DNA of 64,000 bases from Okamejei kenojei (lineage: Eukaryota): positions 15,624,001 through 15,688,000 of the forward strand of contig CM069162.1 of assembly GCA_035221665.1 (NCBI GenBank). The letters run 5' to 3'. The position numbers and the translations under genes were made by a program. Each line of letters opens with the position of its first letter. Positions within the stretch are counted from its first letter, which is position 1. Shown in pieces: positions 1 to 64,000 of this stretch. Below the pieces are notes generated by a model, which saw only the letters and a program-made list of their open reading frames with translations, was not told where the DNA came from and did not search any database.

Positions 1-2
1 CT

Positions 3-503
3 AGTGTGAAGCCCTCTGGCAATAGAGGTGGATCTCAGACGCACAAGATCAAACACTCTGGTAGTGATGCTGCATCAACACACTGGAAAAGAAAGACATT
101 CCTTAGATCAGACGTGACCACATTGTCCCCCTTCATAAAACTAACTGAATTTGCAGGCAAAAGACCCCTCCCAACATCAGCACCTGCCAAGAAGGTCTCT
201 GGAAAGAGAAGAACCCAGCTGAAGATCGCCACAGATAACCTAGTAAATGCACAGTCACTGAAAAGATCTGACGTCCAGCCAGTCATTGGGGCGCATGGTA
301 AACCGTGTGACAATGACGATACCCCTCGGAGAAAAAACACAGGAGGCAGAGAGAAAAAGACCAAAAAAGCAACTGCGTTGGACATCCTGCAGCTGTTGAA
401 AGGAGGAAACCATTATTCCAATGCAAATAAGAAACTCAAGGACGTGCCCCTTTATATTACACTTGGCCGTCTGGCCATACCGATTAAAATTATTCCAGAT
501 TGA
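3..503 (+). CDS. 5'-truncated basic (K/R-rich) ORF, candidate alternative terminal exon of HSPG2 or nested gene exon
   Basis: Frame open from the window edge to TGA at 501-503 (over 165 codons), not repeat-derived, ends VPLYITLGRLAIPIKIIPD*; AATAAA at 906-911. Confidence 0.5.
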   Translation, partial: SVKPSGNRGGSQTHKIKHSGSDAASTHWKRKTFLRSDVTTLSPFIKLTEFAGKRPLPTSAPAKKVSGKRRTQLKIATDNLVNAQSLKRSDVQPVIGAHGKPCDNDDTPRRKNTGGREKKTKKATALDILQLLKGGNHYSNANKKLKDVPLYITLGRLAIPIKIIPD

Positions 504-1004
504 GGGGCTTCTGTGCTGGTTTTCTGTGTACACACCTGAATGAAAAATGCATGAAATCAAATTTCCAACTCGTGTACTTAGGTATCTCATTTGCAGGAGG
601 GTGTGATGCCGACTTACTGGGAATAGACTGAGAGTCTTGTGTGCTCGTCCCTGTAAAACATCACACAGAGTAATTGACAAAGGTTTTGAAAGTGTTTTGT
701 ATGTAGTTTGTGAAAGTAATAATGTAGCTCATCTCAGACAGTACCATGGTGCAGGTAACTAACTACCTCAATACAAGCGATGCACTTGGTTCCTTTCCAT
801 TTGTGCTGTTGGAATAGCTATAAAGAAACATGTCTGCATTAATAATTTATTGACTTCAACCAACTAGTCTGCTTTTGATTCAAATATTTGGTCAGTGCAC
901 CCAAAAATAAATGAGCAAAACATTCCACCTCCATACATTCCTTGTATCTAACCCAAATTGTCTTTTGTCAAGTGTTTTGGATCTCCCGCTGGAAGGTTGT
1001 TCAG

Positions 1005-1335
1005 AAGTTCTAGGAGCAGAATTAGCCCAATCGGCCCATTGTCTACTCTGTCATTCAATCATGGCTGATCTATCTTTCCCTCTCAACCCCATTCTCCTGC
1101 CTTATCCCCATGATCCCTGACACCCGTACTAATCAAGAATCTGTCAAGCTCCACCTTAAAAATATCCATTGACTTGGCCTCCACAGCTGTCTGTGGTAAT
1201 GAATTCCACAGATTCACCACCATCTGACTGAAGAAATTCCTCCTTTCTAATGGTACGTCCTTTTATTCTGAGGCTATGGCCTCTGGTCCTTGACTCTCGC
1301 ACTAGTGGAAACATCCTCTCCACATTCGCTCTGAA
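1005..1335 (-). mobile_element. CR1-type LINE 3' fragment
   Basis: Minus translation VERMFPLVRESRTRGHSLRIKGR (CR1 ORF2 C-terminus) plus the 3' UTR shared with copies at 21420 and 62105. Confidence 0.85.
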
Positions 1336-3299
1336 CAAAGGTGCTGGAGGCTTTCAGCTAGTCAAGCAGCATCTGTGGAGGGAATGGATACATAACATAT
1401 TGGGTCAGAACCCTTCTTGAGACTATTGGAATTGGGGGATGATAGACAGAAAAGATTGGTGGGGAGGATAGAGAAAATACCCGGGAGAAGTTGTTTGAGA
1501 AGGGATGAGTGGCCCAGGGTGTTGGGCAGAGAGTTATTTTTCCATCTATTAGCCGTGATTGAAAATCCATAGCAATAGTGAGACATCTGAGAAACATAGT
1601 TGAAATCCTCAGGGTAGTAAACAAAACCAGACATCTAGACAATAGTAAAATGAAGTGCTAAATTGTCAGTAGATCATGGTCAGTAGGTCATGGTCAGTTG
1701 GAAGCTACTAGCTTCAACAAAGCTCAGTGTAATCTCACAGAAAAATGTCATTTTTGAACTGGGACGTAACCATCCGGCCACAATGTTGAGTTCAACAACA
1801 TCAGCTAATCAGCAAGAACCAACATTGTATCCCTAGCTTCCAATCTTCGATCCTTCTGGCAATATTGGATCCCCATTTTGCCCTCTCCTGTTCAACCTTT
1901 CTCTAGACACTCATGTTGTTGTTCAGTAACACCTTTGCAACATCATCCCTTTTGTCACTTGCTCTCTCCCTCCTGCAGCCATGTTGCAGATTTGCCTTAG
2001 GGTTTTCACAGTCAATAGACAATAGGTCTATTGGAGCAGCACCACCATTCAAAGTGATCATGGCTGATCATCCACAATCAGCACCCCGTTCTTGCCTTCT
2101 CCACATATCCCTTGACTCTGCTTTCTTTAAGAGCAGAGCTCGATCTAACTCAATCTAACTCTATCTAAGCTCTATCTAACTGGGGGTGGGGGGAGTCCAC
2201 CCTCTCCCCCAATTTTGTTCAAAGTTTACATATGTGCCTTTTGAAACTGGCACTGTTTAAAAATAATTAGTTAAAATGTTGCTGTAATGGTGCTTCTACA
2301 TAATGCCTAACATAAAGTTGTTTTTTGGATTGGTGATACATTTTCATCAACAGTTCATTCGATGCACTTCCCTTCAGGACTTCCTCTGTGGTAACGTTGT
2401 ACAGATGCTCGTCCCCACACTGTTTTATAGAAAGGCACCTTTTGGGACATTATTTTCTTCTGATTATTAGACATGAGAAAGGAAGTTCTTTCCACTATTT
2501 TATTCAATGTTTCTTCAACTCTAACTTGAGTATAAAACAGAGCACTGAGAATGTTATCGTTGCACCCAGCACATACAGTGGTTATGGATAAAGACAGGGC
2601 AGGCCCTCAAGTTCAAATTCTGAATTGGGGCAAGGCACAGAGGGTGGTGGGTATATAGTAATAGCTGCCGGGGGAGGTAGTTTTAAAAGACTTTTGGACA
2701 GGCACATGTACTGAAATGGTTTAGAACAATACGGGCCAAGGGAGTGAGATGGGACTTGTGTAGAGAAGACATCTTAGATGACTGGACAAGTTGGGCTGAA
2801 TGATCTGTTTCCATGTCGTTTGACTCTAGTAACATATGAAACTCAAACAATGGACGCAGGAATTGGTCACCAGGCCCCTCCCACCATTAAATATGATCAA
2901 GCCCGTTATGCCCTATGCGTCAGCTCCTCTTTGGGGCAGTTCTTCATTGCCCACAAATTATTGCCTCTCCTTTAATTATTGCCTCTCCTCTCCGTGATCC
3001 AGCCTCCTCAACCATCTGGGGTTGAGAAGTCAAGCAATTCACTGCCCTCTGCGAGAAGAAGAGGGCAGTGAACTACATCTCAGTTTAAAATGACCAAACC
3101 CTTCTCTCAAAACCATGTTCATTTGTTCAAGAACTTCCTGCTGAAGCTAGAAAACAAGTGAATATATTGTTTGGCTCCAGTAATTCACAGATATCTCATG
3201 AGTTTTATTTCCGGCCAGCGAATATTCAAAGGAAAGGGTTTCCTCAATCCTGCCTTCATGTTCAAATACTCATCGAGAAAGTCCAACCACAACTTCTAA

Positions 3300-4500
3300 A
3301 ACTTCCACTTGTCTGGTCTTTGAGAAAGTTTGTTCACTGACTAAATAAAGCCATCACTAATTTAACAATCCAGTGGCATGACTTACTGCCACTTATTTTA
3401 AACTGGGGGCTGTTCAGACCTGTTCCCAGTTGCCTTTGAGCAGATGCTGCTGAGGCATTGCGTTACCCTGTTGTAGTCCATCTGTTGGTGATTTTCTCCA
3501 AGTGGTGGCTGTTGCCTGAGGAGTTGTGAAATACTTATGATCATCTGTGAATACCCTATTTCAAATTTCATAATGGAGGAAGGACATTGAAGAGAATTGG
3601 TCTTTGGACAACTCTTTCTGGAGATCCCCGAGTTACTGCGTGTATTGTTAATAGTGGTAGTGTGATCAATGAATAGAACGCAGTGACATCTATGCTTTCA
3701 CTTGTACTGGATGGGGATTATTTATCTTTCCACCACACTTGTTACAAGCTATTTGTCAGCTCAAGAGTTGATGTTGAGATAGCCTGCTCCAACTTTGGAA
3801 GTGCTGTGGATACAAGTGAGCCTCATGGAATCTTTAGTGACAAAGCCTTAGAATGAAGCGAAGGTCATGTTGACGATGCTTCCATGAGGAACGGGCAATG
3901 AACGTGTGAGGCTGCAATGATGCCAACAAGCATAACTATTGTCCTCTGTACCAAGTATAACTCAAGATTTCCCGAAGAGCCTCGTTGATCAAGTTTTATT
4001 GGACTATCATGTATTATTATGCAATCAAAAAGTCTCTTGCTGACAGGCAATGCTTCAGCCTGCATGCTGGTCTTCAGCTCTTGGGGTCATAACTGGATCA
4101 GAATGTGATGAAATATGAATCAAGTGGATTTATTGAAACTGGAGCTAAATGCTTAATGAAAAGGATATGGGAGATATTGAATCATGGTTGCATTATATAC
4201 TCCATCCATCAAGTAATTTATCCTACTCTCAGCAGATGGGACATATCTGGACCATCTTTTACACTATATGTCAGAATTGCAGCTGTGCTCCTTGGTGTTT
4301 GAGTGCAGCTCAGTCTTGCCTAAAGAGCTCTATTTTTGTGCCTCTTGACCCTTTGACTGTCATCTCGTTTCAACACCATTCAAGACATTTATCCATACCT
4401 GGTTTGTCTTTGCGTGAGTATTATTCAGGATGACTAGTTCTACATGCAGAGAGATGGGGAAGAGCATCTGTCCACAACTTTGCCAATAAATTGTATAAAC
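3300..4500 (-). mobile_element. Highly decayed non-LTR retrotransposon (CR1/L2-group) reverse transcriptase fossil; may extend to about 7500
   Basis: Minus-strand motifs in the expected order: KMVQICPI (4235-4258, like WKxAxVxPI), GSPERVVQRPILFNVL (3581-3629, like GVPQGSVLGPILFNI), FTDD (3540-3551, like FADD); many stops. Confidence 0.5.
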
Positions 4501-5499
4501 AATGATATCAACATTCATTCACACATTTTTTTTTTGAAAATACAGCTGGTATCATGATCACTAGTGTTGAAAGAAAGAGTTCATGTTCCAAATAGGACTT
4601 TAACCAGTGATAGCAAAAACAAGTCAAACCAGCAGAAGTAGTAGATCACGTGCACTTAGAAGGTCAATGGAATTCTCTTGGGTGTTCTGCTGGAAAATTA
4701 ATGAGCACACGTGAACACATGGGTGAACCAGAGCAACAGGTTAAAAGGTTAACTAATTGAACAAAAGCTATCAATGTGATGTGGTATCTCGGCAGTCAGA
4801 GCGAGCAATAGGAGGATACAATCAAAATAAGTTACAAACAGAAAACAAGCTTGAAATTTGGAATTGGAATAATTATTCCTTTACAAATGAAAGATACGTT
4901 CCTGGATGTTTTTGGACCACTTTATGTTCCTCTCAACAAATATGAATCAGCACTGACATTGGCTGCAAGAGTTTAGAGATGGCACAAATATATTAACAGT
5001 CGGGCTTGTTCAAAGCCCCATTCAGCTGGGCAAGCAGCAAAGGATGACCACTCCTGTTTGTTTACAGACAAAAAACAACTAAACCTCCATTATGTTGATG
5101 GTGCTTGATGTTACGGTTACTTTTCAGATATTGTACATACTGGACAATTATTGCAAAGCTTAGAAAAAGAGTAATTGTGAGTTGGGATCATGTTGAATTC
5201 ATGACTACTATTTAAGTGATATTTCTACATTGTGTTTACGTTGACATGTGTTTTTACCTTGATTGATGTCAATAAAAAATCCTAATTAAATCAATTCTAT
5301 CCACTAATTTGTAATTGGTCTACGTACAAGAGTTGTCATTTGGACATGCACACGGTTTTGATCTGTGGTCACCATCTGTTGCGAGCTGACCACCTTCAAA
5401 CTTGTCCCACTGCCCTTTCCTGAGTGGTGGGATAGCTCACAGACTTTGTCCAAATATGTTGGAATAATGCCTTTAAACCTGTTTCATTGAGTCGTACAA

Positions 5500-5780
5500 C
5501 TTGGTAGCAGGCCCGTGGGTCCAAAACCCATTTCAAGCGTCCACTTGCACCAATCCCTTTTTGTACTTTTTCCCATATTGCCATCAGTTTGCCGTGCCCC
5601 GATATTCCACCACTCGCATACACACCGGTGGCCAAATAAATTACCAACCCAAACATCTTTGGGAAACAAGAAGAGACTGGGGAGCCCATGCAGTCACAGG
5701 GAGAACATGCAGATTCCACACAGACAGCACCGGAGGTGAGGATCGAAGCCACATCACTGGTGCTGCCAACTGGTGCAGAC
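5500..5780 (-). mobile_element. Diverged tRNA-derived SINE (HE1-like)
   Basis: Reverse complement of the SINE body (cccatgcagtcacagggagaacatgcagattccacacagacagcacc...gatcgaagcc). Confidence 0.7.
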
Positions 5781-8700
5781 ACCGAGTTGCAAAGATGACA
5801 ATTAATCATGCTATTAAGGTGTGCATGTAACACCATCAACATCACAGGACTGCACGGCAGAACATCAATCTGTCACCTGACAGGTGAGAAGCTAATAGCC
5901 CCAGTGAATCAATGGGATACAGACTCGTGGTGTACCTCGGAGAAGCCTTTCATGAAAGCCCACTGGTTATGAATTTGAGTGGCATGCATTCATTGCTTTT
6001 TTTAAATCTGGCCTTTTAGTAGAAACTAAACCTGCACGAATGATTGCCGCTGTTGGCAAGTTTACCGAGGTCAACACAATGGACTGCGACATTACTTCAG
6101 CTATTGCAAACCTGCGCCTCATTGATTCACTGAGATATACTGTAGTATTCTTTGACATACTGTAAATTGTCAGATGACCAAGTGATGTATAAAGTTACAG
6201 GGTGGGTGATCGGGTATTCACATTACACAAGTAAAGTCCTACATCTGGACTCTTCAGCTGCGCTAACTCACAGTCGGAACTTTGACCATCTGATATGTTT
6301 ACAACATTAGGAACGGAAGAACCCAATTAAAAATCTCTTTGGAAGCTGTTTAAATAGACCAATGTCAATCAAATTCTTAGCCCCTGTTTTTGAGAGTGTT
6401 TGCAGTGAAGTGAATTGCAGGAGTAGCTGTGTTGCAGAGCAGATATCCTCTATACAACATGTTAAATGATTTCTGCTTTCTACAGTTCTATGCACAAATT
6501 CTTTTGAACTCTGAGTGTTGGTGGCAGTGAAAGAAACTGTTCGGCTTAAGGCTGAAGCAGTGGAGAACTAATTCCAGCCCTCGTCTTGTCCACACCACAA
6601 CACAGGGCTTCTGCCCTTACTGTGAGCTATAGACAGATGGGTCCTCACACCATTGAAGCAGTGATTACTGCAACCAGTTGGAGCAGAGGACCACTCAGCT
6701 GCTGCTTGTGCCGTTCACTGGGGCGACGTGAACTTGATCCAGATTATATTGGTCAAGTTATATTTGTGTGGGACACGCAAGGCTCAGGCTTGAACCCTGC
6801 CACACAAGTCCACATACATTGCCCCAGAGTCCATGTATCCTTGTTGGTTCTTGTTACTCGTAACCACAGGGAAGAGATGATCTTGAGCGTTTTTGAGTTA
6901 AACAGTCTCAGCTGTCAATACAACCTTTAACCTGCTTAGCATAGGAAACTTGGACCTTCCAATCTCTCTCCATTGATTCTGAAGAAGGGTCTCGACCCGA
7001 AACGCCGCCTATTCCTTCGCTTCATAGATGCCGCCTCACCCGCTGAGTTTCTCCAGCATTTATGTCTACCCTCTATCCATTGATTGGTGCCTTATAATTG
7101 GTAAGTTTAAAGCTCATATTGATGAGATTGTCCACCGACTGGTAGAAAATGACTATCAGCAAGGAAATCTGGTCATGATGAATGCCTTGTTATACATAAC
7201 TCCTTGTTACTTTTTCTGCAGGCGTGCAAGAACATTTGTTGAAGTACATTGTCACCTTGATAATTGTATCACATGTGCTTCTAAGACTTTACCTTATTTA
7301 AGACCAAGGGCATTTACTACAGTTAATGCAGTAAAGTGTTTATAGATTCAGACCTGTTGTCTTGGTGCAAGAATTGTTCTGGTTGGCTACACAGAGGGTA
7401 AGCCACTTACTTTAAGGTAAGAGCCTGTGATATGTAGGACAGCTCCTGCAATTGTAGTTTTATTTCTACCATCCTTTCCACACTGCTGGGAAGTGTTGCT
7501 TTGCTGGGCTAGTTGGAACTCAAGCTATCCCCATTACTTTTGGGTGCTGGTGGCTTTATATGTGAGAGAAGTTCAATGTATATGAGGTGTGCATGCTTGT
7601 GTGTGTGTGCTTGTATGTAATTATGTGCATTAATGCTCATATTCAGATGAAACAATAGTTACATAACAAGTGTGGCGTTACGCACATTCATTTGTGCAGT
7701 CTTCTGTAGCACGAGGTTTGTCTCCATTGTTTTGATAGTCGTGCAACAAGTCCAGTATCTGCTGTTGTCCACGCATTGGACTGGATTCTTTGAGGGTGCT
7801 TTTTATTTACATAAAATTCCTGGCAATCAGTTTAGCTGAGAGAATGGAGCAAGTGTTAATATAATTCCAACATTAGGGCTAAGCACAGCTTTCTAACATC
7901 CTTGCATCATTGGTCAGAAGTGATATTAGAAGTACTTCACTGAGATCCTGGTGTACTCAGATTGAACGTAGTGAGCTACAAAGGTGTTTTCATTTAACCT
8001 TGTGTTCTGTTTGCTTCACACAGAGTTATTATTCGCTCTGGCAGCCAGCAGAATTTGCTCACAGATGTGCTGCTTAACTTGTTGCGTGGCTTTGCACAAT
8101 TGAGTCCAGTACTCTAATTGAGATTGTCTGAATAATTCCCCAGGAGTCAAAGCATTAAAAAAGTTGCAATTTAATAGCAGGATTTACGTTTTAAAGGCGA
8201 AGCAAAAGTGTAGAACAGTAATTCATTTTTTCGGTAAAGTCACTGTTACATGGCCAAGTGCTGTTGCTCTAATGACTCTATGTCATACTGGTTGTTATCA
8301 GGACGCAAGCACAGAAAACCAAGAGAAGAGTATTAATATTGCCCGAGATATCTGATAATCTCTGCTGCTCTACTTTAAAACATCCTTTGATTTGCTGCCC
8401 TGTATTTCTCTGTCCCATTGCTAGTGTTGTGTATAGTTGGTGGTGGTGAACGTTTACTGGTGCCCTGTCAGCTTTGCTGCTTGCGATGTTTTCTACCTTC
8501 AGTTCTCCACATGTAATGATGTTGACGGAACAAAATGGCTGCTTCTGCCACTGTGTAGAACCAACATCTTTTTAAAACACGCTCTGGCATGTTGCTCTGG
8601 GGAAATGGGAGCTGATTAATTATCGTTGAGTTGTGAAGAGTTATTGCAATGTGTCCATTGGCTTGTAATTTTACAATATCCATCCCAAGTAAATTGCAAG

Positions 8701-9781
8701 TTAATGGTCCGGTACGACTAATTTTGTGCTTTTTAGAATTGTTAAATAATGAACCAAAATTAGATCAGAAAAAGGAGTTAAAAGTCTGAAAACTGCAGAG
8801 AAGTGATAAATCGTTGAAACAACACAAACCTCCCCTTCAGCTACTGAAAGCAATGGAAGCAACTAAAGTCAAACCCATGTTCTGGTACAGTGAATCACAA
8901 AGTCCAGAATGGGATTGTATGCTTCATGGCGTCTCCCATATAAAGCTCTCCATTTAGTCCCCATTTGCCTGTTCTCTTCCATTAGCATTTCCAAAGTTTT
9001 CATTTTTTTGGTAAATGTCCAATTCCCCTTGAAACATTTTTATTGATTCTACCACTATCTCCCATTTGGTCCTTACTCCAGATGTTGTAAATGTAAATCA
9101 CTTGGTTATAGGCAGACAACTATCCCCTTACTTACCTTTTGAGAGTCTCTCCTAATCCCTCCTTAATCCGTGATCAGATCTCCTGTGCATGAGGAAGAAC
9201 ATTCCTAATGTCTGTAGTCTCCAGAAGTGACCGAAGCTGACTCATGGCTTTCCTGGAACTGGGCTTGGATGGCCTGATTGCACATCATTCTCCGAAGCAC
9301 ATTTAGGATACTGACATTAATGGGGGTGTAAATATTGCACAAACAGCTGGAACCAATAGCCCCGGCAAACTGCCAAAATACAGGGAGGCACGGGAGATTG
9401 CAGATGTTGAAATCTGGAGCGAAATACAATTGGGAGGAATTCAGTGGATGGAGAAGCATCTTGAAAGGAAAGGAATGGTTGACATTTTGAATCAAAATGT
9501 TGACTATTTCTCCCTCCTCCCCATTGATTGTGCTTGACCCATTGAGTTCCTCCAGCAGATTGGTTGTTGGTCTTAATACAATTGTGGTCAAGTGGGCATT
9601 GGGTGAGAGTGATGTCCTTTCACTGAAGATCAAGAATAAAGCCTTCCTGCAGATGACGAATCAAAATTAAAATCCCACATAAATTGACTCTAGTCTGGGC
9701 TCAAAGAAAGTTCACATGCACCCAATTTTGGATTATGTTTTAAGAATTGTTTCTAATCTCTCTTTCCAATACCTGTTACAG

Positions 9782-9831
9782 ATGTGCTCCAGGATACACT
9801 GGGAACCCCATATATGGACAGCGCTGCACCA
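9782..9831 (+). CDS. HSPG2: Perlecan exon, laminin EGF-like (CAPGYTGNPIYGQRCT)
   Basis: ttacag acceptor, gtaagt donor, 50 nt, phase 2 to 1; resembles human CAPGYYGNPSQGQPCQ. Confidence 0.92.
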
Positions 9832-10815
9832 GTAAGTCTCGAAACCTTGCAATTCTCCAACAGCTTGTATTTTCTCCTTCCTGGCAGTTGAAATTACACT
9901 AAGTGTAAGGATATGGTCACAGGTCCAGATGGATTGCACCCAATGAACCACAGCGGAAGGAGATGGCAGAGTAATTTAGCTTTCCAGTATAACATTCAGC
10001 AGATAAATCAATAGTCGTATATGATATTAGGGCAATGTAAAGGAAGATAGTAGCACTGATCTAGGAACTCATAACCGGTCCAACTACTTGAAGTGATTAG
10101 GAGCTTGCCAACAGATCAAATAACAAAACATCCAGTGATTGAGAACACGAGAAATAGGAGCCGGAGTCTACCACCTGGTCCTTCGAGCCTGCTACACCAT
10201 TCAAGATTATGAATGACCTTGGAGTAATAGAGTCATACAGCATGGAAACTGGCCCTTCAATTCCAACTTGCCACGCGGACCAACATGCCCCATCTGCACT
10301 AGTCCCACCTGCCTGTATCTAGCCCATATTTCTCTAAACCTATCTTATCCATGTACCTGTCTAAATGTTTCCTAAACGTTGCGATACTGCCTGCCTCAAC
10401 TACCTGCGGTTGATGTAGGAACGATATACCTGCACTAAAGACCTTCTAAGTTAGGTTAATTTCCCTGCACGATCCCAATATCTCTCAATTCCCTTATTGT
10501 CTCAGAATCTATTGATCATTGCTTTGAATAAACTCAACAGCTGAGCGTCTCCAGTTGTCTGATACAGAGAATTCCTTTGGAGAATATAATAGAAAATGTC
10601 AACATGAATTTGCAAAGAGACATTGTTATTTAATCAACATTTTTAAACTGAGGAAATAAGATAAATGAAGAACTGTTTGAAAATTGATCAAAAGGATGCA
10701 GTATGTGGGGTTGTTGAGAATTGATATTTTTATTCTATTGAAATGTAGAACTTTATGTTAACCTTTCCGATCTTCATAAACTGACAAATGATGTCTGATG
10801 TGATGGTTTGCACAG

Positions 10816-10892
10816 TTGCAGGTCGTTGTACTTGCGATTGGAGAGGCAGCATTGAAACCCAGTGTGATGCCAGTGGAAATTGTCGATGCAAG
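10816..10892 (+). CDS. HSPG2: Perlecan exon, laminin EGF-like (IAGRCTCDWRGSIETQCDASGNCRCK)
   Basis: cacag acceptor (alternative in-frame AG at 10820-10821), gtaaag donor, phase 1 to 0; Cys spacing as human CNCDPQGSVSSQCDAAGQCQCK. Confidence 0.9.
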
Positions 10893-11269
10893 GTAAAGGA
10901 TATCTCCAGTCACTGAAGCAGTGTACCTGACCTACTCAAGTGGTCCAAAGATTAAAAATACATTCTACAAAATAATGTACCAAATACTAGAATAGCACAT
11001 CGAAAGGTCATATTTTGAAAAGGTGTTTGTTTCCATTGGGTATAGGAAAATGAATTGCAGCAATTTGTTATCACAATAAGGGGATGCACTTTTACACCTG
11101 ACCCTCATTCCAGTAGCGGTGAGCTAAGATCCTCTGAGACAAACAGTAACCTGTGCCTTTTCACCATGAGATTCAGCTGATGTAGGTGACATTTAGACTG
11201 GTAGGGTTCACACAGGAATAACAACTACCTGAGCAATACATCGGTACATAAATCATGTGGGTCTCTAGG

Positions 11270-12070
11270 AGCAAAGAGACTGCAAATGCCGAGATGTTGC
11301 AAGAAATGACCTACTGGAGGGATTCCTTGGGTCAGGATCGACTGAAGAAGGAAATGGACAGTGGATGTTTCAGGTTGACCTTTAACCTGGACAGAAAGAG
11401 TTGAAGAGACGTGGCCAGGGTAAAGAGGTGACAGGAAGTTATGGGGCAAGAGTTGGCAAGCTATAGGTGGATCTACATGATGAGGGATTAATTGGCAGAT
11501 GGAGTCAGCGGGAAGGGTGGAGGCATCGAAGAGCAGCAGATTATGAAATTTGATAAGAAAGGAAGGTGGAGAGTGGAACCAAATAAGGGTGGGATAGTGG
11601 GTAGATGAGCACAGGGGAGGGGAAGGGCTCGGGGACCCAGTGGGAGGAATTTGTGGGTGATGGGCAGATGATAGGTGGGATAGGCACAAGAAACTGGGGC
11701 GTTGGGGGCGAGGGGGTTCCATTGATTTGGAATAAAGGGACGGGTGGTGTGAAAGGATCTGGATAGACCAGGAGAGAGAAAATGACAGAAGGGAAGCAGG
11801 TTAAACTAAATTGGAGAATTCAATGTTCATGGTGTTGGGTTGTGGACTACCCAGGCTGAATATAAGAACCACTTTGGCAGTGAAGAGCAGGAGAAGAAAC
11901 TGACACAAAGAGCTATGAAAATGAATGAATTTGGGGTTTCAAGTGGTAGCCTGGCAGCGCACACATCACGACCATTGTAGGTGGGACAAACAAGGAGTCC
12001 TCGCGACTGAGAAAAGACTGATGTGGGCTCCGAGATGTCACACTCCCAAATGAGGTGCTTTCTACGTGAC
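11270..12070 (-). mobile_element. Penelope-like element remnant (GIY-YIG endonuclease C-terminus and terminal repeat)
   Basis: Minus translation at about 11802-11868 LIFSLGSPQPNTMNIEFSNLV*, like the PLE LIFRLGTLxPxGxNxE terminus, followed by the degenerate gatgctgcctgacc-type terminal region. Confidence 0.7.
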
Positions 12071-12309
12071 AGTGGAGCATAGATTAGTCTCATAGAATAC
12101 AGCACAGAAATGGGCCCTTTTGGCCCGCCTAGTCCATGGTGACTCTGATGGCCGTCTATTCTAATGCAACCTAGTCAGACAACAAAACTCAATGGATTTG
12201 TTGTTTCATCTGAGAATTAGAGCCACAAAATGTGGTGGTCTAAATCTGCACACCGCCCTGACCCACATCAGGCTTGCTGTTAGGATCTCCATATCTCTCC
12301 GCACATAAG

Positions 12310-12745
12310 CTGCTCTCACGGTGGTCTACTACCAGTTCCACTATCCGCATCCTTGTATCCCTCTCCTTACCACGCCTTCCCCAGCCAACAATGGGCCATT
12401 GTGGGCTCCACCCTTCCTGAGGTCATCTGTTGCCACACCTGATTTGTTCTGGCCTTTTCTCGCCTCGAGTCCCACTCCCCTCCCTACCAACCTCTACTCC
12501 CAGTCTGAAGACCACCAAATTAGTAAAAGATTATTCCTCCTGAGAAGGTATCGTGCTAACAATCTGGTTCAAGTGCCTTCACCACCAGATAGGGACCTCA
12601 AAATACATACCCATTTAAGAAGGGTCTCGACCCGAAATATCACCCATTCCTTCTCTGCAGAGATGCTGCTCGTCCCACTGCGTTACTCCGGCATTTTGTG
12701 TCTATCTATGGTGTAAACTACCATCTGCAGTTACTTCCTACCCAT
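12310..12745 (+). mobile_element. Penelope-like element 3' region/terminal repeat (interrupted)
   Basis: ccagccaacaatgggccattgtgggctccaccc and agaagggtctcgacccgaaa...gatgctgc...ctgcagtt motifs, shared with 13020-13270. Confidence 0.7.
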
Positions 12746-12841
12746 TTGCACCCCTCAGCTTTAGTATGGTATATGACGAGTGTTAAATGTTTCTGGACTT
12801 CAAGTTCATCTTGATGACATGTTGTTTGTTTCTAATTACAG

Positions 12842-12982
12842 CCCCATGTGGAAGGCCCGACTTGTGACACTTGTAAACGTGGCCACTTCTTCCTGAGCAC
12901 GGAGAACAGAGAGGGCTGCCTGCCATGTTTCTGCATGGGAGTGACCCATCAATGCAGCAGCTCCCCCCACTACAGGAAACTG
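12842..12982 (+). CDS. HSPG2: Perlecan exon (PHVEGPTCDTCKRGHFFLSTENREGCLPCFCMGVTHQCSSSPHYRKL)
   Basis: ttacag acceptor, gtacgt donor, 141 nt, phase 0-0; GCLPCFCMG matches human perlecan. Confidence 0.95.
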
Positions 12983-13429
12983 GTACGTCCATGTCCGTTC
13001 CGCTAAGTGGGAAACTACCTGATTTCTCTAATTTCAAGTAACTCCTGCATTCCCTTCCCTCCCCTCTCCCACCCCCTCCCCCACCGTCGTACTACCAGTT
13101 CCATGATTCGCATCCTTGTATTCCTCTCATTATCACATCTTCCCCAGCCAACAATGGGCCATTGTGGGCTCCACCCTTCATGAGGTAACCTGTTGCCAGC
13201 CCTGATTTGTTCTGGCCTCCCACCCCCCTCCCCCCCACCCCTCCCACCTTTACTCCCTGTCTGAAGAATTTGGGTCCTGGTCTTGTGTGCCATTGATGTG
13301 GATAATTCCATCAGTTTTTATTTTTTGTGACTTCATTTTCCCAAGTCATATTCCATTTGTAAATGGTCCACACTTATTTCCAGCAAGACCTACACCTGGA
13401 TATTGGGCCTCCATTCACAGAGCTAGAAT

Positions 13430-13872
13430 GGGAAAGGATGCAGAGAAGATTTACGAGGATGTTGCCAGGACTCAAGGGCATGAGCTGCAGGGAGAGGTTG
13501 AGCAGACTAGGGACTCTATTCCTTGGTGCGCAGGAGGATGAGGGACGATCTTATAGAGGTGTTCAAAATCATGAGAGGAATAGATCGTGTAAATGCGCAG
13601 TCTCTTGGCCAGAGTGGAAGAATCGAGAACCAGAGGATGTGAGTTTAAGGTGAGCGGGAAAGATTTAAAAGGAACCTGAGGAGTAACTTTTTTACACAAC
13701 GAGCTGCTGGAGGAGATAGTAAAGGGAGGTGCTATCACAACATTTAAGAAACATATGGACGGGTACGTGTATAAGACTGGTTTAGAGCGATATGGGACAA
13801 ATGTAGGCAGATGGGACTAGTGCAGATGGGGCATGAAGAGCTGAAGGGCCTGTTTCCATGCTGTATGACTGT
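13430..13872 (+). mobile_element. CR1-type LINE 3' fragment (second subfamily, HER1-like tail)
   Basis: ERMQRRFTRMLPGLKGMSCRERLSRLG; 3' end gaagggcctgtttccatgctgtat is shared with the SINE tails. Confidence 0.85.
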
Positions 13873-14310
13873 GACAATGTTGCAATGGTTGAATGAATTG
13901 TTCTGTAATAGTGCAAAGGGAAATATTCTGAAAGTGTAAAGATGTACAAAACATGGTTGGAGCTGCGTGGTTTGAACTGTTAGGATGTAGAGTCCTGAGT
14001 TCAATGAGCTGGGATAATCCTCAGTTAAATCCCACTGGTGTCCTGGTTGTGCACTTCACTCAGGACGAACAACATGACCCCTTCATAGAGGCAGACTCGA
14101 AACTTCAAGTTATAAACCATCTGTATCCGGTATGGTCTGAAGAAGAACATTATCACCTCATTCAGAAAGAGAAACATTTTGTTCTAATCTTTCATGCACT
14201 AAAGTAGCTTCCAGCTCCCTGATAACTTACTGCACATTCTGACGGTTCTGATGGGTGCAGTTACGTTCTTTGTGTGAAACCCGACTTTGTTAATCACCTG
14301 CACATGTGAT

Positions 14311-14440
14311 CTGAAGAAGGGTCTCGACCCGAAACGTCACCCATTCCTACTCTCCAGAGATGCTGCCTGTCCCGCTGAGTGACTCCAGCTTTTTGTGTCT
14401 ACCTTCGATTTAAACCAGCATCTGCAGTTCCTTCCCACAC
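14311..14440 (+). mobile_element. Penelope-like terminal repeat containing an intact minimal type-I hammerhead ribozyme-like core (14311-14338)
   Basis: CTGAAGA-A-GGGT-CTCG-ACCC-GAAA-CGTC; related copies at 6979, 28343, 29779, 40220, 51576, 63824 (+) and 48853-48880 (-). Confidence 0.7.
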
Positions 14441-14729
14441 ATGCACATTAAATATTCCCAGTGGAGAGTCCGAATCCTCAGTGGATATTATGAGCTTTTC
14501 TTTACCCACTCATTTAGCCCCAGGTCATCTGGATGAACATGCCAATACTCATAAACTCCTTCATCTGCCAACATTAAAATAAATTGAAAGACTCGAAAAT
14601 AAGAGCAATGTGTATCTGTCCCTAAAGTATCATTCACAACCAAGCTCTTCCTTTCTCTGCCATTTTGACACCATGGTTATTGTGCGGAGAGATTGGTTCA
14701 CTGCCTGATGGGTCTGGGATCGTTGAACA

Positions 14730-15290
14730 GTACAGCACAGGAACAGGCACTTCAGCCGCAATTACTGTCAAACATGATGCCGACCAACTGTTATCTGCCT
14801 GCACGTAATCCATATTCCTCTATTCCCTGCATATCCATGTGCCAATCCAAAAGCCTCTTAAAATGCCACTATTATATCTGCCACTATCACCACACCTGGC
14901 AGGATGTTTTAGGCACTCACCTCCCTCTGTGCAAAAAGACTTCCCCCACATATCTCCCTTAAACCTTGCCCCTCACCTTAAAGCTGTGCCCTCTAGTATT
15001 TGATATTTCCATCTTGGGTGATAAAGGTTCTGACCATCTACCCTATCTATGCCTCTTATCATTTTATATACTTCTATCAGGTCTCCTCTCAACCTTCAGC
15101 GTTCCAGAAAAATAATCCAAGCCTGTCCAAAATCTCCTGATAGTTAATTCCCTTTAATCCGGGCATCATTCTGGTAAACCTCCTCCAAAGCCTCCACTCC
15201 CTTCCTGTAATGGGGTGACCAGAACTACACACAAGACTCCAAATGCAACCTAGCAAAAGTCCTTTAAAGCTGCATCAAGACTTGCTGACA
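14730..15290 (-). mobile_element. CR1-type LINE 3' fragment
   Basis: Reverse complement of CR1 ORF2 end and 3' UTR (cctcaccttaaagctgtgccctctagt, ctaccctatctatgcctc, gaccagaactacacacaa). Confidence 0.75.
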
Positions 15291-15351
15291 TTTACCGTAT
15301 GCCCGTATCCTATTGTCGCTAATTGAAATGTCATCTTGGTAACTTCTGCAG

Positions 15352-15547
15352 GTCGCCAGTCCCATTTGTTCCACCAAATAACTTCCAGAACTTCTCCCTG
15401 GTGAGCCGCCAGCGCACGACACACATCACCTCCGGATTCACGGTGACGGTGAGGGAAGGCCAGCCGCAGCTCTCCTTTGGACGCTTTGGGCAGTACACCC
15501 AGGAGTCCTACTACTGGCAGCTTCCAGAAGTCTTTCAAGGGGATAAG
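15352..15547 (+). CDS. HSPG2: Perlecan exon, first part of third laminin IV (L4) module (...NFQNFSLVSRQR...QLSFGRFGQYTQESYYWQLPEVFQGDK); apparent frameshift near its 5' end
   Basis: ttctgcag acceptor, gtaatg donor; matches human FQGFALVNPQR...ESFYWQLPETYQGDK; length 196 nt is 3n+1 between two phase-0 introns. Confidence 0.9.
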
Positions 15548-17491
15548 GTAATGCCACAGAGGCACACACTCCGTCTTCTTCTTTCGTGTGGCGTGCACAG
15601 CCTAAGGTTGTCGGACAACTTGTTCTATTTGATCTTCCGTTTGTGCACGTCAAGTTGATTGAAACAGGGCGGACCACGTGAAGGTTGCAATCTTCCACCC
15701 CACACTCAGTCCATTGTGCGCGAGTGCTCTAAAGGTTAAACCAAGAGGAGAAGGCTGCGGTACTCATGATGGCGCTGTTAACCTGTTCACTGCCAAGATT
15801 CTTTTTCACTATTGGCCACGTTGTGCTGTGTTTTTTTTCTAGGTTAAGGACGACTAAGCTAAAACTAGTATAATCGGGGGTGGCAATGAGATGATAATAC
15901 TCTCACCCAGGGATCCTCGGGGGTGACAATGAACAGGTTAAACAATCCGTTTACGTTGTGTCGATTGAGGATTGAATTTCCGCACGCTGTCCCCATTGTG
16001 GTAACGATGTGCCGAGTTTCTGCCTTGTAACAATTCCTGGCGATTCCCGGGCTGAGGAAGCAGGAATGGGTGCGGTCTCAGTGAAGCAGGGGCCCAATGT
16101 GAGGACACCGGCAAGGTCTTCACCAGGGCTTTACCAACCAACCACTTGTATCTCCGGCAGACTGCTCCAGTTCGGGAAGGGGCGAGGAGCAGTAAGGGAA
16201 CGCAGTCGGGGGTGCTTTGATGAAGGGTCATGCTATATAGAATGGAGGAGATCGAGGTCCACACTTGAGCTGTGCTTGAATCCTGAGAACAACTTTCGGA
16301 GCACTGCGGAGCCTCACTGGCTCTGAAGAATGGCAGGAAGATTCCTGATGGCCACCAGTTCCTGGTCTCTGGTAAATGAGGGTAGCTGTGGTGAACGACA
16401 AGTGGGGCTGCTCCATTGTACTGTCAGAATTCCCATTTAATAAGGGTTGCACGTCCTTGACCATCACTCTGGCAAACCCCACCCAACCACTGAATAGTGA
16501 ATATTGACCTTTTCCTTCACAATGTATGTCTTCCAACCCAGCCTGGCTCCAAATTACTCTTGATGGCATTGGGATAATGCTTATAAGTGAGTGTTGTGAA
16601 TATTACTTGAATTGATATATCTAACAGAGGACATTACAGGATGCTACAGATTCCGAAGGGGAATAGTGTTATCTGACTGCATCGATTTTTACAACTGATA
16701 GAGTAAAACATAAAATAAACCATCCGTTTATTGTAAACCAGTGAGTTCTGGCGAGTGGCGATCCCACACTACAGTTTTAGATTACATTCCTTCTGCAATT
16801 CCAATGGAGATTGTTAATTTGAAACTCAGACTTGAATTGTTGGACTCGCTGAAAACTTTGATCCATATTCAGTTCAAATGACCAAATTCCGAAGTCTAAA
16901 GGTTGGATTCCATCTGTGGTATATTCAGAGAATATCAAAAGACTGAGCATTTCATAAATAAATGGGAAGATAATCCCTGTTCCTGTGAAGCAAGCCCATT
17001 ACTGTCTGAAAACTGCAAGTTTAATAAATCTATTAGTCTCTTTGGAGGGGGTTAGAACATCAAATGTGGGAAGTTCACCAACATTGTGAGACAAGGCTTT
17101 TGTTAATTTTAGAAATGACCTCAAAACAATTCTCTCAAACAGAATAATGAATAGTTTATGTGGCCAATGCCTCAGTACATTGACCATACATTCAGCGTCC
17201 ACTGCCACTTTAGCCATGCTCGTGAGATGCTGAACTTTACATCTGTTCAAGTTGATAGACCTGCTTATGTACCAAGGCTGACATTAGTATCAGGAGGTTT
17301 TGTGTTCAGATATCACTGCTGTGATTTGAGCACAAAAATCTCAGCTTTGCTTGTTTGCAATGCGAAAGAGCAACGCTGCCTTCCAATCAAGGCCCTAAAC
17401 CGAGACCCTCTCTAACTCTGTCAGTAAAGGATCCCAGTGCATTATCTCTGGTGTCCTGGTGATTTCCTCAATTATTAAGATATAAAATAAA

Positions 17492-17806
17492 GCGCGGCAT
17501 AGTGGTGTAATTAGTAGAGCTGCTGCCTTACAGTGCCAAAGATCCAGATATGATCCAGACCTCGGGTGCTGTGTGTGTGGAGTTTGCACGTTCTCCTTGT
17601 GACCGTGTGGGTTTCCTCCAGCTGCTCCGGTTTCCTCCCACGTCCCAAAGTTGTGTGGGTTTGGAGATTATTTGGCCTCTGTAAATTGCCCCTAGAATGG
17701 AGTGAGTGGATGAAAAATTGTGATAGCATGGAGTTTGTGTGAGTGGATGATCGATGGACAGTGTGGATTCAGTCAGCTAAAGGGTCTGATTCCTTTAATC
17801 TAAACT
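17492..17806 (+). mobile_element. tRNA-derived SINE (HE1-like)
   Basis: tRNA-like head, conserved body gagtttgcacgttctccttgtgacc, LINE-like tail ending taaac. Confidence 0.8.
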
Positions 17807-18202
17807 GTTATGACTACATCAGGTTAACTTGTCTAAATTGAGAGCACAAAGCACTGGAAATGGTTAGCAGCTCAAGCAGCATCTGGGGAGTAAGAAACAG
17901 GGTTAACTTTGTTTTTCCTTCCCCTGACCTACTGAAATCATTGCCAGACAACTGCAGCTCATTACTTTGCATTATCTGGTCATTGTAATGTCGCTGTTTC
18001 TGAGTTCCAGCTCTGAGCAAACTGGCAGCAGCAAATCCTTCATTTCAGCAATGACTGGACCCCTTGTTGGCCACCCCCCTGATGCATCCTGAGAACGTGC
18101 GATAAATCTGGGCGGTCTCTGGTCTGTTATCTTGAACCCTTTGTGAAACACTGGTCAAACTGTGCTGTTTACCTCTCACTCTTATTCTGTCCCTTTCTGC
18201 AG

Positions 18203-18241
18203 CGGGAGGAATTCTTTGCTCGCATTAGACGTGGGCACAAG
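18203..18241 (+). CDS. HSPG2: Candidate 39-nt cassette exon REEFFARIRRGHK (furin-type RxRR site)
   Basis: Strong acceptor ctctcactcttattctgtccctttctgcag, donor AAG|gtagag, phase 0-0, open frame. Confidence 0.6.
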
Positions 18242-18743
18242 GTAGAGTGATGCCGTCTCCGTGCTTTGATGGTTGTGTTTGCTTGAGTTTGTCCCTGGAC
18301 TGAAGACTTCAGCATTAATAATGCCTTGTTTTTTGGAACATGACCGAGATGGAATTGTATCTAAACATCCAGTGGAATGGGCCAGAGTACCTTTGTGAGC
18401 ATGTGGCGTGTGGCATTCTATTGTGGCCAAGTGCTGTGCAGAAATCTGGTGCTGCTAACGACCTGTTGTCTCTGATTAGGAGAGCAGACTGCATGCCAGT
18501 AATCTCCGGGTGGTTGTCAGACACACGCAGGCACCTAGTGAAAGGAAATGGAGATGAACTATAAATGTACATTTCCCCCAAGGAGAAAGCCCACATTTTC
18601 TCAAGCAGGGAAAGCAATGGTTGAAGGCATTGCACTACGATGGAAAGTTTATATTATGAGAACCAATTGAAAATGTAATGCATTACCTCCCCAATGATCT
18701 GTGGCCACCACCAGCTTGCATTCTTATCACCTGCATGGGACTT

Positions 18744-19054
18744 GTGCGGCTTGGTGGCGCAGCAATAGAGTTGCTGCCTTATAGCGTCAGAGAACCAGGT
18801 TCGATCCTGGCTACGGGTGCTGTCTGTACGGAGTTTGTACATTCTCCCCGTGACCTTGTGGGTTTTCCCTGGGTGCTCTGGTTTCCTCCCACATTCCACA
18901 CATGTACGGGTCAATTGACATAGGTAAAAATTGTAAATTGTCCCGAGTGTGCAGGATAGCGATAGTGCATAGGAATCGCTAGTCCGCACAGACTCGGTGA
19001 CCTGAGGGGCCTATTTCCACTATATCTATAAACTAAACTAAACTAAACTAAAAC
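18744..19054 (+). mobile_element. tRNA-derived SINE (HE1-like), near full length
   Basis: A box tggcgcagcaatag, B box ggttcgatcc, tail (taaac)n. Confidence 0.88.
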
Positions 19055-19193
19055 ACCTTGGCTTTCTATTGTGATAGTGAAGTAAAACCCTTTAACCTCT
19101 TCTTTCTTCCTGTTCTATTTTTTGATTGCCTTCTCTGCTATCCATTTTTATACTTTTAACAGCACCTATTTCCCAATTGCGTTCCTTATTTAG

Positions 19194-19268
19194 TTGAAGC
19201 GTAAAACATCATCGCCTGCTTTCCATCCCCTTTACTCCCGAGCAGGCTGGAGTATCGCTTCTCAGCAC
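19194..19268 (+). CDS. HSPG2: Weak candidate 75-nt cassette exon LKRKTSSPAFHPLYSRAGWSIASQH
   Basis: Long pyrimidine tract 19095-19190, ttatttag acceptor, CAC|gtaaat donor, phase 0-0 open; competing upstream AG at 19161-19162. Confidence 0.25.
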
Positions 19269-20000
19269 GTAAATATTGCCCGATTATCCAATGACATCTC
19301 CTAGTGAGAAGTTAGTGCAGCATACATTCCCAATATCTAAATTATTTACACACTTTTCCCCAGCAACTCTTGCAGACTTTTCCTGGTGCTTGGGAACGGT
19401 ACACTGGTGCCCCTCAAGTAAATTTGATAGCTGGCACCGGTATAAACTTTCAATGTTGCAAAGTGCCCCAATTCTCCAGAAGAACATTATATATAAGAGC
19501 ATTATATTTTGAGATGAGGGCACAATAGGAACTCTGCCCAAAGGTTTAAGGCACAAGGTAAAAGAGGAGAATGAGAAAAAGCAAATTCATGAGGAAACTG
19601 CAGTTTCCGTGAGCATGCTGATTATCAGACTTTCACTGATACTTGATCACCAGTCATCCATGAATATATTTGGAAAGATAGCGATAATTATGTTATTCCT
19701 CCTTATTACTAATTGGAGGTCAGGTTCTCATAGACTCTGGAAATGAAATCTATCGAAATCATAGCCTGCTGTGTCTGTTGATGTGCAGCATGCTTTGAAA
19801 GACTATGTGTGATGGATCATATTAAATTAAACCTGCTGTCTTGTTGAGCTACAGCTGGATCCCCTTTTGTAGTTTGGCTGACTATAAAACAATGGCCAAG
19901 TTGCATTTTCTGAGACTCAGCTTGCCAACATTGCTGTTCTTGAAAGCACACGTTTGTGGCAATGTTTTATTTGACTCACAAGCAACCAGCTGAGCAGAAA

Positions 20001-20205
20001 GGGACACAAAGTCCCGGAGTAACTCAGCGGGTCAGGCAGCATCTCTGGAGAATATGGTCGGGACCCTTCTTTAGAGTCCGAAGAAGGGTCCTGGCCCAAA
20101 ATGTCACCTATCCACGCTTCTCCAGAGATGTTGCCTGACCCACTGAGTTACTCCAGCACTTTGTGTCCTTTTTGTGTAAACCAGCATCTGCACTTCCTGG
20201 TTTCT
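20001..20205. repeat. Inverted pair of Penelope-like terminal repeats (fold-back hairpin)
   Basis: Arm 20001-20057 is complementary to 20112-20169; same architecture at about 26626-26790, 30771-30910 and 63732-63912. Confidence 0.8.
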
Positions 20206-20531
20206 ACTACCCGCTGAACGGAATGGTGGTTTTGTGGCAACTGAATAACATGCAGAATTACATTTTAATAGAAGAACCCATCTTTAACTGAGGAGCAACT
20301 GAGAAAGGATGCCGCCATCTGGGAACTCTTGAGCTCCTCTTCGTCGCATCCTAGGCTTAAAAGATCTTCAAAGGTAGCAGTAAAACTGCATGTGGGAGTC
20401 TGAAGCTTGATTATTACTGACTGTACGTGGAGCAAGCAATATGCAAAGGAAATCTAACACCCCCCTTCGTATCTGTCTAATCAGATTATTTTGTTATTTC
20501 CAAATCTGAGCTTGTTTTTGTTCTCCATTAG

Positions 20532-20582
20532 TTCTCTTGTCATAAGTGTGGGAAAACCAAGAAACGATATGTTCAGTTCACG
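20532..20582 (+). CDS. HSPG2: Candidate 51-nt cassette exon FSCHKCGKTKKRYVQFT
   Basis: Acceptor cttgtttttgttctccattag, weak donor ACG|gtataa, phase 0-0, open frame. Confidence 0.45.
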
Positions 20583-21419
20583 GTATAATTTGGTGTGAGC
20601 TAACATTGCACATGAGCTGTAAGTGGAGCATGTGAATTACTTGTTAACGAGGATCTGGTATTAATTTCTCAAGGAATTTTGTGAACCGTGTATCCCACAT
20701 ACAAATCGTAGGTTGTGGTCAAGCATTCTTCCATTCTAACACATGTTTTTGCACTCACTCACTCCTTTTATAAGGGTAAAACTGCTTTAACTTGGCATTT
20801 TTCTGGACGTTAACACTATAGTTTACGAATAGGAATACATTTGAGATTCTCGCACTCAATGGAAATGCTTCAATGGGTGACCGTGAGAAAGGGTGTGATA
20901 CTGGAATGCGCAGTTGTGAATAAATACAGTAAAACTTAAATAATAATAGTAAGGGCTGCAAATAATAGTAAAGGTGTCAAAGGTTATGGGGAAAAAGGCA
21001 AGAGAATGGGGTTGTGAGGGCCAAATAATCAGCCACGATCAAATGGTGAAGCAGACTTGATGGGCCGAATGGCTTAATCCTGCTCCTTTGTCTGAAGATC
21101 TTATGACCTAATCGCTACCAGCTGTTCGAGACTTTGATCAGAAACAGGGCCCCGATCCAAAAGGCTGTCTGTCCATTCCCTCCACAGATGCTGCCTGGCC
21201 CACTGGGTTCCAGCATCTGCAGTTTCTGGTGTCCCAGTCTGACGCCCCACAGATTCGGTTTGGCTCACCTGGTTCCCTTTACTCACCCACACCTCTATTT
21301 CAGAGCGCCGTTTAAATTCATTGAGGACGCTGTTTCCACGCCTTTCTAAACTCACCAGGCCCTGTTCCAATATTCATTTTACGCACACACTGGAAAATGT
21401 AACATGCTACTCTGTAGCG

Positions 21420-22388
21420 TTCATAAGTTCACGAGTTATAGGAGTAGAATTAGGCCATTTAGCCCCTCGAGTCTACTCCGTCATTCAATCATGGCTGATC
21501 TCTGCTTCCTAATACCATTTTCTTGCCTTCCCCCCATAACCATTGACATCCATTCTAATCAAGAATTTGTCTATCTCCACCTTAAAACGATCCACTGACT
21601 TGGATCATTGAGCCTCTGTGGTAATGAGTTCCACAGATTAACTACCCTCTGACTAAAGAAGTTCCTCCTCACCTCCTTTCTAAAAGAGCATCCTTCAATT
21701 CTGAGGCCTCTGGTCCTAGACTCTCCAACCAGTGGAAACATCCTTTCCACATCCACTCGATCTAGGCCTTTCATTATTCTGTAAGTTTGGATGAGGTCCC
21801 CCCTCAACCTTCTAAACTCCAGCGAGTAGAGGCCCAGTGCTGTCAAGCGCTCATCATGTGCTAACCCACTCATTTCTGGAATCATTCCTGAACCTCCTCT
21901 GGACCCTCTCCAGAGCCAGCGCATCCTTCCTCAGATATGGGGCACTAATTTGCTCACAGTACTCCAAATGCGGCCTGACCAGCGCCTTATTGAGTCTCAA
22001 CATTAAATCTCTGTTTTTGTATTGCAGTCCTCTTGACATAAATGCTAGCATTGAATTTGCCTTCCTTACTACCAATGCAACTTGCAAATTAACTTTTTGG
22101 GAGTCCTGTAACAGCACTCCCAAGTCCCTTTGCACCTCCGATTTCTGGATTATCTCTACATTTAGAAAATAATCTATGCCTTTATTCTTATTAGCAAAAT
22201 GCATGACTCTGCACTTTGCTATACTGAATTTCAACTGCCATTTCTCTGCGCACTCTCCTAACCTGTACAAGTCTTTATGCATTGTCCTTGTTTCCTCTAC
22301 ACTGCCTGCCCCTCCACCTATCTTAGCATCAACTGCAAACCTGGCCACAAAGCCTTCAATCCCCTTATCCAAATCATTAATATACAAA
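21420..22388 (-). mobile_element. CR1-type LINE, 5'-truncated, with RT C-terminal half (frameshifted)
   Basis: ORFs 21854-22420 and 21571-21924: YINDLDKGIEG..FAVDAKIGG, QRDLGV, LVRPHLEYCEQ, RTRG; complete 3' UTR. Confidence 0.93.
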
Positions 22389-22969
22389 TAAAAATAAGAA
22401 GCAAATGAAGCACCCATCACATTCCATCATCTGTTGCCTCTTATGGTCTCCACTGAGCACTTCTAAGCCTCTGTCGCTATCTCCACCCCTCCCTCCCTCA
22501 CCTGGGACTTCACCTGCCAGCGAACCTCTCCTCACCAAAATCCACCAGTCATTTGCCTTCTCCACCTTCATCACCTGGCCACCTCCCCTCCACTCCTTCG
22601 ACCTAGATGCAGGGTCCTGACCTGGACCATCAACTGTCCATTTCCTCCACAGATGCTGCCTGACCCACTGAGTTCCTCCAGCACTTTAATTTTCAGCATC
22701 TGCAGTCTCTTGTGTCTCCAAATGAACAATGTATTGGTGTATCAATGGGAAGGCAGCGGGTGCCGGATCATCAGTTTTACTGTATTATTATTCACAAAAC
22801 AGAGAAGCCCTTTGAAAAGAAAAAGAAAATGTAAACATTTGTGAAGAAACTGCATAGTTATTCTCTATTGCCAGTGTTGTGATTTACAATGATGTTTGTT
22901 GTGAGTGTCATGGTAAACTGCAGGGATGATGACTTGTTATGGATGACTTGTCCCTTCACTTCCTTGTAG

Positions 22970-23269
22970 TCTATGCCTGATATGGAAGAGCAGAAGCGTA
23001 TAGATGATGAAGTATGGGCAATTATAACGGGTTTTGCAGCTGAGCAGTTGCACAAACCACACAGTCCTGTCTTGTCCAGCGGCAAAAATCAGTCCCGGTC
23101 ATCGCGTCCCTTTTCTCGCCTGGCGTCAGCTGGACCTGCCGGGCCTCCTGCTCCCTCTGCCGCTCGCAAAAGTTCAGCTCATGCCGTATCCTCTCCCTCT
23201 TCAAGAACTGCCTCTTCCCATTCTTCTCTCTCCCCATCTCTGCTTTCTCAACCTGCCCACCACAAAAAG
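22970..23269 (+). CDS. HSPG2: Candidate 300-nt cassette exon: SMPDMEEQKRIDDEVWAIITGFAAEQ followed by Ser/Pro/Ala-rich segment ending HHKK
   Basis: Acceptor tcccttcacttccttgtag, donor AAG|gtatgg, exactly 100 open codons, phase 0-0, not repeat-derived. Confidence 0.7.
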
Positions 23270-23639
23270 GTATGGAACTTTTTGCATTATGGAAAGTGTA
23301 AATCACCCCTTTAAGTACAGTCCTTGCTTTCTACACAAAGTGTGTCGGAAGGAACTGCATGCGGATGCTGGTTTAATAGACACAAAAAGCTGGAGTAACT
23401 CAGCGGGGCAGATAGCATCTCTGGAGAGAAGGAATGAGTGACTCTTCGGGTCGAGACCATTCTTCAGATATTCAAGACCACTCTTATGATGGAGGGTGGA
23501 ACAAATTTATGCATCACGATGTAACCTATGATAGTGAACTACTTTCAATAAAGAATGCCTTTGATGAGGATCAGTGGAGTAAATGGTTAAGGCTAGCCAA
23601 AGATAGTAACAAGTCTAGCATTGTAAAAGTTGTATATTA

Positions 23640-24080
23640 AATGGTCTGATTGGGTTAACATATGAGGAGCGTTTGATGGCTCTAGGCCTGTACTCGCTGG
23701 AGTTTAGAAACATGAGGTGTGGATGTCATTGAAACCTACCGAATAATGAAAGGTCTAGTGAATGTGAAGATGTTTCCAATAGTGGGAGAGTCTAGCACCA
23801 GAGTGCTACTGCCTCCAAATAAGAAGACTTGCCTTTGGAATGGAAATGAGGAGGAATTTATTTAGCCAGAGGGTGGTGAATCTGTGAAACTCATTGCCAC
23901 AGTCATTTGGTTTTCTAAAGCAAAGATTGGTAGGTTCTTGATTAATAAGGGCGCCAAAGGTTATGGGGGGAAAAGGCAGGAGACTGGAGTTGAGGGGGAT
24001 AAATAGGCCAGCCTCGATCAAATGGCAGAGCAGACTCGATGGAATGAGTGCCTAATTCTGCTCCTATGTCTTATGGTCTG
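23640..24080 (+). mobile_element. CR1-type LINE 3' fragment
   Basis: gggttaacatatgaggagcgtttgatggctctaggcctgtactcgctggagtttagaa and the 3' UTR; same family as 21420-22388, opposite orientation. Confidence 0.88.
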
Positions 24081-24801
24081 TTGGCAAACGGGCCACAGGT
24101 GCCTTCAAGAGATTGGTGCATCATGCCAGAGTCCAGACCTGGGGAGAAGCATCAGGTGAACACAGAAATTAATTTGAGATGTGCCCCTGTGGAGAGAAGT
24201 GAGGAGGTGTTTGGCTTACAACTCATTGGGGGCAGTTTCAGAGAAGCCCAGTGTAGTACTGAGGCTGTCTCCCACAATGCTCAGTGTTTAGGTGCCGTGA
24301 GTAGAAAAAATATTACATTGCTTCTCAACTTTTTGCGTAATATTAAGTGCAGATAGCAACTCCTCAGCTGATGATAGGCTTGAGTTGTTTTCTTTGGAGC
24401 ATTGAAGACTGATTGAGGAATTCAGAGTTATGAGGGATATTGATGGAGTGGAGAGTTTTCCCTTTGGCAGAGGTGTCTGTGAACAGAGGGCAGAGGTTTA
24501 AAATAATAGGTGTCGGACATTTAGAGGGGATTGAGGAAGAGTTTTTCCCCCCAGACAGTGTTTGGAAGCTGCAACTGTCAGTTTCAGTTTAGTTTATTGA
24601 GTACGTGGGGGGAGCGGGTACTATGTCAACGATTAAGCAGCGTTGAGATGACCACATGAAGCTCCTTACTATAAAAGGCCATGAGCCAAGTGCTCATCAC
24701 CTGCTGAGTTACACCAGCACTTTGTGTCCCACTTTGGGTAAAACAGTATCTGCAGTTCCTTCTTTCTACTCTCTTTTCTAAGTTGTTGATTTTCCCTGCA
24801 G

Positions 24802-24891
24802 ATGAAACATATCTCTAAGATCCCCTCACTGCAAGCTGAGGAATCAGCTAATCTTATTGCTTCCTCTGTGTGGGACCCAAGACCGGAGAAG
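24802..24891 (+). CDS. HSPG2: Candidate 90-nt cassette exon MKHISKIPSLQAEESANLIASSVWDPRPEK (alternative end 24900 adds VAT)
   Basis: Acceptor ttgattttccctgcag, donors AAG|gtagcc or ACG|gttagc, both phase 0, open frame. Confidence 0.5.
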
Positions 24892-25253
24892 GTAGCCACG
24901 GTTAGCTGCATGGAGTCTCAATCTCTGTGATCTGCATGTCCATGGTGTTCTAGTCTTGAGAAGGCTGGCTGATAGAATATGTTAGAAGTACTCAGCAGGT
25001 CAGGCATCGTCCGTGGAGGGAGAAAGAGCCTTAATGTTTTAGCGTGACTACGGTTCATTGAGCTGAAATGTTAGTGTTATTTCCATCGCCGTAAACCTGC
25101 TGAATATTTTCCCAGATTGTGTTTCCCAGTTCAGTGTTTTGCTTTGGGCCAGTCGGCTGCCTATTGAATTACAAACTGCAAACCTGCGAGCAGTATTATT
25201 CCTGTTTAGAGGAAGCCACTGCTTCGAATGCTTACAAAACCCACCACTTGCAT

Positions 25254-25558
25254 GTGGTAGGTGCGGTGATAGAGCTGCTGCCTCACAGCGCCAGAGACCT
25301 GGGTTCGATCCTGACCCCGGGTGCTGTCCATGTGGAATTTGCACGTTCTCCCTGTGACCACGTGGGTTTTATCCGGGTGCTCCGGTTTCCTCCCACATCT
25401 AAAAGACGTGCGGGTTTGCAGTTTAATTGGCCTCTATAAATTACCCTTGGTGTGCAAAAGTGGGATAATATAAAGCTAATCTGAATGGGCGATGATGGTG
25501 AGCGTGGACTGGTGGGCCGAAGGGCCTCATTCTACACTGTATCAATCAATCAATCAAA
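25254..25558 (+). mobile_element. tRNA-derived SINE (HE1-like)
   Basis: B box ggttcgatcc, conserved body, tail gggccgaagggcc followed by (tcaa)n. Confidence 0.85.
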
Positions 25559-27935
25559 CAATCGGGCTATCGTTATAAACGTTGAACAAAGCAAATAGTT
25601 TGTGTGCAATAAAGTAATAACTGAGGCCCAAAAAGGTGGCCCATTCTGTTTGTGATTTTAGCATGGAACTACATCCCTTACTGAGGAGCATGTTTATTTG
25701 ATTGATTTTCTTTGTTAGAATTGATATTTTGTGTGGCTTTGCTGTGGATTGACCCTGACATGTGTGTTTAAACTTGCTAGCGGATATTATTTTCAAATTA
25801 TATACGACTGTCCTTATTAACCATTGAGCAGAGGGGACACTTGTACGCCTTGCATCTTTAGATTTTGTTTAGTTTTAGGTTTATTATTATTATCACATGT
25901 ACCGAGGTACAGTGAAAAGCTTTGTTTTGCATGCTAACCAAGCAGATCAGATATACCATACATAGACACAATCAAGTCGAACTCAGATAATAATACAGAT
26001 GGAGCAATGGGGATGAAAGAGTGCAGAATATAATTCTCGGCATTGAAGCACATCAATTCCATAGACAAACTCCAATATCTTCAATGGGTAGAGGTGAATC
26101 AGGCAATGCCCTGGCGCAAGATATCAGCCTCTTCCTGACTTTTCATCGGAAGTAATTTGGGTTGTTGTGTTTGTCCACCGGAACCTGGTGGATTGATGTT
26201 GTTGGTCACTATTTTTAATGGCTGCTATGACAACACTGAGTGTAAGTGAACCATTGGCAATATTAAAGGCCTGCATCAGTATGATTTGATACATTTGATT
26301 GGAGGGTAATCATTTATTTATTTAATTAATTAATTGGATGCTGGGTCAAAAGATTATCAGAATGATAGTGAAAGGAGCCAAGAAATGTAACTGGATTTCC
26401 CCAACACTGGTTGATAAAACACCCCATTTTGGAACCTAACAAGCCCACAAGATCTACATGCACTCATGCCCCTTCTATTGGAAGTGAACTGCCAGAACCC
26501 TGCCGACCACCTGCCACGTTTGTACCAGATTCCTCCTATTGGAACAACCAGTTAACTATCTTGATTCGAGTTGCTATCTCTTCCAAATGGAGGCTAACCC
26601 TGGTTCTAAACATCAACAAAAAAAAAACACACAAAGTGTTGGAGTAACTCAGTGGGTCAGACAGCTTCTCTGGAGAACATGAACATGAATAGGTGATGTT
26701 TCAGGTCAGGACCCTTCTTCCTCATCTATCCAAGTTATCCAGAGATGCTGCCTGATCATTTGAGTTGCTCCAGCGCTGTGACTTTTTTTGTAAAACATCA
26801 TCTGCAGTTCCTTGTATCTCTGGTTTTAAACATGGCTGAAAGGCTATTTTATGTCCCCAGTTCATCCAGCTATTTCCCTGAATTCATAAAATAGAAGGGA
26901 GATCCTTTCACACCCGTTGGGGATTAAACATGATTGCACGTATTCTGATTTCTAACACACACACTGGTAGCAATGTTCCCTCTTCAGGTTATTTTTTACA
27001 GCAGAACAAGTGGCATTGATTAGAGTAATCTGAGACGTTGCAGAGCGCGGGGAGATGGAGAATGAATTTGGGAAATAAAGTAACGTTCCAGACATGTTTA
27101 AAACCAGGGCTGTTTTCCATCTACAGTATAAGAAATATTTTATCTCTTTAGTCCACCCACTTCCCATTGTAAAAGCTTGTTTGCAGCTCATTTTTAATCT
27201 GGAGTACGCTTAGATTCTTGTAGTCATTGTTTGCAAAATAAAATAATTTTTCAGAAAGATAAATTCCAGAATAAAATCGAAGTCTTGTCCGGTCTTCTCG
27301 ACCTGCATCTTCAACTCTTAAGACTTTCTGTCCGTTGGATATGCTTTCCATCTCTGGTGTATAGAAGTTTGAGTAACTTACATCTCTTAATAGTCAGGCT
27401 TAGTGTCACTCAAGTTTGTAAATCAGATTCTGCGTGTGGTCTGCACTCAGCTGACCATGTTAATGAGGTGAAATGGCAATGATTCAGCTAATAGGAGAGG
27501 AGGAGATGGAAATAGTCTTGAGGCCAGAAACTCAATGGGAAGGAAAGCAACCAATATTTCAAGGGGTTAACTTTTCATCTGGTTGAAGCTGAGAATGCAC
27601 AATGAAACAAATCTCATGCCTGTCTGTGTGTACCTTTTTTTTGCATAACCTTGTAAACAAAAACGCAGTACTCCTAATGCACAGTTACAGTTTAAGCTTT
27701 GAAACAAAGTCCAGCTCTCTTGTTAAAAAAGTGTCCTGTTAACAACACAGCTGTGCTCAATTTATCAACAGGAAATGAGGGATGGATACTGGGGGGTGTG
27801 GGGGGTGGGTACGACAACTCTGCTTAGTGCAATCCTAGGGTCAGAATTTGAGCCGTTTTGCTGACCATGGCTTTGCTTGCTGTTCTGTGTAAACTTTCTC
27901 TGTTCATCTTGTCTCTGCCTCTTTCTCTGTCCCAG

Positions 27936-28019
27936 TATGCTCTGCTTTACAAGGGCTTCAGCCTCCTGCCTGAAAACAATTTCTATTGGCGACTTCCTCA
28001 TCAGTACCTGGGCAACAAG
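27936..28019 (+). CDS. HSPG2: Extra perlecan exon duplicating the L4 segment: YALLYKGFSLLPENNFYWRLPHQYLGNK
   Basis: Strong acceptor gtctctgcctctttctctgtcccag, donor AAG|gtaacc, 84 nt, phase 0-0; carries the laminin IV signature YWxLPxxY/FxGxK that normally precedes VxSYGG. Confidence 0.85.
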
Positions 28020-29182
28020 GTAACCAATAGATTCCGGTAGCAGCTTAGAAAAGCCTTTGTTTCGCGCATTTGACTTTTCGTGCCAATTGGAATGAGTGAT
28101 GTGTCGTCATCTAATTTTATCATGATTGTGCCTTAGTTTTCCGTACCTTTTAACTGGTTGAAATATCCTCAGTGGTGGGGGGGGGGGGGGGGGAACGTGT
28201 CAAAGAGCTGGAATAATGCACTTATTTTTGTAAGGCAATATCTGCAGTTTCTTGTTTCTACACTACGTATTACACTGATCCTCAACGTCAAGAAGTTTCA
28301 TGGTGATACAACCTGATAAAGCAATCAGGAATAACTCACTGTCTGAAGAAGGGTCTCGACCTGAAATGTCACCTATACCGTTTCTCCAGAGATGCTGTCT
28401 GACCCGTTGAGTTCCTGCAGCTTTTTGTGTCTATACATCACCGTCTTGAGAAACTGGTGCATGATACGATTCTCCATATTACACTGGTATTGCCAGTAGA
28501 ATAACATGATGGCAGCTCCCCATGGCTGATGCCAGTCTGTGGTGAACTACTATTAATATCTTCCTCTTTAAGCAAGCTTTGGATGTTGATATGAAATGTC
28601 AGGAAGCCTTTTGAAAAACCCCACAGCTAGTGTTTACCTGCCATCCTTCCACTTCCAGCTCCAAACAGCGAATCAAGGAACATCTTCATTCAGCGGCAGC
28701 AGCTGTTAGTAGAAAATGCCAGGCTGGCTCCCATCCCTGGCATCCCCCCATTGTTCCACTTCCCTAGAACCTCGCTCCATTCCCTCGACCCGCGCTCTGT
28801 TCCTGGGAGCTGCACTCCATTCCCGAGAACCACGCTCCGTTCCACAGTTGCTGACCAGCCCCTGAGCTAATCAAGCTATGTGCAGTGCCATAGTAGTTAA
28901 TAAAAGCAGGGAATGCATTATTCAGAAAATTTACGTTTCTGAAAAGTACAAATTGAATCTACAATATATAAATTTCTATTCAACAGCTCAAAAGTCATCT
29001 TGTATAAATATCAGCTATAACCATAAAATAGCTCACAATGTTTTTGCAGTTCTCCACCTTGGCAGAGCACCCAAGTGTTGACTGAAGGGTGTACCGGTGA
29101 GACGGGTTCTCTTGCAGTGCCGATGATCCTGGTGTAACGAGGGTATGAAGCAACCTGGTAACTGGTCTGTCCTTTCCCTCAG

Positions 29183-29275
29183 GTGACATCCTACGGTGGA
29201 CGCCTTCGTTACACGCTCTCCTACGACTCGGGGTTCCGGGGAACTGCAGTACCAGATGCGGACGTCCAGATCATT
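29183..29275 (+). CDS. HSPG2: Perlecan exon, L4 module (VTSYGGRLRYTLSYDSGFRGTAVPDADVQII)
   Basis: ctttccctcag acceptor, gtacgt donor, 93 nt; resembles human VAAYGGKLRYTLSY...DPDVQIT. Confidence 0.96.
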
Positions 29276-29989
29276 GTACGTGACCGCACCTCTCTCCAAC
29301 AGCCGTGGCTCATCCAAGCTTTATGGCACTTTGTCGACGTTAAGATTTCCACCGTGTATTCTGTGCACTGGGAACAGAAATTTGGGAGTTGTCAAGTTAG
29401 CAGGGAAATGGGTTCGGACCTTTTCTGGAGAGGTGACCAGACATGGGACATGCGTCAGCTTCTAACACCGGAGGCTAGTTCCAACATCATCCTAACAGAT
29501 CATTTAACTGAATGGCCGAATGGCCTGTTTCCATACTGCATCTCTTAACTAAGTTAAAGTAAACTAAACTGAGATAGAGTAGCCCTCTCACTCATTGAGT
29601 GTGGGACTCTCATTATTCCTTCCCCCCAATGGATTTTTGAAGGTTTCCTTGAGCAAACAATCGGGCATCTCTCTTTCCCCCTCAAAAAATAAGGCTTTGT
29701 TTTATGATGCTTCGGGAATAATTGTCATTTATTCACCCTCTAGATCATTTTGTTGTCCCTGACCAAAAATTGATCCATCTGAAGAAAGGTCCTGACCTGA
29801 AACGTCACCTATCCATGCTCTCCAGAGATGCTGCCTGACCCGCTGGGTTACTTCAGCACTTTGTTTTTTCTTTGTAAACCAGTAGTTCCTTGTTTCTACA
29901 TTCTTATAATCCAGGCTGTGGAGCTATTTGCTAGGGCCACCTTGATGTACCTGTGCTCATCCTTTCAAGTTGCTGCTGGTTTGAAATGA

Positions 29990-30385
29990 AAGAGCGTTGG
30001 AGGCTGAGAGGTGATCTTATCAAGGTGTACTAGATCATGAGGGGAATACATAGGGTAAATGCACAGTCTCTTACCCAGAGTAGTAGAATCAAGAACTAGT
30101 CAACGTGGGTTTAAGGGGAGGAGGGGGGGAAGATTTAAGAGGACCTGAGGGGTGACTTTTACACAGAGACTTGTTGGGTATATGGAACGATCTGCGAGGT
30201 GAGGTAATTGAGGCAGGTGCTATAACAGGACTTAGAAGGCATTCTGACAGGTACATGGATAGGAAAGGTTTTGAGGGATATGGGCCAAACATGGGTAGGT
30301 GGAACTAGTGTAGATGGGGCATCTTGGTCAGAATAGACAAGTTGGGCCAGAGGGCCTGTTTACGTGCAATATGTCTCTATGACTC
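29990..30385 (+). mobile_element. CR1-type LINE 3' fragment (same subfamily as 13430)
   Basis: ggaggctgagaggtgatcttat...gggccagagggcctgttt tail. Confidence 0.82.
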
Positions 30386-31338
30386 CAACTGCGACCCTTT
30401 AGTGAATGGCCTGCTTCTGTCTTTATCTTCTTCCCTGGCGATCCCAGGGCATAGAGGACAATTGTTTGAGCATGAGGGAGTGCGAGGCATTGTATGGTGG
30501 GGGTAATTTATAAGGTTAGCCCCTCTCCCTGCCCGGTGTGGGCTATTTTAATCAATTAATTAAATCCTGACATTCCAGGCACTAATTGAAGTTTAATCAT
30601 TGTTATCTTTCTATGATTTTTACATTAGAAAGCACATTCCCTCTGTGTATGTAAATGAGCTACAATATTTCAGAAGGGCTTCTCCAAAATATTACTTCTT
30701 GTGGTGTTGAAGGGGAACGAGCACAGCAGTACACTCTAAGCTGAAGAGGGAGATCTCCAGATTCTTGGATAGGCACAAAGTTCTGGAATAACTTAGCGGG
30801 TCAGGCAGCATCTTTGGAGAAAAAGGATGAGTTCCCGACCTGAAACCTCGCCCATCGTTTTTCTCTAGAGTTGCTGCCTGACCCGCTGAGTTACTCCAGA
30901 ACTTTGTGCCAATCTTACATGTAAACCTAGCATCTGCAGTTCCTTTGTACACTCTCCAGGTGCATTGTTGGCTGTTATATTTGGAGCGTAAAAGGAACCA
31001 TGGTATAATGGTTTCTTTATTAGGTGCTTAGGTGGAATTCTTTGCCACAGAAGGCTGTGGAGGCCAAGTCCATGGATATTTTTAAAGTAGAGATAGATAG
31101 ATTCTTGATCAGTATGGGGGTTATGGGGAGATGGCAGGAGACTGGGGTTAAGAGGGAGAGATAGGTCAGACATGATTGAATGGCGGAGTAGACTTGAAGG
31201 GTCGAATGCGCTAATTTTGCTCCTATTGCTTATGATCTTATGGAAACCTTACCTAATTACTTTATGGTACCTTCTCCTTGCACAGCGCTGAAATCTGTTG
31301 GATGTGGATCTGAGCTTGTTTTCACATTGATCTTTCAG

Positions 31339-31422
31339 GGTAACGATATCACCTTGGTTACCTACCACGCTCACCAGCTGAGTCCGAGAGAGACCATGAG
31401 CTTTGAGGTCATGTTCAAGGAG
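31339..31422 (+). CDS. HSPG2: Perlecan exon, L4 module (GNDITLVTYHAHQLSPRETMSFEVMFKE)
   Basis: tctttcag acceptor, gtaaag donor, 84 nt, phase 0-0. Confidence 0.95.
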
Positions 31423-31639
31423 GTAAAGGCTTGCATTTTACATATTGCATGTCAACATTCCATTGCCGTAAACTTCAATGATGAGAAAGTGAAAACAATT
31501 TGGGCAGCACAGTCGTTAGCCTAGGGAGCCAATGCTTTCCTGGCCCTGTTGCTGTCTGGGCGGAGTTTGCATGCTCTCCTTCTGACTATTTGGGTTTCCA
31601 CCCGCAGCCCAATTACTGGGTTGGTGGGTCAATGGACCC

Positions 31640-31980
31640 TTAGTGTGGGGGGGTCGTAGGGCGAGTGGGGTTGTAGGTGAGTTAAGGTGTGTCGGGGGTT
31701 GGGGGGGGGGGGGATAGTCGGGGCCAGGGGGTGAATATCGCAGGATGAATCTGGATTTGGCGGTTGAGGGAGTCTGGATGTGGGGGGGGGGGGGGGGGGG
31801 GGATCGCGGGATGAGTCTGGGTGAGTGCCTCGGGGCGTGTGTGCGTGGAGGGATAATGGGGTGAGTCTGGAAGTTGGGGGGGGATATTGGTGTGAGTCTG
31901 GGTATGGAGGGGAGTCACAGGGTGTGTCTGTCCGAGTGGGAGCATAGGGTTAGTGGCGAGCTGTTTGGGGTGTGGAGTGG
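31640..31980 (+). repeat. G-rich degenerate tandem repeat with long G runs
   Basis: Recurring gagtctgg/ggatga units and G homopolymers at about 31701-31713 and 31782-31802. Confidence 0.7.
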
Positions 31981-32032
31981 TCACGATACTTTAGAGGCCC
32001 AGTGCTGACCGTGGATCTCCTCTCCCACACAG

Positions 32033-32263
32033 CAACTTTGGAAGCGCCCAGATGGCCAGCCGGCCACCAGGGAGCATCTGCTGATGGTCCTCGCTGACCT
32101 GGATGAAGTCCTCATCCGGGCCACCTACTCGACTGACATGATCTCTGCCAGCCTCTCTGACGTGAGCATGGAGATCGCAGTGCCCTTCTACACCGGCCTG
32201 GGCCAGGCACTGGAGGTGGAAGAATGCCTTTGCCCACAGGGCTACCATGGCTTGTCTTGCCAG
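32033..32263 (+). CDS. HSPG2: Perlecan exon, end of L4 module (QLWKRPDGQPATREHLLMVLADLDEVLIRATY...ALEVEECLCPQGYHGLSCQ)
   Basis: ctcccacacag acceptor, gtgact donor, 231 nt; RPDGQPATREHLLM is diagnostic of perlecan. Confidence 0.98.
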
Positions 32264-33359
32264 GTGACTACTGTCTTTACTTGTAACTGCAACTGACGAC
32301 ACACAGTTAGTTAGGACTTGTTATTGTTGTCTTCCTGCAACAATCAACATATTATTACTGAACAGAAGCAGAGCAAAAATTGGAAGATTTCTGGGGTGAC
32401 CCTAGAACTTATGAAGGAATCTATTTATAGCAACATGAATAATTCCGGGACAAAATAAATATGTAGACATCAGGGATATTGAGCAATAAACCAACTGCTA
32501 CATGGACTCATTGGGACAAACAGCATCTGTGGGGGGATGTGGACAGAAGATTTTTTGGGTAGGGATCCTTCTTCGGGCTGACCATACATCATGTGTCAAC
32601 TTCCCTCCTCAGATGCTGCCTGACCTGCAGATATTTTCTAATTATGTTTATGTTTAAAAAAAAACAACGTCCTTTTGTGTGAAGAATTTATTTTTCTCGA
32701 GAGGTTGAATTCTCAGAATGTGCGTTCTTGTGCACTGAAGGTTTCACTGAACTGCAGTTGGCATTAAAAACGTAAAGCCTTGTAAAATATGTGGTTGGGG
32801 AGAGATTGAGGAAGAGTGCTGTATTGCAGTTATTTGGGGCACTGCTAAGACCATTCCAGGAACGCTGCAGAACTTTGGCTCATTGCCTACCAAGAGATGT
32901 CTTTTTGCCATGGTAAGGGATTAGGAAGGTGACTGATAGTTCCTTAGTTGAGGTGGGTATCTACCAAGGTGGAATTACGTTTGAAGTTTGGAAAAATGAG
33001 AGATATCAATGAATTGTTAAAATAATTCTGAGAAACTTGACGTGGGAGACTAATGAATGTTGTTGCATCAGCTGGAGTGCTGGGAAATGAGGCTCATGAC
33101 GTCAGGATGAGGGGTCACAGAGATGAGGATAAATGTCTTCAATGTTGGTGAATTTTTGCACTTTCCTGCCAGTGAGACCTGTGGATGATCCAAGGTGGGC
33201 TATTGGGCACAATAGTATGCCTGCAAGAATGTCATTGTCCTTATCTGGGACTCGTGTCAATAACCTCTCTTGAATCTTGAAGAGATTCAGGTCGGAATAC
33301 AAAGAATAAATGTTAAGCATGGAATAGCAGTTAAGCAGTGGGAAGCAGTACATTTAGAA

Positions 33360-33665
33360 GGGCAGCACTGTGACACAGCGGTACAGCTGCTGCCTTACAG
33401 CGCCACAGAGCCGGGTTTGATCTGGACTACGGGTGCTGTACTGGACTGTAGAGTTTGAACATTCTCCTCGTGAGATGGGATTTCTCCGGACGCTCCCGTT
33501 TCCTCCAACACTCCAAAGACGAACATGTTTTTAGGCTAATTGGCTTGATACATTTGTAAATTGCCCCTCAAGTGTGTAGGATAGTGTTAGTGTACAGGGA
33601 TCGCTGGTCGACACGGACTCGGTGGAACAAAGGGCCTGTTTCCGCACTGTATCTCCAAACTAAAC
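33360..33665 (+). mobile_element. tRNA-derived SINE (HE1-like)
   Basis: tRNA-like head, conserved body, gggcctgtttcc...taaac tail. Confidence 0.82.
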
Positions 33666-34628
33666 ATGGGAAGTAGAGAAGGCCACAGACGAATGAAGCT
33701 CAAGTTCCTTAGGCAGTTTCATGCTGTAAAAGTTGTAAATGTTTCATGCAAGTGCTTTTAGAGAAAATCTGACCAAGTGATACTAGAGCATACAACTAAA
33801 TGTTTCATCATGAAGGTCGGTGTTGGCCAGCATCTTGGCTAGAAGGAAGAAGATAATTATGAGATGGAATTCCTGAGTGCAGGACTTTCGAACTGAAGAC
33901 TTGGCCATGGGCAGTGGTACCCTGGATACACACCTGTGGAGGAACACAGTTTCAAAGCTAAGGCACTGAGTTACACCATAGAGAGCAAATGAGCTAATTG
34001 AGAGATTTGAAAATATGAACAAGGGCCACCACTCTTTTTTTATCCTCTTCATTTCTAAAATTGTGGGGTTTTTTTCAGCACAATTTATGATGCTTGGTGT
34101 TATTTAATGCGAGATTGGTCGGGTGGGAGGTTGGCAGAAAACAGTAAATTTAGGAATTGGATGAACATGAGTAAAGGAAATACCATAGTGGGACTGAAAT
34201 AAAAACATGATGGGAGAAATGTTCAGAAGGTCAGACAGCTTCTATTGGCGGAGAAAAAAATAGTTCATATTTTGGTCCAGTTTTATTTAAGATCTCCACC
34301 ATCTGCAAGTTCTTGGTTTTTGGATTTAAGTGCGGCTAATTTAATAGCTCCTTCAAAGGAGAACCAATGATCTTAGTTGATTCAAGAAATTAATTGAAGT
34401 CATCTCTATATATTAGATTCCACCAAGACCTTAAGGTTGAGAGTATTGAAACTGGTGAACAAGACTCTGATTTATAGTTGAATTCTCGATAAAGATACAC
34501 AGTGGGTTAGCAAGTATATGTCCCTCTTTTTGGCTTCTCTTTCGTGCCGGGGTACAATAATGTGTAACTAGGAGGATATTTGGGGGAAAAAAAGTTGTGT
34601 GTCTAAGTCGCTTTTTTTTCTTTCCTAG

Positions 34629-34742
34629 GACTGTGCGCCTGGTTATACGAGGACCAGCGGAGGCCTGTACCTGGGACACTGCGAGCGGTGTGAATGCAAC
34701 GGACACTCGGATGCCTGCCATCCGGAGAGTGGTGCTTGCTCG
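34629..34742 (+). CDS. HSPG2: Perlecan exon, laminin EGF-like (DCAPGYTRTSGGLYLGHCERCECNGHSDACHPESGACS)
   Basis: tttcctag acceptor, gtacat donor, 114 nt, phase 0-0. Confidence 0.97.
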
Positions 34743-35614
34743 GTACATAGTTCCACCATCTACTTCACTGTGTTAGCACTCAAGTTTCCACTAAAAATTC
34801 ACAATTTGCACTCAAGTTTCCACTAACAAACCATCGATCTTCAGGAAAGATTTCCGGGCACCTCTCATCCCATGTTTCCTTGGGATCTCTCAGTAGCAAG
34901 AAGATATCAGATGTGAGGCTGTTCAAAGAATCCTTCTGTCCATTACTATTTTGAAAAGCTTCTGATGGTGCTTGGAACATATTTTGAATGATATAGCTTC
35001 ACAAATTATCCCAAAAATGTCTTGGGAAAGCGATTTAATTGGTTAATGTAAATCGCTCCAAGTGTACGGGCAAGTGGTAGAATCTGGGGAAAGATGAAAG
35101 GAATGTGAGGTAAAATAACTGGGATGGGTTCAAGACGAGTGCTCAATGGCTAGCACAGACTCAGTGGGCAGAAAGGACTGTAACTGTGCTGTGTGACTCC
35201 ATGACTCATGCCCCATGCCATCCATGGATCTCTCCACTAGCTTAAAGGTAGATTTAGTGAATATATTTAGGATGTGCGTGGGTGTGAGAGATGGGGAAGG
35301 AATGACATTTGCTTTTAGGGGGGTGGGGGTGGGGGCGTTGACTAGCAATGCAAAGTAAAAGATCTTACTTTGCTTGTTGTAAAAGAGAAACTTGACTCCG
35401 TGTTAGTTAATTATTGGCAGAGGATGAGTTGGTGAATTGTTTACAACTGGCAGTGGTGAAAGCTTGAACTAATTGATTTAATACATCACATAAGAGATAT
35501 GTAACCCATGAGCTCTTTGTTTTTCCCACACTTGTTCATGGTAATACACTGATTAACAAATCTAGAACGAAAACGGGCATAACTAAGGCAATCTTCTTTT
35601 CGACTGTTGAACAG

Positions 35615-35742
35615 AACTGTTTATATAACACTGCTGGGGAGTTCTGTGATCGTTGTGCCCCTGGGTATTACGGTGATGCTACAGCAGGTACTCCAGAGGA
35701 TTGCCAACCCTGCGCTTGCCCCCTGCCCATCGCAGAAAACCA
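35615..35742 (+). CDS. HSPG2: Perlecan exon, laminin EGF-like ([42 protein letters not shown])
   Basis: gaacag acceptor, gtaagt donor, 128 nt, phase 0 to 2. Confidence 0.97.
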
Positions 35743-35799
35743 GTAAGTTACCCCACTTCACCAAGCACATTTACATTTAATCATCTGTTCAATCTTTTG

Positions 35800-36085
35800 G
35801 GTGAGCTGCTGCCTCACAGTGCCAGAGGCCTGGATTCGATCCTGAACCTGGGTGCTGTCTGTGTGGAGTTTGCGTGTTCTCCTCGTGGCTGTGTGGGTTT
35901 CTTAACGGCTTCCTCCCACATCCCAAAGTCGTGCAGGTTTGCAGGTTAATCGGCCTCTGTGAAATTGCCCCCGGTGTTTAAGAGGTGGATTCTAAAGTGG
36001 GATAACATAGAACTAGTGTGAATGGTCGCGTGGACTCGGTGGGCCGAAGGGCCTGTTTCCACACTGTATCTTCCAATCAATCAAT
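35800..36085 (+). mobile_element. tRNA-derived SINE (HE1-like), 5'-truncated
   Basis: gagctgctgcctcacagtgccaga, conserved body, gggccgaagggcctgtttcc, (tcaa)n tail. Confidence 0.83.
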
Positions 36086-36488
36086 TGTTCAATGACCTTT
36101 CCATGGAATCTGGAATGTAGTACAGTTTTACGCTATCTTTCGCTATCTCTCTGAGGTACAAGCTTCACTTAAGCAGTCGGTGAGCATCAGAGGCCTCGAC
36201 ATCCCAACATTGGCCCCATCACCCTTACAGAAACTACAGGGCTTGAGAAGAGGCCAGTGGTTTAAAGTATTGGGTGCTGTCTGGTGCCGTCTGTCAGACC
36301 TGTTGAGTCTTTCCTGCTTCTGTTTTCACTGCGGGGTCTACCCCCAGGAGACTGCCTGAGGTGACTCGCTTCCTACAGAGCAGCAGCAGCACCTGTTGAC
36401 ATGTTGGCCAGTGTTGTGGGAGGGTCGGTGCGATTGTTCCCGGCAGTCACTGATCCTGGCAGTGTCATCGTTAAAGGAGCACAACACT

Positions 36489-36820
36489 GGGCAGCACTGT
36501 GGCACAGCAGTAGTGTTGCTGCCTTGAAGCGCCAGAGACCCAGGTTCGATCCTGACTACGGGTGCTGTGTCTACGGAGTTCTCCCCGTAACACGCGTGGG
36601 TTTTCTCCCCGTAACGTGCGTGGGTTTTCTCCGAGATCTTCGGTTTCCTCCCACACTCCAAAGACATGCAGGTTTGTAGGTTAGTTAGCTTGGTGTGTGG
36701 GATAGTGTAAATGTGTTCTGGTGTGTGTAGGATAGTGTTAATGTGTGGGGATCGCCGGTATGTGCAGACTCAATGGGCCGAAGGGCCTGTTTCCACACTA
36801 TATGCATAAAATAAACTAAA
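36489..36820 (+). mobile_element. tRNA-derived SINE (HE1-like) with internal short tandem duplications
   Basis: B box ggttcgatcc; duplicated ttctccccgtaac..gcgtgggtt; taaac tail. Confidence 0.85.
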
Positions 36821-36946
36821 ATTGATTGTTTAAATATATCTTTAAACTACACTAAACTCACCTTGAGGGTCATTATAGTTTCTGACTGTGTGGGTTTGAG
36901 GGCTTGTGACTTCTCTCAGCGCATGTCTCTCCTCCTTTTCTCCTAG

Positions 36947-37033
36947 GTTTTCGCCCCTCTGTGAAAACAACGGAGCGGATGGTTTCAGGTGTACAGCCTG
37001 TCTGCTTGGCTACACCGGGCAGCACTGCGAATA
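36947..37033 (+). CDS. HSPG2: Perlecan exon, laminin EGF-like (FSPLCENNGADGFRCTACLLGYTGQHCE)
   Basis: cttttctcctag acceptor, gtaagt donor, 87 nt, phase 2-2. Confidence 0.96.
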
Positions 37034-37396
37034 GTAAGTTGACCCGATGGTCAGTCGAGATAAGATTCCCTGCAAACCTCTGCCAACCTTTTGATTCTTG
37101 CTTTTATTGGAGCAAGTCTGAAACTCTCTTGCCCCCAACCTCCATTTTCCAATGACACATTTGTCTTTATATTGCAGTTTTTTAATAACTTAAGGTTTTC
37201 TTAGGAATACAACTGTTGCATTATCGCCAAAATACCCTTATGAATGCTCACGAGGTCATGCAGGGACATGCTGACCATGGGTGTAATTGAGTCAAGAGGG
37301 TAAAAGGATGGGGCCCATGTGAAGTCTTTGTTTTATCTATACACTAGCTCCCTGCTGCTGGTTTTCCATCACCGTAACACTGCATTTTTGTTTTAG

Positions 37397-37455
37397 CTGT
37401 GCTCCTGGGTATTCCGGAAATCCAAGAATTCCAGGACAGAGGTGTCTTCTCGTAG
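37397..37455 (+). CDS. HSPG2: Perlecan exon, end of domain III (CAPGYSGNPRIPGQRCLLV)
   Basis: tttgttttag acceptor, gtaggt donor, 59 nt, phase 2 to 1. Confidence 0.94.
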
Positions 37456-37994
37456 GTAGGTTCATGGATCCTCAGCTTTGCCTTTCCCGAGTCAACAATA
37501 AGTTCATTGGAGCCAGCTCTGATTTGTTCTGTACCTTCCAAACCTCTTATTTCCCTCCTCTCCTGACTCTCAGCCTGAAGAAGAGTCTCATCCCGAAATG
37601 TCACCTATTCCTTTTCTCCCGAGATGCTGCACGATCCACTGGGTTACTCCAGCGTTTTGTGTCTAACTAGCTCATTGGTCTCACTGACATTGAGAGGAAG
37701 ATTGTTGTTCTGGCTCCATTCAATCAGATTATCAGTCTCTCTCTTGTACTCTAACACATCGTTACGCACTATTCATCCAACAAGTGGTATCGTCGGCAAA
37801 TTTAAAAGGTGATTTTGGTGCCGCATCTGGATATGCAGTCAAGGATAAAGAGAGAGTAGAGGGGGTACTGAGCACACAGTCTTGAAGTGTGCTCCAGTTT
37901 ACAGCTTTTGTCCTCACTGATAATCAGAAGGGCAATTTTTTGTGTCGTGCAAATTTCATTTTCAACATTCCATTCTTTAAGTCCAAATCATTCG

Positions 37995-38280
37995 CATTCA
38001 GAATTAAAAGGCGCTTTTTCAGAAAGGTGGTGAGGAGGAACTTCTTTAGTCAGAGGATAGTTAATCTGTGGAACTCATTGCCACAGAGGGCTGACTGTGG
38101 AGGCCAAGTCAGTGGATATTTTTAAGGCAGAGATGGACAAATTCTTGATTAGAACGGGAGTCAAAGGTTATGGGGAGAAGGCTGGAAAATGGGATTAGGA
38201 GGCAGAGATCAGACATGATTGAATGTCAGAGTGGACTCGATGGGCCGAATGGCCTAATTCAGATCCTATAACTTGTGAAC
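37995..38280 (+). mobile_element. CR1-type LINE 3' end
   Basis: RIKRRFFRKVVRRNFFSQRIVNLWNSLPQR and 3' UTR ending cctataacttgtgaac. Confidence 0.88.
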
Positions 38281-38283
38281 ATA

Positions 38284-38620
38284 CAGTAAGCCGTCGCTAT
38301 AGCAGACCACAGAGGGGTGGGGCTGTTGTCCGTTATTGCTGATTGTCCGTTATAAAGGGGGGGTGGGCAAAGTTTAATCACAGGCCAGGGAGCCACAGAG
38401 CCCCCGGACCCGACAAGCGGTGCACCAGGGACGGATCTGGTACTCACGCCGACTTCATGCTGTGCACACTCTCAACTCCCATGACCGGGCGCACGCCACA
38501 TGACGCCAGATCACTGGATAACCTGGCGGGGGTGGTAGGGGATGTGGTACAACAGTCTCGGTCTGCTATAACCAAAATCCCCTATATAGAGGTCCGTTAG
38601 TGCATGGGTTTTATCAATGC
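38284..38620. mobile_element. Probable Tigger/pogo-like (Tc1-mariner) MITE remnant
   Basis: TA followed by CAGTAAGCCGTCGCTATAGCAGACC, internal gtccgtta repeats, partial complement ggtctgctata near 38560; right terminus decayed. Confidence 0.45.
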
Positions 38621-39148
38621 AGGCAAGGGGCTATGTACCTAGTATAGTGGAAGTCCACAGTTAAAAAACGTTGTGTTACAAACACGCCCATCTCTTGGAT
38701 CCCATGGGCTTTTCTCAACCAACCCACCATCTGCGACCTAACTAGCCTGTAATTACAACATTTCTCCCTTACTTCCTTTCCAGACAACTGAGCAATTTCA
38801 GCGGGTCACCAAATCTCCAGCACCATTCCTGTAATCGGGGGACATTGACGTTTGAGAAATTGTAAAATTGAAATATTGAAAGTTTTATGTCATTTGAACA
38901 ATAACTTTTAGCCAAATAATAAGAGAGCTGAATGCTGTCAAAAATAGATCAAGGCTAGACGGAAAGTCCTGTAACTGATGCAAGTCAATAGGTTAAAAAT
39001 AGGTGATGGAAATGTATTGAGCGCACACATAACGGATTTCACAATGGCCAGAAATAACTATCCTTTGTTCTATACTATACTTGCAAAAATAAATATCCTG
39101 TAAATTATAAAAGTACAGTACATGAATATAATTTGCTTTTTCCTTTAG

Positions 39149-39313
39149 ATCGCAATCCTTTTGTGGTCCGTGTTATCCCTGAGAGAGCAGAAGTGGAACA
39201 AGGTGGCAGAGTGATACTGAAATGCCAGGTTTTTGGTCAAGCTCCTTTCTACTACTACTGGAGCAGAGCTGATGGTCAGCCCTTGTCCAGCCGCGTTCAG
39301 CAAAGGGCCCAAG
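39149..39313 (+). CDS. HSPG2: Perlecan exon, domain IV Ig1 first half (DRNPFVVRVIPERAEVEQGGRVILKCQVFGQAPFYYYWSRADGQPLSSRVQQRAQ)
   Basis: tttttcctttag acceptor, gtaatg donor, 165 nt, phase 1-1; Ig C and W landmarks. Confidence 0.96.
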
Positions 39314-39909
39314 GTAATGCTGCATTGGCCATGTCTACAATGGTTTCCTCCATCTTCTGTAATACTTGCGACTGGGGCAACTAAGAAAGGCATTTGATAT
39401 TTGCCCACCAATGTTGATGGGCAAATCCCACTGATGGGCAAAGTGGAACTGGTTTGCCCGGTGAAAACAAGGAACCAGCGAGAAACACTGAGATGTAGAA
39501 ACAAGAAACTGCAGACGCTGGTTTACAAAAGAAGACACAAAGTGATGGCTATCCATGTCCTCCAGAGATGCTGCCTGACCCGCTGAGTTACACCAGCATT
39601 TTGTGTCTTCTAGTGAGAAACCGATCCGGGTCCTTAACATGGAAGTTTGTAAGGTGCCCGACAAACATTCCAGCTTTAGGAGAGGGGTTTTTGTGTCGGA
39701 CAGTGATGAAGCATGCCATTGGAATAGTTTCTATAAACGTCCGAGGAAATCCACTTTAGAGTCATGCAGGCAGCACCTCCCAACTCCACACCAACCTTCC
39801 GATGCCTATTTGCCCTATGTTAATGCTTTACCATTGTAGACTGAGGGTGGGTCGTGTATCGTGTACCTAATGCTTGTTCTACTTTATACTGAAATATTTA
39901 GCAGTGTGA

Positions 39910-40200
39910 GAGTTTATTTTATAGATACAGTGTGGAAACAGGCCCTTACTCCCACTGAGTCCACACAGACCACACAGACCAGACCAGTACACCTTTCAAA
40001 CCTACACACAAGGGACAATTTACAGACGCCAACTAACCTACAAACCTGCCCATCTTTGAGCTATGGGAGGAAACCAGAGCACCCAGAGAAAATCCACGTC
40101 ATCACAGGGAGAATTTACAAACTCCGTAGAGACAGCAACATAGTCAAAGATCGAATGTGGGTCTCTGGCCCGCTGTAAGGCAACTCTGCCACTGCGCCGC
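39910..40200 (-). mobile_element. tRNA-derived SINE (HE1-like), antisense
   Basis: Starts with reverse-complement tail agtttattttatagatacagtgtggaaacaggccc, ends gctgtaaggcaactctgccactgcgccgc. Confidence 0.83.
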
Positions 40201-40397
40201 TCCTTAGGGCCCCTGAAAACTGAAGAAGGGTTCCGACCCAGAAACGTCACCTGTCCAATCCAATGAAAGAGGTTTTAATACTTCCATCACAATGGGTGAA
40301 TGTCGGATAAATCAGTTAAAATGGTGTGAAAAGTGCTGGAGGAACTCGGCAGGCAGGCAACATGGAGAGAATGGAAAGACAAGATTTCAGGTGTTTA

Positions 40398-40692
40398 GAG
40401 ACAGACTGTGGAAACAAGCCCTTCAGCCAACTGAGTCCAAGCTGACCATCAATCACCCATCAACTCTAGTTCTATGTTATCCCACTGCCTACATATTGGG
40501 GACAAATTTACAGAGGGTCAATTAAACTACAAACCCACATATCTTTGGGACATGGGAGAAAACATGGGAGTTCCCGGAGAAAACCCATGCAGTCACAGGG
40601 AGAGTATGCAATCTCCACACAGACAGCACCCAAGGTCGGGTTTCTGGTATGGTGAGGCGGTGGCTCTGCCAGCTGCACCACTGTACTGCCCC
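40398..40692 (-). mobile_element. tRNA-derived SINE (HE1-like), antisense
   Basis: ggaaacaagcccttcagcc...gcagtcacagggagagtatgcaatctccacacagacagcaccc. Confidence 0.78.
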
Positions 40693-40852
40693 TAGGCGAC
40701 CCTGAAACCTGAATTGCGGACCTTTGTCTTTGTTATAGGGACTTGACCATTGAAAGCTGATTGTATTTTTGCTAGCAAGAAAGAGCTTGTATTTCCAACA
40801 TTGTAAGTGAAATAAATGCCTCATCACCTTCCACTGCATCCTTCCCTTGCAG

Positions 40853-40963
40853 GTGAAGAGCTTTTGATCCAGGAAGTCAAACCATCCGATGCTGGAATTT
40901 ATATATGTACTTGCCGAAATATGGAGAGCTCCAATTCAAGTCGGGTTGAAGTCTTTGTGACTG
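40853..40963 (+). CDS. HSPG2: Perlecan exon, Ig1 second half (GEELLIQEVKPSDAGIYICTCRNMESSNSSRVEVFVT)
   Basis: cttcccttgcag acceptor, gtgagt donor, 111 nt; DAGxYxC motif. Confidence 0.97.
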
Positions 40964-41997
40964 GTGAGTTGGGGACAATAATTCACATCTCACAGCTCAC
41001 TTTCATTGTTTCTGGGACAATGCAGACTCTTGTGTTTTATCATATCCTGGTGCACTTTCCTAGCTCGGAAATGTTAAGCATATTATATACAGCTGTACTA
41101 CTTCCAAGCTTTCATCATTATGTAGAACTTACTGTTAGTTTACTTTTTCTAATGTTAACAAATCCCAGTCCAATGACCAAAAGTGACATTTTATTGTAAA
41201 TTTACTTAACTATGAGAGTACTTTTCACTCTGTTTAACCATAAATCTTCAGTAACCATTGCATTATTGCATTGAGATATAGTGTATAACAGAGACTGAGG
41301 TGTGATGGTTTGTTTTCTAAATAGTAGTGAATATATTCCAAACAAACTGCGTGCTGTCGAATGTGGACAGATATTCGCCCTTGGAGTTCCTCAGGAGGGA
41401 ATACTTCAAACAGCTCTGTACATTCTTTTGTTACGTCAAAACGATAGCTCACCTACATCTGTGGAGTGTTTGCAGTGCATTCAGTCAAAGCTGAAAGTTC
41501 ATTCTACCCCTTTTAAACCAAATGCCATTCATTTAAATTGGTTGTTAATTCAGATTTGATGGGAACTGTTCACCCCCTTCTTTGATTTAAGTTGATTTAT
41601 TTGAGAAATGGATAACTGAAATGTTCACGAGTAAAGAGCAAATCAGAAGTATATAAGTTTAGCTGCAGAATTTAAAATGTAGGATACTCTAGAATCTGCA
41701 AAGCCGGCAGATTTTTCAATTAAAATCACCACCTTCGGGTTACAAGATTTCCCTCCACATATATTACCGGGATTGGTCTGTTGTTGCTTTATGATTTTCT
41801 CCTTTCTCAAATGTAAGGCTTTCCTTAATTTATACAGCCACAGAATAGATGCACCTTGATTTTGGGGTGGAGGAGGGGGGGGGGGAGGGAGGTTGTGTCT
41901 AAAATCGGGCTTTTCGATGTATATATTCAATATATATATGTATTCTTGATAATAAGTTGCTAACTCAGACGATTGCATTGACCTATTCTCTCCACAG

Positions 41998-42098
41998 CAA
42001 CCTCATTCAAAGCCATAACTGTGACTGTAGAAGAGCCAAAGACACAGACTGTAAGAGCTGGCATCACTGTCAATTTTATCTGCACAGCAAAGAGTCAG
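41998..42098 (+). CDS. HSPG2: Perlecan exon, Ig2 first part (ATSFKAITVTVEEPKTQTVRAGITVNFICTAKSQ)
   Basis: ttctctccacag acceptor, gtaaac donor, 101 nt, phase 1 to 0; resembles human ITVTVEEQRSQSVRPGADVTFICTAKSK. Confidence 0.95.
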
Positions 42099-42201
42099 GT
42101 AAACAACAGATTCATCATATTCAGGAGTCAGCCGTTCCTTTCAGTATGATAACTTTGTGCTTAAACAAAGCCCAATTGCAGAATGCACACTGAGAGCCAA
42201 A

Positions 42202-42705
42202 AGGGCCTGTCCCACTTGGGAGACCTAATCCGCGAGTTCTGGTGAGTTTGCCCTCGACTCATACTCGCAGCATGGTCGACACGAGGTCGTAGGAGGTCTT
42301 CGTAACTCTCCTTCATGCTTCAGAGTGGTCTCCGTGTACTCGAGGCCTCAGCTAGGCCGCGGCGTTTTTTAGGTTAATAAATGCCCGCGAGTAAATAAGG
42401 GTCACCATGGAAAAAATCGATACTTTTTGTGCTCATAGGTTTAGTCGTAGTAGGTCGGCATGTTAGTAGGTAATCGAAGGGTAGTCGTAGATAGTCTTCA
42501 TCATAGTCGAAGGAGATCGAAGGAGGTCGTCTTCACTCTCCACTATTCGGTGTCCAATTTTCCCGAAGTTAGTCGTAGCTAGTTGAAGCTAGTCTTCAAC
42601 ATAGTCGAAGGAGGACTTCTACATAGTCGAAGGAGGTCTTCAACGTGTCATTTTTTCAAACTCTCCTAAACTCGCCAATTAGGTCGCCCAAGTGGGACAG
42701 CCCCT
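42202..42705. mobile_element. Non-autonomous DNA transposon (PIF/Harbinger-like MITE)
   Basis: About 28-bp TIRs AGGGCCTGTCCCACTTGGGAGACCTAAT / ATTAGGTCGCCCAAGTGGGACAGCCCCT; internal tagtcg repeats; right flank TTA, left flank AAA (imperfect TSD). Confidence 0.78.
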
Positions 42706-42829
42706 TTAGGCAGCTTTCATTCATGTTGGGTTACCTGAACACAGTACCGCAAAGATTTTTAGTCCTATCAGCAGTTCTAAATTATGATGTGTTCAATGTA
42801 CAGGATCACTATCATATGTTCATGTAAGT

Positions 42830-43100
42830 GATGCTGTGGTAGAGTTGCTGCCTTACAGCGCCAGAGACCCAGGTTCGATTCTGCCTATGGGCGATGTCTG
42901 TTTGAAGTTTATAAGCTCTCCCTGTTACCACCACATGTGTTTTCTTCGAATGCTCTGGTTTCCTCCCACATTCCAAGGACGTGCGGGTTTGTAGGTTAAT
43001 TGGCTTCTGTATAGTGTGTAGGATAGAAATAATGTTCAGGTAATCACTGGTCGGCAGGTTCAGTGGGTCAAAGGGCCTTTTTCCATGCTGTATCTCTAAG
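42830..43100 (+). mobile_element. tRNA-derived SINE (HE1-like)
   Basis: ggtagagttgctgccttacagcgccagagacccaggttcgat head and LINE-like tail. Confidence 0.82.
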
Positions 43101-43695
43101 GTAACCAAAATCTAATGGTTAATTGCATGTGTAACCCGTCTGTAACTGTAACTCTTGATGTGTTCAGGGGAGAGGTAGATATAGCTCTTGGGGCTAACAG
43201 AATCAAGGCATATGGGGGGAAAGGCAGGAACAAGGTACTGATTCTGGATGATCAGCCATGATCATATTGAATGGTGGTGCTGGCTCGAAGGGCTGAAAGG
43301 CCTCACAATATAGCAGCAAGCAAAAGGGCAGCGCATAACGCCATGCAATAAGATGCAATGATTGGTAAATCTCATGGAAACATAGAAAGGTGCAGGAGTA
43401 GGCCTTTCCCCTGTTATTCCCCTGCTCCTGTGCGTCACTAACCGAGTTAAAATATTGGCGCAGTAAGGCAGCAACTCTATCGCTGCGCCATTGTCACCCA
43501 AGGCTACTTGGGATGCAAGAGCTCTGCCCACTGGGCCATAATAGAGCTGAAATTGCAAGTTTTCCTAATGAGTTAAGTGCTCAATTTGCTGAGCATTTTT
43601 GTAAAAGAAGATGTTGATTTTCCTCCAGTATTTGGTTAGCAGTTGCTCATTTCCGGAAGACTCGCCCTCATGTTTGGTGCGCTCTCCTTCTCTAG

Positions 43696-43876
43696 TCCCC
43701 AGCGTACACATTGGTGTGGACCCGTCAACATGGCAGCAAATTGCCAAACACCGCAATGGACTTCAATGGAATCTTGACCATCCGTAACGTTCGCCCCGAG
43801 GATGCCGGCATCTACGTCTGCACAGGCTCCAACATGTTCGCCATGGACGAGGGGACCGCTGTGCTAAACGTACCAG
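43696..43876 (+). CDS. HSPG2: Perlecan exon, Ig2 second part (SPAYTLVWTRQHGSKLPNTAMDFNGILTIRNVRPEDAGIYVCTGSNMFAMDEGTAVLNVP)
   Basis: ctccttctctag acceptor, gtttgt donor, 181 nt; SPAYTLVWTR and AMDFNGILTIRNV match human perlecan. Confidence 0.98.
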
Positions 43877-44038
43877 GTTTGTGATCTGCACCATCATGTA
43901 CTCATCATCCTCTCCTTCAATGGTGCATGGCATTCCACCACCTTCCCCTGCACACCATTCCCTCCCTTAGACCTCCCTTAGTTTGCATTAATTCCCTGAA
44001 CGCAATCTGGCCTTAATCCATCAAATTAAATCTCGGTA

Positions 44039-45068
44039 CTTATATTGTTTGAATTCAATTTTAGTTAAATAAAACAAATTTATTTGGAAAATGTAATTAA
44101 CTGGCTTTGTTCATCTACATACAATTAAGATTTTGTTACTGTTGTGCAAAGCTGTTCCTTTCAACAGCTTCCGATCACAGTGGTGTGTGATGGATGCAAA
44201 TTCATATTCATAGCTTCTTCCCAATCTTCTTTATTAATATAATATTCTTAATTAATATAATTTATCGTTGCCATTCTCTCAAAATGGACGATGGCCATTT
44301 AGCCCAACAAATCTATGCCAAATCACGGAGCAGTCCCATTAATTCTCTTTCCCTATTTACTTTTTTCTATTTCTAATTCTGATCAATTTTCTCCCTTCAT
44401 TCTCCTGCAGCCCACTCACACTAGGGAATAATTTACAGTAGCTAATTAATTTTGGGATGTGAGTGGGGATGGAACACCCACAGGGTGGCACGGTGGTGAA
44501 GCAGGAGAGCTACTGCCTTTCAGCGACAGAGACCCAGCTTCGATCTTGACTAGATTTGGTGCTTGTTTGTACATTCTCCCAATGACCTGCGTGGGTTTTC
44601 TCTGAGATCTTCGGTTACCTCCCCCTCTCCAAAGACGTACAGGTTTGTAGGTTAATTGGCTTGGTGTAATTATAAAATTGTTCCCAGTGTGTGTAAGATG
44701 GTGTTCGTGTGCAGGGATCACTGGTCGGTACAGACACAGTGGGCCGAAGGGCCTGTTTCCGCGCTGTACCTCTAAACTAAACTAAACAGAGAAAATCCAC
44801 TCAGTCGCAGAGAGAATGTGGCATTTCCACATAGATCATACTGAGGTCATGATCGAACCTGGTCTGCAGAAGCTGAGGTAGCTTATATTGTTTGAATTCA
44901 ATTTTAGTTAAATAAATGAAATTTATTTGGAAAATGTAATTAACTGGCTTTGTTCATCTGCATACAATTAAGATTTTGTTACTGTTGTGCAAAGCTGTTC
45001 ATTTCAACAGCTTCCGATCACAGTGGTGTATGATGGATGCAAATTCATATTCATAGCTTCTTCCCAAT
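44039..45068. repeat. 187-bp direct repeat pair (44039-44225, 44882-45068) enclosing an antisense SINE with a sense SINE nested in it (44484-44786)
   Basis: Copies differ at about 5 positions by eye; nested SINE ends in (taaac)n. Confidence 0.9.
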
Positions 45069-45407
45069 ACTATCCAACTTCCCCCACTTGCTTGTATCCG
45101 TTACTGGAGTTGGCTTGCAGAATTGCTTTTTGTCTTCCAATTGTATCAGGTTAATTCTGAAACTATATTGGACAAAAAGGTCTCCCATTGAGTTTTCAGA
45201 GATCAGAGGTGCTTCTTTTAGACTTTCCAGTTTGGTGCTATGAAATTATGTGTAAAGTTGTAGATATTTTCTTTTGATTTTATGTATCTAAGACAACCAC
45301 TGTAATATTTTCACTTTTATTTATCTGTCAGTTCTGACACTGAGGAGCTTGTTTAGTTAAACACTGTGAACTTTATCCATTTAAAAAAAACTATTGGATC
45401 TCATTAC

Positions 45408-45920
45408 ATAGAAACATAAAAAACAGGTGCAGGAGGAGGCCATTTGGCTCTTCGAGCCTGCATCGCCATTCATTGTGATCATGGCTGATCATCCACAATC
45501 AGTAACCCGTGCCTGCTTTCTTCCGATATCCCTTGATTACGCTAGCTCTTAGAGCTCTATCTGACTTGAATTGGCCTCTACTGCCTTCTGTGGCAGAGAA
45601 TTCCGCAAATTCACAAATCTCTGGGTGTAAACGTTTTTTCTCATCTCCGTTTGATGGCCTCCCCTTTATTCTTAGACTGTGGCCCCTGGTTCTGGACTCT
45701 CCCATCATTGGGAACATTTTTTCTGAATCTAGCTTGTCTAATAATAATTTTATAACGTTGTATACATTTCTGTACAATCCCCTCTCATCCTTCTAAATTC
45801 TAGTGAATGAAAGCCCAGTCTTTCCACTCTTTCCCCAAATGACAGTCCCGCCATCCAGGGGATTAACCTCGTGAACCGACAATGCACTGCCTATAGCAAG
45901 GATGTCCTTCCTCAAATTAC
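45408..45920 (-). mobile_element. CR1-type LINE 3' fragment (third subfamily, tail (ttctatgt)n)
   Basis: Minus ORF LDSEKMFPMMGESRTRGHSLRIKGRP. Confidence 0.87.
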
Positions 45921-46966
45921 TGCTATTGAATAGTGCGCAACCAAATTTGGATATCTGTATTAATTTTAAACTCTTCCCTCCAAAATGAGACGCAAAGTTT
46001 ACGTAGCCCCGTGAATTAATTGCCTTTACCTGTGTTAAAGATCACACACATCCGATTAGTTAGTGTAGAATGCTGTTATTCCCTACACAAAAAGCAGGCA
46101 CTCGTTAAAATGCTAACTGCATTTAATTCTTAAGGTCAGTCAAATTGGCAGCACTAAATCTATTAACAATTAAAGGATTTTGCTTCCAGCATGTCATACA
46201 AGTGAGAGGTTGTGTACAGAAATGCCAAACGCGAACCTCAACTGCTGTCTTTTAAAGATTGTTTTCTGAAGCATGGTGTATGGGACAGATCTTGTAATGC
46301 TACCGAATATAGTGGCAAGAACTCGAGTCCTTCACCGCTTTACAAACAGCAAGTCACCCTGGCAGGAACGTGATTAAAGCATTTGTCAGCCAATGTTTTT
46401 GTTCATACCCCTGCAAGAAGTTCAAAGCAGTGTTATATAATCTGTGCTATTACTAATTGACTGCTGCATGACCTGGTTATGGCACGGAGCTCCATCTTTC
46501 AGCTTGAATTTCTTGCTGACCAGTGAAATGTTCTTGAAAATGTGGCTGTTACTGGTGCTTAAGTGACACACTGTGAATTGCTAATCTAGAGTTACTTCCC
46601 ACTCTGCTACTGCCATTGTACATGGTGCAGCAATTAAAAATAAAATCATGTAAATCTGTTTAATTGTATTTTGTACAGAAGTAAAGCTTTTGCATATACT
46701 AACATGCATGTGTGTGCCTAGCTTTTTTTTAAATAATCTTAGCGTCTTGAAACTCTACCATTTATTGCATCACTGCTTTTTGCCATTTCTTGCACACATT
46801 AAATCATCTCCTTCAATCATTTTTAACATTGTATGTATCGATGAAAAGATTCCAAAGTTATTCCTTCAGTGCTGTTTCCTTGCCTGAAATTAAACTTGCA
46901 TTTATCATCGGGGTGAGGTACTCTCAATTTTAAGAGAAGGAATCTCAATCATATGTCAAGAAATTT

Positions 46967-47270
46967 GGGGCGGCACAGTGGTAGATCTGCTGCCTTATAG
47001 AACCGGAGACCCGGGTTCGATCCTGACTATGGATGCTGTCTGTCAAGAGTTCATCCGTCTCCCTGTGACCGCGTGGGTTTGCTCAGGTTTCCTCCCACAT
47101 TCCAAAGACGTACAGATTTGTACGTAATTTGGCTCTTGAAAATTGCCCCTGGTGTGTAGGATGCAAAAGTGGGAAAATATAAAACTAGTGTACAGGTGAT
47201 CGATGCTTGTCGTGGACCCGGTGAGCTGGAGTGCCTGTTTCCCTGCTGTATCTCTAAACTGAACTAAATT
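46967..47270 (+). mobile_element. tRNA-derived SINE (HE1-like)
   Basis: ggggcggcacagtggtag head, B box gggttcgatcc, taaac tail. Confidence 0.86.
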
Positions 47271-50200
47271 AACCATTTTTTCGGATGGCTTAGGGACCAG
47301 TCACACGGAACAAGTTGCTAAGCCCAACAAATGGAAGAATTACCCTGACGTTGAAATGAAGGAGAGTTGGAGACCACTTGAGAATTGCCACTCTATTAAT
47401 AATCTAACATCTCAAATTACAGATAATGTGGAGACATACATCGAGACATTCTCCCTGATATCATTTCATAGCCACGTTTCATATTTTACTTCCACTCTAT
47501 ACTTAAGGCTTGGTTTGGTCTTTCTGCTTCTCAGTTATGTTTTGTCAGCACAAAATATATATATATATATTTTAATTTATTTCATCTCAGAATTTGCAAT
47601 ATATCTATTATGTTGTTAAAAATTCCTAAAAGTTTGTAAGAGAGTCCATTTCACGAACAGTACAAAAAAAACGGTCATTTCACTCAACAGTTCCTGCCCC
47701 AAATTGTAATGCAAGGGAAAAATAGATCAGCCACAATTAAATGGTGGAGTTGACTCGATGGGCCTATGTCATGATCTTATGACCACCAGTGCTCAGAGTA
47801 GAACCCCTTGGTTGTTAGGGTAATCATTTACATTTTGTTCTTAACATGCCTGTCCCTTTAATGTCCAAAGTTCCCTGCTGACTAAAACTCTTAGTTAGAA
47901 TTCCCAAGTTAACGTATAAACTTGAAGCAAGGGTCCTCCGGGATCAAAGCAATCTTGTCTCACTCTAAAGTGAAAATAAGACGTCCTAATGAGAGCACTG
48001 ACTTATTCCCGGCCCTACTGCTCAACCACAAGATGAACTGGAGGTCAAAAGACAGTGAAACTTTTTGACAGATCCAGCGTCCTTCTTTGAACTCTGAGTT
48101 TGTTTTATAACAATGTGCAGAGCCCTGCAGGCTTTAAAGGAAAATATCCAATTGGAAATTCCGTATGCAGAGTGCCCATTTACAATCCAAATATAGTGTT
48201 TTCATAATTTTCCCTCCAAGTTCTAGTTACATTTGCATTACCTCATGTTTGGATCTTTATACAGCCAGTTTATATTGTAAGACTTCTGTCAGAATTATAT
48301 TGATTTTTCTCTGGTAGTGCAGTATTTTTTACAAAGTTATATTGAAAAATTCGAGAATTCCAGGAAAATTCGAGAATTCCAGGAAAATTTTAAAAGCCAA
48401 GGATTGGTTTTTAGAGACACCTCACAGGATGGGAATTCCACCGGGGACATTTTAACCAGCAGTCAGGGGTAGGATAAGGCAGAGTCTTGAGTGCCCAACT
48501 GTGTGGGTAGATCTTCACCACATCTTTGACAAATTAATTGGATAAAAACATTTGCGAGATAATGTTTATATTGAAGACATCAACTTCAAAATATCCCATA
48601 TATCCCATATAAAGCCTCAGAAAATAGAATCTGCTCGTACGATCTTGAATGTACATTCCCTTTAAGTTAAAAGCTCTTTTGCTGTCAGCAGGAGCAGCAG
48701 TTTTATGTTTGTGACCTCTGGTTTCTATGTAAGTAATATCGAACAGATTGTGACTTCAGTTCAACCTCGTGGTATTTACTATTCAGAAGGTAGTCAAATA
48801 TGCTGGAGAAACTCAGCGGGTAAGGCAGCATCTATGGAGTGAAGCAATAGGCGACGTTTCGGGTCGAGACCCTTCTTCAGACTAAGACGTATTCAGAAAG
48901 ATTCCATTGGATGCTTAAACCTAAATGTTCCCCCTTCTCCTCCTGCAGAAAATTATTCCATAATGTAGTGCATTTTCTTGAATGCCTTTCTTGTTTTGTA
49001 AGGAAATCTCTTACCCAGGTTCTTCATTGCACACAACATACTCGCGGGGCATATTTTTATGTTTTACTGTGTTACAAGGGAACAATTGGGGGGAAAAACT
49101 GGAGTTAATGCCAAATGAGGGAAACAAATGGAGTTAGTCCCACCTCTTGGGACAATGCTAAAGAGATCGAAAAAGCTGCTTGCAATAATATTAAAAATGA
49201 ACCAGGCATTTCAAAGTGGTACTTTGGCATTGCATACCGACTATAAAAGTAAAGCATCTATTTCTCATCACTTTGTAAGGGAATTGGAGATTGACTGCTT
49301 TTGACTGAAACATTCCACAGTCTATGAAAAGCAAAAGACCTCTGCTGTTAATAAACATAAAATACTGGAAATAATAACCTGAAATCTTTACTCTGTTTCT
49401 CTTTCAACAAAATGATGCCTGACCTGCTGAACACTTTCAGCATTTTCTGATTTTAATTCTACAGCCTATTTACCTTCTGCTGTACTACATTCCCAAGGTT
49501 CCTGTTGCTGTTCTATGATGAGGAGGACATATGAGTGAATACTTTGAGTGGTTACTTTGTTTTTCATGGAAGTGTGATTTGCTTTTTAAATTATTAAATT
49601 TTACTCCTATACTGCTTCATGGTGCTGAACCTGAGAAGTAAGATTCATGTGTTGGGAGAAATTGCAGTTGCTGGTTTATACCGAAGATAGACACAAAATG
49701 CTGGAGTAACTCAGAGGGACAGGCAGCAGCATCTCTGGAGAGAAGGAATGGGCGATGTTTTGGGTCGAGACCCTTCTTCAGATAACTTAATTCAGTAAAA
49801 TTAATTCTTGTAACACTGTGAGAGAGGTATTGTCCTTAGACAGATTCATTTTTACTGTATGAACATACGGGATGTCCACCTCATTTGTCTGAAGATTTGG
49901 TGCTTCACAGTTGGTTTTATGTTCTCAGGATGTCTTTAGCCTTGGCAAGGTTTTTACGATATTAGGGTCTATCTCTTACTATTAAACCAGAATCATTGAA
50001 AGTCTGAAAAATATGAACTGAGACCTGATCTCCTGGCTCTCCCAAATTCTTACAATTCCAACCACAAACACCCCAGTAGCATTGTTGATTGAATTGTCTG
50101 ACCTCTTGGATTCAATATCCAAGCGTGACATTTAATTTTGATCAGAATAGGAAACTGTTTCACTTTGTCCCTTTTGTAATTAACACTATTTGGAAGTAAC

Positions 50201-50592
50201 TTTGCAGAAGGAAAACTGTTATTTTTGGATAAACTTTGACCTGGCGCATGCAATTCTTCTTTATGTCAAACTAATGGTATTAACATCCAACCCACATTTC
50301 TTAGAAAGAAGCTTCACTGGGAAGTTAGTTTATGTAACCTAATGCAGTGAAAGAATGACCTGGGAATTAAGATCCAAAATTTTCCACCATGGCCATAATG
50401 CTGACGCCTTTAGACAAATTCATCTAGTTCTAGATATTTGCAGTAATTTGTTACTAATTATTTTGTATAATGTGTGGTCATTGGTTTAAAGTTGCAAGTT
50501 CAAGCACTTGTGGTTGGGTACCTGGAACAAAAAAAAACTACTGCATGAGCTTCAGACTGGGAAACGTGTTAATTTTGGTGGGTTTCACGTAA

Positions 50593-50878
50593 AGGGCCTG
50601 TCCCACTTACGCTATTTTTTTCGCCGTCCTGCCGGCACCCGTTATAGTCACGGCGGTCACTGACCAGCGGTGAAGAAAAAGGTACAACTCTTTGGGCGAC
50701 TACGTACGACCATACAGGCGGGGTGGCGCCTGTATGGTCGTGAGTAGTCGCCCAAAGAGTGGTTCCTTTTTCTGGTCGCCGCTGGATTTTCAACATTTTG
50801 AAAATTTTCGGTGACCAGCTGCGACTATGACGGGCGTCGGCAACTCGCCGAAAAAATCGCGAAAGTGGGACCGGCTCT
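50593..50878. mobile_element. PIF/Harbinger-like MITE, largely palindromic
   Basis: TAA target-site duplication (50590-50592, 50879-50881), TIR AGGGCCTGTCCCACTT / AAGTGGGACCGGCTCT, long internal inverted repeat about 50675-50772. Confidence 0.83.
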
Positions 50879-50992
50879 TAAGAGGTTTGGTTTCAGATTT
50901 TTCATTACCTGTGGAAGAATGGGATTTGTTTGGCCTCGTATGCAGTGGGAAGTTACTTACCAGAAATTTAACCTGACTTGTTAAATCCACAG

Positions 50993-51046
50993 CTTCGTCA
51001 CAGTTCCATTTTCACACATTTGAAACACCAGAAGGATACAGACAAT
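50993..51046 (+). CDS. HSPG2: Candidate 54-nt cassette exon in Ig2-Ig3 linker (ASSQFHFHTFETPEGYRQ)
   Basis: ctgac branch-like motif, tccacag acceptor, perfect gtaagt donor, phase 1-1 matching the host intron, open frame. Confidence 0.6.
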
Positions 51047-54000
51047 GTAAGTCAGCATGGTGTGATGATGATGATCTATTAATTTATTTTTTCCTGGAAT
51101 CTTTCTTTCTTGTATACAGATCTCTCTCCAGTAGCCCTTCGAGAAGTTGGTGTGCGTTCTTCATAAGTTACAGGGTTACTGAGGATTAAGGAGACTCAAA
51201 CGGGACTAATGCAATTGCTTACCTGGGAACCAGTACAGGCTTGATTGGCAGAATGGACACCTTTTGTGCCAATATTATGATTGATGAGCTAAATATGTGG
51301 AACATTTAAACAGTTAAAAAAAGAGCCCAAAAGGGTTCCGACCCTGAAATGTCGCCAATCCTTATTCTCCAGAGATGCTGCTTGACCCGCTGAATTATTC
51401 CAGCACTTCTGTCTCCGGCAAGTTAGGATCCCACTTGCTACCCCAATGAAATCTCGTCTCCAATGTATTTCTTTAAATTTCTTACAATGGAGGCTTTCAT
51501 TGTACTTTCACCTGATCATCAAGTGGACAATTTCCACCTTCTAACATCTCACATCGTCACTCAAGTGGAGATTCTCTGAAGAAGGGTCTCAATCCGAGAC
51601 GTTTTCCATTCCTTCTCTCCAGAGATGCTGCATGTCCCGCTGAGTTACTCCAGCATTTTGTGTCTACTATGTAAACCAGCATCTGCTGTTCCTTCTTACA
51701 CATCTATCCATTACTGCTCGACCTATCCATTTTAGGCAGATTTGTCTCGAACCTGATGCAAGACGAATCTCCTCTATGTCACTGAACCACTGGGAAAGAT
51801 TTTCCACTCTTCAATTCCACCAAGCTAAGGGATAAAGTATGTGAGTTTAGAACGAACCAGTCAGCAATTAGCAGCTCTGTTGACCCAGCCCTCAATGTAT
51901 TTTCAAATGGAGAGCGTCCACCAACTTTTGTTCCTGATCACGGATGCTATTGGGATGCTTGATTGGGTTCCAGTGAATTCTCACATATTATTCTGTTGTA
52001 GCAATGCATGCAAGCAGACGTCTAGACACCCCTCATGTAATTCATTTCTGGCATTATTTTTCCAAAGTCTTGTGCATGACCCTGAATCATTCCTTTGCCT
52101 TTGTATTAGACCAGACATTGGGTCAGCATGCCTATCTCCTACATATCTGACGTTATTCTTAATTGATGGCGATTGCTCATACAATGGTTTTATCTTCTGT
52201 GGTTGTTTTGGAGAATGTATGTTAAGTTGCTAAGGCCATGGGGAGGGCCATTTTGGATCAAAACTACTGAACCCCATGTTAGTGAGTGGGGTTTATAAGA
52301 CCAATAAGTAACACCATGAGAGAGCAAGAGGTGAAAGGCAAGTTTCAAACTACATTTCATGAACAATAACAAAATCGATTGACCCTATATGTCAGGGAGG
52401 CAGGAAGACAGCAGCTGATCCTAGTTAGTGCATTCTGACTCTGCCAAAACTGCAGTGGCCGCAGCTGAGTTGGAAATTTCAACACTAAGGCTGTTTGATA
52501 TTTGCTGGATAAAGGAAGGCCAGGTGAGTGAACCTTGGTCAATAGCATTGTGAAAGTGATAAAACTGAGTTAACGTGGAAATAGGCTTCAACGGCAATGG
52601 CCCACTCCTAACTCCTGGAAAACACAACAAATATTTTTGGAGCTTGGAAATGAAATATTTCATTTTAATAGGTACAGCAGCTTATGTGCAGCACTCCAGT
52701 TTGTTTGCCCGTTACTTTAGATGCCACAGTAAATGTAATTATCTGTGAATGGCTTCATGGTCCATACACCAGCTCAGAGCTGTTACTATCTATCAAGCCT
52801 GCTCCAAAATATTGTGCTGAATTTTCCAGCATCAAAGGGATATGTTTGATATATATCCCTTTGATATATTTTCGTTCAGGCAACGGAAGTTTCGTTCAGA
52901 CCGAAAGGTCTGAATGACAATAAAGGATACTTCACTTTAAGTAAAGATACGATGTAAATAGTTATAAAATCAAGGCCTATTGGTGCTGTGGCAGAATTAG
53001 GCAGATGTTGAACAAAGAGTTAATGTGTTACTGTGCCACCTTTCACTGCATCCATCAGCATAAATGACAAAAACTGACTTCTCACAACTTTGCTATAATA
53101 CGTCCAAAAGCTGGCTGTCATCCCTGGGGCTTTTGCCAAGATTCTGAATTATCTTCGCTTTACACAGTGATATTGTTTGAGCTCATCTGCTGCCAGGCCA
53201 GCACAGTGAGTGCAAACCCAGCTCAGTGGCATTGTTCATAGTGTCAGCCCGCATCAGTGTTGCAGGGGATCTAGCTCATCGCTGTGGCACCACTGACATG
53301 CCTGGTCACTTCTTCATCCACACCCACACTGTCATCAACTAATACTTTGCTTCCTCGTGAAGAGCAAGTGTTGAGAAAGTTTTTTTTTTTTTTTGTTAAT
53401 CATATACAAGGAATGTCCAGGTAGCAACATTCCTTCTTAGTTTGCTGATGTTTTTGACAATTTATATTTTCATGAAGGATTTCCCACTTCCCCACTCCCC
53501 CAAAAAATCATCAGTGTTTTTAAGGAGGATATAGGTGGCAGAGAAATTGTAAGTTCATGCAGAGGTTCAAACTGTGTTAATATTCCTGAACCAACTGGAT
53601 TATTTTCAGTGACAGAAGTGGAAATCTTAATTCCAAAGGTAAATGTTCCAACATTTCAGAAAGCCTAACCCTTGAAATTCCATGTTCATTAAAGATGACT
53701 GTTGTGTTCAACTGCATGTACAACTGGGCATCAGGTTGATGCTAGTAACCTGTGATCATAGTAGAAACGCAGTGCTTACAGGAATGAAGTCCTGCTGTTA
53801 TTCACATTGTAGAGTTTACCCATCAGTAATGGACCATGTCAGTGTAGTTCATTTATTGATTCCACGAGTGGGGGGGTCTCGAATGAAGGCACAAATTTAA
53901 AACTTTAAGATGCAATCATTTAAAGCTGAGGTGCTCGTGATCAATATCTCACAGAATGTGAGATATTCTCTGGAATTCTTTTACCCAGAGGCTGAACAAT

Positions 54001-54519
54001 TGGGGGTATTTAATGAAGTAGGTTCAATTTTTAAAGATGGAGGATTTACGTGCTGCGGGGAACAGGCAAGGATGAGCCATGGGGCAGATCAGCATGATCG
54101 TGTGGGTGGTGGGCTAGGCTTGAGGGACTGAATGGCCTCCTCCTACTCTTGTTTTTTTTTTATTTTGTAATTTTGGCCTTGATAAATCTATCCAAGATTC
54201 TTTCTTTGAGTTTTATTTGTGGTGGTATGTTACATTGTTGATGAATAGTTCAGTAAATTGAGTGATTATTCAACACAGCTCAAATGGTGTATACTTAACT
54301 AAACAAACATCAATTTATGCTTAATGCATTTAACTGGATGTCACCTGGATTCCTTCTTCAGACATGGGGCACTTTATCCAGAGTTGGTACAAGGTAGCTG
54401 TTACAAGGGCTATGGGGAAACTGCTGAAAAAAGAGAAAATTAATTGTTGCTTCACCTGGACATTCTGTTGGGATCCCTGGATATTGGGGAAGAAAGAGAT
54501 GAAAGGACAGGTTTAATAA

Positions 54520-55500
54520 AAAATACACGGTGCTGAAGTAACTCAGGGGGTCAGGCAGCATCTCTGGAGAACATGAATAAGCATATTTTGGGCTAGGACC
54601 CTTCTTCAGACTGGAAGAAAGCTGGAAAAGAGGTGGGGATGAGAGGAAGCCTGACAAGTTATAGGATACAGGTGAGGGATGGTTTAATTGGCAGATGTTT
54701 GGTCAAAGACCAGGGATGAAAAGACAAAATGTAATGAGATAAGAAGCCAAAACGTGTGAAGCCAGGTGAAGGAATGTAGGTGGAAGGGGAAAGGGATGAA
54801 TGGATGCACATCCAGGTAGGACACATGGAAGAGAAGTGGGGAAAGGAGGGATGGAAGGGAACTGTTTGCAGCTTAGTTACCTAAACTTGGAAAGTTCAAT
54901 GTTCATAGCATTGCGTTGTAAGTTACCCAAGCGACTCATAGGTTACCCAATACGAGCTGCTATAAGGACAGGTGTTGCATTTCCCGTGGTTGCATAGGAA
55001 TCTCCTGTTAAGAGAGAGTGATTAGTGAGGATGACAGAGTGGATCAGGGATTTGCAAATGCAACACTTTCGTTTGGGGACATGCAACGCGTGGTGAATAT
55101 CATTGAAATGAGCCAAAACTGCTGAGGATAACAATTGAATTGGAGTTAATGGGATGAAGGTACAGGTCAGGGAATTCTGTCCTTGCCGCATCCGGGAGGA
55201 GGAGAAGGGGTAAGAGGAGAGCAGTGGGAAATGGATGAGAAGGAGCGAAGTGCTTCACCTTTCTATCAGTCATGTCCTGTCATAGAATATAGTAGGGAAA
55301 GTCATGGTTCAGGAAGAAGGAAGGTTTCAGAAGCACCTGTGTGGAAATTGACATCATCAAGAAAATGTGATAACTTTAATGAGTGGGAGAATGGAAGGGG
55401 GTCTGAGCAGGAGGTAGGGTGGAAGTATGTTTGGATACCAGTAGCTTTAAGCTCTAATGGATGTTTGTCACAAACCAACCCTTGCGATGATGAAGCAGAC
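54520..55500 (-). mobile_element. Penelope-like element remnant
   Basis: Minus translation about 54877-54934 RLGNLQRNAMNIELSKFR* (GIY-YIG C-terminus) followed by the terminal repeat at 54520-54610. Confidence 0.72.
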
Positions 55501-56139
55501 AGAATGTAATAAAAAGGAACTGCAGATGCTGGTTTTGGTTTATACCAAAGATGGATACAAAATGTTGGAATAATTCACCGGGTCATTCAGCATCCCTTAT
55601 CTCCAGAAGTGCTGCCAGGCAGTTGTGCAGTTGCATGGTGGTGGAACTTGGGTCTGTTAAGGGAGGAATACAAGATCGACTCAGCAACTTAAATCATTAA
55701 CCCGTTGATGACTTGTTAATTGGATTACTATGATTTCAGTAGCAATTTCAGCTCCCAACTTTAAATCTATTGAGATCTATTTGTTGAAAGCATTCTCCAG
55801 AGTTTATGTTTCTCAAACAGTTATCCTTGCTTCTATAATGATCCAAAACACAGAATAAAATCTTCTTAAAACAAGATTACATTTATGTTTGAAAATCACG
55901 GCCTTCATATGGGATTCAGAATGTTTTCGTTTCAATCAATTGGGCCAAGTAGGCACCGAAGCAAGTGAATTGTTCAAGGATGAAGTCAATGTTTATTCGC
56001 GTCTCTAGACCATGGAGCAAACATGGGTAAATGTTGAGCAGGACTGTTTTGTTCTGATTAACAGATTGGTAAAGCTTGAAAAAAGGAAGGCCTCCTTTCC
56101 GGAAACTGCAAGACTAAAAATGGGATGAGTTGACTCTGA

Positions 56140-56900
56140 GCATCATAAAGTACAGCACACCACCCTTTGGCCCACCTTGTCCATGTTTCAGCTTCATATT
56201 CTTCTATGCCTTGCCTATTCAAATGCCAGATGACAAAATTTAGTGATTGCATCCAATGTAATCATCTCCTCTGCTAGCTGGTAGATCAACCAGTTTCTGT
56301 CTAAAATATCTTTCCCCGTCAGATCTCCTTTAAAGCTCATTCCTCTCACCCCAAACTTATGCCCTCTTATTTTTGGCATTCTGACAATCTATCCTATCAC
56401 TGCCTCTGACATGTTTATATCTCTTGGCCTCCCTCACTCTCAGCAATACATTCCCAGCCTATCCAAATTTCTGCATAGTTCAGTTCTACAATACAGGTAA
56501 AATCCCGAATCTCCTCTGCACCCTCTCCAGTACAACCACACCCTTCCTACAGTGCGGTGACCACAGCTGCCCACTGTACTCCACAGTCTAAGCAATGTTC
56601 TAAAGTGTCAACATAACATCCCAACATTTATATTAGTTGCCCTGATGTGTGAATGCAAGCCGCGTATTTCTTCACTGCCCTATCCACCTATGTTGCCACT
56701 TTCAGGCCCCTGTGGACTTGAACCCCAAGGTTCCTCTTTCATCAGCTTTTCTAGGTACCCTATCATTTATTGTGGATGTCCTACCATTATTTGACTTCCC
56801 AAATTGCAGGAGCTTGATCTTGTCAGGATTAAATTCTATCTGACAACACTCCATCCAACTTTCCATCTCATCTACTGCTGCATCCTTGCATAACCTTGTT
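56140..56900 (-). mobile_element. Decayed CR1-type LINE fragment
   Basis: ctcctctgcaccctctccagtacaaccacacccttcctacagtgcggtgaccacagctgc is the antisense of the CR1 YCxxxWSP..KD...LERVQRR region. Confidence 0.7.
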
Positions 56901-58113
56901 CACTGAGAAGACCTGGAGAGTCATTTCCATGATTTAAAAAAAAAAAACGCTTGCAATAATAAAATTAAGGAACACCATTATGTTCCTTTGGTTATTGCCA
57001 GTATTACATAATTTCTTCCAGAATTTATAACAGGCCTTATTTATCTAAATAAAATCAAATAAACAAATTGTTGCCAATCTTTCCCTAAATAAACTAATGT
57101 GGGGAGATGGGGAGCATGATTGTGACCCAGCCAATTCTCCGGCTCCCTGCCTGTGGCGCTATTAATTTACAACACCTTGTTATATTTTGGAATCCGAGCA
57201 TGTTTATCTTAACTCTATTTCTCCAGGGGAAGATACAACACCCTCAGTGCCGATCTCAGTCCAAGAATCATAAATCTATATACTATCTATTTAGTTGAAT
57301 TTATTATGGTAATAGATAAACTGATTGCTGTTCTTAGCTGAGGAATCAGTGGATCCAATCATAATAAATGAGACTTAATTAGTCTTCTTTGCTGAATTCA
57401 TGGTCATAGAGTCATACAGCACGGAAACTGGCCGTTCGGCCCAACTTGGCCATGCCGAACACAGTGGCCCATCTACACTAGTCCCGCCCGCCAGCTTTTG
57501 GCCCATATCCCAAGAAGCCAGTAAGTTCAATCTCCTGGTATAAGAGTTTATGGTGTGGCTAGAAGGATGCTAGAAATGGAGTCAGTCGGTACATTCAAAA
57601 GTGAACTGGATAGGGACCTGAGGAATTAATATCTGCCCCCTTAGAGGCAAGAGCAGGGAAGTAGGAATTTGGATTGTTCTACAGAGAGCTAGCATGAACC
57701 TGAAGCACTGAATGGCCTCATTCTGTGTTATGATTGTATCCCTCAACATTGTTGTGGATCATTTTATTAAAAATGTGTGCCCACCATGAGCTAAACTGAT
57801 TGTGTGCAGATGATCGGATTTATTCAGTACGCCTGAAGTCCAAAGATTTTTTTACTGCTTCACACTTCTCCTCTCTACTGCCTGGCTAATAATGCCAGGA
57901 TTAACAAAGGTGCCATGTTTTTGGCCTGGCCTTCCACCAAACCATTTTACCTTTTGTTCTTTAACGAATGTTTAACAAATCTTCCTGGTTTATCAGCCAT
58001 TGGCTGTCTAGCCATCAGAATGTTGGAGGAGAACCGAACAACCAAACGTCCTTGAAGAATGATTATTATTTAAGTACTTAAGTGGAATAAACTTGTGTTT
58101 TACCTTGCCTTAG

Positions 58114-58227
58114 CATCAGCGCCTGTAGCCACTATCGAGCCTCAAATCCTTACAGTCAAACGGGGGCAGACTGCTGAATTCCGATGCACAGCGACTGGAA
58201 ATCCTCCTCCAACCTTGGAATGGTTTG
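58114..58227 (+). CDS. HSPG2: Perlecan exon, Ig3 first half (SAPVATIEPQILTVKRGQTAEFRCTATGNPPPTLEWF)
   Basis: ccttgccttag acceptor, gtatgt donor, 114 nt, phase 1-1; resembles human SAPVVSIHPPQLTVQPGQLAEFRCSATGSPTPTLEW. Confidence 0.96.
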
Positions 58228-58347
58228 GTATGTCATTCCATCAGTATTGCATTGTTCTTTCTGTGCAGTGAAGTGACATTTGTTTTATTGCTGAACACTT
58301 TTCATGTCTTTAACCATGCCTTTCATAGCATCACAAATAAAAAATTA

Positions 58348-58644
58348 GGGGCGGCACGGTGGCGCGGCAGTAGAGTTGCTGCCTGATAGCGCTTTCAGCA
58401 CCAGAGACCCAAGATCGATCCCGAATACAGGTGCTGTCTGTACGGAGTTTCTATGCACTGCCCATGACCGAGTAGGTATTTTCCGAGATCTTCTGTTTCC
58501 CCCCCTCCCACACTCCAAAGAAGGTTGGGCGATTGGCTTGGCATAAACGTAAAAATTCCCCTCGTGTGCAAGGATTGCTGGCCGGCGCAGACACGATGGG
58601 CCAAAGGGCCTGTTTCCACACTTTATCTCTAAACTAAACTAAAC
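58348..58644 (+). mobile_element. tRNA-derived SINE (HE1-like)
   Basis: ggggcggcacggtggcgcggcagtagagttgctgcct head; gggcctgtttcc...taaactaaa tail. Confidence 0.86.
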
Positions 58645-59139
58645 ACCCTTCAGAGCAGTTTGGTAATAGTGATATGCATGCACGTGAACTAAATTCAGGG
58701 GAACATTGAGCCAAACAGGTTCAAATTTAAGACTAGGTCCTTGTGCAGAAATGGAGATGACAAAAATACTCAGAGTGGTCGGAGAGAGGCAGTGAGATTC
58801 CTCACGTTGCACCAGAAGGTTTTTTAGGCTGCTTTCTCCTTCGAATCCCTGAAGAGTGGTAGTGGGGGAAAAAACGTTTATGTTTGAGTAGGATGCTGAT
58901 GTGCAAGAAAACACTGAGAGTCTCCTGATCTAACACCCAGCCTAGGTTGCCCAGTTGCCATGGAGAATGTGCAGCTTAGTCTCACACATATAGGTTATCA
59001 TTATTTAGATGAAATTGGGCCAATCATCAAAGCATTCTCCAGTAATTTATATCACAATTGTCCTCCCTAAACTGCAGAGATAAAGTAAAACAAGTTCTCA
59101 TTTAAATACAAAAGATTAGACGCAGCAGATTTCTCGTCA

Positions 59140-59622
59140 TATTTAAGAATAGTGAAAGGCTTGGATGGAGTGGGTGAGGAGAGGGTGTTTCCACTAGTGG
59201 GAGAGTCTAGGACTAGAGGGCACAGCCTTAGAATTAAAGGGCGTTCTTTTTAGGAAGGACATGCGGAGGAATTTCTTTAGTCAGAGGGTGGTGAATCTGT
59301 GGAATTCTTTGCCACAGAAGGCTGTGGAGACAATTTCAGTGGATACATTTAAGGCAGAGATAAATAGATTCTTGATTAGTATGGGTGTCAGAGGTTATAG
59401 GGAGAAGGAAGGAGAAAGGAGTTAGGAGAGATAGATCAGCCATCAAGGGATATGGGGAGAAGGCATTGTGATTAGCCATGATCACAATGAATGGCGGTGC
59501 TGGCTCGAAGGTCCAAATGGCCTTCTCCTGCACCTATTTTCTATGTTTCTATGATTGAATGGTGGAGTAGACTTGATGGGCCGAATGGCTTGATTCTACT
59601 CCTATAACTTATGACCTTGTGA
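59140..59622 (+). mobile_element. CR1-type LINE 3' fragment with the 3' end of another CR1 subfamily nested in its UTR (about 59443-59552)
   Basis: gagtctaggactagagggcacagccttagaattaaagg; UTR interrupted by caagggatatggggaga...ctatgtttctat. Confidence 0.82.
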
Positions 59623-60810
59623 TTTAAACGAAAAGGTTTCAGACCATTCCCTGATCACAGACAAAGGACGATTTACAATGCTGGCTAAATATCAAGTTTG
59701 CAAATTAACAGCACAGCTGCCATTCAAGTGTCCCAGTTAGTGCTGGCTCAGACAAGCGCACAAGATGAGACATGTTTTGGAATTTTGAATGAAAGGGTTC
59801 AAGGATTCCGAAATTAACTTCTACAGAAGCCTGTGCAACCATGTCCAAAGAGTTTGTGCAAATCCAAACAGTGTTCTTGGACGGGCACATAGCTGCCCTA
59901 CTGGTAGAGTATTTAACTGAATTGAACATTTGAATGCCAGAAGTTGAAGGTTATTACAGAACATCAACTGGTAGTTCTGATTACTTGAAATATCAAGTGT
60001 AGAGTCTACTTTAACCCTCGTTCTTGCAAGCCAGAGTGCAAATTACCTGCTATCGCCACCTTTTCTGTTTGCCTTTTTGAATGCCAAATTGTGAGCTGGT
60101 ATTTTTGAAAATAGCTGCTAACATGTGCAAGCTGGTGCCTGATCACAATGAGATCGAGGGGATGGATTGCTCTTTTGGTATTTTCAATCCGCCTCAAATA
60201 AAATAAACTATTTTTTTCAGTTGTAAATCCATTGTATTCACATTCTGAATTGCTGAATTGCAACTTCTCAGCAGTTGGGGATACATAATATCTCTACCTT
60301 GGTGGGGGTTGGGAACGATAAAGTGTGGTTAATCTGTGAAAATATTAATTGTAAAATAATGGCTCAAAATATTAATCTGTTTCCACATTTGAAGTGCAAA
60401 TAATTACCTGGGGTGACCATTAAAATACCATTAAAAGTGTATAGCATGATTATTAACTGAGGCACAGAGAATACACCTGTCGTTTCTCAGCTCCAGCCAC
60501 CTGAGTTTGATTCTGACCTCTGGCGCTATCTCCGTGGAGTTTGCATGTTCTTCCGCGTTGTTTCCTCTAGGTGCTTCCAAAGATCCTCTGGTTGTCAGGT
60601 GGATAGTCCACTGAGTGTAGGTGGCTGGCAGGACAATCGGGAGACCATGTGCGACAGAGTAGGTTACAGGGAATGAAGTAGGGGAATGGGATGATGCCGA
60701 GAGCCAACAGTTACACTCGTTGGGATGCTTGGTTTCCTTCTCCTTTGCAAAAAGATCTTAAATTGTGCATATGGTGATAATTACATCGTGCTTTCTTTTC
60801 CATGTTTCAG

Positions 60811-60963
60811 GGGGCCAAGGCAATATTATTTCACCAAACGCAGTGATTCAGGATGGACTTCTCCGCTTTGTCGCTGCGGAGCATTCCGATGAAGCAGAGT
60901 ATTCTTGCAAAGCATCAAACAGCGCTGGACACAACATTGCCACAACAGTTCTCTACGTGCAAC
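60811..60963 (+). CDS. HSPG2: Perlecan exon, Ig3 second half (GGQGNIISPNAVIQDGLLRFVAAEHSDEAEYSCKASNSAGHNIATTVLYVQ)
   Basis: cttttccatgtttcag acceptor, gtaaga donor, 153 nt, phase 1-1; DxAxYxC motif. Confidence 0.96.
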
Positions 60964-62104
60964 GTAAGAGTTGTCCCAAGCTGTCTCCATGTTACTCAGT
61001 TTCCCAAAAAATGTGCAATCATGTAACCGGTGAATGAGTTTGGATCGGCTCCTTTCAGCAACAAAGGAGCAACCTCCCCCGTGTTTAAACCTATGTTGAG
61101 TTAGATGATCACTGCATCCTGAGACCTGTATTTGATTATCCATGAGCCAGAGAGGAGAAAGATTGGACCAGATCTAGGCACACGCACAAAGTCCAAAATC
61201 TTGGGCATGATGTCGGAGGCCAGGTGTAGAGACCAAGATAAAGAGAATAAGCTTGGCAGATACAAGGAACACCTCCATTCAATAGGGATTTGGTGCTTGT
61301 CAGTACTTGAAGATAGACTCAAAATGAATCTCCCTTGATTCAGGAATGCCACAGATTGCAAAAGGTTCAACATTGCTGGGCTTACAAATGGTCGCAGGTT
61401 CTAACAACTCAGTCAAGAGAATGTTGCACAGTGGACAAGTCTTGTCTCCATACTCTGGGCACAAAGGAAATATTTGACATGGATAGTTGGTATCTTAAAT
61501 GGTCTGTCAGAGGTGGTGGTAGAGGCAGGAAGAGTAACAACATTGAGCGAGGCATGACGTTCAGGATTTGGAGGTAATGCAGGCAAGTGAGATGAGAATG
61601 GGTAGGCACGATGGTAGGCACAGACTCAGTGGGCCAAATGTCCTGTTTCAGTGCTGTACAATGCTGTGTCCCCATTAATTCGCTCTTTCAATTCACAAAG
61701 TACAACTGACATTGGTGGTAGACACAAAATGGTGAAGAAGGGTCTTGAACCAAAACGTCACCCATCTCTCCAGAGATGCTGCCTGAATTCCACTCAATTC
61801 CTTCCTGATTAGTAATCTATTCATCTCACCCATAAATGTACACATGATTCTGTCCCGAAAACTCTCTGGTGAGAAGTTCCAAACACTCAACTCTGAGAAG
61901 AAATTATTCCTCATCTCCGTCTTAAGTGGCTGCCTCTTACTCTGAGGCCGTGCTCTCTGTCTCTAGACTTTCCTGTGGGATGAAACTTCCTTTCAGTATT
62001 TACCCTGAGCAAAACACAACATGCCGGAGTAACTCGGTGGACCAGCCAGCATCTCTGGAGGACATGGAGTGTTGTTTTGGGATTCTTCTTCATACAAAAA
62101 CAGG

Positions 62105-62670
62105 CTCTATAAGACACTGATCAGGCCACATTTGGAGTACTGTGAGCAAATTTGGGCCCCATATCTGAGGAAGGATGTGCTGGATCTGGAGAGGGTCCAG
62201 AGGAGGTTTACAAGAATGATTCCAGGAATGAGTGGGTTAGCATATGATGAGCGCTTGACAGCACTGCGCCTCTACTCGCTGGAGTTTAGGGGGGACCTCA
62301 TTGAAACTTATAGAATAATGAAAGGCATAGATAGAGTGGACGGGGAAATGATGTTTCCACTAGTGGGAGAGTCTTGGACCAGAGGTCATAGCCTCAGAAT
62401 TAAATGGTGCTCTTTTAGAAAGGAGGTGAGGAGGAACATCTTTAGTCAAAGGATAGTTAATTTGTGGAACTCATTGCCACAGAGGACTGTAGAGGCCAAA
62501 TCAGTGGATATTTTTACAGCTGAGATATGCAAATTCTTGATTAGAACGGATGTCAAGGGTTATGGGGAGAAGGCAGGAGCATGGGATTAGGAGGCAATCA
62601 GCTATGATTGAATGGCGGAGTAGACTTGATGGGCTGAATGGCCTAATTCTACTCCTATAACTTGTGAAGT
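62105..62670 (+). mobile_element. CR1-type LINE 3' fragment, relatively young
   Basis: Open frame LYKTLIRPHLEYCEQIWAPYLRKDVLDLERVQRRFTRMIPG...GYGEKAGAWD* plus 3' UTR. Confidence 0.93.
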
Positions 62671-63731
62671 TGTGACTAACTGTAGTTTGGGGTGGGGGCA
62701 AGTGATCGATGGATACAGCGGTGAGGTGAGGTACAGGTGAGAGAGAATAAACACTCAGGATGATGGGTATGGAGCCAATTAAGCAAAATGTAGATTTAGG
62801 ATTAGAGGTAAAAGATTCTCACACAGAGGGTGGTGCAAATATGGAAGGAGCTTAAGACGAAGTCAAAGTCAAAAGAGTTGATTGTCATGTGTCCCTGACA
62901 GGACGATGACATTCTTTCTTTGCATAGCACAACAGAACATAGTAGGCATTGACTACAAAACAGATCAGTGTGACCATATACCATTATATACATAAATACA
63001 CACATGAATGAATTAATTGATAAAGTGCAGATGAAGTGGTGGAGATGGGTACAGTTATGACATTTAAAAGTCCCTTGGACAGCTACCATGGATAGGAAAG
63101 GTTTGGATGGATGTGGACCAAAAAACGGGCATTGACACATTTCCATACAGAGCAAACAAAAAATATGACCGTTATTACTGCCATAAAATAGTGTTGCCGA
63201 TCTGCTCTCGCTGGGCCAGTAGGTAACATGGCCCGCGGAATCACGGTTAATATCTTCACTGGTTAGTAGTCTCATTGCTTTTGCGGAAACATTCTTGTGT
63301 AATCAGGCAGAGCAATACTCGACTGGGGATTAGACGTCTGCCTCGGACTGATGAGCTGTGTCAGGCCGATTGTAAAGGGGCTGTGTGTTGTTGATCTTGT
63401 GGGCTGATTGGCATAATGCAGACAAATTAAGCAACCTAAACTGTCTGCATTCCTTCTTCCTGACAATTGGCCGAGCCCAACTTTTGTGCTGCTGAAGCAA
63501 CAGTCAATGGTTTGGTTTGTAACATCCTAGTTGGAAAAAAATCACCAGCTGCCAGTCAGTTAAAAGATTTAATTTGCCCCAATTCTCAATCCCCCATACG
63601 TTTCGTAGGGACTACTTCTCGCTTGTTCTGCTTCACCCAGAGATATTTGTTGTGCTCTCGGTATAGTTACCCAACCAAATTAAGCTGAGCATTGGTTTCC
63701 CTATATCATTCCAAGAATGACATGCTGATGC

Positions 63732-63952
63732 AGACATAAAATGCTGGAGTAACTCAGCGGGGCAGGCAGCATCTTTCGATAGAAGGAATGGGTGATGTTT
63801 TGGGTCGAATCTCGAGACTTAGTCTGAAGAAGGATCTCGACCCAAAACGTCACCCATTCCTTCTATCCAGTGATGCTGCCTGTCTCGCTGACTTACTCCG
63901 ACATTTTGTGTCTATCTTTGGTGTAAACCAGCATCTGCAGTTCCTTCCTACA
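63732..63952. repeat. Inverted pair of Penelope-like terminal repeats (fold-back hairpin)
   Basis: Arm about 63732-63808 is complementary to about 63837-63912. Confidence 0.82.
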
Positions 63953-64000
63953 CATGCTGATGTAGATATTGGGTATGACATCTAACTGATGCCAAAATAT

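What the first reader, a model, noticed from the sequence alone, without database searches (positions are those of the whole stretch)
18203..28019. Hidden chain of five phase-0 exons inside the perlecan L4 module: furin site, spacer and rebuilt L4 segment
Seen: in the intron between ...FQGDK (ends 15547) and VTSYGG (starts 29183) lie five non-repeat segments with good AG/GT sites, all phase 0-0 and stop-free: 18203-18241 (REEFFARIRRGHK), 20532-20582 (FSCHKCGKTKKRYVQFT), 22970-23269 (100 aa), 24802-24891 (30 aa), 27936-28019 (28 aa). Together they make a 188-aa in-frame insert. Known: as I recall it, human perlecan joins GDK directly to VAAYGG, and RxK/RR is the furin/proprotein convertase consensus. 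Inference: a splice-switchable module that lets perlecan be cut in the secretory pathway into an N-terminal (domains I-III) and a C-terminal (L4, IV, V) product, with the last exon re-supplying the YWxLP..GxK strand to the downstream L4 half. Automated annotations of fish may already contain these exons; I know of no functional description.
Basis: partly seen in the sequence, partly recalled or inferred. Interest (0 to 1): 0.88.

Follow-up and report, generated by a model that had tools for sequence, protein, structure and literature searches.

The report
Spliceable furin module splits perlecan domain
In this skate-like fish, as in gene models from sharks to mammals, the basement-membrane protein perlecan has a block of five optional exons that adds two furin-type cutting motifs and a spare piece predicted to rebuild the domain it interrupts, so splicing likely switches the protein between one chain and a cut but still linked two-chain form.

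Summary
Real, with one exon wrong. The segment at 20532-20582 has no RNA cover and no homolog. The true second exon, missed, is 20272-20373 and carries the clearer furin motif (RLKR). The corrected cassette is 205 aa. Spliced contigs from three runs join 20272-exon>C>D directly. The same cassette sits in RefSeq-type perlecan models from sharks, bony fish, coelacanth, amphibians, reptiles, ostrich and mammals, beside skip isoforms. R-X-K/R-R occurs in 47 of 47 (exon A) and 44 of 49 (exon B') non-mammal rows, about 170-fold denser than in the rest of perlecan; mammals keep site 1 in 12 of 17 and site 2 in 0 of 18. AlphaFold puts the last exon into the L4 sandwich in place of the original strands. 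The cut halves would share one L4 and a Cys2-Cys4 bond, so likely stay linked. Cleavage is not shown. Ten paper searches found no description. The scan noted this cassette before in another genome (e1-9106380).

The parts
12842..12982 (+). Constitutive perlecan exon carrying Cys1-Cys3 of the split LE domain that holds L4-3
   Evidence: tblastn to P0085; sequence and donor
15352..15547 (+). Constitutive exon: first ~39 aa of L4-3 (not duplicated) plus the original strand pair ending YYWQLPEVFQGDK; upstream anchor of the cassette
   Evidence: folded in skip model, strand pair unfolded in inclusion model
18203..18241 (+). Cassette exon A, 13 aa, amphipathic helix ending in furin-type motif 1 RIRR (18221-18232)
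20272..20373 (+).
   Evidence: tblastn; spliced contigs in 3 runs; motif counts
20532..20582 (+).
   Evidence: depth 0 in 4 of 4 runs and skipped by contigs; no homolog
22970..23269 (+). Cassette exon C, 100 aa: conserved helix D..IW.LLS.F (similar to the B' helix) then Ser/Pro-rich spacer predicted disordered
24802..24891 (+). Cassette exon D, 30 aa, weakly conserved spacer
27936..28019 (+). Cassette exon E, 28 aa, duplicate of the L4 strand pair, predicted to complete the L4 sandwich
   Evidence: Pfam Laminin_B positions 1-12 weak hit; homologs; model; 111 letters after D on contigs
29183..29275 (+). Constitutive exon VTSYGG..., downstream anchor
20387..20392 (+). TGCATG (RBFOX-type motif, recalled) 14 nt after exon B'; further copies at 23356, 24907, 24933 after C and D
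   Evidence: 4 seen vs 0.36 expected in 5 x 150 nt; post hoc
32030..32263 (+). Constitutive exon region holding the end of L4-3 and Cys4 onward of the split LE domain (tblastn range)
   Evidence: cysteine positions in P0085

Best explanation
Five optional phase-0 exons (A, B', C, D, E; 205 aa) splice into the third L4 module of perlecan and likely make it a furin/proprotein-convertase substrate that is cut into two chains predicted to stay joined. Shown: the exons, the B'-C-D splicing, conservation across jawed-vertebrate gene models, skip isoforms in the same species, two R-X-K/R-R motifs. Predicted: exon E takes the place of the original strand pair in the L4 sandwich, so strand pair + A + B' + C + D loop out of an intact domain; site 2 lies in a flexible linker between two helices. 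Inferred: a convertase in the secretory pathway cuts site 2, perhaps also site 1 (freeing a 34-aa helical peptide). The halves stay held by ~40 N-terminal L4 residues in the shared sandwich and by the LE Cys2-Cys4 bond, which leaves two new tethered arms. Inclusion may be RBFOX-driven (muscle, heart or nerve). Mammals keep the cassette but have lost the canonical second site.
For: RNA: one contig in each of X1, X2, X3 lies on 20270-20371, 22968-23267 and 24800-24891 at record positions 68-169, 170-469 and 470-561. Two of them are 672 nt, the exact length of an inclusion arm between the GDK and VTSYGG exons. Homologs: 191 of 319 resolved proteins have an insert and 128 none; both kinds occur within Amblyraja, Chiloscyllium, Mustelus, Dendropsophus, Xenopus tropicalis, Polyodon, Struthio and Nycticebus models. 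Motifs: canonical in 47 of 47 exon-A and 44 of 49 exon-B' non-mammal rows. P3 of site 2 takes 8 different residues while P4/P2/P1 stay R, K/R, R. 90 motifs in 9,033 insert residues vs 13 in 219,656 elsewhere; the only two in the 4,169-aa skate model are in the insert. Model: E has pLDDT 79-89 with strands, the original copy 42-62 without; in the skip control that copy is 80-93 with the same strands. The inclusion model matches perlecan L4 9i5a at Z 25.1, 176 residues, rmsd 1.8 over model residues 16-402. LE bonds are 1-3, 2-4, 5-6, 7-8 and L4 is inserted without disturbing them (PMC6744579 passages). In P0085 three Cys precede and five follow L4-3.
Against: No cleavage product was observed. 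Mammals keep the cassette with 0 of 18 canonical site 2 (12 of 18 keep R-X-X-R) and 12 of 17 site 1; five reptile/bird rows also lack site 2, and one cyprinid exon A reads RTTR. So the module has a use that may not need the cut. Exon A is conserved over its whole length (0.83) and motif 1 ends a predicted helix, which fits a binding helix as well as a cut site. Rows are related, so counts are not independent, and the search favoured insert-bearing proteins. Homolog models are automatic predictions. RNA is contigs from one study (at most 3 samples), labelled 'RNA?' (three as 'probably DNA'); the GDK>A and E>VTSYGG junctions rest on length arithmetic. The model is of the Amblyraja isoform, pTM 0.50, with the LE halves under pLDDT 50, so the disulfide was not modelled.
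Confidence: 0.6

Rival explanations
1. The cassette is an uncut interaction arm: three short helices (A, B', C) and a Ser/Pro-rich spacer loop out of L4-3 to bind a partner or polyanion; the arginine clusters serve binding.
For: Mammals retain the cassette with 0 of 18 canonical site 2. Exon A is conserved and amphipathic along its whole length. B' and C carry similar Trp helices (shuffle p 0.0008).
Against: Site 2 keeps exactly R-X-K/R-R with a free P3 and small P1' in a variable, predicted disordered linker in 44 of 49 rows, while the rest of perlecan nearly lacks the motif.
Confidence: 0.22
2. One reading: furin cuts and releases two free products, domains I-III and L4/IV/V.
For: Motif conservation. 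Exon E plus downstream exons give about 148 of 181 L4 positions on their own (Foldseek to 4yeq), so the C-terminal half might fold alone.
Against: The model builds L4 from residues on both sides of the cassette (16-402). The LE Cys2-Cys4 pair spans the cut.
Confidence: 0.12
3. The exons belong to a shorter transcript from an internal promoter, or are annotation noise.
For: The two outer junctions were not seen letter by letter here; C and D begin near Met codons.
Against: Contigs extend 69 nt before B' (39 of exon A + 30) and 111 after D. Full-length models across jawed vertebrates hold the cassette in frame; exons A and E are as conserved as the folded domain.
Confidence: 0.04

Closest known systems
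Perlecan/HSPG2 domain III, third L4 (laminin IV/B) module; RefSeq predicted isoforms such as Amblyraja XP_032903835.1, Xenopus tropicalis XP_031762630.1, rat XP_038967229.1
   Same: Same gene, same position; the cassette is already in these automatic models.
   Different: No name or function is attached. The two perlecan reviews checked by term search name other variants (miniperl, mast-cell forms) and never furin.
Glypicans cut by a furin-like convertase into two disulfide-linked subunits (PMC4859157 passage)
   Same: A heparan sulfate proteoglycan core cut by a convertase with the halves held by disulfide.
   Different: Glypican's site is part of the core; here the site is added by splicing, with a duplicated strand pair that repairs the host domain.
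Splice-in protease-site exons such as KIT ligand exon 6 (recalled, no call)
   Same: Alternative splicing decides whether a cleavage site is present.
   Different: One exon near a membrane anchor that controls shedding; no domain repair, no two-chain matrix protein.
Known vertebrate Hspg2 cassette exon regulated by RBPMS (PMC6613909) and C. elegans unc-52 isoforms (PMC6266596)
   Same: Regulated alternative splicing of perlecan.
   Different: The RBPMS exon is about 51 nt, single; its listed primers read like domain I sequence (my reading from recall), not this site. That unc-52 splicing concerns Ig repeats is recalled.

Membership tests
Perlecan domain III L4 module | Flanking exons are perlecan L4-3 in gene order | tested here: met
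   22 consecutive matches to P0085 at 75-98% across the window; PDB perlecan hit
Perlecan domain III L4 module | L4 beta-sandwich fold with the cassette included | tested here: met
   Predicted model, Z 25.1, rmsd 1.8, 176 aligned to 9i5a; Amblyraja sequence
Alternatively spliced cassette | AG/GT ends, symmetric phase, open frame | tested here: met
Alternatively spliced cassette | Inclusion transcripts | tested here: met
   B'>C>D on contigs of 3 of 4 runs; C and D pieces in the fourth
Alternatively spliced cassette | Skip transcripts in the same organism | tested here: inconclusive
Furin/proprotein convertase substrate | R-X-K/R-R motif (consensus recalled) with small P1' | tested here: met
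   RIRR-G and RLKR-S in the window; conserved in non-mammals
Furin/proprotein convertase substrate | Site exposed in a flexible segment | tested here: inconclusive
   Site 2 in a pLDDT<50 linker (123-135); site 1 at the end of helix 86-97; prediction only
Furin/proprotein convertase substrate | Cleavage occurs and depends on a convertase | not testable with these tools
   needs protein data
Disulfide-linked two-chain proteins (glypican-like) | A cysteine pair spans the cut | tested here: met
   Cys 1379, 1381, 1388 before and 1791 onward after L4-3 in P0085; 2-4 pairing from PMC6744579
Disulfide-linked two-chain proteins (glypican-like) | The bond forms in the inclusion isoform | not testable with these tools
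   LE halves low confidence in both models

The most novel reading that the evidence does not exclude
An ancient jawed-vertebrate splice switch turns perlecan into a proprotein: two convertase cuts excise a 34-aa helical peptide, an exon-encoded spare strand pair swaps into the L4 sandwich, and a two-chain perlecan with new tethered arms is made in RBFOX-positive tissue such as muscle or nerve. Mammals kept the module but lost the second cut, which is why it has gone unseen.
Probability: 0.3. Interest if true: 0.85.

Novelty: new variant of a known kind. Interest (0 to 1): 0.62.

Why it matters
Vertebrate perlecan is treated as one core protein with few, minor splice forms, and L4 domains have no known function (PMC6744579). 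A cassette kept since the shark-mammal split, with two convertase motifs and a built-in repair of the domain it breaks, points to a regulated tissue isoform of a gene behind Schwartz-Jampel syndrome and dyssegmental dysplasia. It exists in rat and other mammalian models, so it can be tested at once. If human HSPG2 has it too (not seen in my calls), exons outside the reference transcript could hide patient variants. Exon-encoded strand replacement inside a folded domain is also an unusual way to make an insertion safe.

Tried and rejected
Exon C alone as a query against proteins of 176-2000 aa found nothing; full-length perlecans were out of that range. ESM Atlas search of the sturgeon insert gave only sub-threshold leads. 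Pfam has no family for C or D. No listed run is on record as RNA. The joints and loose-end tables were filled by repeats and gave nothing on these exons; I used table 8 and the depth bins. The RBPMS-regulated Hspg2 exon is a different event (I saw passages and one supplement row, not the figure). QKI, MBNL, CELF and RBM24-type motifs showed no clear enrichment. Five probably invertebrate perlecan-like proteins show no insert at the motif I could locate; two more had no anchor; too few to date the origin. No human or mouse record appeared in the listed rows (15 members listed per cluster), so their state is open. 20532-20582 is single-copy in the genome and is the only non-homolog candidate that passes thresholds set just to admit it, so a rare lineage-specific use is not excluded (about 5-10%, my estimate). 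No complex prediction was run. Ten paper searches (listings and abstract starts only) showed no paper on this cassette. The library lacks most subscription papers, and bioRxiv supplements were not read.
Full report
Setting. The window is part of the perlecan (HSPG2) gene on the + strand of a 2.76-Gb genome. Its exons match the skate Amblyraja model P0085 at 75-98% in order, so the animal is a skate-like cartilaginous fish. The finding lies in the 13.6-kb intron that splits the third L4 module between ...FQGDK (15547) and VTSYGG (29183).

Observation. The five segments are as described. Their acceptors rank 1, 2, 6, 9 and 18 of 854 AG under a hand-set matrix. A search with the GDK exon returned 57 proteins; frog and sturgeon ones carry an insert at this very junction.

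Transcripts. Four contig runs from one study hold parts of the region. Laid on 20200-24950, one contig in each of X1, X2 and X3 covers B', C and D at adjacent record positions, with nothing between B' and C. The bin with 20532-20582 has depth 0 in 4 of 4 runs, as do other unique intron bins. The tool labels the runs 'RNA?', three as 'probably DNA', but contigs that skip GT-AG introns exactly behave as spliced RNA. They differ from the window at 3 of 300 letters in C, so the organism is this species or a close one. The contigs run 69 letters before B' (39 of exon A + 30) and, in X2, X3 and X4, 111 after D. With 31-letter words, 672 letters in all is what an inclusion arm would measure if its other arm were the skip junction; a retained intron would give 673. 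The X1 contig is 651. This supports the outer junctions and a skip form by arithmetic only; the end letters were not shown.

Spread. Of the 120 listed hits (of 347) to the frog region, 64 have an insert, 55 none, 1 unresolved; the query favours inserts. With mammalian hits and cluster members, 319 of 331 long proteins were resolved: 191 with an insert, 128 without. Inserts occur in sharks, skate, bichir, paddlefish, sturgeon, gar, teleosts, coelacanth, frogs, salamander, caecilians, turtles, lizards, snakes, ostrich, opossum and placentals including rat. Neognath bird rows listed showed none. Combinations vary, but 188 of 191 end with E by pattern and one more by eye; the two exceptions are GenBank models that end after B'. 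Exon A (0.83) and E (0.77) are as conserved as the folded L4 (0.78); the spacer is not (0.31).

Furin-type motifs. One row per genus, non-mammals: 55 rows have an insert, 47 include exon A and all 47 have R-X-K/R-R there; 49 include B' and 44 have the motif there, with eight different P3 residues and A, Q, S, V, T or G at P1'. Outside the insert these proteins hold 13 such motifs in 219,656 residues; inside, 90 in 9,033. The skate model's only two are in the insert. In 18 mammal rows site 2 is never canonical (12 keep R-X-X-R) and site 1 is canonical in 12 of 17. Rows are related, so these are not independent events. That R-X-K/R-R is the furin consensus is recalled.

Structure. AlphaFold on the Amblyraja inclusion isoform (447 aa, 45 rows, pTM 0.50) folds a complete L4 from the first ~40 residues of the GDK exon, exon E and the downstream exons. 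The original strand pair is unstructured (pLDDT 42-62), A, B' and C form helices (about 71-81), site 2 lies in a low-confidence linker, and the rest of C and D is disordered. The model aligns to the solved perlecan L4 (9i5a) over 176 residues at 1.8 A, Z 25.1. In the control without the cassette the original pair is well folded (80-93) with the same strand-helix-strand pattern. So E is predicted to replace, not just repeat, the displaced strands.

Would the halves part? LE domains pair cysteines 1-3, 2-4, 5-6, 7-8, and L4 is inserted without disturbing this (PMC6744579, passages). In P0085 three cysteines precede L4-3 and the rest follow, so Cys2-Cys4 would bridge the cut, and the sandwich itself uses residues from both sides. 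A linked two-chain product, as in glypicans (PMC4859157, passage), is therefore likelier than two free products. The LE halves were not modelled with confidence.

Regulation. TGCATG occurs 4 times in the 150 nt after the five exons against 0.36 expected (Poisson p 5e-4; one of seven motifs tried, noticed by eye first; one copy lies at the start of a repeat). That this is the RBFOX motif and that downstream copies favour inclusion in muscle, heart and neurons is recalled. Tissue is unknown.

Mechanism and odds. Real spliced cassette: about 0.97. Cleavage at site 2 in non-mammals: about 0.7. Halves staying linked if cut: about 0.8. Together about 0.6. The main rival is an uncut binding arm, favoured by the mammalian state and by the whole-length conservation of exon A. 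Both may hold: the helices may bind a partner and the cut may tune it.

Known or new. The exons are in automatic RefSeq models, so the sequence is not new. Ten searches of the paper library (listings) and term searches in three reviews showed no account of the cassette or of furin processing of perlecan; subscription papers are mostly outside the library. The RBPMS-regulated Hspg2 exon is another, 51-nt event.

Noticed in passing
window 15361-15363: The GDK exon is 196 nt after a phase-0 donor at 12982: one more C than the skate model's frame allows. Likely a one-base assembly error; if real it would break the gene upstream of the cassette.
   Followed up: partly
window 15843: A strong acceptor (rank 3 of 854) would add VKDD and a stop after GDK: a possible truncating exon, no evidence seen.
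   Followed up: no
window 20270-20275: Tandem acceptor (TAG AAG) at exon B'; homolog isoforms differ by one residue here (P0001 vs P0183).
   Followed up: partly
window 20272-20373 and 22970-23060: The helices of B' and C resemble each other (shuffle p 0.0008), suggesting an old exon duplication; tetrapods have lost the Trp of the B' copy.
   Followed up: partly
P0112, P0113, P0114, P0115, P0116, P0123, P0222: Models with exon E alone (28 aa): a tandem strand pair with no furin motif, in frog, turtles, sturgeon, a flatfish and marmot.
   Followed up: no
bird rows P0132-P0176, P0290-P0301: No listed neognath bird or emu model has the cassette, while ostrich has a short A+B'+E form without site 2: possible loss in birds or missing annotation.
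   Followed up: no
   Followed up: partly
window 50992-51045: A short 18-aa exon in domain IV, isolated in long introns, matches the skate model but not the frog query; may be another optional exon.
   Followed up: no

What the first reader, a model, noticed from the sequence alone, without database searches (positions are those of the whole stretch)
27936..28019. Second copy of the laminin IV YWxLP..GxK segment as a stand-alone exon
Seen: YALLYKGFSLLPENNFYWRLPHQYLGNK aligns with the end of exon 15352-15547 (PQLSFGRFGQYTQESYYWQLPEVFQGDK) and ends at the same phase-0 donor position. The copies are very different at DNA level yet keep YW, LP, G and K. Inference: an old partial exon duplication under protein-level selection, used either in tandem, mutually exclusively with the upstream exon, or as the start of a shorter product.
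Basis: partly seen in the sequence, partly recalled or inferred. Interest (0 to 1): 0.72.

Follow-up and report, generated by a model that had tools for sequence, protein, structure and literature searches.

The report
Furin-site cassette hidden inside perlecan
This 84-base exon is the last of five optional exons, shared from sharks to the ostrich, that insert 205 residues with two furin-type cutting motifs into the basement-membrane protein perlecan; its spare 28-residue copy is predicted to replace the displaced original so the domain still folds, and the insert is likely cut to give a two-chain perlecan.

Summary
The exon is real (AG/GT, phase 0-0) and is spliced to 29183 in contigs of two runs. 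It does not stand alone. It closes a five-exon cassette inside the third laminin IV (L4) domain of perlecan/HSPG2: A 18203-18241, B 20272-20373, C 22970-23269, D 24802-24891 and E 27936-28019, together 615 nt or 205 aa. Predicted isoforms of sharks, amphibians, turtles, squamates and ostrich carry it in tandem after the upstream exon. Of 255 full-length proteins, 170 skip it, 84 have an insert, all 84 ending in E, and 1 was misparsed. Exons A and B carry R-x-[K/R]-R motifs (30/30 and 28/34 distinct inserts), a motif that skip isoforms avoid (0.23 per protein against 1.41 expected). AlphaFold2 gives E's copy higher confidence than the original copy (pLDDT 60-79 against under 50; weak model). 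Best reading: splicing inserts a convertase-cleavable loop, E restores the domain, and the Cys2-Cys4 disulfide would hold the two chains together. Cleavage is not shown. Mutually exclusive use and an internal start are not supported. The isoforms are in automatic annotations, but I found no paper on them in 10 searches. Two unchecked notes of this scan read it the same way.

The parts
12842..12982 (+). Constitutive LE exon; carries Cys1-Cys3 of the LE module into which L4-3 is inserted
   Evidence: Translation and splice sites; L4 lies between LE Cys3 and Cys4, bonds 1-3, 2-4 (PMC5338690 passage on laminins)
15352..15547 (+). Exon U: N-terminal part of L4-3, ending in copy 1 of the YWxLP..GxK segment; net one-base frame mismatch near its start in this assembly
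   Evidence: 92% identical to shark P0128 over 62 aa; frame check
18203..18241 (+). Cassette exon A (39 nt, phase 0-0), REEFFARIRRGHK; furin-type motif RIRR at 18221-18232
   Evidence: AG/GT, 12/13 identical to shark P0128; R-x-R-R in 30 of 30 distinct inserts holding A
20272..20373 (+). Cassette exon B (102 nt, phase 0-0): predicted helix, then second furin-type motif RLKR at 20353-20364
   Evidence: AG/GT, 29/34 identical to P0128; R-x-[K/R]-R in 28 of 34 distinct inserts holding B; helix 105-120 in the model
22970..23269 (+). Cassette exon C (300 nt, phase 0-0): conserved Trp-bearing helix, then a Ser/Pro/Ala-rich linker
   Evidence: Top splice-site score in the intron; single match in the genome; 63% identical to P0128; 22 Ser, 10 Pro, 10 Ala in the last 72 aa
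24802..24891 (+). Cassette exon D (90 nt, phase 0-0), linker with a conserved ESxNL-like motif
   Evidence: AG/GT, tblastn 48% to P0128
27936..28019 (+). Cassette exon E (84 nt, phase 0-0): second copy of the L4 segment, predicted replacement strands
   Evidence: Joint to 29183 in X1 and X9; 24/28 identical to shark; ends all 84 inserts; higher pLDDT than copy 1
29183..29275 (+). Constitutive exon continuing L4-3 (VTSYGG...)
   Evidence: Pfam Laminin_B positions 13-43; depth in X1, X5, X9
31339..31422 (+). Constitutive L4-3 exon (GNDITLV...)
   Evidence: AG/GT and translation
32033..32263 (+). Constitutive exon ending L4-3 and carrying LE Cys4 onward
   Evidence: Pfam Laminin_B 76-136, E 3e-17
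20387..20392 (+). TGCATG (Rbfox-type motif, recalled) 14 nt after exon B; two more lie 16 and 42 nt after exon D (24907, 24933)
   Evidence: Motif count; found post hoc, conservation not tested

Best explanation
The 84-nt exon is the closing exon of an optional five-exon cassette (205 aa) spliced in tandem into the third laminin IV domain of perlecan, and it is predicted to supply replacement strands so that a loop likely cut by furin-type convertases can be inserted without unfolding the domain. In the main mRNA, exon 15547 joins 29183 and L4-3 folds with copy 1. In the long mRNA, exons A-D and E are added. Copy 2 (E), now next to the rest of L4, is predicted to take copy 1's place in the beta-sandwich. 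Copy 1 and exons A-D would loop out, exposing RIRR (exon A) and RLKR (exon B). Cleavage in the secretory pathway (inferred) would free the peptide between the two sites (about 34 residues). It would leave two chains: one with domains I-II and most of III, one with the rest of III and IV-V. They would be held by the LE Cys2-Cys4 disulfide that spans the L4 insertion and by the first three strands of exon U. Shown: exons, splice junction, tandem arrangement in gene models, conservation of E and of the motifs. Predicted: the strand replacement. Inferred: cleavage, chain linkage and tissue regulation.
For: Five AG/GT phase 0-0 exons match a shark isoform exon by exon. The GT..AG joint 28019->29183 is in X1 and X9; X5's 5,069-nt contig runs through 29183 without E. 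X9's contig has 561 letters before E, equal to A+B+C+D (531) plus a 30-letter graph overlap (a length match, letters not seen). Of 255 full-length proteins: 170 skip, 76 longer inserts all end in E, 8 E-only, 1 misparsed. Among unranked cluster members the split is 79 skip, 50 longer, 5 E-only, 1 misparsed. Motifs: 30/30 and 28/34. In P0126, P0048 and P0051 the only R-x-[K/R]-R motifs in 4,300-4,550 aa are these two. 132 of 166 skip isoforms have none beyond residue 60 (mean 0.23 against 1.41 by composition). An N-glycosylation sequon follows site 1 in 18 of 20 distinct 8-mers. In the turtle E-only model, residues 59-85 (copy 1) have pLDDT under 50, E blocks have 60-79 with strands and helix, and TM to laminin alpha2 L4b (4YEQ) is 0.75. 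In the shark long-insert model the YW block of E scores 72 against 59 for copy 1. L4 is inserted between LE Cys3 and Cys4, with bonds 1-3 and 2-4 (PMC5338690 passage on laminins).
Against: No cleavage, protein or tissue data. Both models are low in confidence (mean pLDDT 47.9 and 59.2; only 2 of 5 models above 50), no coordinates were available, and AlphaFold may simply favour the copy that is contiguous in sequence. Site 2 is lost or reduced in 6 of 34 distinct inserts. Of four unnamed ORFs, only P0367 holds a full motif (P0370 and P0375 begin inside or after site 1; P0369 has lost it). E-only isoforms (8) have no site, so E can be used without a loop. One frog model, P0374, has B without E, though it also lacks the rest of L4 and looks broken. 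The protein evidence is automatic gene models, and rows are related (isoforms, sister species), not independent. The raw-read run X12 had no read on either exon.
Confidence: 0.68

Rival explanations
1. The cassette is an uncleaved binding loop: the Arg clusters and two helices bind heparan sulfate or a partner protein, and the furin look is incidental; E still repairs the fold.
For: Exon A is very basic and conserved beyond the four motif residues (A, R, R, R, H, K invariant in alignment A3). Site 2 has decayed in 6 of 34 inserts. One unnamed ORF has lost site 1.
Against: The exact R-x-[K/R]-R spacing is kept at two places whose flanks diverge freely (R41 and R44 invariant), while the rest of the protein is depleted of the motif.
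Confidence: 0.15
2. Cleavage fully separates perlecan into a free heparan-sulfate-bearing N-terminal half and a C-terminal half, each keeping one copy of the duplicated segment.
For: After cleavage copy 1 stays on the N-terminal piece and copy 2 on the C-terminal piece (exon order). Reviews mention uncharacterised N- and C-terminal perlecan products (PMC6266596 section 4).
Against: The LE Cys2-Cys4 bond spans the L4 insertion in laminins, and the model keeps U's first strands ordered (pLDDT 59-68), so the halves should stay linked.
Confidence: 0.12
3. E is mutually exclusive with exon 15352-15547, or begins a shorter product from an internal promoter (exon C holds ATGs; an in-frame ATG with a hydrophobic run precedes E).
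For: Phase compatibility; ATGs at 22973/22982 and an ATG just upstream of E. At first the X1, X5 and X9 contigs showed 102-561 upstream letters not shared with the main contig.
Against: All 84 inserts follow U. No depth on 27860-27908 in any run laid, and all three contigs start at the acceptor. 561 equals the cassette plus overlap. The searches ranked three-L4 proteins first, so rare short forms could have been missed.
Confidence: 0.05

Closest known systems
Perlecan/HSPG2 domain III-3 (third laminin IV type A / L4 module, PF00052); solved relatives perlecan I876-V1272 (PDB 9I5A, 9I5B) and laminin alpha2 L4b (4YEP, 4YEQ)
   Same: Same gene, exon order and fold.
   Different: The crystallised L4 domains are 181-185-residue (laminin) or single-L4 constructs (perlecan) with no such insert seen; here an optional 205-aa insert plus a duplicated 28-residue segment splits the domain.
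RefSeq/GenBank predicted perlecan isoforms with the insert (XP_072442898.1 Chiloscyllium, XP_031762630.1 Xenopus tropicalis, XP_029434740.1 Rhinatrema; E-only XP_053865478.1 Malaclemys)
   Same: Orthologous exons A-E in the same order and phase.
   Different: These are automatic models that name no feature; I found no paper describing the cassette, the repeated segment or the motifs.
Described perlecan variants: 'miniperl' (AF479675), mast-cell domain I and V forms, and C. elegans unc-52 splicing
   Same: Isoform diversity in perlecan (PMC6266596 section 4).
   Different: None of those described in that section is an in-frame insert in domain III or adds convertase motifs.
Furin processing of laminin alpha2 LG3 (reference title seen in PMC6744579; details recalled) and other convertase-cut matrix proteins
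   Same: A basic motif in a basement-membrane protein, with the chains staying associated (recalled).
   Different: There the site is constitutive; here it would be switched on by splicing and needs a duplicated structural segment.
Alternate frame folding, an engineered switch made by duplicating a protein segment (recalled, no call)
   Same: Two copies of one segment compete for one place in a fold.
   Different: Natural, splicing-controlled and conserved across jawed vertebrates; switching between the copies within one molecule is not shown.

Membership tests
Perlecan/HSPG2 L4-3 module | Laminin_B (PF00052) module inside LE repeats, third of three, followed by Ig repeats | tested here: met
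   92% identity of exon U to shark perlecan
Alternatively spliced cassette exons | Canonical AG/GT sites, frame-preserving length | tested here: met
   All five exons AG/GT, lengths 39, 102, 300, 90, 84
Alternatively spliced cassette exons | Both inclusion and skipping occur in transcripts | tested here: met
   Inclusion joint in X1 and X9; contig without E through 29183 in X5, which also holds E on a separate contig; 84 insert and 170 skip models
Alternatively spliced cassette exons | Tissue- or stage-specific regulation | not testable with these tools
   Runs are coded, without tissue; TGCATG motifs near B and D are a hint only
Mutually exclusive duplicated exons | The two copies are not included together | tested here: not met
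   All 84 inserts were delimited after exon U and end in E
Alternative first exon / internal promoter isoform | Transcripts begin in the intron upstream of E | tested here: inconclusive
   No depth just upstream of the acceptor, and X9's length fits the cassette; contigs cannot show starts, and rare starts are not excluded
Proprotein convertase (furin-type) substrate | R-x-[K/R]-R consensus (consensus recalled) | tested here: met
   RIRR and RLKR in the window; 30/30 and 28/34 distinct inserts
Proprotein convertase (furin-type) substrate | Site lies in an exposed, flexible segment of a secreted protein | tested here: inconclusive
   Perlecan is secreted (established). Site 2 lies in a segment with pLDDT under 50; site 1 lies at the end of a predicted helix; model weak
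Proprotein convertase (furin-type) substrate | Cleavage occurs and depends on the convertase | not testable with these tools
   Needs expression or proteomics

The most novel reading that the evidence does not exclude
Jawed vertebrates have an undescribed, splicing-activated pro-form of perlecan. The cassette works as a natural alternate-frame-folding device: a duplicated strand pair loops out a pro-region, two convertase cuts release a conserved helical peptide of about 34 residues (exon B), and a conserved Trp helix (start of exon C) is unmasked on a Ser/Pro-rich tether. This would give the L4 domain, whose function reviews call unknown, a signalling or binding role in Rbfox-expressing tissues such as nerve or muscle.
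Probability: 0.25. Interest if true: 0.86.

Novelty: new variant of a known kind. Interest (0 to 1): 0.7.

Why it matters
Perlecan is essential in basement membranes and cartilage and is mutated in Schwartz-Jampel syndrome and dyssegmental dysplasia (PMC6266596 passages). That review lists only a few uncharacterised vertebrate variants, and structural reviews call the function of L4 domains unknown (PMC6744579; PMC5338690). A cassette kept from cartilaginous fish to amniotes that places the protein's near-only furin motifs into L4-3 would mean that splicing decides whether perlecan is one chain or two. It gives a directly testable role for an L4 domain, and a clear natural case of a partial exon duplication serving as a structural spare part. 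If mammals use it, variants in these exons could be missed by analyses built on the main transcript; mammalian presence was not established here.

Tried and rejected
Internal-promoter reading: taken up after (long unshared upstream contig parts; ATGs in exon C) and dropped when searches showed four more exons whose summed length fits X9. Replacement of U's 3' part through internal donors after 15400 or 15448: dropped, because all three contigs align through the AG at 27934-27935, which fits an upstream exon ending in AG (as D does) and not those donors, and the proteins hold all of U. Signal-peptide-like ORF upstream of E: no depth there; probably the pyrimidine tract read as protein. Run search: no RNA holder listed; raw run X12 gave no read on either exon, which is no evidence either way. 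Only 27860-29300 was laid, so junctions further upstream were not seen in reads. Protein search with the 45-aa frame around E found nothing among 80-2,000-aa proteins. PDB sequence search with E found nothing. ESM Atlas gave no usable feature hit for exon C or P0369. A tree of the 28-aa segments (15 of 16 proteins; P0087 dropped for a motif mismatch) could not assign E to L4-2 or L4-3. The VIA-align search could not be run, so aligned residue ranges are lacking. The profile search for exons A-C gave 9 of 1.84 billion representatives, none recognisably from a teleost; this is inconclusive, because a cluster's representative may be a skip form. My first parser left 125 of 254 proteins unparsed and was replaced by a BLAST-anchored one. 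Earlier-findings look-ups by place and by longer words were empty. Literature: 10 searches, seen as listings; passages of PMC6266596 (plus its section 4), PMC9010944 ('furin' 0 hits), PMC6744579 and PMC5338690. No supplements were read; splicing tables in supplements, and subscription papers, could list these exons.

Full report
Setting. The window lies at G000:C32:15624001-15688000 in a 2.76-Gb genome. It holds the end of perlecan (HSPG2) domain III and the first Ig exons. Exon 15352-15547 (U) is 92% identical to a Chiloscyllium perlecan over 62 aa, so the organism is inferred to be a cartilaginous fish. The first and second L4 modules lie upstream of the window.

Observation. 27936-28019 is an 84-nt AG/GT exon, phase 0-0. 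Against the last 28 codons of U it has 8 identities and a BLOSUM62 score of 46, reached by 0 of 200,000 shuffles. DNA identity is 34/84, with 5/28 at third positions. Among 227,828 frames in 114 kb only the resident L4-3 and L4-2 copies score higher. It scores 60 against the L4-2 copy and 32 against the L4-1 copy. Across 15 proteins E is equally far from L4-2 and L4-3 (11.2 and 11.4 identities of 28) and forms its own clade (96/70) on a 28-column tree. The duplication is therefore old, and its source is unresolved.

Transcripts. Eleven runs of six coded organisms hold all 4 sampled words of the exon (weak by itself). I laid 4 of the 12 listed runs on 27860-29300. Contigs of X1 and X9 carry the GT..AG joint 28019->29183. 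X5 covers E on one contig and runs through 29183 on a 5,069-nt contig that lacks E. E shows 0 other letters in all three runs; the next exon shows 0, 2 and 2. The raw-read run X12 had no read on either exon. The contigs holding E continue upstream for 102 (X1), 328 (X5) and 561 (X9) letters that do not lie on the adjacent intron. I first read this as a possible internal start.

The cassette. A search among proteins of 2,714-8,637 aa found 764 hits and listed 120. Cluster look-ups added members (at most 15 listed per cluster). 29 of the 120 had four W.LP motifs. The shark isoform P0128 (XP_072442898.1) has a 209-aa insert between U and the 29183 exon. tblastn maps it onto five window exons, all AG/GT and phase 0-0: A 18203-18241 (12/13 identical), B 20272-20373 (29/34), C 22970-23269 (63%), D 24802-24891 (48%) and E (24/28). 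C had already been the top-scoring splice candidate in the intron before any homologue was seen. A+B+C+D = 531 nt, and 531 + 30 = 561, X9's upstream length. The 30 is the overlap of a 31-mer graph (recalled), and it is also what the downstream side of the same contigs shows. This is a match of lengths, not of letters; 102 and 328 are taken as partial contigs. Of 255 stored proteins of 2,700 aa or more, 170 skip the insert, 76 have a longer insert ending in E, 8 have E alone and 1 (P0263) was misparsed. Many subsets of A-D occur, always with E. One frog model found later, P0374, has B without E but also lacks the rest of L4. Named carriers include a shark genus, caecilians, axolotl, frogs, turtles, lizards, snakes and ostrich; no other bird appears among the distinct inserts. 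A king cobra gene fragment also carries E (15/30 identical). A profile of A-C found 9 representatives. Four are unnamed ORFs (P0367, P0369, P0370, P0375) covering parts of A-C, in P0369 and P0370 running on into E in one frame; their lineage is unknown.

Motifs. Exon A has RIRR (18221-18232) and exon B has RLKR (20353-20364). R-x-R-R is in 30 of 30 distinct inserts with A. R-x-[K/R]-R is in 28 of 34 with B, and 30 of 34 keep at least R-x-x-R. In Xenopus P0126, Rhinatrema P0048 and Pogona P0051 these two are the only such motifs in the whole protein; P0128 and P0062 each have one more elsewhere. In 166 skip isoforms the mean beyond residue 60 is 0.23 against 1.41 expected from composition, and 132 have none (related rows). 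An N-glycosylation sequon follows site 1 in 18 of 20 distinct 8-mers; the shark 8-mer lacks it. The furin consensus itself is recalled. Against this: site 2 has decayed in 6 of 34 inserts, and among the four unnamed ORFs only P0367 shows a full motif.

Fold. An AlphaFold2 model of the turtle E-only module (36 sequences, all with both copies; mean pLDDT 59.2; 2 of 5 models above 50) leaves copy 1 (59-85) below pLDDT 50. It gives E blocks of 60-79 with two strands and a helix, and keeps U's first strands at 59-68. It matches perlecan 9I5A/9I5B (E about 1e-17) and laminin alpha2 L4b (TM 0.75 by target). The shark long-insert model is weaker (47.9). It shows helices in A, B and the start of C, a disordered Ser/Pro-rich linker, and E's YW block at 72 against 59 for copy 1. 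No coordinates were available, so placing E in the core is inferred from confidence and secondary structure.

Mechanism. Shown: the exons, the E->29183 junction, skipping, tandem order in gene models, and conservation. Predicted: E replaces copy 1, so that copy 1 and A-D loop out. Inferred: convertases cut at the two motifs, freeing about 34 residues and a new N-terminal Trp helix on a linker. In laminins L4 sits between LE Cys3 and Cys4, with bonds 1-3 and 2-4 (PMC5338690 passage). Carried over to perlecan, the 2-4 bond would link the two chains. TGCATG lies 14 nt after B and 16 and 42 nt after D; 4 motifs fall within 250 nt after the five cassette exons (0.6 expected, P about 0.003, post hoc) and none after 7 constitutive donors. 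One of the four sits in a SINE-like stretch. This hints at Rbfox-type regulation (recalled), untested.

What is known. The isoforms exist as automatic RefSeq/GenBank models. Ten literature searches, seen as listings, and passages of four papers showed no description of this cassette. The library lacks most subscription papers, and no supplements were read. Two unchecked notes of this scan on other genomes (e1-9061143, e1-9106380, seen after my analysis) reach the same reading and add mammals and bony fishes. They are not independent evidence, and I did not confirm those lineages.

Verdict. It is a new variant of a known kind (a splice cassette adding convertase motifs), with an unusual spare-strand design. 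Interest 0.7; confidence in the full mechanism 0.68. The cassette itself is near certain.

Noticed in passing
window 15352-15390: Exon U is 196 nt after a phase-0 donor (12982); read in phase 0 it hits a stop after 9 codons, whereas shark homologues have 12 residues here. A net one-base excess: an assembly error or a null allele; an alternative in-frame acceptor at 15389 exists.
   Followed up: partly
window 27867-27935: An in-frame ATG in good Kozak context opens a 23-codon hydrophobic run directly into exon E; no depth in the three runs covering E; probably the pyrimidine tract read as protein.
   Followed up: partly
window 20272-20373 and 22970-23030: In the shark/ray sequences exon B (DAAIWELLS) and the start of exon C (DDEVWAIIT) hold similar Trp helices, suggesting a second small internal repeat in the cassette (weak tblastn cross-hit, E 7.6).
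   Followed up: no
P0367, P0369, P0370: Unnamed ORFs in which exons A, B and C (and E in two of them) read through in one frame, suggesting a lineage where the cassette's introns are lost or very short.
   Followed up: partly
bird perlecans among P0038-P0366: No bird model other than the ostrich appears among the distinct inserts: a possible loss in neognath birds, or an annotation gap.
   Followed up: no
window 20387, 24907, 24933: TGCATG motifs within 50 nt downstream of exons B and D.
   Followed up: partly
L014:1496-2839: A 448-codon open frame of reverse-transcriptase type (LINE-like, recognised by eye) inside an intron of perlecan L4-2.
   Followed up: no
window 28341-28434: A SINE-like repeat in the intron after E draws very deep contig and read coverage in all four runs.
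   Followed up: no
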